NCBI GenBank assembly: GCA_964510585.1
Contig: CAZECW010000058.1
Span: 11,038 to 43,037 of the forward strand
Length of the DNA stretch: 32,000 nt
Source of the DNA: an uncultured archaeon
GTDB taxonomy: Archaea > Asgardarchaeota > Jordiarchaeia > Jordiarchaeales > Jordiarchaeaceae
Direction: 5' to 3'
The stretch's first letter is position 1; the number at the start of each line of letters is the position of its first letter. Under the pieces are notes generated by a model that saw only the letters and a program-made list of their open reading frames with translations, was not told where the DNA came from and did not search any database. A program made the position numbers and the translations under genes. Positions 1 through 32,000 of the stretch are shown here, piece after piece.

Positions 1-67
1 AATTTAGAAAGCATATAGCTACATTTATATTTTAAAAATATAAGTGTGGACGGGTAATTTTTATCCA

Positions 68-520
68 ATGACGGACTTCGTAATTAAAAGGGCTGAAACC
101 AAAGATATAGAAGTTCTGAACGAAATAGAGAGGGAATGCTTCGCAGAACAAGCCTTCCCAAAAAGCTTCCTAAAATACCTTATCCTCTACCCCCACTCCA
201 TTTTCCTTAAGGCCATAATAGATGGGAAAATTGTGGGATTCATAGCCGGCATTTTGCAAGCCTCACACAGAGTGGGTAGAATTTACACTCTCGACATCAA
301 GCCGGAATTTAGAAGAAGGAGTATCGCCTCAAAACTACTGCAAACTTTGGAAAGTGAATTCAAAAACAGAGGTATGGCCTCCTCTGTCCTTGAAGTAGAG
401 GTAACCAACACAGCAGCTATAGGGCTATACCAAAAATTTGGATACCGCCCCGTGAGGGTGCTGAAAAATTACTATGGAAAAAATCGCAACGGCTTACAAA
501 TGGTGAAAAACTTGGTCTAA
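68..520 (+). CDS. GNAT N-acetyltransferase, RimI/Ard1-like
   Basis: Acetyl-CoA-binding motif (IKPEFRRRSIASKLL), EVEVTNTAAIGLYQKFGY and KNYYG typical of RimI/Ard1. ATG at 68 chosen; the ORF is open from GTG 44. Confidence 0.85.
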   Translation: MTDFVIKRAETKDIEVLNEIERECFAEQAFPKSFLKYLILYPHSIFLKAIIDGKIVGFIAGILQASHRVGRIYTLDIKPEFRRRSIASKLLQTLESEFKNRGMASSVLEVEVTNTAAIGLYQKFGYRPVRVLKNYYGKNRNGLQMVKNLV

Positions 521-629
521 CTCATCCGAAAAATATTATACTAGGATAGTGAACCTACTCCTCAGGTTACCAAAACTGTTTAATAAGGAATGGATTTGAG
601 TTTCAAATTTTAAAAGAGGTGTATCAAAA

Positions 630-1103
630 GTGGTTTATGAGGAGAAGCTTATTCAAAAAGTACTAGTGGCAATCGACGGTTCCATATACAGTGACAAAGT
701 GGCAAGATACGGAGAGGAAATAGCAAAACACCACAATGCGGAAATCACACTAATACACGTAGTTGAGCCGCCAAAAATCATACTGCCCATGAGCGGAATG
801 GAAACCACCCTACCCATGGCCGAAATAGAACTCACAGAAAAGTTAGCCACAGAAATGGAGAAAAAAGCCAAAAAGCTACTCAACCAATACAAAAAAGAAA
901 TGGAAAACAAAGGTATTAACGCTAAAATATTGATAGAAAGAGGAAACGTTTCCGAAACAATATTGACAATCGCCGAAGAAGAAAGTTATGACTTAATCAT
1001 AGTAGGTTGCCGAGGACTGGGAAACATTAAGCGTTTCATACTCGGAAGCGTCTCGGACAAAATAAGCAAACATGCAAACTGCTCAGTATTAATAGTACGC
1101 TAG
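630..1103 (+). CDS. Universal stress protein (UspA family)
   Basis: N-terminal VLVAIDGS; ATP-binding signature G-x2-G-x9-GS (GCRGLGNIKRFILGS); C-terminal ANCSVLIVR. Confidence 0.92.
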   Translation: MVYEEKLIQKVLVAIDGSIYSDKVARYGEEIAKHHNAEITLIHVVEPPKIILPMSGMETTLPMAEIELTEKLATEMEKKAKKLLNQYKKEMENKGINAKILIERGNVSETILTIAEEESYDLIIVGCRGLGNIKRFILGSVSDKISKHANCSVLIVR

Positions 1104-1250
1104 AACAGCACCGTCTAAAGTTCAAATCTACACCCCCTTAACAAAAAACACAATACGTACATAATCAACGTGACAAAAGAACGTTACAAATACCGTGAAT
1201 ATTCCATAATTTTTAGCACAGATCCCTTTAAGGAGTATTATTTTATTTTG

Positions 1251-1321
1251 ATGATGAATGTTTTCACCCGGAGCTGAAGCTAGCAGCCCCACTCCTGTGT
1301 ACATGAATGTTAACAGGGTGA
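1251..1321 (+). ncRNA. Candidate small structured RNA (box C/D-like or three-way junction)
   Basis: ATGATGA (box C) at 1251-1257, CTGA at 1274-1277; TCACCC 1264-1269 pairs with GGGTGA 1316-1321 and encloses two small hairpins; lies in a gene-free gap between convergent genes. No canonical terminal CTGA. Confidence 0.25.
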
Positions 1322-1595
1322 CAGACCACTAACCCTTTACTACAAAGGTTTACCAAAACTAAGTGTTATTTAAAAGTAGGGATGGATTTACTTTTGCCAC
1401 TATTAAGATATAGATAGCAGGCATTTTTGGTGGAAGAAAAATTTTGCAGTTTACCAGCTTTACCAGTGTAACCAAAAGGGTAAGAAAAGTGCTATAAGTA
1501 GCCGCTTTGTTGGGTAAAAGAGGTAGTAGAATCTGGCACCATTTTATGATGCTAGAAATGGATTGTAAAAAGTAGGAAAATAAAAAAGACGGGAA

Positions 1596-3365
1596 TTATT
1601 TCTTTACGACGTCCGGAATCTTTTCTGGAGGTAAGACTTTAACCTTCCATTTAGTGGCGCTCTCAATGCTAGTCTTCAGAGACTCAGCAGCCGGCGGAAT
1701 GATGAGTTCCTTCTTAGTTATTTGCTCGTCAGCGCCGCCCTCTTGCATAACCTTTTTTATAGCTTCAGCATCAAGCTTCTTCTCTTTGACAGCAGTTTCA
1801 AAGTCTAAGCCCTCAGTGTCCACGACAAGTAGCCAAGCTGAAACGTTTGCGTCAAGTAGTGGCCTCTTGATTTCATAGAATGACTTGATGTTGTTCGTGG
1901 CGAGAAACACTGGACTTTCCTTACCGGGGTCGCCTACATATTTAAGACCCGTAGGCGCTCTATACTTGTCCCTCAGGAAGTCGGCAATGGCACCAGAGTC
2001 TTTGGGACCAACATACACGTCCCAACCGCTTAAATCTTCAATTTCGCCTTTGAATCTTGCAGCCATCCCGGGTATAATTAAAGCCCTGTGATTAACCTTT
2101 TCGGCGACCTTGAACTCAGTTAGAGCATCAGAAATACTGTTGGCATTAAGCTGACCACCGGCAGCGGAAGACTCAACGCCTATTCCGCCCGTATCCATAA
2201 TTATTAGCCAGGCATTTATTTTAGCTTGTTCTAAGTCGGATTTTACAGTGTATGCTGTTAGGGCAAAGTTTGTAGTTATCATCACTGGACTGTTTCGGTC
2301 CGGTGCACCTATGGGCATTAGCTCCGGTGTTACCGCAGGGTGTACCCTGGGATCTTCGTAAAGGTTACTCACTAATACCACTAGTGGTAAGAATGTCCAG
2401 AGTTCTGATGAGTGTATGATGAGTAGGTCGGCATATCTGGCGACTAGTATTGCGGATAGGACTGTTTCTTTGAAGGCGGTTTCTAGTCTTTCTCCCTCGG
2501 AAACTCCTTCTTTGCCTATCCAGATTGTGGCGGGGACTCCTATGAGTGGCCAGCCCACATCTTTATCGTCCATCTCTATTGCAGCCCTTCGGAGCATAGT
2601 GAAGTTGTTTATGGTATCTGAGAGTAGTCCTTCTCCCCAGAAAGTTCCGGGGTCTAGAGCCAGTTCTTGAACTCCTGCTTGGTAGAGTGATTTTGCCAAG
2701 CTTTTTAGGAGGTCTAGGTCTCCGGGTGCAGCTACCACTAATGGTAGTTTTTCGCTTCTCGCGATTTCTCCCACTTCTTTCCAGTTGTCCTTGGTGGCTG
2801 CGTAAAGTAACGGCTTCTTCCCCGCCGCGGCTTTTATTCCAGCCTTTAAGCATTCGGGTTTTAGTGAGCATAATATTATGGGCCAGTCTGTATTTTTCAC
2901 GACTGTGGATACGGCTTTAGCGAATTTGTTGGGATCGCCGGACACACATTTTATAGCTATAGCGTCCAGCATGAGTGTTTTTCCAATGTAGAAGGTTCCC
3001 CAGTGTGTTATGAGGTCTACCCTTTTTACTAGTTCACTTTCGTCCATCTCGTCGTGGACATCTATGGCTAATACTGTGGGGTTGTACCAAGTGAGCTCGT
3101 GGCGACGCATAACTTCTTTTCCGCCAATGGTTTTGACGTGTTCACCTTCACCGAATTTTATAGCTCTTACTGGTGGTGTTAATATTTCTTTGAGTTTATC
3201 GTAGTTTTTCTTGTTTTTAGGGTCTAGTATTGGTTTGCAGACTTCTAATTCTACTTCATGGTTGATGAGCTTGTAGGCGAATGCCATACACGTGTCGTCA
3301 CCGCACTCCTTGCAGTTGGTTTTGGGTAGTAGATTATATATGTCTAAAGGTTTCAGCCTTGACAT
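1596..3365 (-). CDS. cdhE: Acetyl-CoA decarbonylase/synthase gamma subunit (corrinoid Fe-S protein large subunit) with an extra C-terminal domain
   Basis: N-terminal LPKTNCKECGDDTC [4Fe-4S] motif, barrel region, corrinoid domain (TTNFALT, DTGGIGVE, LIIPGMAA, VGPKDS); last gene of the cdh operon. Confidence 0.95.
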   Translation of the reverse strand: MSRLKPLDIYNLLPKTNCKECGDDTCMAFAYKLINHEVELEVCKPILDPKNKKNYDKLKEILTPPVRAIKFGEGEHVKTIGGKEVMRRHELTWYNPTVLAIDVHDEMDESELVKRVDLITHWGTFYIGKTLMLDAIAIKCVSGDPNKFAKAVSTVVKNTDWPIILCSLKPECLKAGIKAAAGKKPLLYAATKDNWKEVGEIARSEKLPLVVAAPGDLDLLKSLAKSLYQAGVQELALDPGTFWGEGLLSDTINNFTMLRRAAIEMDDKDVGWPLIGVPATIWIGKEGVSEGERLETAFKETVLSAILVARYADLLIIHSSELWTFLPLVVLVSNLYEDPRVHPAVTPELMPIGAPDRNSPVMITTNFALTAYTVKSDLEQAKINAWLIIMDTGGIGVESSAAGGQLNANSISDALTEFKVAEKVNHRALIIPGMAARFKGEIEDLSGWDVYVGPKDSGAIADFLRDKYRAPTGLKYVGDPGKESPVFLATNNIKSFYEIKRPLLDANVSAWLLVVDTEGLDFETAVKEKKLDAEAIKKVMQEGGADEQITKKELIIPPAAESLKTSIESATKWKVKVLPPEKIPDVVKK

Positions 3366-3384
3366 TCTTTTTCACTCCCTTTTT

Positions 3385-4620
3385 TTAGACCTTTGTGGTT
3401 ACCCAGTTTAGTAGTGGGCTGGGTTTGTCTTTCTTTTTGGATGTGAGGTATTCAACTACGGTTTTGAAGATTTGTACACTGGCGGGGTGGAGCATCATGA
3501 AGATGTCGCAACCATTCAGTGCTAGTGATAGTCCAGTGATGGCTTCCCATAGTGGTCCTCGAAAGTTTATGGTTCCCCATTCTGCTCCTTTCTTTTTGTC
3601 GCTCATGTAGGCTTCTCGGGCTCCCCACGCATTGGTGGTTCCTGAGGAGAGAGGCATTTGTAGGTCTTTTTCGCCTTTTAGGGCAGCCATTCTGATCCTT
3701 TCATAGACACTAAAGGAGTATTGTAGTCCGTATCCTAGCGCCGCAGTGGTGGCATCTTGTACTATGTGGTCTTTGGGCAGTCCCGCGTCTAGTAATAGTT
3801 GGTTCATTTTCTTTTGGTTGTTGACATCTAGTTGGGTCCATGAAAGTACGTTGTGGTTGTATTTTTTGGCGGCTTCCACTATCCGTTTCCAGTCGAGGTT
3901 TTCTGATGCCGAGTTTAACATGAGGCGTTCATTTTGGGCTGCGGCGGCTGCGGCCTCGAGGACTTCTGGGTCTTTGTCCGGGTTTCCGGAGCCTCCTATG
4001 AGGAGGGGGGTGTCTATGGCTTGCAGTACGTCTTCAATGGTTTTTGCAGCTTGTTTGGCAGGTGTATCTTTGATGTAGGGGTCGGTGCTGATAAGGTGTA
4101 CGGTAACAAGGTCAGCGCCATATTCTTTAATGGCTTTTTTAGCCCACTCTGCAGGGTCATCCATCACCTCATCGAAGTGGTCTTTGATGGGTTTAGGTAG
4201 GTTCATTCTCATGTCGAATACATCAAAAGTGACTAGGGGTCTGTTGGGGTTATCATATTCGAAGCGGTAGAATGGCGGAACTCTTTCTCCGCCTATTTTT
4301 CGGATTTCTTTTCGGGTGCCACCTTCCTTTCTGGTTTGACCGAATTGTACCTCCACTATCTGGCCAGGATATTCCTGTATTGGTGGTTTGAATTTTTCTT
4401 CTATGAACTGGAAGGGTTTTACTGCAGGTACTGCTGTAGGCATAACACCTGGGGCTAGGGCTCTCGCTGCTGGGGGAGGAGCTAGGGCGGCTACTCCCGC
4501 CGCCATTTTCAACACTAGCTCGTCAGCCTCTATAGTAACGTCTACCAGTTCTAGTTCGCCGAACTCCTCCAGAATTTTTAATATGTCTTTGCCAAGCTTT
4601 GTAATATCATCTGTCGGCAT
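3385..4620 (-). CDS. cdhD: ACDS delta subunit (corrinoid Fe-S protein small subunit)
   Basis: YPGQIVEVQFG, IGGERVPPFY, IGGSGNPDKDPEVLE, ALGYGLQYS, GTTNAWGAREA motifs; archaeal-type N-terminal extension. Confidence 0.95.
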   Translation of the reverse strand: MPTDDITKLGKDILKILEEFGELELVDVTIEADELVLKMAAGVAALAPPPAARALAPGVMPTAVPAVKPFQFIEEKFKPPIQEYPGQIVEVQFGQTRKEGGTRKEIRKIGGERVPPFYRFEYDNPNRPLVTFDVFDMRMNLPKPIKDHFDEVMDDPAEWAKKAIKEYGADLVTVHLISTDPYIKDTPAKQAAKTIEDVLQAIDTPLLIGGSGNPDKDPEVLEAAAAAAQNERLMLNSASENLDWKRIVEAAKKYNHNVLSWTQLDVNNQKKMNQLLLDAGLPKDHIVQDATTAALGYGLQYSFSVYERIRMAALKGEKDLQMPLSSGTTNAWGAREAYMSDKKKGAEWGTINFRGPLWEAITGLSLALNGCDIFMMLHPASVQIFKTVVEYLTSKKKDKPSPLLNWVTTKV

Positions 4621-4631
4621 TATTTATTCCT

Positions 4632-6119
4632 TCATTTTTTGCCTTTTTCTTCTCTCTTGATTATCAATTTGTCAACTTTTATCTTCACGTTTTTGAAAAT
4701 TAGTTGGAAGCCTTCTCCTGGGGCTGCTCCAGGGATTCCGCCGGGTAGTTGCAGGACTCCTTGTAGTAATGCTACGGGGACTCCTCCGGGCACCGCTGCC
4801 ATTGTTGCGGGCATTGTTACTTGTGGAAGCGTGTATTCTGTGGGGGCTGTCGGGTACGCGGCTTCTGCGGGGGCTTCGGTGACCTCGGCTACTACTTCTT
4901 CTTTCCACTGTTTGACTATGGGGTGTCCTTTGTCTTTGAGCCATTGTCTTAGCTCTGTGGTGTTGGTTACATCTTTTTCGGTGGCGATTTTATCTCTTAG
5001 TCCTTCTGGTATGGCGTCTTGAACTCTTTCTTTTACGTTGGAGGGCACCCATACTACTCTGTTCCATCCTCCGTCGGCTTGCAGGAATCTTGGGCTGCGC
5101 ATGTATTCTATTGCTATGCCGTTGAATCCTTCAACCTGTTTGCCTCCTCCAGTCTGGTTGGCCATTGTGGAGAATGCTAGACCGTTTACTGCGGTGCCTT
5201 CGTAGCCTCTGTCTACGATTCCTATTCCATCTACTTCAGGTATGTAGAATGCTATGGCTTCAAAGCATCCACAGCTGGTGTGGGGGTATCCGAACATGCT
5301 GTACATCCATACCCTTTCTACTTCGCCTAGTGATTTCTGCTTTGCTACCTCGTTTACTCCTGAGTATTCTCCGTGAACCTCGTCAAGTAGTTCGCCTTTC
5401 GGAACCATAAAGTTGGGTCCTTTGGGGTCTACACGTGCGGCTGCGCGGGCGTCGAACCAGTTGATGGCGCCGCATAGTGAGATTCTGTTTGGGGATATGA
5501 TGCATACGTGGCTGGGTGCAAAGCTTTGGCATAGGACACAACCATAGAATTCCGTTACATCTTCGTCTTTCATTCCCCTGGCTCTTGCGTCTCTTGCCTC
5601 GTAGATTTGTAGCGCTTTCTTGTACCATTCTGATATCTTTTTGGGGTCTGTTATGAATGTTACTTGTATCTTTTCTATGATTGGGAACTCTGATTTGAAG
5701 AGTCTGGTGAGAACTTTTCCTAGAAATTGGAATGAGTTGAATCCTTTCTTGTAGGAAGCTTTGCTTAGTCTCAGCCAAATGTCGTATCGCTGGTTTAGGT
5801 GCATGAATCCTTCCACGAAGTTTATGAATTCATGTATTCGTCTCTCAAGCACTGCCTCAAGATCTTTTTCGATTTCTTTGCCTGCAACTTCTACCAGTAT
5901 GCCTAGGGGGTAGGATTTTCCTTCCTCTAGGTCTTTCAAGTCGGGCCCTTGTATGAGGATTTTCCCGTCTTCGATTTCTTTCATGTCTCGGGCTTGCACT
6001 AGTTCGAATTTTTGTTCGACGTTTGGTCCGCCGAACTCGAATTGCATGTCTTTTCCGCGAATTCGTTCTCCTTCGTAGACTACTCCTACGTCCACAGGAA
6101 TGTCGTCAAACATGCTCAT
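4632..6119 (-). CDS. cdhC: Acetyl-CoA synthase, ACDS beta subunit
   Basis: A-cluster motifs FYGCVLCQSFAPSHVC, SLCGAI, HTSCGCFE; HLNQRYDIWLR; archaeal C-terminal strand KNVKIKVDKLII. Confidence 0.97.
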   Translation of the reverse strand: MSMFDDIPVDVGVVYEGERIRGKDMQFEFGGPNVEQKFELVQARDMKEIEDGKILIQGPDLKDLEEGKSYPLGILVEVAGKEIEKDLEAVLERRIHEFINFVEGFMHLNQRYDIWLRLSKASYKKGFNSFQFLGKVLTRLFKSEFPIIEKIQVTFITDPKKISEWYKKALQIYEARDARARGMKDEDVTEFYGCVLCQSFAPSHVCIISPNRISLCGAINWFDARAAARVDPKGPNFMVPKGELLDEVHGEYSGVNEVAKQKSLGEVERVWMYSMFGYPHTSCGCFEAIAFYIPEVDGIGIVDRGYEGTAVNGLAFSTMANQTGGGKQVEGFNGIAIEYMRSPRFLQADGGWNRVVWVPSNVKERVQDAIPEGLRDKIATEKDVTNTTELRQWLKDKGHPIVKQWKEEVVAEVTEAPAEAAYPTAPTEYTLPQVTMPATMAAVPGGVPVALLQGVLQLPGGIPGAAPGEGFQLIFKNVKIKVDKLIIKREEKGKK

Positions 6120-6163
6120 CTATATATCCTCCTTTTCATTAATCATAATTTTTGATCATCAAA

Positions 6164-6706
6164 TTATGCTTTTAGTTCAGCTACTAAATCATCCAATTCT
6201 TTCTTCCATTCGCTCGGCTTTAGGTTATTAAAGCTGAAACTGGCGTTGGGTTGGTATTCTCTGTCCAGGCTTATGGACAAAATGTCCGGGGCAAAGTGTT
6301 TCAGTGTGGAGAGGGATTGGCTTTGGATGTAGTATATTCCTCCTAGGTATATTACACAATCGTAGTGTCCTTTTCCGTCTAGTCCCTTCCATTTTGGGTC
6401 TCTTAGCCTGTTTGTGATGTCCGCTAGCTGCATGTCTACTGCCTTGTCAAACCCCGCTTCCCGTAGTGCTTTAACCATATTTGCTGTCGCAACCACTGGA
6501 ATGCCTGCCTTACCGATTTCAACCGCATAGTCCACTAATCTTTTACCGTCCAATTCTCTAATTGCATTGGCACTGACAATGAGTAGGCATCTCTTCTTCT
6601 TTTTTATCATCTTGGCGGCAACTTGTCCACTCATAAGGACGCTGGCGTTTTTTGATCCTCCCCAATTAGCACTTTGCCAAGGGGTTGGTGCTTTAGCAGC
6701 CATCAT
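6164..6706 (-). CDS. cdhB: CODH/ACDS epsilon subunit
   Basis: PWQSAN, WKGLDGKGHYD, TLKHFAP, QPNASFSF motifs; between cdhA and cdhC; GGAGG upstream. Confidence 0.93.
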   Translation of the reverse strand: MMAAKAPTPWQSANWGGSKNASVLMSGQVAAKMIKKKKRCLLIVSANAIRELDGKRLVDYAVEIGKAGIPVVATANMVKALREAGFDKAVDMQLADITNRLRDPKWKGLDGKGHYDCVIYLGGIYYIQSQSLSTLKHFAPDILSISLDREYQPNASFSFNNLKPSEWKKELDDLVAELKA

Positions 6707-6716
6707 AATTCCTCCA

Positions 6717-9080
6717 TTACTTTTTAGCTTTAACTAATCTTTCGTATAGTGTGGGGTCTGGTATCTCAGAAGGTTTCCAGTTTCTATCTTTAAGAACTCT
6801 CATCAAGTCTTCTTTGAAAGTCACTGGGATGTCGCCCTCAACCCTTATGTACTTTTGTATATCATCTGGGAAGTCCTTTCCGTACTTTCTGCGGTACAGG
6901 TCTATCCAGTGGCTGAGTTTAATAGCCCTACCCTTGGAGGTGTCGTTGGGCCTCAAACACAACTTGGCCGTCTGCACGATACACTCATCCATGTTCTCCG
7001 CTGCAACTATCAGGTGTTCAGGAGTTGGGCCAACATACACTTTATCCCCGGTTCGAGCATTGTACACGTACCAGTCCTCGTCAATATCGCTGCGGCCGAG
7101 GTACATTCTTCTGTACTTGGAACCATGTGGTCCCACAATCACTGGTATACCATACATGTTACACCCCGTCGCTATGGAGGCCGCCTTTTGACTGTAGGCT
7201 CCCCAAGCAACGCCAACAGCGCCCACTCTGTTTAAAACATAGTCTGCTATTTCTTCAAAGTTTGCTCTCAATGGCCTCCTTGCGAATATGTTTGCGATCT
7301 TTATTGCAGCTCCCACAATATGACTATTGGACACGCAGGAGCCAACATTTACAAGTCCACCGGCGTCAAAATCACCCGGATATTTTTCATAAAGTGTTAG
7401 TCCTTCTTCATCCTTGTATCTGGCTATGTCCATGGCTGAGCATCCGCTTACAACCACTATGTATCTTCTTTTGAGGAACTCTTCAGCCATCTTGGCTACC
7501 TCTGTTGGTCCTGCGGGGTAGTTTGCGCAGCCAACGTAGGCAATCACACCCGGAATCTCACCCAACACTATGGGGGCACCCACGTTTCGGATTTCTGTGT
7601 CTTTAATTGGGCCACGCCCAACTCTGACCTTGTAAACATCACTTTTGATTTGGCTCTGAGATGCTGCATCTATCAGTTCTTTAACGGGTATATCCTTCCT
7701 GCAGGCTAGACTACATCTCCCGCAGCCCACACAGTCCTCATACAGAGATTCAAGCAGGCTTAGGTTACCAGAAGCCGCAGCCTTCACTGCTTCTGAGGTG
7801 AGCAGGTCATTTGGGCAAGCCCTCTCACAGTCATAACATTCGGTACACAACTTGGCAAATTCGGTAATCTGCTTCTTGTCGGGGACATTCTTAAACTTCT
7901 TTCTTAGGGGAGCCAGCTTCATGGCGGTTCTAACTGCGACCTCACCCGCCTTCTCGCCGTCAAGTATAAGTGCACCATTAGCTTCACCCGCCATAGCGTA
8001 CTTGACAAGGTCTTCAACTATATCCTGTACTGGGTCGAAGGTTCTATCTTTTAGGCCTAAGCAGTTTTTCTCATTTGTGGCTATGAAAGCCGCTTTAACC
8101 TTGGCGGCCTCCTCGATGATATCGGTACGGATACACTGCTCATCAACCATCACAACGTCTGGAATACCAGATCTGACGAAGGTTAACTGTCGCGCTATTG
8201 AGCCTATAATTTTATACCCGGGATTGTATCGGGTTAAGTCTAGGGCGGTGCAGCATATTCCAGCAAGTTCCAAGTTTTCCTCAAGATTGTGTTCACGTAG
8301 GTAGTCTATAACGCCCACACTGGGAATAACGTTGTGGCCAATTACTAGGATCATGGGTTTTTCTGGGTCTATACAACCCAAACCAATTTCTACCAGGGGG
8401 GCGTCCCCTTCACCCTTTGGAAAATTCAGTGCTGTTATCTGAATCAGGTCGGCTGTTTCCATTCCCACAAAATCCATTAAGCCAATGTGTAGGGCTTTAG
8501 CCTCAAAGTCTATGTAGCTTCCTTCTTGTCCAGTGTGGCATGCTGCGACTCCTTGTACTATCTGGTTTTCCACATAGTCTAACACTTCTTCTAAGTCGCT
8601 CAGTTTCTGAGGCTTTATCCCAAGCACATTTCTGATGATGGGGGCCTCTACTGCAATGTCATTGCCTAGGTTAATAGGGTAGTCGGGGCCGACTCTCTTG
8701 ATGAGGTCGTGTAGCATGTGTCTTGCGTGACCTGCATGCGCTGATGCGCCTATGGTGCAAGCTAGGAGAACTATTCTTCCCTGAGTGTCTTCTATTGTGA
8801 TTCCGCATGCGCCGCGTTTGCCTGCGGTTAGGTCGCAGTGACCATAGGTGCAGAGGCAGCAGCGGTCGCAGAATGGAGCGTAGAAGGGGCGATACCTTTT
8901 AAGAAGCCTGTCTACAGTCCAAGATCTAAGCTGTGCTAGAGTGGGTTTGGGTGTGGGTCCCATGGGTTCCCATTCTTCTTCTTCCACTATGACTTTGCCT
9001 ATTTGTACCTCTAGGTTTTTAAATGATGCTAGGGGTGTTTTTAGCTCGTCTGCCTTCAAATATCCCGAAGTTTTTGCCAT
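6717..9080 (-). CDS. cdhA: Ni-CO dehydrogenase, ACDS alpha subunit
   Basis: CDRCCLCTYGHCDL, GHNV, GICCT, DEQC, GCAN, SGCS, GSCVSN cluster ligands; inserted 2x[4Fe-4S] domain (CTECYDCERACP, CVGCGRCSLAC). Confidence 0.97.
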   Translation of the reverse strand: MAKTSGYLKADELKTPLASFKNLEVQIGKVIVEEEEWEPMGPTPKPTLAQLRSWTVDRLLKRYRPFYAPFCDRCCLCTYGHCDLTAGKRGACGITIEDTQGRIVLLACTIGASAHAGHARHMLHDLIKRVGPDYPINLGNDIAVEAPIIRNVLGIKPQKLSDLEEVLDYVENQIVQGVAACHTGQEGSYIDFEAKALHIGLMDFVGMETADLIQITALNFPKGEGDAPLVEIGLGCIDPEKPMILVIGHNVIPSVGVIDYLREHNLEENLELAGICCTALDLTRYNPGYKIIGSIARQLTFVRSGIPDVVMVDEQCIRTDIIEEAAKVKAAFIATNEKNCLGLKDRTFDPVQDIVEDLVKYAMAGEANGALILDGEKAGEVAVRTAMKLAPLRKKFKNVPDKKQITEFAKLCTECYDCERACPNDLLTSEAVKAAASGNLSLLESLYEDCVGCGRCSLACRKDIPVKELIDAASQSQIKSDVYKVRVGRGPIKDTEIRNVGAPIVLGEIPGVIAYVGCANYPAGPTEVAKMAEEFLKRRYIVVVSGCSAMDIARYKDEEGLTLYEKYPGDFDAGGLVNVGSCVSNSHIVGAAIKIANIFARRPLRANFEEIADYVLNRVGAVGVAWGAYSQKAASIATGCNMYGIPVIVGPHGSKYRRMYLGRSDIDEDWYVYNARTGDKVYVGPTPEHLIVAAENMDECIVQTAKLCLRPNDTSKGRAIKLSHWIDLYRRKYGKDFPDDIQKYIRVEGDIPVTFKEDLMRVLKDRNWKPSEIPDPTLYERLVKAKK

Positions 9081-9146
9081 TTTACTTCCTCCATAAAAAT
9101 GCGCAGTAATGAAATAATCACTCCGCGTAACGGGAGATTTTTTTAG

Positions 9147-9160
9147 TTTTAAACTTTGCT
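9147..9160 (-). promoter_or_regulatory. Putative TATA/BRE for the cdhABCDE operon
   Basis: Minus-strand AGCAAAG-TTTAAAA about 67 nt upstream of the cdhA ATG; motif match only. Confidence 0.35.
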
Positions 9161-9672
9161 ATGAATATTTGATACAGTTTCATTAAATGTTCCCCATCTA
9201 GATGTGCGGTGCCTCTTGTAACGCTTCCTCAACCTTTTTATGGCTTAGCCTTTTCCCCTGCCTTAAAGTCTATTTTTTGAAGCTTACATATTCCCCTAGC
9301 ATTAAATAGCCCAAAAAATAAGTGGCGCCATATTAAATGTGCTAGTGTTTCTAGCAAGGTGGCAGATATTTTGGCGTTTAGCTTTCGACGGAGGTTAACT
9401 AACTCCAATTAAACTTGGTTGGTGGTATAATCATACCTCTGCTCAGAAATTGGCGGAGCAAGTTGCTTGGAAAAAATTAGTATACGTCATGTTTTACATT
9501 GTAAACACTCTTTGTTTACTAACTGGTGGTGTGTATAAAAAAATGAAAGTGAATGATTATTGTATTCTCTCAAAGTAGTTTTATAAAGATTAATATTTTG
9601 GAATGCTATTTTCTGGGGGTTTTGCTCAATGTGACTTGAGTAGGATGTGTGGTGAGTTTAGCTGGTGCTTAT

Positions 9673-10554
9673 TTAGACTAGTTCTTTGAGGTAGATGAAG
9701 TGTTTTCCGAGTTGTCCTCCATAGTTTCCTGCGGTGATCTTTTTTATTCCGGGCATGTTTTTGACTGTTTTTATTCCTACAGACATTGCTTTTTTTACGA
9801 GGTCGAGTGTGAGTCCGTTGATTACGATTTCGAAGACGCTGTTTACGTCGCCGGGTAGTTCGGAGTCTTCTATTTGCCCTTTTAGTGTGGGGCAGTATTT
9901 CTGGTTTGTTGTGGCGTGCATAAACTTGTATTTTAGTGATCCTACTTTGCTTCCGCTTCTACATATTCCTCCGGGGAAGGGTAGGATTACTTTGTCTATT
10001 TTTTGTATTTCCTCTACTGCGGCTTCTGCTGCGGCTAGTCCTTGGTCTTCGGTTTGTGCTAGTATGAAGAAGTTTCCTCCCGCTATTCCTTTTTTGGCGC
10101 CGAAGTCCTTCTCTATTATGAAGTCTCCTTCCATTACAGGTATCTTGTATACTTCTTTACCAGCTACTTCTCCCTTTTTTTGGAATCCGTCGCCAAAGTA
10201 TTTCATTTTGTTTCCAGTATCGAATACTACTTCTGGCTCTTCTCCTAGGGCGTCAAAAACGGCGGTTGTGGGGCAGGTGAGGATGCACTGTCCCACCCGG
10301 TCTATGAGGACTTGTTCGAGGTTCTTTTTTGAAGCGCAGAACATCACAATTGCTCCTGGGCGTTTGTCTGGTGTTTCTGTTGCGGGAACCATTTTGTCGA
10401 TGCCCGCCTCGCAGGGGCAGCCTATAGTTGATGTTGCGAAGCCTGTAGAAACGTTTGCGGCTGTTCTTGCCCATTTCTCATTTTTTGCTGTTATTAAGAT
10501 TCTACTCATCCAGAGATTAAAGCATTCAGCAAAAGTGTCAACAATTTCCGCCAA
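9673..10554 (-). CDS. ftr: Formylmethanofuran:H4MPT formyltransferase
   Basis: IVDTFAE, GFATSTIGCPCEAG, IGQC-like VGQCILTCPTTAVF, GGNF, FPGGICRSGSKVGS, AGNYGGQLG; TTG start with GGAGG 9 nt upstream. Confidence 0.96.
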   Translation of the reverse strand: MAEIVDTFAECFNLWMSRILITAKNEKWARTAANVSTGFATSTIGCPCEAGIDKMVPATETPDKRPGAIVMFCASKKNLEQVLIDRVGQCILTCPTTAVFDALGEEPEVVFDTGNKMKYFGDGFQKKGEVAGKEVYKIPVMEGDFIIEKDFGAKKGIAGGNFFILAQTEDQGLAAAEAAVEEIQKIDKVILPFPGGICRSGSKVGSLKYKFMHATTNQKYCPTLKGQIEDSELPGDVNSVFEIVINGLTLDLVKKAMSVGIKTVKNMPGIKKITAGNYGGQLGKHFIYLKELV

Positions 10555-10803
10555 AAATCATAACCTCCGCTTTTATAATATCTTATCTCCATAAATCAGT
10601 TGTCATGGATTTATTTTTTTCTCCGAAAACCGACATTGAGTTTTAATATTGATCGCCATAGCTTTTAAGCTGTTTGTGTATGAAAAAAAGGCATAGTAAA
10701 CTCTGAAACTGACTCTAAAAGTGTATTTTTAGGGGTATAATATTTTTATATTTGTTTCCTGAAAGGCTGTATATAATTGTAATTTGTGATAGATGGTGGT
10801 ATT

Positions 10804-11637
10804 ATGGATGTTGTCAAAATAGGTTTTGTAAAGGTGGGAAACATTGGAAGCGCTCCACTACTAGAGTTCCTCTTGGATGAGAGAGCCGACAGAAACGATA
10901 TTGATGTTCGGGTAGTTGGTTCAGGAGCAAAACTTAATCCAGAGCAAGCTGAGGAAGTAGCTAGAAAAATTCTGGATTTCAAACCAAATCTTGTGATTAC
11001 TGTAAGTCCAAATGCGGCACTACCCGGCCCCGGAAAGGTTCGAGAAATAATGGCAGACGCAGGCATTCCTCTAATAGTGGTTTCGGACGCTCCGGGGAAA
11101 AAGATTAAGGAGGATGTGGAGGCTAAAAATCAGGGATACATAATTGTGAACGCCGATGCAATGATAGGAGCAAGGAGAGAATTCTTAGACCCCACGGAGA
11201 TGGCTATATTTAACGCAGACATCATAAAAGTTCTAGCTGCCACGGGCGCCTTCTCTGTGATATATCAGGAGATAGACAAAGTAATTGAACAGATAAAGAA
11301 GGGAGAGAAGCCAGAACTCCCAAGAATTATTATTACCAAGAATAAGGCAGTAGACGCTTTAAACTTCCAGAATCCTTACGCCTACGCAAAAGCCTTAGCT
11401 GCTTACGAAATCGCAAGCGCAGTTGCAGACTTGAATGTTGAAGGATGCTTCAAACTACAGGAAGCAGAAAAGTACATACCAATAGTTGCAGGTGCACATG
11501 AAATGATGAGAGTAGCAGCAAAACTAGCTGACGAGGCAAGAGAACTTGAAAAAACAGGAGACACTGTAATTAGGCGACCTCACAAGAAATCAGGAGAAAT
11601 ACTAACAAAAACCGCTCTACTTCAAAAACCATCCTAG
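10804..11637 (+). CDS. mtd: F420-dependent methylene-H4MPT dehydrogenase
   Basis: KVGNIG, LLDERADRNDIDVRVVGSGAK, SPNAALPGP, MIGARREFLDPTEMA, AHEMMR. ATG 10804 chosen; open from 10786. Confidence 0.96.
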   Translation: MDVVKIGFVKVGNIGSAPLLEFLLDERADRNDIDVRVVGSGAKLNPEQAEEVARKILDFKPNLVITVSPNAALPGPGKVREIMADAGIPLIVVSDAPGKKIKEDVEAKNQGYIIVNADAMIGARREFLDPTEMAIFNADIIKVLAATGAFSVIYQEIDKVIEQIKKGEKPELPRIIITKNKAVDALNFQNPYAYAKALAAYEIASAVADLNVEGCFKLQEAEKYIPIVAGAHEMMRVAAKLADEARELEKTGDTVIRRPHKKSGEILTKTALLQKPS

Positions 11638-11988
11638 ATTTCCTTCCCATTTTTAATTTCCAAAACCCCAAAAACTTAGTTTATTTGCACCCTCTTTTTC
11701 CCTACAACCAGGGTTATTAGTAATTAGGTTTTTCCTAGTTTTCCGAGTATGTATATGCTTAAAAAGATATAAGCATATAATTTAAATATTATTTAATGTA
11801 ATAAATTATGAGTGTTCACATTTCGACTCCTCCATAAAAGAATAAGGAATAAAAAAGGTTGAATTGAAAAACGATTGTAAAAAAGGTTCACAAAAAATTG
11901 ATAAATATGTATTGGATAGGGGTGAAAACCAAAACAAGACTGAAAAATGAGCGACAAATAAAAATTTAGTCGTGTTAAATTTCTGAAG

Positions 11989-13197
11989 GTGTTAGAAGTG
12001 AATCTGGAAGTAACAAAAGCTTTTGGTTTACCTCCTTCCCAGCTACCAATGGAAATGGTTGAACGTAAGGGCAAAGGACACCCAGATTCAATATGTGACA
12101 GAGCCTCAGAGGAACTAAGTATAGCACTTAGCAAGTATTACCTTGAAAACTTTGGGCGGGTATTACACCACAACGTTGATAAATGTGTACTAGTCGGTGG
12201 GCAGTCCAACGCCAGATTGGGCGGAGGGGAGATTCTCGAACCCATATACCTACTTTTGGTAGGCAGAGCGACGGCGCAGGTGGGAAACGATCCTTCAAAA
12301 AAAGTTCCCATTGGAAAGTTTGCTGTAGGACATACAAAAGAATGGATGGCCAAAGAATTTCCACATCTCAATGTTACAAGTGACATAATAGTGGACTACA
12401 AAATTAAGCCTGGCAGCGCTGATCTAGTAGGAAACTTTGAACAGGCACCCGAAATACCCAGAGCCAACGACACAAGTTTCGGAGTGGCTTTTGCGCCATT
12501 CACAGAAACCGAGAATCTAGTGTATCAAACAGAAAAATTTCTTAACTCGCCTGAATGTAAGAAGAGATGCCCCGCCATCGGTGAGGACATAAAGGTCATG
12601 GGAGTAAGACGCCACAATACAATCAACCTAACAATAGCAGCGGCGATAATTTCCAGCGAAACACCAGACAAAGACAGCTACATAAATGTCAAAGAAGAAA
12701 TCAAGAACATCGCACTAGACTTAGCCTCAAAAATCACAGAGATGGACGTAAACGTGCATGTAAACACGGCGGACGTGATTAAAAGCGATTTAATGTATCT
12801 AACAGTTACTGGCACCTCGGCGGAGCATGGTGACGATGGACAAGTAGGTAGAGGAAACCGAGCCAACGGATTAATCACACCCTACAGACCCATGACTCTG
12901 GAAGCCGCGGCGGGAAAGAACCCAGTAACACATGTCGGCAAAACATACAATACAGCTGCAAGAAGAATAGCGGATACACTAGTTAAAGAAGAACCAAAAG
13001 TGGAAAACGTCTCCGTATACATCGTAAGCCAGATAGGAGCCCCAATCACTGAACCACAAGGAATAAACATAGAGATAAACATGAACGGATCAATAAACAC
13101 TGTTAAGAGTACAGCGGAAGCCATAGCTGAAGAAGTAATGCAGGATATGCCCAACATCTGGAAGGGCTTTATGGAAAGAAAATACGAGCTGTTCTAG
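11989..13197 (+). CDS. mat: Archaeal S-adenosylmethionine synthetase
   Basis: EMVERKGKGHPDSICD, HHNVDK, NDTSFGV, GEDIKVMG, SAEHGDDGQVGRGNR, AGKNPVTHVGK. Confidence 0.96.
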   Translation: MLEVNLEVTKAFGLPPSQLPMEMVERKGKGHPDSICDRASEELSIALSKYYLENFGRVLHHNVDKCVLVGGQSNARLGGGEILEPIYLLLVGRATAQVGNDPSKKVPIGKFAVGHTKEWMAKEFPHLNVTSDIIVDYKIKPGSADLVGNFEQAPEIPRANDTSFGVAFAPFTETENLVYQTEKFLNSPECKKRCPAIGEDIKVMGVRRHNTINLTIAAAIISSETPDKDSYINVKEEIKNIALDLASKITEMDVNVHVNTADVIKSDLMYLTVTGTSAEHGDDGQVGRGNRANGLITPYRPMTLEAAAGKNPVTHVGKTYNTAARRIADTLVKEEPKVENVSVYIVSQIGAPITEPQGINIEINMNGSINTVKSTAEAIAEEVMQDMPNIWKGFMERKYELF

Positions 13198-13435
13198 GGA
13201 GACAAAGCCATTTCGACCAAAATAAAAAACACTCCCTCCTACTTTAAATAGTATTTATTACCTTTTCATAGATAGCTGAAAACAAGTTTCCTTCTTTTAA
13301 ACTTATTTTAAACATATGTATAAATTTGAGACGAATTATTTTTTGAAAATTAAAAATAGCTAATTTATGAGGATTTGGAAATTAGATGAAGTGAGGGTAG
13401 TTTGGGTAGGATTAGTAGAAAGGGTGTTTTTGTTT

Positions 13436-14398
13436 TTAGATTTCATTTGTTTTTTTAAGCAGAGGGATGTCTATTTTGCCAGCTACATGGGATTTGCCGG
13501 TTTTAATGTTGTTTACCAGTATGCTTGCTGGTGCAAATATTCCTGGATCAATCTTGTAGAAGTCAAAGCCTGCTTCCTTGAATATCTGGTAGAATGGCTT
13601 GCCATAACTCTTTGAAGCACTGGAGGGAGTTTTCTTCACTATTTCAGCTAGCTCCTCATCATTATCTGAATCAACAAAAAGAGTAACGTGTCCCGCAGCT
13701 ATAATTTGATCGTTGGTCCTACCCATAGCTTTCGTGCTATCAGGATGTACTGGAGCAACGGGTGCGCAACCACTGGCGTAAATAATCTTTTTGGGATCCA
13801 AGCCCACTTCCGATATCTTATGTATACCGGTCTCTACTACTCTTCCCGAAATTTGAATTGAACCCACGATACTACTCGTTGGAGCCACAACTATGTTCAC
13901 TTGGCTGGTTTTAACGTTGCATCCCTCAGCAATCACTTCCACGACTTCATCGTTGGGCAACTTATCCGCCTCGAGAAAAAGCACTGCAACATCCGCCTTA
14001 TCCTCATAGTCAATCTCTTTGTATAATTTCTTGGGCTTTAACGAAAGCGCTCTCGCTGGACCTGAGCCCATGCCGAAAAATTTTTCTTTCTTGTCTACGA
14101 TTCTCCAGCCTGCAAACTGTGAGCCGAGGGTAGAGATAGGAGGATAACTTGTGGAAACCATAATAGAAGGGAGGAAAACATCTCCATACTGGGCGGTAAC
14201 CACATTAGCCTTTCCCAAACCCCCTAAACAAATTTCTGTGGCCATTTCCCCTGCGGCAATACTCCCCTTAGCATTAATCCCAGCGTCAATTATATGCGCA
14301 CCATCACCGGTTTTAAATACGTTAACCTGAAGAAGTTCATTGTTCTCCACCATTTTGTCAAATAACATCTTGGCTTGTTGGTTCACACTGACAACCAA
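13436..14398 (-). CDS. mch: Methenyl-H4MPT cyclohydrolase
   Basis: SVNQQA, IDAG, ICLGGLG, LGSQFAGW, GSGPARAL, APTSSIVGSIQISGRVVETG, AMGRTND, FYKIDPGIFAPA. Confidence 0.96.
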   Translation of the reverse strand: MVVSVNQQAKMLFDKMVENNELLQVNVFKTGDGAHIIDAGINAKGSIAAGEMATEICLGGLGKANVVTAQYGDVFLPSIMVSTSYPPISTLGSQFAGWRIVDKKEKFFGMGSGPARALSLKPKKLYKEIDYEDKADVAVLFLEADKLPNDEVVEVIAEGCNVKTSQVNIVVAPTSSIVGSIQISGRVVETGIHKISEVGLDPKKIIYASGCAPVAPVHPDSTKAMGRTNDQIIAAGHVTLFVDSDNDEELAEIVKKTPSSASKSYGKPFYQIFKEAGFDFYKIDPGIFAPASILVNNIKTGKSHVAGKIDIPLLKKTNEI

Positions 14399-14411
14399 TT
14401 TAATTACCCCT

Positions 14412-15239
14412 TTAGATTTTTATATGTGGATTCTTATCCTTTGATATGTAAATTGAGCCCTTACCTTCCTCTGAAAGGTCTCCAGAAAACCTCAGAAAAG
14501 GTCCCTTAACCTTTTGACCGTCTAAATCCAGTTCTGGCACCTCTTCCTCGAACTTGAAGGTTGGCAACAGCTCAGACACTTTTCCGAGGATAATAATCTT
14601 ACCCTTAGTCATTTCCGCGCCGGCACGCTCTTGAGCATCACCGTAAATCACAATTTCGCCACCTGACATATTTAAACCTGCAAAGGGACCAATATTTCCC
14701 TTAACCACAACCTTTCCATCAGCCATACGAGACGCTACTTCGCTACCTGCATTACCTTCAACAATAATAGTACCAAAAATTCCCTTCTCAAGCCGGGTCA
14801 TGCCCTCATAAGAACCGCGGTAGGCTGCACCCAGATAGTTTCCAGCGTTTCCCTTAATGTGAAGTTCACCAGCCTGCATTTCAGCTCCAGCCCAGTGGTC
14901 AGCGTCTCCCTCAACTATTATTTTACCACCTTTCATCATTGCACCAACATGCATTCCAACTTTGCCCTTAATAATAATCTCACCTGCAGTCATACCTTGC
15001 CCGATACGCTTAGCAGTCGGGACGTCACCCTTAATTACAATCGAGGTCTCCCCAGCGGACGCTCCACTCTCACCGGATACCTTGAAAAGATCGCCGAGCT
15101 TCTTTTGCCGGTTACCTCTCCAAACTTCAATCTTCTTAATATCCTCAATACTCTTACCCGCAAAATTGTCAGGGGAGATACCCTCAGCTTCGATGGGAAC
15201 CTTAGGCTGCTCCGAAGGGATCAACTCAACTGTCTTCAA
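14412..15239 (-). CDS. fwdC: Formylmethanofuran dehydrogenase subunit C
   Basis: GXGXG beta-helix repeats (IGQGMTAGEIIIKG, VGAMMKGGKIIVEG, FLRFSGDLSE). TTG start at 15239 inferred from GAGGTG; open from 15272. Confidence 0.93.
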   Translation of the reverse strand: MKTVELIPSEQPKVPIEAEGISPDNFAGKSIEDIKKIEVWRGNRQKKLGDLFKVSGESGASAGETSIVIKGDVPTAKRIGQGMTAGEIIIKGKVGMHVGAMMKGGKIIVEGDADHWAGAEMQAGELHIKGNAGNYLGAAYRGSYEGMTRLEKGIFGTIIVEGNAGSEVASRMADGKVVVKGNIGPFAGLNMSGGEIVIYGDAQERAGAEMTKGKIIILGKVSELLPTFKFEEEVPELDLDGQKVKGPFLRFSGDLSEEGKGSIYISKDKNPHIKI

Positions 15240-15258
15240 CCACACCACCTCTTTCAAC

Positions 15259-16968
15259 CTAGTTAGAGTCACCTAAGGTGATAGCCATAGACTTGGGTAA
15301 ATATTCCATTTGAACTGGATAATTACGGAGAGTCACACTGTAATGATAAGTGAAACGGTATTTGAGATCATCTAATATGGAAGCTTCCTGCTCCTTAGGC
15401 AAGTGAACATCAACCCAAATAGTCTTACCAAAGGGAGAAGCAACTACCTTGCCATCCTTAACCACAACCATTCCGTCCTTCACGGTGTAAGCAGCGTTTC
15501 CAAGTGCCTTCTCTAACTTCTTATAATCTGCTGAAGCATTCATCTTAACCGGGTCAAAGTTATAAATAGCAACATCTCCATCTGCGCCCACGCCCAGATG
15601 ACCCTTATTCTTCAGGCCCAGAAGCTTTGCAGTTGCAGCCCTAGAAACAATGGCAAGCTCGCCAAAACTATACTCCCGATCAAAATCTGGCAACTTAGTC
15701 TTCTGAGAAGCAGTACTGTGAACTTTCTCCAACATATCCTTACGAGCAGACTTGCTCATAAGCCAAGAGAAAAACGTTGGATATTTAAAGAAGGGCCCAC
15801 CATTAGGGTGGTCTGTAGTAGCACAAACCTTCCAAGGATCTTTAATACCTAACAAAAGCTCTAAACCAATAGCCCACTGGACTGCATTCACAGGATTCTT
15901 GCGCCTAAACTCGTAAGGCACTACACCAGAACTAGTTTCCAGCTCCACATCTGCATTAGTCCACTTCTGATGATTAATACCCTGCAAAGCATACTCCCAA
16001 GGGCCGTCAGCTGTCATAGTTGTTGTATCTCCGAATATTACTTGTCCCACATCTATAGTTATGTGGTCGTGTTTGTTAATATATTCTATTATAGGTTCTG
16101 CCCCGGATGCAAAATTCTGCCAACTATCACCCGCATACGCGTTGAATTGACAGTGTGTGAAATGCATCACATTTTTTCTTCCAGTTGCAGCATTAATCTT
16201 TTTCACAGTATCGAATGTCTCTAATGTAATTTCATAATTTCCGGGATGCCCCAAGTTGTTTCCATGTACGTGTATGGTGTGGGGTAGTCCAAGTTTTTCG
16301 TTTGCCCAAGCCAATCCTTCAATTATTTGTCTGGGTGAAATTTCAAAGTATGTTACGGGATCATCAAGACTGTTTACGTTTTTGCCCCATCCCCAGTTCT
16401 CGTCTCCCCCAGGATTTACTATCTTTACCGCGAAACCTTTTGCGGCTCTAAGCAGCCAAGCTATGAAAGCAACCAGTTTTTCCGTTTCCCTATTCACTAT
16501 GTAGTCGAATACGAACCAGTTGTTTCCAAGTAAGGGGAAACACGCTTTATCAATTATGGGAATATCATTTAGTTCTTCATGTGTGTGGCGAGCTTTGAGT
16601 GGAGGCATAGCTGGTTCAAAGGCAGTTGTATAGCCCAGCTGAGCATATCTATACCCGGTTACGAAGGTCGTTGGCACAGAGTAACCTGTTCCGGATCTAA
16701 GTCCTGGAGCCTTTGGTACTACGTCTTTCCTATGGTCTTCTGGCCTCAATATTCGGCCGGTGTTTACTTTGGCTCCCGCTATGTGAGTATGAATATCAAC
16801 TCCGCCGGGCATTACCACCATACCGCTTGCATCAATAATTTGTGCTTTTTTGGATAATTTGCTGGCTTCTACAACTTTTCCATCCTTTATCGCAATATCC
16901 ATTTTTTCTCCGTCTATTTTGTTAAGAGGATCGTAAACATAACCGTTTTTTATCAAGAGTTCTGCCAT
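15259..16968 (-). CDS. fwdA: Formylmethanofuran dehydrogenase subunit A (amidohydrolase)
   Basis: GGVDIHTHIAG, PTTFVTGYRYA, KIVNPGG, IHVHGNNLG, TDHPNGGPF. ATG 16968 chosen; open from 17001. Confidence 0.96.
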   Translation of the reverse strand: MAELLIKNGYVYDPLNKIDGEKMDIAIKDGKVVEASKLSKKAQIIDASGMVVMPGGVDIHTHIAGAKVNTGRILRPEDHRKDVVPKAPGLRSGTGYSVPTTFVTGYRYAQLGYTTAFEPAMPPLKARHTHEELNDIPIIDKACFPLLGNNWFVFDYIVNRETEKLVAFIAWLLRAAKGFAVKIVNPGGDENWGWGKNVNSLDDPVTYFEISPRQIIEGLAWANEKLGLPHTIHVHGNNLGHPGNYEITLETFDTVKKINAATGRKNVMHFTHCQFNAYAGDSWQNFASGAEPIIEYINKHDHITIDVGQVIFGDTTTMTADGPWEYALQGINHQKWTNADVELETSSGVVPYEFRRKNPVNAVQWAIGLELLLGIKDPWKVCATTDHPNGGPFFKYPTFFSWLMSKSARKDMLEKVHSTASQKTKLPDFDREYSFGELAIVSRAATAKLLGLKNKGHLGVGADGDVAIYNFDPVKMNASADYKKLEKALGNAAYTVKDGMVVVKDGKVVASPFGKTIWVDVHLPKEQEASILDDLKYRFTYHYSVTLRNYPVQMEYLPKSMAITLGDSN

Positions 16969-17189
16969 TGAGCGTCCCTCAAGCCTTCTTTTAGCCTTCA
17001 CAACATATTCCGAATCATTATTTATCTTTTTTGTTAGATCTCCACTTGTTTTTATTTAAAACCAAATCAACAATAATTACCTCGAGTTTGCAAATCTTAT
17101 TTGGGCTGGTTTCGCTTCAATAGATTGGTTTTGGCTAAAACTTTTCGGCTTCCCCTTTAAAAATAATATGATAATCACGCCTTTTTTAC

Positions 17190-17520
17190 AAGACGAGTGC
17201 CCAGAAAGCCCCCGATTTTAATCGCGGGGATGAATGGACAAAAGACTTAGTTTTTCCGGTAAACAGTATATATTGGATGTAGCTCGGATGTCCAAAAGCT
17301 CGAATAAGGCTCCAAGCCGAGACAAGCAGAGAAGGTTCGAGCACAGACATAAATATTAAATATAGACTACCTCCATAAAGGTGGCGTTAACTGGGTGGTG
17401 GCACACCCATTGCAGATAGCCACTGAGCGGTGAAGGGATGAACGCTTAAACGAATGTATCCCCGAGTGTTGAAGGGGCTGTGTGCAAGAATCCCCCGACT
17501 TCAGTCGAGGTAAGTGTCAA
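17190..17520 (+). mobile_element. Non-autonomous IS200/IS605 mini-element (PATE-like), no tnpA/tnpB
   Basis: Left end: TTAC (17186-17189), then AAAG at +16..+19 and hairpin CCCC-CGATT-tt-AATCG-c-GGGG. Right end: GAAT (17488-17491), hairpin CGACT-tc-AGTCG, terminal TCAA (17517-17520). The AAAG/TTAC and GAAT/TCAA pairs are those of IS608. Internal reading ILNIDYLHKGGVNWVVAHPL resembles a TnpB C-terminal remnant. Confidence 0.88.
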
Positions 17521-17540
17521 TGAGGTAAAGTATCCAGCCA
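17365..17540 (+). ncRNA. Putative TnpB omega-RNA (reRNA) scaffold plus flanking guide
   Basis: Hairpin TGGGT(17392-96)/ACCCA(17405-09) whose loop TGGCAC can pair with terminal GTGTCA (17514-19); same fold in the copy at 31847-32000. The 5' boundary is uncertain. Confidence 0.6.
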
Positions 17541-17719
17541 GATTGGGGTGCATCTCCTTCTACATGATGCCTTTTCTGATTTCTATGCGCCATTTTATGT
17601 TAATTTTCATTACCTATCGTTTTTTAAGGATAGTATAAAAACGGTTTAGAATAAGTTTTGGGGCTTTAATTTGGTGGTGTACTTACGTGTAAGGAAAATA
17701 TTCTGTATTTTTATTTGCC

Positions 17720-17820
17720 ATGAAAAACTTTTTTCATATTTCTGTCTAAAACGCTTAAGCGTATGAATGTTTCCTATGAAAAACTTTTTTCATATTTTGT
17801 CTGAAACGCGTAAGCGTATG
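17720..17820. repeat. Two tandem 45-46 bp copies (period 56), each with two palindromes
   Basis: 17720-17765 and 17776-17820 differ by 2 substitutions and 1 indel; each holds ATGAAAAA-ct-TTTTTCAT and ACGCTTAAGCGT (ACGCGTAAGCGT in copy 2). Confidence 0.9.
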
Positions 17821-17887
17821 GGGTTTTTATGAATTATACAAAGGATGGAGAAAAGTTGTTTTAGGGATTTAAAAAATCTGGGGAGAT

Positions 17888-18562
17888 TTATGATGTTTTG
17901 GGTGTAGTTAGCTTTTCAACTATTTTGTCCCAGATATCTGTATGTTCGCCTTCTGAGAGCACTTTGGTTCTTTTTATTTCGAGGGCACCCTCTCCGGGGC
18001 AGGCTGTTACGCACAGTCCGCATAAGATGCATTTATTCTTGTCTACCTCTATTTTAGGGGGTTTGTCCCAAGGATGTTCACGTTTTGGTATTTTTATGGC
18101 TTCTGTAGGACAGATGAGTGCACAAGTGGCGCATCCTCCCGGGCATTTTTGGGGATGGGCTACAATTTCACCCTCAAAGTACTTTTTAGCAGTTTTTTCC
18201 TCATCTTTTGCTAGTTTTACCTTTTCGGCTTTAAGATTGGGTAGTGCGCCCCCTTCCACAACTATTAGCTTTGGCTCTTCGTTGATTAGGAGTTCAAGGG
18301 CTTCGAAGGGACAAAGATATACACAAATTCCACAAAAACTGCACTTCTTCTTGTCAACAAGCACAGAAGGCACATCGGACAATTCTTTCCCAGCGGCTCC
18401 GACCGGTCCTCTTTGGATGGCTTCCTTGGGGCAGACAGTTATGCATATTCCGCAACCTGTACACTTTTTTCTGTCAAGTATGAGTTTAGCGTCTACATCT
18501 ATCATTTTCATTTCAGTTACTATTTTGTCCTTTTCAATTTGTTGACCATAATACGGAAACAT
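17888..18562 (-). CDS. fwdF: FwdF-like polyferredoxin with 4 [4Fe-4S] motifs
   Basis: CTGCGICITVCP, CSFCGICVYLCP, CPGGCATCALICP, CILCGLCVTACP; in the fwd cluster; ATG 18562 with GGTGAG upstream (open from 18592). Confidence 0.75.
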   Translation of the reverse strand: MFPYYGQQIEKDKIVTEMKMIDVDAKLILDRKKCTGCGICITVCPKEAIQRGPVGAAGKELSDVPSVLVDKKKCSFCGICVYLCPFEALELLINEEPKLIVVEGGALPNLKAEKVKLAKDEEKTAKKYFEGEIVAHPQKCPGGCATCALICPTEAIKIPKREHPWDKPPKIEVDKNKCILCGLCVTACPGEGALEIKRTKVLSEGEHTDIWDKIVEKLTTPKTS

Positions 18563-18569
18563 TCTTTTC

Positions 18570-18830
18570 TCACCGTTCCTCAACGAGTTCAAGTTTTAAG
18601 CTCCTAGTGGAGCAAGCTTCTACACATACTCCGCAGCCATCGCATGCATCTGGATTCACTACTTCACATTTTCCATTGCGTACACGGAGCGTGTAGAGCT
18701 CCTCATTGGGATTGTTTTCCAGCCTCAGACGCTCATTTATTGGACAGGCGGTAACACAGTCACCACAACCGTTACATAGTCGAGTTCTTACGTGAATCCG
18801 GTAAACGTTTTTGCGGGTTTCAGTTTCCAT
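18570..18830 (-). CDS. fwdG: FwdG-like 2x[4Fe-4S] ferredoxin
   Basis: CNGCGDCVTACPIN and NPDACDGCGVCVEAC; 86 aa; directly upstream of the fwdF-like gene. Confidence 0.75.
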   Translation of the reverse strand: METETRKNVYRIHVRTRLCNGCGDCVTACPINERLRLENNPNEELYTLRVRNGKCEVVNPDACDGCGVCVEACSTRSLKLELVEER

Positions 18831-19317
18831 GGGAGTACCTCTCCTTTTTATAGTTTCTTAGATTTATAGAGTTATTTATTATTTTTTGCTGCCTTAGTGG
18901 TTGACATATTTCCGTCAGCCTACCAATAGATGGCAACTTTTGCATTAATTTTCCGCCGAAACATTGATTCAAGTTGTTTTTAAATTTATAGCTTTTTTTC
19001 TCATTATTAATGCTATTTTAGTTTCCGATAATGGTTCAGTAAAAGGTATTAACTTTATATCGGGAATTGCTTCTGTCTATTAGGGAATTTTGCTTCTGGT
19101 TTTGTTTCAGGCCCTGTTCATGGAAAAAGAGTAGTATGGGAAGATATATAGTTTAGATTTAATAAATAAGTTTAAAATTACAGAAACAAAAAGGGGTTTA
19201 GACCATTAATTCGAATTTTTTATCCCAATTTTTAAATACTGTTTTTAAGGCACATTTTTTAAGTGATACATTTATATTATGGTAACATTTGTTTTAGTAG
19301 AAGGTAAGGTGTTCCAC

Positions 19318-19566
19318 GTGGCAAGAGTAAAAATTGACAGAAAAGTATGCCAGGGATGTGGCAATTGTGTAGCGGTATGTCCCTACGGGATAGAGAGAAG
19401 ACTTTATGAAAGCGGGTTCACCTCTTGCCATGATGGGAACATGGATCAAGCTATCTGTGTAATTAACGGCGTAGCATGCGTAATTAAACCAGAACTATGC
19501 TCTAAATGTAAATATTGGGACTGCGAAAAGGTCTGCCCCAGCGGGGCACTCAAGATTGAAGTGTGA
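19318..19566 (+). CDS. Second 2x[4Fe-4S] ferredoxin (FwdG-like paralog)
   Basis: CQGCGNCVAVCPY and CSKCKYWDCEKVCP; precedes fwdD. GTG 19318 inferred from AAGGTG; open from 19279. Confidence 0.8.
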   Translation: MARVKIDRKVCQGCGNCVAVCPYGIERRLYESGFTSCHDGNMDQAICVINGVACVIKPELCSKCKYWDCEKVCPSGALKIEV

Positions 19567-19581
19567 GGAGGAAAAAGAATA

Positions 19582-19986
19582 ATGTCAAAAAATAACTCCA
19601 TAAAAGCAATTTTGATAACAGGCAGAAGTCTAGACCAAGGCGTAGCCATAGAAAGTGATAAATCTGGGGATATTTACACTAGAGCTTGTGGAAAGGTCTT
19701 CATAGATCCTCAAGATATGAAAAAGCTGAAAATTCTAAGCGGGGACATAGTTCTAGTAAAAACGAAATACGGAGAAGTTGTGGTTAGGGCGGAAAAGTCG
19801 CCAGACGCCCCTCACGAAGGAATCGTGTTTATCCCGATGGGCCCCTGGGCGAATCAGGTTGTAAATCCTTACACTGATTCCACAGGCATGCCTTCCTTTA
19901 AAGGGGTTGATGCCACAGTCGAGCCCGCCCCGGGTAAACCTGTTTTGAGCTCAATCGAACTGGCAAGAAAATTTTTGAAGCAATAG
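19582..19986 (+). CDS. fwdD: Formylmethanofuran dehydrogenase subunit D
   Basis: LITGRSLDQG, VKTKYGEVVV, VFIPMGPWANQV, TGMPSFKG; molybdopterin dinucleotide-binding domain. Confidence 0.93.
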   Translation: MSKNNSIKAILITGRSLDQGVAIESDKSGDIYTRACGKVFIDPQDMKKLKILSGDIVLVKTKYGEVVVRAEKSPDAPHEGIVFIPMGPWANQVVNPYTDSTGMPSFKGVDATVEPAPGKPVLSSIELARKFLKQ

Positions 19987-20009
19987 AGTGATTACAGGAG
20001 GAACAAGTT

Positions 20010-21323
20010 TTGGCTCGGGAAGTTGTAACTGATGTTGTTTGTCCTTTTTGTGGCTCGCTCTGCGATGATGGAGAAATAGTTCTTGAAGAGGGAAAGATAG
20101 TTGAAACTAGAAACCTTTGCACTATTGGTACAACCAAGTTTTTGTCGTCTCAGAATGGACATAGGATAACCAAGCCCATGATTAGAGAGAAGGGCGAACT
20201 TAAGGAGACAACTTTTGATAAGGCAGTAAAAAAGGCGGCAGAGATTCTCGTGAACGCTGAAAGACCACTTCTTTATGGATGGGCCTCAACTGAGTGTGAC
20301 GCCCATCGTGTTGGAATTGAGCTGGCAGAGGAGCTTAACGCAGTCATAGATGACACTGCAAGTGTTTGTCACGGCCCTTCAACTATCGCAAAACAGGAGG
20401 TGGGCCTTCCATCCTGTACATTAGGGCAAGTGAAAAATAGGGCAGACGTTATTATTTATTGGGGTTGTAACCCAGCACATGCACACCCAAGACATATGTC
20501 AAGATATACTACGTTCATCAGGGGCTTTTTCAGGGAACAGGGAAAACAGGATCGAACCCTAATAGTAGTTGATGTGCGCAATACGGATACCGCTAAGCTT
20601 GCAGACCACTTTTTGCAGGTTAAGCCAGGATATGATTATGAGGTTTTAAATGCCCTTAGAGCCATAATTAAGGGACAACCTATCCGTGGAGAAGATGTAG
20701 GCGGAGTACCCGTCTCTAAAATCAAAGAAGTAGCCGAAGTAATGATGAATGCGGGGTTTGGGGTCATTTTCTTCGGTTTGGGACTAACTATGTCTAGAGG
20801 AAAGCATAGAAATGTGGAAAACGCTATTAAGCTCACTATTGAACTTAATGAGTACGCCAAGTTTGTGATTATGGCTATGAGAGGACACTATAATGTTGCA
20901 GGGTTCAGTATTGTTGCTGGTTGGCAGACGGGTTATCCTTTTGGAATAGATTTTCAGAGGGGCTTTCCATACTATAATCCGGGTGAAACTACTTCTAATG
21001 AGATTCTTCAAAGAGAAGAGGCAGACGCTGTGCTTGTTATAGCTTCAGACCCAGTTTCACACTTTCCCGCCAGCAGCATTTCCTACATGGCCAAACTTCC
21101 AGTAATTGTTATTGAGCCCCACGTAACTCCAACTACAGAAATCGCAACAGTGGTTTTACCTTCAGCTATAGCAGGGGTTGAGGAAGAAGGCACCGCCTAT
21201 CGAATGGATCACGTTCCCATTAGATTAAGAAAAGTTGTTGAACCACCAGAAGGCTGCCTATCTGACAGAAAAATTCTAGAAGCCATCCTAAGTGAAGTCA
21301 GAAAACTCAAAAGTAAAACCTAA
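20010..21323 (+). CDS. fwdB: Formylmethanofuran dehydrogenase subunit B (Mo/W-bisPGD catalytic subunit; Cys ligand)
   Basis: CPFCGSLCDD, ASVCHGPS (TGT codon, Cys not Sec), VKNRADVIIYWGCNPAHAHPRH, MRGHYNVAG, YRMDHVPI. Confidence 0.96.
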   Translation: MAREVVTDVVCPFCGSLCDDGEIVLEEGKIVETRNLCTIGTTKFLSSQNGHRITKPMIREKGELKETTFDKAVKKAAEILVNAERPLLYGWASTECDAHRVGIELAEELNAVIDDTASVCHGPSTIAKQEVGLPSCTLGQVKNRADVIIYWGCNPAHAHPRHMSRYTTFIRGFFREQGKQDRTLIVVDVRNTDTAKLADHFLQVKPGYDYEVLNALRAIIKGQPIRGEDVGGVPVSKIKEVAEVMMNAGFGVIFFGLGLTMSRGKHRNVENAIKLTIELNEYAKFVIMAMRGHYNVAGFSIVAGWQTGYPFGIDFQRGFPYYNPGETTSNEILQREEADAVLVIASDPVSHFPASSISYMAKLPVIVIEPHVTPTTEIATVVLPSAIAGVEEEGTAYRMDHVPIRLRKVVEPPEGCLSDRKILEAILSEVRKLKSKT

Positions 21324-21610
21324 AAACCCTCTAATTATTTATATAAATTATAAGATATATTACCATATTTTAAAAAGACTTATTTTCATTTTAATCTCTA
21401 CAATAAACTTCAAGATTCACCTAAAAAAGCAACTTATTCTAGTTTGCAAAATAAACTGCAGGAAAAACTCCCAACTTAGTCGAAGGGAAAACCAAAAGCA
21501 GAGTACTACATTGATGAACGCTTTTCACGTTTTCGCCTATAATAGACAAAAAGTATGCTGGGTTTAAAGATCGACAAGAAATAGCACATTCCAACCCAGC
21601 GTTAACTTAT

Positions 21611-22087
21611 TTATTCTCTTCTGCTACGCATCCTAGCAAAAAGATCCTTTAATTCGCCTTGTAGTTGCATTCTGGCGCTCATGGGGCCTCCGCCTGCTGG
21701 ACCTTGGCTTGGCCCTAAGCTGGGACCCGGGCTTGGACTGCGAGCTGTAGCCATTCCCCCTGCCCCTCCGTATGATGGAGCTGGTGTTGGGCGTGGGTAG
21801 GGTGATGGCTCTCTTCCGGTGGTTTTGTACTCATAGTCCTCTTCTTGTTCGTAGCCTGCAGGGGCTTTTCTTCTTGTGTCTATGTTCAAAGAGGGGCCTC
21901 CGGAACGCTGGATATCGTTAATTTTGTTTTCTAAACTGTTTAGTCTATTCTCTATTCCGTTCATTCTTCCTTCGAGCATATCTACTGCGTTTAATATTAT
22001 TTTTACTACTCCCGATATGATTTCTGCTAATTCTTTTACCTTTTTATCGTTGGCAAACTCGAGAATCTCGCTAAAATCATCAGACAT
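21611..22087 (-). CDS. Hypothetical protein: coiled coil, Pro/Gly/Ser-rich disordered linker, C-terminal amphipathic helix
   Basis: Heptads LEGRMNG-IENRLNS-LENKIND; PSPYPRPTPAP and PSPGPSLGPSQGP linker; terminal ARMQLQGELKDLFARM. Confidence 0.75.
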   Translation of the reverse strand: MSDDFSEILEFANDKKVKELAEIISGVVKIILNAVDMLEGRMNGIENRLNSLENKINDIQRSGGPSLNIDTRRKAPAGYEQEEDYEYKTTGREPSPYPRPTPAPSYGGAGGMATARSPSPGPSLGPSQGPAGGGPMSARMQLQGELKDLFARMRSRRE

Positions 22088-22391
22088 GCAAAGTCGCTCC
22101 TAAGCTATGAAAATTTTCTTTTTTGCAACATATAAAGGTTTTCACTAAACTGCTATGCACAGTTTGGAAGTTTTTAATGTGCTTTATAATTTGATTGAAA
22201 AATCTTCAAAAAGGTATGAATTAAGTGTTGAAAATTTTTGAGAACTTAGATGTATTCGAAAAAAATTGGAAAAATTGTACGAAAGTGTAAAAGGCAAGCC
22301 CATTTGCGAATTGAATTGAGAGTCGGTTGGAATAGAAAGGGAAGCTATGGAGTAGATTTTGCAATTTTCCTTCCCATCTTTTGGAGTAAAA

Positions 22392-23237
22392 TTATTTAAT
22401 ATTATTTTCATTTTTCTCTTGATCCATTTTTTTCTGCTTTCCGATTCTGCGAATTCTTCCACAGAGTTTTTCCCAGTCAACATATATTAGAGCTAGAAAT
22501 ATAATTACAAGTACTGCTATGCTTGCTATCATTGTTGTTAATCCTGCCTCGCCAGAAAACCATTCAAGTATTGTTTTGCCGAAAAACTCAACATTAGAGA
22601 GAGCCTGTGCACCATAAGCTATAACGCTGCACATAATGACTTTACCAACGATCGTTGCGATAATAGCCTTTACGTAGGAGTAATCAACCAGGCCCAAGGC
22701 TAACATGAGCATATCATCTGGAAGAGGAGTGGCGGCAAATAAAACAATGAAGGGAAAGCCCCAGCCTCGCTCTATCAAGTTCCCATATCTGACTAGGCGT
22801 TGACCATAGCTTGAATCCTTAATTAACTCCTGTCCTCCCCTGCCAATTAGCCAAGCACTGGTTTCACCAACGGCAGCACCGAGACCAGCACAAAGACCAA
22901 TAATTAAAGCATTGGTCCAAGGCCTAAAAAGCATTAAGAACCATAGAAAAATGACATAGGGCACAGGAAGAATGACAGTTAAATTACCTGCAATACTGAC
23001 AAGGAAAACTGCAAAGTATAATCCTATTTCGCCTCCGGGGAAGTAGAGAGTAAACCATAGCATCGACCAAGCTAGGGGGTTTTGCCAGAGTGACAGCATG
23101 TCAAGGAAGAACTGTGGGGGATAAAGGTACCAGACAAGAAAGTTATAGAAAAGGTAGGGAAATATCATTGGATTTGCTATAAAAAAAAGAGGAGTACTCG
23201 CGAAAGCTAGGTATTTTTTCTTTCCTTCATCAAACAT
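22392..23237 (-). CDS. DedA/VTT (SNARE-associated) family membrane protein
   Basis: AGLGAAVGETSAWLIGRG and FAATPLPDD motifs; multiple hydrophobic helices; extra hydrophobic N-terminal region. Confidence 0.8.
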   Translation of the reverse strand: MFDEGKKKYLAFASTPLFFIANPMIFPYLFYNFLVWYLYPPQFFLDMLSLWQNPLAWSMLWFTLYFPGGEIGLYFAVFLVSIAGNLTVILPVPYVIFLWFLMLFRPWTNALIIGLCAGLGAAVGETSAWLIGRGGQELIKDSSYGQRLVRYGNLIERGWGFPFIVLFAATPLPDDMLMLALGLVDYSYVKAIIATIVGKVIMCSVIAYGAQALSNVEFFGKTILEWFSGEAGLTTMIASIAVLVIIFLALIYVDWEKLCGRIRRIGKQKKMDQEKNENNIK

Positions 23238-23361
23238 TTAATCGAAACCTCATTTCATTGGTTTGCCTCTATAAATGATGTTAAGGTCTAGATAGGGTGA
23301 TTGGCTTTAGACTGTAGAGATTTAGTGTTATTGATTCAACCTTTTTTGGATCTTGATAAGG

Positions 23362-23520
23362 TTACTCCCAGGTGGCTCCGCATTCTCTGCATTTCCAGTG
23401 CTTCTTATAGATGGGGGTCTGACCTGCGTAGCTGAGAACTTTGCCTTTGTCTTGTTCCTGTTTGATGTTTATGCTACCGCATTTAGGGCATTTTACTCTA
23501 ACAGATCCAGTTTCTGCCAT
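23362..23520 (-). CDS. 52-aa Zn-ribbon protein (absent from the ORF track)
   Basis: Manual translation MAETGSVRVKCPKCGSINIKQEQDKGKVLSYAGQTPIYKKHWKCRECGATWE; CPKC and CREC pairs; AAGGTG 6 nt before ATG; TAA at 23362-23364. Confidence 0.85.
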   Translation of the reverse strand: MAETGSVRVKCPKCGSINIKQEQDKGKVLSYAGQTPIYKKHWKCRECGATWE

Positions 23521-23904
23521 TTCAAACACCTTTATATTATTTTATGATTTCCAAACTGGTCAACTTGTTGTTAAGTAACTATTACTTAGGTTTAATATAT
23601 TATTTCTTAATACTTATAATCCTTTTTATTTTCGCATTTTTTTGAATGAAAAAATTTTCTGACAATTTATTTTTATGGTGAAAAGGATTTAAAACACTGT
23701 TATTTACATGTTAATTCTACTTTTAAAGTAATATACTTATAAAGGAATAACCGCTAAACGGAGGGAAACATGCACATATATTTCTTCGTAGCAGATGGGG
23801 TATTTGGGAAATCTTTTAAAATTTAGAGCTTCATAAGTAAATCACTTGTTCGTTTAAAAAAATGAGGTTTCAGGATTCTAAAGGAAAAGTGTTGGTGATG
23901 GTTC

Positions 23905-24882
23905 GTGGATTTAAAAGCCTACATTCAAATTACACGGCCCGTCAACTGTTTTATGGGGGGCTTGACTGTACTTTCCGCGGTGCAGGTGGCTAACATTTTC
24001 TATAACCTGGATTTACAATTCTTTTGGTCAAAATTTCCAATTTTTCCACAAAGATTTTTTGAGATTTCCTTTATAGCCTTCTTCGTTTACTATTTTATTG
24101 CCGCTGCGGGTATGGTAATCAATGACATTTTTGACCTTGAGGTTGATAGAATTAACAAGCCTAGCCGTCCCCTACCGAGAGGCGCGCTAACTGTTAAACA
24201 GGCTTGGATATACACAGTACTCCTCTGGGGGGTGGGAATTTTATTAGCCTTTTTGATTAGTCTAGCTTCAGGAATACTTGCTTTAATCTTTTCGGGCGTA
24301 GGATTATTGTACGCAGCCAAGGTCAAAGTTTTGGGGATACTGGGAAATTTTGTAGTTGCATTCAGCTTCGCTTTTGGATATCTTTACGGTTCTCTCATCA
24401 CTTCGCTTGAGAGAGGTTTTTGGTGGATTCCAACTATGACCTGGCTTTTTTTCATCACCGCCTTTATGGTACTACAGGGAAGAGAAATTATCAAGGGAAT
24501 GGAAGACATCGAAGGAGATAAGCTCCGAGATGTAAAAACAATAGCTCGGGTTTACGGCTTAAAAAGAGCTGGAATTCTCGGAGCCACCTGCAACATTATA
24601 GGAATAATTAGTTTCACACTATGTTGGATAATAGATATGTTCTCACCATGGTGGACTCCTAAACTACTTGGCTTCTGGTTTATTCCATTCTACTTCTTAG
24701 GGGTCGCCGCTGTAGCTGTATCGAGCACACTAGTTCTCTGGAAATATGACTCTCAAAAAGCAGCAAAAACGTCCAGCTTATTTGACAAAATTGGCGCCCT
24801 ATTTGGACTCATCGCATTCCTTTTAGGCCCCTTTACAGCCACCAATATAACAATACCCCCGTACTTATGGTTTTGGATATAG
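23905..24882 (+). CDS. UbiA-family prenyltransferase, likely digeranylgeranylglyceryl phosphate (DGGGP) synthase
   Basis: ITRPVN, INDIFDLEVDRINKPSRPLPRG (first Asp-rich motif), REIIKGMEDIEGD (second motif), multiple TM helices. Confidence 0.88.
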   Translation: MDLKAYIQITRPVNCFMGGLTVLSAVQVANIFYNLDLQFFWSKFPIFPQRFFEISFIAFFVYYFIAAAGMVINDIFDLEVDRINKPSRPLPRGALTVKQAWIYTVLLWGVGILLAFLISLASGILALIFSGVGLLYAAKVKVLGILGNFVVAFSFAFGYLYGSLITSLERGFWWIPTMTWLFFITAFMVLQGREIIKGMEDIEGDKLRDVKTIARVYGLKRAGILGATCNIIGIISFTLCWIIDMFSPWWTPKLLGFWFIPFYFLGVAAVAVSSTLVLWKYDSQKAAKTSSLFDKIGALFGLIAFLLGPFTATNITIPPYLWFWI

Positions 24883-24998
24883 AACAGCTTACATATGTTA
24901 AAAATATTCAGCACAAAGTTATGAAACAGGGAACTTCACCCGAAAAGGATCTAACTATTGAATGATCTTGAAAAAAGTTGGAGGATCTATAAACAAGT

Positions 24999-25361
24999 TT
25001 ATGCCTCAATTTGGCGGCCTTCCAGTTTTTCTACGGCAGTTTCTATTTGCTTTTTAACGTTGGAATTCTTGGCAGCTAATTTTAGCGAGGAGAGGTCAAC
25101 AGCTCCTGCTTCGAAGGCTTCTAAGGCGATGGTAAGTTGGGTTAAAGAGCTACAGAGGCCTTTTCGTAGAGTAAAATAGTAGGAGAAGTCTTTGAAGGTT
25201 TCCTCAAACTTGTCTAAAATGATATAGCAGCGGTCAATGTCAGCTATCAAACCTCGAATTTGCTCGGAAGAAACCTCTGTCAGGTTCAGTATATTTGTGA
25301 TTTCTTTATCTAGGGTTAATAGCTCCTCTTTGAGTTGTTTGGTTATTTCAATAGCCACCAT
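24999..25361 (-). CDS. Hypothetical alpha-helical protein
   Basis: 120-aa ORF from ATG with amphipathic helical composition; no recognisable motif. Confidence 0.55.
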   Translation of the reverse strand: MVAIEITKQLKEELLTLDKEITNILNLTEVSSEQIRGLIADIDRCYIILDKFEETFKDFSYYFTLRKGLCSSLTQLTIALEAFEAGAVDLSSLKLAAKNSNVKKQIETAVEKLEGRQIEA

Positions 25362-25742
25362 TTATTGGGCACCATCGCTTACAATTCCACTTCCTCAACA
25401 GATGCATCATCTATCGTAATAATTACACAACAACTAATTATAAATGAATCGATAATCCCTTATCAAATATTTATTTAAGTTTTTATAATTTTTTAAAAAC
25501 TGTTAACAAATAAATAATAATAGTTTCTAAAATATGTATTTAATAATATAATACTTTGATTTATTTTGCATATTATATTAATTAAATAAATATTAATTAA
25601 ACTTTTAAATATTTCATACTTTATAAAATAAGAAATCCGAGGAGAAAAAAGGAAGAGAGTTTCTCTATCTCAAAAATAATAAATGCATCACAAATGGGAA
25701 ATATTTTAAAATGTATTAAGAAGCTTTAAGGTGAATTCTAAG

Positions 25743-27491
25743 ATGGAAGAAATAATAAAAACTGCTCTAGGTGAGGTAAAAGCAGACTTAGTAATAAAAA
25801 ACACCAGCATAATTAATGTTTGTACGGGCGAAATTGAACAGGGAGATATCGCAATAAAAAAGAATAAAATCGCATTGGTGGGCGACTCCTCTCACACAGT
25901 AGGTGTCAAGACAAGAATAATAGATGGGAGAAATAAATTTGCCGCCCCAGGATTTTTTGACGCCCACATACACGTTGAATCAAGCGAAATTACAATCACG
26001 GAATTTACTAAAGCCTGCCTTCCCCACGGAACAACCTCAATAATTTGGGATCCACATGAAATAGCAAATGTGCGGGGAACAAACGGAATAAAAGAGATTT
26101 TAGAAGAATCAAAAAGGCTTCCACTCAACGTTTTTGTTATGATTCCAAGCTGTGTTCCTGCAACTTCACCAAAACTTGGAACTTCTGGTGCCATAATCAG
26201 TATTAAGGATATCCTAGAACTTTCAAATTTAGAGGGGATAATGGGCCTTGGAGAGGTGATGAACTTCCCGGGCGTTCTCAACTGTGACGAAGAGGTTTTA
26301 GCTAAAATAAAAGCTGCAAAGAAATTTAGGGCAATAGACGGCCATGCTCCAGGTCTGAGGACTGAAAAACTATGCGCCTATTTCTCAACTGGAATCCGCT
26401 CAGATCATGAATCTGTCTCTGGTGATGAAGGTTTGGAGAAGTTGAGGAGAGGGGTATATCTCATGATAAGAGAGGGAACAGCCTCTAAAAATTTAGCCAG
26501 CTTGGTTAGGCCAATCATTGAAATGAAGCTAGAAACGAGACACTGCTTACTGGCAACAGATGATATAAGTCCAGAGGATTTAAAGAATCGGGGAGAAGTT
26601 GACTACCTTATCAGGAGATGCATCGAGGAAGGTCTGGATCCAATAAAAGCATACCAGATGGCTACCCTCAACCCTGCATGTTACCTAGGAATAGATCACA
26701 TTTTTGGAAGTGTAACTCCGGGAAAAAATGCGGACATAGTTTTATTAGGAGACTTGGAAAAAGTGAAAGTTATCACAACGATTGTTTCGGGAATTCCAGC
26801 TGTGGTTGATGGAAAATTAGAGGTCAGTATCCCACAATATGAATATTCTAGAGAAATGAGGAAAAGTGTTAATGTGGGCAGAATACCGAAGCCAGAAAAG
26901 TTTCAAATTAAAACCCACAAAAAAGGTATTCAAGAAGTTAAGGTTATAGGAGCGTCGGAGGGAACCCTTTTTACAAGCTTGGAAATTGAGAAGCTAAAGG
27001 TTGAAAGAGGGATAGTTATGCCTGACCCTAAAAAGGATGTACTACAGGTAGCAGTAGTTGAAAGACATCACGCCTCGGGAGATACTGGTAAGGGATTTGT
27101 AAAGGGATTCGGTTTAAAAGAGGGAAGCATCGCTTCCACTGTCGCTCATGATTCCCATAACATTGTTGTAGTTGGAACAAATTGGGAGGATATGGCTAAA
27201 GCGGTTTTAGAGATAGTGGAAATGCAAGGGGGTATGGTGGCGATAAAAAGGGGGGAATGTATTGCCCGGTTGACTCTTAACTTTGCGGGTCTTATGAGCA
27301 CAGCTCCCATAGAAGAAGTTATCCAAGGAGCAGAGAAACTCAAAAAGGCAGTAAAAGCAATGGGCTGCAAGCTGGAAGCCCCATTCATGACCCTATCCTT
27401 CTTGTCGTTACCAGTCATTCCGGAACTAAAGATTACGGAAAAAGGACTGATAGATGTTATTAATCAGGAGATAACAAGTGTACTGGTTTAA
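25743..27491 (+). CDS. ade: Adenine deaminase
   Basis: APGFFDAHIHVESS, DPHEIANV, LGEVMNFPGV, DGHAPGL, SDHE, REGTASKNL, TDD, VERHH, STVAHDSHN, LPVIPELKIT. ATG 25743 chosen; open from 25731. Confidence 0.95.
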   Translation: MEEIIKTALGEVKADLVIKNTSIINVCTGEIEQGDIAIKKNKIALVGDSSHTVGVKTRIIDGRNKFAAPGFFDAHIHVESSEITITEFTKACLPHGTTSIIWDPHEIANVRGTNGIKEILEESKRLPLNVFVMIPSCVPATSPKLGTSGAIISIKDILELSNLEGIMGLGEVMNFPGVLNCDEEVLAKIKAAKKFRAIDGHAPGLRTEKLCAYFSTGIRSDHESVSGDEGLEKLRRGVYLMIREGTASKNLASLVRPIIEMKLETRHCLLATDDISPEDLKNRGEVDYLIRRCIEEGLDPIKAYQMATLNPACYLGIDHIFGSVTPGKNADIVLLGDLEKVKVITTIVSGIPAVVDGKLEVSIPQYEYSREMRKSVNVGRIPKPEKFQIKTHKKGIQEVKVIGASEGTLFTSLEIEKLKVERGIVMPDPKKDVLQVAVVERHHASGDTGKGFVKGFGLKEGSIASTVAHDSHNIVVVGTNWEDMAKAVLEIVEMQGGMVAIKRGECIARLTLNFAGLMSTAPIEEVIQGAEKLKKAVKAMGCKLEAPFMTLSFLSLPVIPELKITEKGLIDVINQEITSVLV

Positions 27492-27496
27492 CCTTT

Positions 27497-28303
27497 TTAG
27501 GAGTAGTTATATTGCATATGAGACTTGTAGATTTCTTCCGTCCACCTGTTCAAAAGTTTAGGATCAAAACTACTCTTATTTTTAGTACTTATGAACTCGA
27601 CTTGGTAGAACTGTGATTCTCCAAAAAATTCTGCTATGCTTTTCTTTATGAAGGAGGATACCTTATTTGTTTCTTTTTTTAACTGTACACATTCACAAAA
27701 TTGCAGGGCAATAACAGTTATTATAATGTTTCCCTCCCCATCTGCACTAACCCGAGCAGAATATCTAGCGTCGTCGGTGATCCATTCCAGTATGGATATA
27801 TCCTCTCCTAGGGAGCTTCCCACGTAGCGGTAATGAGAAAACCATTTTCCCTTAAGTTTCTTTGCGAGTATTTTGTGGTTTATTCTTTGGGGATTAACTC
27901 TTATTTCGATCTCGTAAGAAGGAAAATCGCTATGCACCGAATCAAGATTATACCTCGCTTTATTATCATTACCAAACAAGTTTGATATCAGGATTTTTCC
28001 ATATTTGGTTAAAAAGTATTCTTTATCCTCGTTTTTAGCAATTATTCCCTTCCTGACCAGCCTTCTTAGAGCTACAGTTAGCCTCTGCTGATGAATATCC
28101 AACCTTCTCTTTATTCCCTGAAAACCAAAAGAGAAACCTCTGGATTTTGCATCTTCATTATTAAAAAGTAATAAGACCTCCATCTCGGGAAGACTCAAAA
28201 CGGGAGCATCAGTTACAAAGGCATTTAGTGGTAATAGATAATCCTTATCTAAGTAAATATTTTGGTCATTTTTAATTAAAGCATTTTGAAGGTCTTCCTG
28301 CAA
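27497..28303 (-). CDS. Winged-helix (MarR-like) domain protein with C-terminal alpha/beta domain
   Basis: FQGIKRRLDIHQQRLTVALRRLVRKGIIAKNEDKEYFLTKYG fits a wHTH recognition helix and wing; TTG start. Confidence 0.65.
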   Translation of the reverse strand: MQEDLQNALIKNDQNIYLDKDYLLPLNAFVTDAPVLSLPEMEVLLLFNNEDAKSRGFSFGFQGIKRRLDIHQQRLTVALRRLVRKGIIAKNEDKEYFLTKYGKILISNLFGNDNKARYNLDSVHSDFPSYEIEIRVNPQRINHKILAKKLKGKWFSHYRYVGSSLGEDISILEWITDDARYSARVSADGEGNIIITVIALQFCECVQLKKETNKVSSFIKKSIAEFFGESQFYQVEFISTKNKSSFDPKLLNRWTEEIYKSHMQYNYS

Positions 28304-28717
28304 TACAGACCCCTCCTAAAACTAGGAAAATGAACGTAAATTTCTTCCTTACGAATAATACCAAGCGAACAACACAAGTACTAACTTAAATTTCTTTCCA
28401 ATAAGGAAAGCGACGACGCTAATTCACCCAGTTCTAGCCACACAGTATATTAAGTTTGTAAATTGGAAAAGAGGCTTTGTAAACTCCTTTTTCGGATGCT
28501 AAACAGAATGAAAATACTGCCAATGGAGAAAAATAAATAATAACTCAATTGGTGTATAAAATTGATATATAGATAGATTATTTGTATAGACCAACGAAGT
28601 TTCTAAAAAACCTACACAAATCACGGTTCTTAAAGACAAATTATGAAAATATTTCTCACAGAAAGCATCATCCGAACTAAAATGGTGTAAAGTCAAAACC
28701 TTCTACAGAGTTTTAAG

Positions 28718-29719
28718 GTGTCTAAATTGACAAAGAGAAGTAAAGTTTGTCCAAGGTGCCAAGCCAAATATCCTCTAACTGATTTTGAATTTTGTAGGTA
28801 TTGCGGAGCCAAACTTGAAGATATAGCCGACTCAGGCAATTTCTTGGGTAGAGGTGAATTTGGTAAAGTAAAGCATAGGACGCTTGCCTCGTGGGGCTGG
28901 ATTCCAGCGGTATTAGGATACGCAGCTTCGTTTATTTTGCTTTTTCTTTTTCAAAACATCCTGTCCATTATAGGAGCATTCTTGGGCCTCCCCTTTATGT
29001 TTGTACCGCTTTTTGATTCATGGGTTGCAACACTGACTCCAGAGTTTCTTGTTTTCATCACTTTGGGCCAGCTCGGCCTAGTAGTAATTCCTCTTTTATA
29101 TCTAAAGATAAGAAATTTACCTCTGAAAGAATTGGGATTTGACTTTGAGAATAAAAAGGAGGTTCAAAATGACATTATGATAGGTACTCTGGGCGGGGGG
29201 ATGATGATGGGAATCTCTTTATTTGTGTCGTGGGCATCAACCCTCACAATTGGGGCACTGTACTCCCCCTTAGACATTTACATGTCAGAAATATTTTCAA
29301 ACATCAATAATGCATCTTTTATGGCAATCCACTTTTATCAATACGTACTGCTGGTTATAAGCATGTTTCTTTTAGTCGCCCCCAGCGAAGAAATATCAAC
29401 TCGAGCATTCCTACAACAAGGACTGGAAAACAGTTTTGGAAGATGGATTGGTCTCATCATCACTGCAATAATCTTTTCAGCCCTGCACATATTGCTCTAC
29501 CCTCAAACTGCAACTGCGATAGGATTCCCAAGCTATATCGGCTCTATATCAGCCATAATAGCCATACCTTCTTATCTCGCCCTCTCCTTAACACTCGGCT
29601 TCCTACTCCAGATAAGAAAATATAGAATAATCACTACAATAACAGCCCACGCAGTCTACATGATAATACTAGTATCAATATACTATTTCCAAAACTACTG
29701 GATTTACCTTTACATATAA
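28718..29719 (+). CDS. CPBP (Abi/Rce1-like) intramembrane metalloprotease with N-terminal Zn ribbon
   Basis: EExxxR (EEISTR), FxxxH (FSALH) and a final His motif (HAVYM); N-terminal CPRC...FCRYCG. Confidence 0.85.
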   Translation: MSKLTKRSKVCPRCQAKYPLTDFEFCRYCGAKLEDIADSGNFLGRGEFGKVKHRTLASWGWIPAVLGYAASFILLFLFQNILSIIGAFLGLPFMFVPLFDSWVATLTPEFLVFITLGQLGLVVIPLLYLKIRNLPLKELGFDFENKKEVQNDIMIGTLGGGMMMGISLFVSWASTLTIGALYSPLDIYMSEIFSNINNASFMAIHFYQYVLLVISMFLLVAPSEEISTRAFLQQGLENSFGRWIGLIITAIIFSALHILLYPQTATAIGFPSYIGSISAIIAIPSYLALSLTLGFLLQIRKYRIITTITAHAVYMIILVSIYYFQNYWIYLYI

Positions 29720-29939
29720 AACCATACCACCAACCAAAAAAGGGGAATCACCATTATTTCACACCAGAGAAAAACTCTACACCCAACGAAAAGTATAAAA
29801 CAAAACTTAACCCAATATATCACAGAACACCAAGTTGGGAAAGCCGAAGAATTTTTAAAAAAGATTACACATATCTTAATTATAAGGACTAAAAACATAA
29901 ATTAAAATAGAAACACAACAAATAAAGAAGGGTTAAAAC

Positions 29940-30644
29940 TTGGGCAAGAAAGAAGAGAAACTATTACGATTCGTCTCAAAAGTATGCTCCTCCCTAATCA
30001 GCACCTCCAACAAGTACATCGAATCACTCAAAAAAGCACAAGAAGCCTACACCAAACAGATAGAAAAACTCCAAAAAGAACTCGAAAAAGCCGCAAAAGG
30101 AATGGAAATCGAACTCACAGCAGTAGACTTATCCATACCTACCGCCACAGCAGAAGCTGCGGAGGAACCAATAATAACCACAACAACTACACTGGAAACA
30201 TTCGCCAGCAAAACCGCACCAGACGACGTATTTGACATGTTCTCAAAGTCTGGACCCCCAGCCGCAACAGTTACCAGCGCTCCACCAAGTGCCGGTATCC
30301 CACCAAGAGCCGGCGCCCCACCAAGTGCCGGTATCCCACCAAGAGCCGGCGCTCCACCAAGTGCCGGTATCCCACCAAGAGCCGGCGCCCCACCAAGTGC
30401 TGGCGCCCCACCAAGTGCCGGTATCCCACCAAGAGCCGGCGCTCCACCAAGTGCTGGCGCTCCACCAAGTGCCGGTATCCCACCAAGAGCCGGCGCTCCA
30501 CCAAGTGCTGGTGTGCCGAGTGTTTCTGTTCCTCCTCCTGTAGGGGCCGCCACAGTTCAGGATGCTGCCTCTATTACGGATCTTAGGAATGCTATGATGG
30601 CTGAGCTTAGTAGACTGAAGAAGTTGTTTGCTGCAGAGGAATAA
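29940..30644 (+). CDS. Hypothetical protein: coiled coil, 13x PPxAG repeats, C-terminal helix (WH2-like)
   Basis: N-terminal coiled coil YIESLKKAQEAYTKQIEKLQKELEK; Pro-rich repeat block; terminal LRNAMMAELSRLKKLFAAEE; TTG start after GAAGGGT. Confidence 0.78.
   Translation: MGKKEEKLLRFVSKVCSSLISTSNKYIESLKKAQEAYTKQIEKLQKELEKAAKGMEIELTAVDLSIPTATAEAAEEPIITTTTTLETFASKTAPDDVFDMFSKSGPPAATVTSAPPSAGIPPRAGAPPSAGIPPRAGAPPSAGIPPRAGAPPSAGAPPSAGIPPRAGAPPSAGAPPSAGIPPRAGAPPSAGVPSVSVPPPVGAATVQDAASITDLRNAMMAELSRLKKLFAAEE
30282..30515 (+). repeat. In-frame 18-bp tandem repeat, 13 units
   Basis: Units begin CCACCAAG and encode PPSAGI (A), PPRAGA (B), PPSAGA (C), PPSAGV (D) in the order ABABABCABCABD. Confidence 0.95.
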
Positions 30645-31196
30645 TTAGGCAATGTTGATGGAAGAGAATTCATTTTGTGAGTATCCCTTCATTACATGTC
30701 TTGGTAACTTTGTTCTTTAAGTTATTTTAATATCTCAATATGTTTTCTGGTTAGAGGTAGAGGTTCTGACATTCGTTTTTCGCTGAATCATAGGGAATTC
30801 CATATTGCATACGGTGTTGTGGGTGCGTAGCGGTTTTCGGTTAATTGCTTCTACAAGCTTTTCTGGTTGGAAGAACATTTATTGATTTGTTTTTTCCTTT
30901 TCCGTTTCTTAGAGGTTTCTTGATTTATCGCATCTCTTGGGGAGGGTGTCTTTTTGCATCATTTTGGGGTAAGCGAGGGGTTATCTTGGGGGGAGTTTAT
31001 TTGTTGTTGTGCGTTTGAGAGTTAGGGGGTTATAACAAAAGAGGGATAATATTTGATTTTTTAATTAGTTTTTGTTGAAAGGTATTATTTTTTGTTTATT
31101 TTTTGAGGGTTTTACATTTAGAAAGTTAATAAATAGGGGTATTATTTGGGGATTTGTAAAGTTTTGGTAATAATAGTTATGCAAGGCTCATTTATC

Positions 31197-31451
31197 TTAT
31201 TTGTATTTTAACTCGTATAATTCGCTGCTGTTTGGTATATAGAAGGAATCGTTGAAAAAGATTACAGGTTTTCGGAATAGAACTGCTAGTTTCAAAAATG
31301 GCGATATTTGTTCGTCTCCCTTAAATACAATTTTTGCAGAGATAGCTCCACCTTCCTTAAAATCTGCGGGAACTATTATTGGTACACGCTCTTCCTTTGC
31401 TTTGATTTTTACTTTTTCCGCGAATACTTTTTTCTCGTCCTCTTTAGGCAT
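31197..31451 (-). CDS. Small hypothetical protein
   Basis: 84-aa ATG ORF with GGAGG 8 nt upstream; protein-like composition. Confidence 0.6.
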   Translation of the reverse strand: MPKEDEKKVFAEKVKIKAKEERVPIIVPADFKEGGAISAKIVFKGDEQISPFLKLAVLFRKPVIFFNDSFYIPNSSELYELKYK

Positions 31452-31601
31452 TAATTTTTCCTCCTGTAAGATTGAACTTTATTGTAATAAGATATCATAT
31501 CTTTATTACACAGGTTAATGATTTTTTCGGATTTCCCATCTTTTTGATTAATATTTGGGAATAAGATTATAATAACTTTTTTTATCCGACAACGATAAAC
31601 C

Positions 31602-31846
31602 CTAGTTATAACCCATTATTCGAGGAGTTGAGAAACCTTTGTAAGAGTGGCAAAGCTTCCTATCATCATGACTCTTCTTTTTGAGAGGTTCTATATTAGG
31701 CCAGTGAAACCACCAAAAATCGGCGAACTCATTAATGGAAGCATAATTGTCCAAATAGCTTCGAGGAATATGCGGAATATGGATTTTATAAACAATGTTT
31801 AATAAAGGCTTGTGTTCCCATTTAAAATCAGGATAGTACTCTTTTT
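31602..31846 (-). pseudogene. Possible 3' fragment of a gene interrupted by the IS insertion
   Basis: The frame is open from the IS right end to TAG at 31602; the only start (GTG 31853) lies inside the IS terminal GTGTCAA. Confidence 0.3.
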
Positions 31847-32000
31847 TTGACACTCTCCGCGACTAAAGTCGGGAGATTCTTGCTTCTGGCTCATCGGGAG
31901 CCTTCGAAGCAATGGGTGTGCCATCACCCAGTTAACACGCCCTTCCCTCAAGGGAACGGCGTCTATGTTGGCACCCTCACGGGGGCTGCGTCTTGTTTAG
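31847..32000 (-). mobile_element. IS200/IS605 right end with omega-RNA-like scaffold (runs to the window edge)
   Basis: Minus strand reads GTTAACTGGGTGATGGCACACCCATTGC...GCAAGAATCTCCCGACTTTAGTCGCGGAGAGTGTCAA, homologous to 17386-17520; GAAT guide, bulged hairpin and TCAA end (31847-31850). Confidence 0.85.

Follow-up and report, generated by a model that had tools for sequence, protein, structure and literature searches.

Two proteins encoded in one stretch of Asgard archaeal DNA, called A and B below, represent an undescribed, phylum-wide pair of tethered docking-helix families that share one design: a helical head, a long disordered proline-rich tether and a conserved helix at the extreme C-terminus. 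We think it on balance probable, with considerable reserve, that the whole explanation is right, i.e. that these are two related families present across the phylum whose tethered end helix docks on a partner. Asgard archaea possess ESCRT, actin and small-GTPase systems like those of eukaryotes, and to our knowledge the way in which these machines are recruited to membranes and cargo is largely unknown. Near-universal single-copy Asgard families with an almost invariant tethered helix, some of them anchored in the membrane, are good candidates for such recruitment factors. Their motif is short enough for peptide-scale work, so the question of the partner is directly testable in cultured Asgard species.

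The window, i.e. the whole stretch of 32,000 nucleotides that was analysed, corresponds to bases 11038-43037 of contig C58 of a 3.78-Mb draft genome. A and B are genuine conserved genes of an Asgard archaeon of the Freyarchaeota/Jordarchaeia type; databases label its closest protein relatives Candidatus Freyarchaeota / Jordarchaeia. The two genes, their parts and the neighbouring genes are as follows (window coordinates).

20010-21323 (region 19279-21323), plus strand: gene of a formylmethanofuran-dehydrogenase-like molybdopterin subunit, convergent to A
21611..22087, minus strand: gene of protein A, 158 aa plus stop, A-type member of a phylum-wide Asgard family
21614..21682, minus strand: A tail helix, residues 136-158
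21641-21673, minus strand: A motif RMQLQGELKDL, residues 139-149
21683..21904, minus strand: A tether, residues 62-135, rich in Pro, Gly, Ser and Ala, predicted disordered, of different length and sequence between lineages
21905..22045, minus strand: A head, one long predicted helix, residues 15-61, a conserved block in alignments A1 and A2
22392..23237, minus strand: gene of a VTT/DedA-family membrane protein (Pfam VTT_dom, 2.1e-9), directly upstream of A on the same strand
28718..29719, plus strand: gene of a CPBP/Rce1-like membrane protease (Pfam Rce1-like, 4.1e-10; also a zinc-ribbon), directly upstream of B on the same strand
29940..30644, plus strand: gene of protein B, 234 aa plus stop, TTG start, B-type member
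29946..30101, plus strand: B head, a single long predicted helix
30222..30245, plus strand: short conserved acidic-aromatic motif P-D-D-V-F-D-M-F in the B tether
30277..30512, plus strand: tandem repeat of the B tether, 18-bp unit, about 12.9 copies (Tandem Repeats Finder)
30573..30641, plus strand: B tail helix (AlphaFold2), with invariant columns in alignments A3 and A6
30585-30617, plus strand: B motif RNAMMAELSRL, residues 216-226
31197-31451, minus strand: 84-aa open reading frame downstream of B and convergent with it, conserved within the genus only and matching no family

For A, the AlphaFold2 model based on a 38-sequence alignment shows a short helix (3-13) followed by a long one (15-61), with a pLDDT above 90 for residues 20-60. 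The tether (62-135) has no secondary structure (pLDDT 52-63), and its columns in alignment A2 are indel-rich and poorly aligned; a C-terminal helix (136-157, pLDDT about 80-89) follows. The model of B has a head helix at 2-53 (pLDDT 90-96) and a C-terminal helix at 211-230 (pLDDT about 80-83) preceded by disorder. The models thus agree with a preliminary description of this DNA, which had read in both proteins a coiled coil, a Pro/Gly/Ser-rich tether and a terminal helix. The long head helix of A is probably its oligomerising part.

The repeat in the B tether encodes six-residue units (e.g. APPSAG, IPPRAG). Its copy number varies among close relatives and strains, and the length of the protein ranges from 169 to 241 aa within the genus. 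Long spurious open reading frames also arise from the repeat, both in its other frames and on the complementary strand (30047-30553 and 30232-30543). In the short motif of this tether P93, V96, F97 and F100 are invariant (alignment A3), and AlphaFold2 places a short helix at 94-101 with low confidence; the motif may be a second docking site. Its general form is P-[DE]-x-V-F-[DG]-x-F, and the B-type proteins of other families have a hydrophobic L-F counterpart at the same place.

Neither A nor B matches a family in Pfam or NCBIfam. A sequence and profile search of the PDB gave only chance matches, a search of a protein look-alike atlas returned unnamed archaeal clusters only, and full-text literature searches found no paper describing either family. 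Longer fused versions of A were also sought and none was found, which is weak evidence.

The 15 close homologues of A (57-86% identity) are all named Asgard hypothetical proteins. Their heads and tails are nearly invariant and their tethers variable, and R139, L142, E145, L146, K147, L149 and F150 are the same in all of them. In the alignment of 38 A sequences from the whole phylum the sole invariant columns of the whole protein are E145 and L146; K147 is at least 90% conserved, and the tail consensus reads R-x-x-[LM]-x-G-E-L-K-x-L-F-x-K-R-[RK]. Used as a single-sequence query (threshold E <= 0.01), A has full-length matches in 108 of the 301 Asgard genomes, in many taxonomic families. The members combine the head block, the tether and the tail with its invariant E-L-K, measure about 130-200 aa and occur as one copy per genome.

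Among the 11 homologues of B (alignment A3) L214, R215, A217, M218, E221, L222, R224, L225, K226, K227, L228 and F229 are invariant. By single-sequence search the head of B is found in 5/5 genomes of its own genus and 4/5 of the same order, and nowhere outside the order. A profile built from the last 32 residues of B detects the tail in 202 of the 301 genomes, with about one match per genome, at the C-terminus of proteins of 200-570 aa and after long Pro-rich tethers. The heads of these B-type proteins are of two kinds: a soluble helix of about 50 residues like that of B (taxonomic families f1, f2, f3, f9 and f12), or an N-terminal transmembrane helix followed by basic residues (f5, f7, f13, f14, f16, f21 and f27). 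Most lineages have both the A and the B family. The first arginine of the motif (R0) is not universal, being absent from both tail types in family f7.

A third type of protein, with a helix, an acidic Pro-rich tether and an end helix, is encoded at loci L149, L151, L152, L153 and L159 (f17 and f19), i.e. in lineages without the B tail. Its own tail reads E-E-L-K-K-K-E-K-D-x-L-K-A-L-S-E-L-E.

The preliminary description had proposed one motif, R-x-x-[LM]-x-x-E-L-x-x-L, common to A and B and carried by proteins with unrelated middles. Both open reading frames and both motif positions proved exact, and the register was recovered by hhalign: the phylum-wide profiles of the A and B tails align in the register of this pattern with a score of 23.3 (P = 2.3e-5, probability 76%). 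Column shuffles score 8.8 on average (sd 2.2, maximum 19.0; 0/200 reach the real score) and the reversed alignment 13.1. When the whole A and B family profiles are compared, the tails are the sole region aligned (P = 4.5e-4). Judged by these profile comparisons, the A and B tails share one motif, conserved across the phylum. As a caveat, B in this genome is missed by a plain HMM built from A tails. An ungapped PSSM of A tails places B 4th among 6370 tails, though with the register shifted.

The likeness may extend beyond the tails. When the alignment of soluble B-type proteins is widened, their heads align with those of A too (full-length E = 2e-8, probability 95%), the tails coming next in the same order. 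Head-only comparison gives P = 4e-4, against 2.4e-3 for the reversed control and 0.011 for an unrelated all-helical family (hhalign). As the head-only score is close to those of the reversed and coiled-coil controls, it is plausible, short of established, that the heads are distant paralogues. Since the heads are possibly homologous, the shared tail may come from common descent, and its independent acquisition is not needed.

Within this genome the strict pattern has 9 matches in open reading frames of at least 100 aa. Three of them lie at most 20 aa from the C-terminus, where 0.7 are expected, and two of these three are A and B. Over all six-frame open reading frames there are 12 matches, only A and B following Pro-rich tethers. 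A genome screen for a short tail after a Pro-rich (PGSAT) tether likewise retrieves these two as its only plausible genes; 14 further open reading frames pass it and look like non-coding frames. A large in-genome family with this C-terminal motif was rejected because A and B alone have a Pro-rich tether before it. The idea of a family of adaptors delivering one helical motif has to be recast: there are two phylum-wide families, with about one copy each per genome, but delivery of a helix by a tether fits the near-invariant B-type tails on switching heads.

Other C-terminal matches of a relaxed pattern were rejected as tethered tails, as they belong to a paralogous set with steadiness-box-like helical hairpins. 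This set (252-954 aa; G000:C27:22382-25246, C79:21141-23162, C79:27854-28612, C191:18570-20603, C125:16480-17484 and C187:90099-91637) has a common C-terminal helix-turn-helix ending in K-L-x-K-E-L-M-x-L-I-E-x-L-D-K. The member adjoining ESCRT-III combines sub-threshold Zn-ribbon and PH matches with a coiled-coil region and is similar to Znr_PH_CC_SB, a published candidate ESCRT-I component; no Pfam family matches the rest of the set.

Similar tails do not necessarily mean a common docking site. A and B could follow the same design with different partners, being distant paralogues or merely having similar helices, so that the residues they share would be due to ancestry and helix formation. 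This would fit the failure of the A-tail HMM to find B, and the B tail itself, in which the near-invariant K147 and the basic terminus of the A tail are missing and R-L-K-K-L-F is invariant instead. It would also fit the different neighbours, which are VTT/DedA and ESCRT genes in the case of A and the gene of a CPBP protease or of an Arf-like GTPase in that of B, and the families f15 and f19, where A is present but no B tail is detected. But the tail-to-tail match, in one register, is the best and only strong match between the A and B family profiles, and R0 is lost in parallel from both tails in f7, a single and anecdotal event of which f12 g21 shows no equivalent. We regard different partners as unlikely.

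The same absence of R0 from both tails of f7 is what a direct contact between the tails might produce. The A tail could pair with the B tail, a membrane-bound B-type protein recruiting a soluble A oligomer, or each tail could fold back on its own head as in autoinhibition. The ends are complementary (runs of R/K in A, E-E in B), and the families mostly occur together. However, f15 and f19 have A without a detectable B tail, the B-type heads change completely under a constant tail, which is against packing of the tail on the head, and the AlphaFold2 monomer models of A and B (pTM of 0.24-0.30) show no confident tail-head packing. Self-association in either form thus appears very improbable.

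In the working that we favour, the N-terminal helix would probably oligomerise, and in many B-type relatives it is replaced or preceded by a transmembrane anchor. This head would hold the long disordered proline-rich tether, ending in a helix of about 20 residues with the core [RK]-x-x-hydrophobic-x-x-E-L-x-x-hydrophobic. The end helix would act as a short docking motif, and the tether would give it the reach to explore the surroundings of the head or of the membrane and to catch a conserved partner protein in trans. Because the B-type tail is constant on both soluble and transmembrane heads, docking onto a partner in trans, rather than anchoring in the membrane by the tail itself, is most likely. 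More generally, the tail, which is under stronger constraint than any other part of both families, stays unchanged while the length and the sequence of the tether and the type of head vary, which argues against a membrane-inserting helix as well as against packing on the tail's own head.

For the A tail, a membrane-targeting role has nevertheless some points in its favour. It could be an amphipathic helix with a hydrophobic stripe and then a basic cluster, like the C-terminal helix of MinD or FtsA or the N-terminal helix of ESCRT-III, which it resembles in being terminal and in having a basic end. Its net charge is +2 to +3 and it ends in runs of K/R; its second half weakly matches the L-F-G-K-K-K segment of the ESCRT-III N-terminus (P = 0.045); and the upstream neighbours of both A and B are polytopic membrane proteins. 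But the invariant acidic core residue E145 and the invariant E-L-K triplet point to specific protein recognition, the hydrophobic moment of the whole A tail is low (0.05-0.29) and its mean hydrophobicity negative. The B tail is neutral (net charge 0 to +1) and in many lineages already tethered by a transmembrane helix. Thus A differs from the MinD/FtsA type of amphipathic helix by its moment, its hydrophobicity and E145, and B by its charge, and the related tail of B sits on transmembrane-anchored proteins. A membrane helix seems to us most improbable.

The leading candidate for the partner in trans is the MIT domain of Vps4 or of another MIT protein of the ESCRT system, on which the tail would act like the MIM1 helix that ends ESCRT-III subunits. 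We propose it tentatively and, taken by itself, consider it rather doubtful. Candidate binders encoded in this genome are the MIT domain of Vps4 (G000:C140:9675-10841) and two other MIT-like proteins (C150:34708-35550 and C187:87347-87973). Of the partners guessed in the preliminary description, ESCRT/Vps4 MIT is the one that receives modest indirect support, whereas an actin-like partner has no support from formal tests. The MIM1-like hydrophobic spacing 0/4/7 is present in A (L142, L146, L149) and in B (M219, L223, L226), in both cases in a terminal helix after a disordered tether. In this genome the C-terminus of one ESCRT-III protein reads K-S-S-L-A-S-E-L-E-D-L-K, which is the same pattern, and the C-terminal helices of Asgard ESCRT-III are regarded as MIM1-like (PMC7240154, PMC8970359). 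Against a profile of Asgard ESCRT-III tails the A tail scores 14.0 (P = 0.01) and the B tail 15.8 (P = 0.003), both in the same register and with 0/100 shuffles reaching the real score. The HH probabilities of these matches are low (4-10%), and Glu/Lys/Leu-rich helices match one another easily. When the B tail is compared with the entire ESCRT-III profile, it matches the C-terminal helix best.

The eukaryotic MIM1 consensus [DE]xxLxxRLxxL[KR] differs from the tails at its charged positions: position 3 is E instead of R, position -3 is R/K instead of D/E, and in A the last Leu is followed by F instead of K/R. Asgard ESCRT-III tails themselves carry an acidic residue at position 3. Conservation of their end helices falls far short of that of the A and B tails, and in f7 these helices do not fit the motif. 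No Snf7 (PF03357) match is found in A or B, and hhalign of both families against Asgard ESCRT-III gives short, insignificant matches only.

Gene positions also bear on the MIT candidate. Four families have ESCRT genes at 4-7 kb from the A gene: ESCRT-III in f3 and f20, ESCRT-II and Vps4 in f15, and a MIT-AAA Vps4 in f13. A is not near ESCRT genes in f7, f9, f12 and f19. B is near ESCRT genes only in its own genus, where in a closed genome ESCRT-III is 22.6 kb away from A and about 15 kb away from B. In f17 Snf7 and MIT are detected in 0/4 genomes and actin in 5/5; the B tail is found in 0/5 and the canonical A tail in 1/5. Two counter-cases have to be mentioned: an A-like tail is still encoded in one f17 genome where neither Snf7 nor MIT is detected, and G009 (80% complete) has both tails, no Snf7 and only a sub-threshold MIT match.

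If the tails do bind MIT, A and B could be non-ESCRT-III carriers of a MIM1-type helix, i.e. soluble (A) and membrane- or complex-bound (B-type, in many cases with a transmembrane anchor) adaptors that would recruit Vps4 or another MIT protein to chosen sites. We rate this fuller role as rather unlikely. If true, it would mean that MIT-MIM docking was a general recruitment code beyond ESCRT-III already before eukaryotes arose.

Another candidate partner is the actin system. The proline-rich tether could recruit profilin, and the end helix could occupy the hydrophobic cleft of Lokiactin like WH2/VASP-type helices, linking actin to membranes or complexes. The order of parts in A and B is indeed that of WASP/WAVE/WIP (WH2 and proline-rich) and of Ena/VASP (proline-rich and EVH2), i.e. 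coil, Pro-rich region and short helix, which in B ends in L-K-K-L. The tethers of f7 and f9 have many GPPGG-type repeats, and weak binding of polyproline by some Asgard profilins (PMC8410842) counts in the same direction. Near-invariant tails would suit a very conserved partner such as actin, and in f17 the related third-type protein lies about 13 kb from an actin gene, in one genus only. But f17 keeps actin in all its genomes yet lacks the B tail and mostly the canonical A tail, so the phyletic pattern does not follow actin. No match to WH2 (PF02205) or another actin-binding family was found in A and B (E <= 1) or in 38 members of the A family (E <= 0.01), and none of the chance matches of the PDB profile search supports the actin reading. 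The helix-spacer-LKK[TV] layout of WH2 is absent: in B the L-K-K-L comes two residues after the last hydrophobic position of the helix, which is too short, and A has no LKK at all. Among the 78 A and B loci examined, actin, profilin and gelsolin genes are not recurrent neighbours. A role as actin adaptors is, in our opinion, quite unlikely.

Whatever the partner in trans, recurrent neighbours place both families near membrane proteins. In f1, f3 and f20 the gene immediately upstream of A is the VTT/DedA gene; in f12 it lies about 780 bp upstream of A. This same-strand pair, with 16-300 bp between the genes, recurs at loci L010, L011, L016, L020, L041 and L061-L067, in four taxonomic families, and a UbiA-type prenyltransferase gene often adjoins it. 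The VTT/DedA and UbiA context suggests that the A family is linked to membrane-lipid handling. The CPBP/Rce1-like protease gene precedes B in 9/10 loci of the order, and the soluble head of B may have its membrane partner in this protease. Genes of small GTPases are repeatedly found close to both A and B types. In f27 (loci L129 and L132-L140) the gene of the transmembrane-anchored B-type protein always adjoins that of a 317-aa Arf-family GTPase, and in f3, f7 and f20 a fusion of longin with an Arf/Roc GTPase is found repeatedly at 1.4-3.9 kb from A. The formylmethanofuran-dehydrogenase-like gene neighbours A throughout the order with no evident functional link, and looks like plain conserved synteny.

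Short terminal peptides of other systems offer points of comparison for the A and B tails. A PIP box (QxxhxxFF) was rejected: A reads Q-G-E-L-K-D-L-F here, but family-wide the Gln position is M, N, L or Q, and position 7, the first of the two aromatic positions of the box (7-8), is Leu, Phe, Ala or Val. The MIM1 helix of ESCRT-III is, as in A and B, a short amphipathic helix at the extreme C-terminus, after a flexible linker and with hydrophobic residues at 0, 4 and 7; B alone also has the basic residue that follows them. Unlike ESCRT-III, A and B have no Snf7 core, their charged positions are swapped relative to the eukaryotic consensus and their tails are far more conserved; their binding to MIT is a prediction.

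Conserved C-terminal peptides held on tethers are found in FtsZ (linker and conserved peptide), in ZipA-type proteins (transmembrane anchor and Pro/Gln-rich linker) and in the archaeal ribosomal stalk protein aP1, which has a dimerising head, a flexible hinge and a conserved L-x-x-L-F end. These belong to different cellular systems, and the docking element of A and B is distinct in being a 20-residue helix with an invariant E-L. The likeness is one of layout, named here from general knowledge, and extends in the A tail to an L-x-x-L-F as at the end of aP1. A and B have the same physical design as FtsZ, ZipA and aP1, and presumably the same fly-casting logic.

Follow-up and report, generated by a model that had tools for sequence, protein, structure and literature searches.

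The gene at 29940-30644 and its features

The window (the whole stretch of 32,000 nucleotides that was analysed, from an uncultured Asgard archaeon) carries on its plus strand a gene whose product, hereafter P0001, consists of a long helix, a proline-rich repeat and a short terminal helix. The gene, its parts and a conserved neighbour are arranged as follows.

29940-30644, plus strand: whole gene of P0001, 234 amino acids, TTG start, a soluble family member of the Jordarchaeaceae type
29946-30095, plus strand: long N-terminal helix (residues 3-52), probable coiled coil or head, from AlphaFold2
30222-30248, plus strand: short acidic and aromatic helix DDVFDMFSK (residues 95-103), from alignment and AlphaFold2
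30277-30508, plus strand: 13 hexapeptide repeats (A/I)PP(S/R)AG, a disordered proline-rich arm, from Tandem Repeats Finder and AlphaFold2
30558-30638, plus strand: portable C-terminal module (residues 207-233) with a helix at residues 212-232, from alignments, AlphaFold2 and profile comparison
31197-31451, minus strand: conserved neighbour gene of 84 amino acids, helix plus beta-alpha-beta-beta-beta, from a structural model and locus comparison

As judged by its full-length orthologues, which a genome search found in seven Asgard families (f1, f2, f3, f9, f12, f20 and f23), the ORF 29940-30644 is a real gene, and the closest public protein carries the name Candidatus Jordarchaeaceae. The start codon of P0001 can be fixed, because in the alignment its orthologues begin with M-[GPS]-KKEEK at aligned TTG, GTG or ATG codons. 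Start codons are mostly non-ATG across the family (position 29940 of the window and loci L005-L023), with TTG in two families and GTG in another, and an ATG start is found in only some of the orthologues. At the other end of the gene, the terminal 19 codons occupy 30585-30641 and the stop codon 30642-30644, in agreement with the initial annotation of this DNA. The ORFs at 30047-30553 (minus strand) and 30232-30543 (plus strand) were considered as genes and rejected as by-products of the repeat, the counterparts of both having in-frame stops in relatives. Upstream, the gene at 28718-29719 (plus strand) encodes a membrane protein with a zinc ribbon and an Rce1-like CAAX protease, and its synteny with the family gene is confined to the two closest families.

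AlphaFold2, run on an alignment of 18 sequences (P0001 and 17 orthologues of the soluble form, all full length), predicts helices at residues 3-52 (pLDDT about 90), 95-103 (about 58) and 212-232 (about 84). P0001 is predicted to be disordered outside these three helices, and the pTM is 0.24. The three-part architecture proposed in the initial annotation, with an N-terminal helix or coiled coil, a proline-rich repeat and a C-terminal helix, is confirmed by the ORF, the repeat finder and AlphaFold2; its count of 13 PPxAG repeats also stands, as Tandem Repeats Finder reports an 18-bp unit repeated 12.9 times, that is 13 hexapeptides. When P0001 was searched in Pfam, in the PDB with a sequence profile and in the protein atlas, coiled-coil noise or nothing was returned.

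Head and proline-rich arm

The N-terminal helix is peculiar to the soluble form and is conserved in all seven families that have it. A Pfam search of this region gave weak noise of the coiled-coil type and nothing more. The short second helix is recognisable in the family alignment, where relatives have STLFSLL, EDLWSxL or DSLFDFL at the position of DVFDMF.

The repeat units of P0001 are APPSAG or IPPRAG, each with two consecutive prolines only. The copy number differs inside the genus, giving proteins of 189-241 amino acids, and the proline-rich middle shows no sequence conservation: other lineages have APPAAPP, GPPRAPP, PPTGPPT or GGGPPGG, and in one relative the linker is acidic and contains few prolines. 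Because its sequence is unconserved between lineages and its repeat number varies within a genus, we read the arm as a flexible spacer; by its sequence, the PPxAG tract looks like such a spacer, and not like a defined profilin ligand. The proposal that this tract recruits profilin does not agree with a sequence that is unconserved, offers only PP dipeptides and is substituted in relatives by other proline-rich or acidic linkers. Furthermore, the VASP peptides used as profilin ligands by others are polyproline runs, which the units of P0001 do not resemble, and polyproline binding was not seen for the published Loki and Odin profilins (PMC8410842). A P-S-A-P late-domain motif in the arm was also considered and set aside; on a rough estimate it is expected by chance in a sequence rich in S, A and P, and P0001 has PSAG.

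A portable C-terminal helix

In the alignment, no other element of the P0001 family is as strongly conserved as the terminal helix. It is an amphipathic helix of about 21 residues, in a shared module of about 27, with L215, M219, E222 and K227 invariant and L223, R225 and L226 nearly so. Its hydrophobic stripe (I212, L215, M219, L223, L226 and F230), flanked by the conserved E222, R225 and K227, has a 3-4-4-3-4 spacing, which is that of a straight and not of a supercoiled stripe.

When the soluble and transmembrane sets are compared profile to profile, only the C-terminal 27 residues align (probability 99.4%, E 3e-21). In families without the soluble form, only the last third of the profile is matched, at the end of ORFs of 270-570 amino acids that consist of one or about ten N-terminal transmembrane segments, a coiled coil, a proline-rich arm and the tail. 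A profile of the tail (32 columns) matches 172 of 201 Asgard genomes, and 80 of the 86 high-quality ones, usually with one copy per genome. The genome that contains the window has a single copy, with an E value of 2e-13 in the genome search and of 1e-12 in a local hmmsearch, the next best match having an E value of 8.

Among 1.84 billion representative proteins, 92 clusters carry the tail, almost always at the extreme C-terminus; the exceptions comprise an arrangement of three tandem copies at an N-terminus and the GTPase, Cys-rich-domain and TIR forms described below. Ten of these clusters were scanned with Pfam and the remainder sorted by length and transmembrane content. The tail is found behind soluble, single-pass and multi-pass membrane heads, on Ras/Roc-type GTPases and in tandem copies of 2-3, and by the same scan and sorting no cluster has a gelsolin fused to it. 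The GTPases bear one or two copies, one pair of which flanks a PPPPP run. Tail copies also precede a Zn-ribbon-like, Cys-rich domain without Pfam match, and one form precedes a TIR domain. All the named members retrieved are called 'hypothetical protein' and come from Loki-, Odin- or Hodarchaeota MAGs, and a literature search for a family with this head, proline arm and tail found no description. With its match to the tail profile, its N-terminal helix of the soluble form and its adjacent 84-amino-acid gene, P0001 is, by sequence comparison, a member of an undescribed Asgard family defined by a head, a proline-rich arm and an almost invariant end helix.

Two other matches were rejected in the course of these searches. 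A CdvA-like coiled-coil match occurred in one of 11 transmembrane relatives, below cut-off (E 5.8e-4), and was not reproduced in the others. An OAR-motif match in 5 of 22 tails is taken as a chance likeness of S-I-A-x-L-R.

Neighbouring genes

The 84-amino-acid gene lies at most 2 kb from the family gene in 11 of 16 loci, representing five families, and the two genes are convergent, divergent or in tandem. Of the 201 Asgard genomes, 75 contain the 84-amino-acid gene (f1, f2, f3, f9, f12, f20, f23 and one genus of f7), sometimes in 2-4 copies per genome. Its range matches that of the soluble form, not that of the tail, and its product is a probable partner of the soluble head. The model of the protein is confident (pLDDT 87.7). 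Its fold found no convincing match in Pfam, the PDB (Foldseek), the AFDB clusters (uncharacterised entries only) or the atlas, nor in a VIA wide search, where the best Z was 4.3.

In one Asgard family, f9 (loci L027-L030), the family gene, a PIG-L-like deacetylase gene and an actin paralogue follow each other in that order on one strand, the last two abutting. This order holds in the five f9 genomes examined, each of which encodes three or four members of the actin family. With 44% identity to the main actin, the paralogue is divergent, and its score of 290 bits compares with 443 for the main actin. No actin gene is found beside the family gene in the window or in 11 other loci of nine families (f1, f2, f3, f12, f20 and several families with the transmembrane form). 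As the adjacency is seen in only one Asgard family, it counts as one evolutionary event. The transmembrane forms recurrently adjoin a gene like rpiA, for ribose-5-phosphate isomerase A (L037, L040, L041, L044, L045, L049 and L050), in six Asgard families, which argues for orthology and old synteny.

A second Asgard-wide family is represented in the window at 21611-22087 (minus strand). Built on the same plan as the P0001 family, its members begin with a coiled coil, continue with a linker rich in Pro and Gly and end in a conserved helix, R-x-x-L-x-x-E-L-K-x-L-F, which 38 of 61 relatives possess. In three genomes, which belong to two other families (f3 and f15), a distance of 6-7 kb separates the gene of this family from Vps4.

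Host actin toolkit and phyletic pattern

The assembly (3.78 Mb, 96% complete) encodes an actin scoring 456 bits against Pfam Actin, a two-domain gelsolin, a 304-amino-acid gelsolin-X protein and, on contig C98, a profilin 80% identical to the Pfam-positive profilin of a closed genome of the same genus. Since actin, profilin and gelsolins are all found, the precondition on which the initial annotation made its proposal depend, an Asgard host with an actin toolkit, holds.

Two further proteins of this genome were noted. The gelsolin-X protein (contig C65:22659-24880; L168, ORF 922-1833, minus strand) joins a gelsolin domain to a further domain through a Pro/Glu-rich linker. Its end helix, S-S-I-x-x-L-x-x-x-M-x-x-x-L-x-x-L-x-x-x-F, is in hydrophobic register with the tail and lacks the conserved charges, and the tail HMM gives no significant match to it. 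A second MIT protein of 286 amino acids (contig C150; L054, 1417-2274, plus strand), which the other genomes of the genus encode as well, has its MIT domain fused to a domain resembling the HKD domain of the phospholipase-D/nuclease type.

In the profile search of the 201 Asgard genomes, the tail is not found in f17 (0/5), f19 (0/7), f6, f8, f11 and f22. Gelsolin is not found in f19 (0/7), f6, f22 and f3, and is found in only one of five genomes of f17 and one of four of f15. At the family level, the table of tail against gelsolin (19 and 2 in the first row, 2 and 4 in the second) gives a Fisher p of 0.011, a value overstated by kinship because related families are not independent. Vps4-MIT is present in the tail-less f19 (7/7), f6, f8 and f22, and is not found in f17 and f11. 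The tail therefore tracks the actin-regulator set somewhat better than ESCRT, with exceptions both ways: f3 has the tail without detectable gelsolin, and f8 and f11 have gelsolin without the tail. Actins are most divergent in the lineages that lack the tail (363-398 bits versus about 440-456), and the phyletic pattern is confounded in that these lineages may simply be fast-evolving.

A proposed tether ending in a docking helix

The anatomy of the family, its conservation, the portability of its tail and its genomic associations are observed; from them, we infer docking by the tail, a role for the neighbour protein and any link to actin. The explanation that we favour, and hold to be somewhat probable, is that the product of 29940-30644 is a flexible tether, composed of a head, a disordered proline arm and a terminal docking helix. 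The head, which is here the long N-terminal helix, would probably oligomerise and/or bind the adjacent 84-amino-acid protein; in most other Asgard lineages, it is made of one or about ten transmembrane segments and a coiled coil. The arm would serve as a disordered spacer, rich in proline and varying in length and sequence, and is here built of 13 hexapeptide repeats. The tail would bind a conserved partner in the cytosol and keep it close to the head, and so close to a membrane or a complex. A tether of comparable layout exists in bacteria, where ZipA attaches a filament to the membrane and ends in a globular FtsZ-binding domain. The transmembrane relatives of P0001 share with ZipA an N-terminal anchor, a long P-rich linker and a cytoplasmic terminal binding element; unlike ZipA, the P0001 family ends in a short helix, and the two are not known to be homologous.

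The identity of the partner is a more tentative matter. The actin system, through the filament or the monomer groove, is the leading candidate, with a probability that we place clearly below an even chance. The actin adjacency in f9, the tracking of gelsolin and the precedent of arcadin-2 lean towards it. In Pyrobaculum, arcadin-2 uses its C-terminal helix to occupy the hydrophobic groove of crenactin (PDB 5LY3; PMC5173319). Like the tail, this is a conserved C-terminal helix of an archaeal protein, and the arcadin-2 gene lies beside an actin gene, as the family gene does in f9. This helix is the only actin-binding element of arcadin-2, its binding relies on a tryptophan (PMC5173319), no sequence relation to P0001 is shown, and neither this window nor most lineages have an actin gene close to the family gene. 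Several observations count against the lean towards actin: the sequence likeness of the tail to WH2 and to the FAB and GAB of VASP is at or near chance; adjacency to an actin gene is confined to f9; the recurrent neighbour in most lineages is rpiA and not a cytoskeletal gene; and f3, f8 and f11 depart from the match between tail and gelsolin.

A more specific version of the tether, which is possible but doubtful, would make the family a coupler between Asgard membranes and Lokiactin, i.e., a membrane-anchored or oligomeric tether whose end helix binds filaments or the monomer groove. The proline arm would then give reach and, in some lineages, feed in profilin-actin, and the protein would be a functional analogue, conceivably a forerunner, of the Ena/VASP and WASP-family design. 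Ena/VASP proteins consist of EVH1, a proline-rich region and EVH2, the latter with GAB, FAB and a tetramerising coiled coil (PMC10340426), and P0001 has comparable ingredients in its probably oligomerising helix, its proline-rich arm and its basic amphipathic helix. Aligned without gaps to the FAB of human VASP (residues 259-278; PMC10340426), the tail has 6 identities in 16 positions. The order of the ingredients is permuted in P0001, however, which has no EVH1 domain in a Pfam scan and no long polyproline runs. Peptides were also scored, without gaps, on a position matrix made from the tail alignment, and each was compared with 5000 shuffles of itself. The VASP FAB scores -0.5, with 32% of its shuffles as good, and 59% of the shuffles of the VASP GAB score as well as the GAB itself; the FAB likeness is thus no better than that of shuffles.

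Alternative readings of the tail

The likenesses of the tail to WH2, to FAB and to MIM1 are, in these sequence comparisons, at or near chance, and we regard them as resemblances, not relations. ESCRT-III subunits carry a MIM1 motif by which they bind the MIT domain of Vps4 (PMC7240154). The tail could be a MIM1-like helix with the MIT domain of either Vps4 or the second MIT protein as its docking site, in which case the family would be an ESCRT adaptor. Both the tail and MIM1 are leucine-rich helices at the extreme C-terminus, and M219-x-x-E222-L223-x-x-L226-K227 repeats the h-x-x-[ED]-[LI]-x-x-L-K of the host's own two ESCRT-III C-termini and of their Asgard orthologues, with the same h-x-x-x-h-x-x-L-K spacing. 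A Pfam MIT match, at least a weak one, exists in every tail-bearing genome checked (three above cut-off, G018 only below), and the closed genome of the same genus has an ESCRT-III gene about 10 kb from the family gene. In the MIM1 consensus, (D/E)xxLxxRLxxL(K/R), the hydrophobic spacing and the K fit the tail, but the position of the arginine is occupied by the invariant glutamate, and P0001 has no Snf7 domain in a Pfam scan. Profile-profile comparison by hhalign with 18 Asgard ESCRT-III C-termini reaches a non-significant 38.5% probability over 11 columns, and the host's own ESCRT-III ends score on the tail matrix no better than shuffles (55-79% of them as good). Furthermore, the phyletic pattern of the tail does not follow Vps4, as four families have Vps4-MIT without the tail, and there is no ESCRT gene among the conserved neighbours. 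We therefore consider an ESCRT adaptor to be unlikely.

Self-association of the tail also fits its sequence. The tail would then be a short helix of the leucine-zipper type whose pairing, either with another tail or with a different helix such as that of the 21611-22087 family, clusters or cross-links tethers. We keep this reading, at a low probability, because the tail fits heptads, its hydrophobic residues falling on a/d positions with one polar 'a' position, and because the PDB sequence that its profile matches best is the zipper segment at the C-terminus of GCN4 (E 0.7). The GCN4 peptide also scores above all of its 5000 shuffles, although it was chosen post hoc, and the 21611-22087 family has R, h, E-L, L and h in register with the tail. 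On the other side, three heptads make a marginal zipper, the stripe is straight, and the invariant charges of the tail and its occurrence once per genome fit a specific hetero-partner. The C-terminal helix of the 21611-22087 family, for its part, is not recognised by the tail HMM, and 10% of its shuffles score as well as it does on the tail matrix.

The initial annotation had seen in the tail a WH2-like element, and a fuller version of this reading would combine a G-actin-binding WH2 tail with a PPxAG tract recruiting profilin-actin, in an archaeal assembly factor of the WASP/WIP type. The host does have actin, profilin and gelsolin. As in WASP, WAVE and WIP, a proline-rich tract precedes a short basic amphipathic helix with L-K-K, and the hydrophobic triad can be aligned. 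The WH2 string of WIP, as given in the initial annotation, scores 5.0 on the tail matrix, better than 97.8% of its shuffles (2.2% as good), with the helix half only aligning; and the short-linker tandem copies of the tail, together with those flanking PPPPP on a GTPase, recall tandem WH2 arrays. The WH2 HMM (PF02205) finds no match at E<=10, however, in the whole protein, in its residues 190-234 or in the tails of 22 relatives. WH2 domains are formed by a helix followed by an extended LKK[TV], with five or more residues between the hydrophobic triad and LKK. For the tail, the prediction is instead an uninterrupted helix of 21 residues that includes LKK; throughout the family alignments, the Gly/Pro breaker before LKK is absent and the gap between triad and LKK is two residues, a spacing three residues shorter, and the fourth position is L/I/F/Y, not V/T. 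P0001 also has neither C nor A regions. Neither the layout of a helix followed by LKK nor WH2 membership is supported by these comparisons, and we do not regard the tail as a WH2 domain. An assembly factor of the WASP/WIP type, which would also have to accommodate the unconserved repeat with its PP dipeptides and the published Loki and Odin profilins, is very unlikely. WH2-like motifs published for Asgard archaea lie inside gelsolins (PMC9433394).

Finally, the tail could bind membranes, in the manner of the targeting helices at the C-termini of MinD and FtsA. It is indeed an amphipathic C-terminal helix behind a flexible linker, but most family members are already anchored by transmembrane segments and the tail has an invariant glutamate, further acidic residues and an acidic end, which makes this reading highly improbable.

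Significance

Asgard archaea are described as having no known filament polymerases or membrane linkers of the kind of formins and Ena/VASP, and a co-immunoprecipitation with Lokiactin brought down profilin, gelsolins and the ARF GTPase UYP48373.1 (PMC13716822); in that work and the related literature, the published Asgard actin regulators are profilins and gelsolins. The family to which the proposed tether belongs is a nearly universal, mostly single-copy Asgard protein, membrane-anchored in most lineages, that projects an invariant, predicted docking helix on a long arm. If the tail does bind actin, the family would offer a concrete handle on the connection between actin and membranes in the closest archaeal relatives of eukaryotes. 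If its partner is a different one, the tail would still define a conserved hub interaction of Asgard cell biology.
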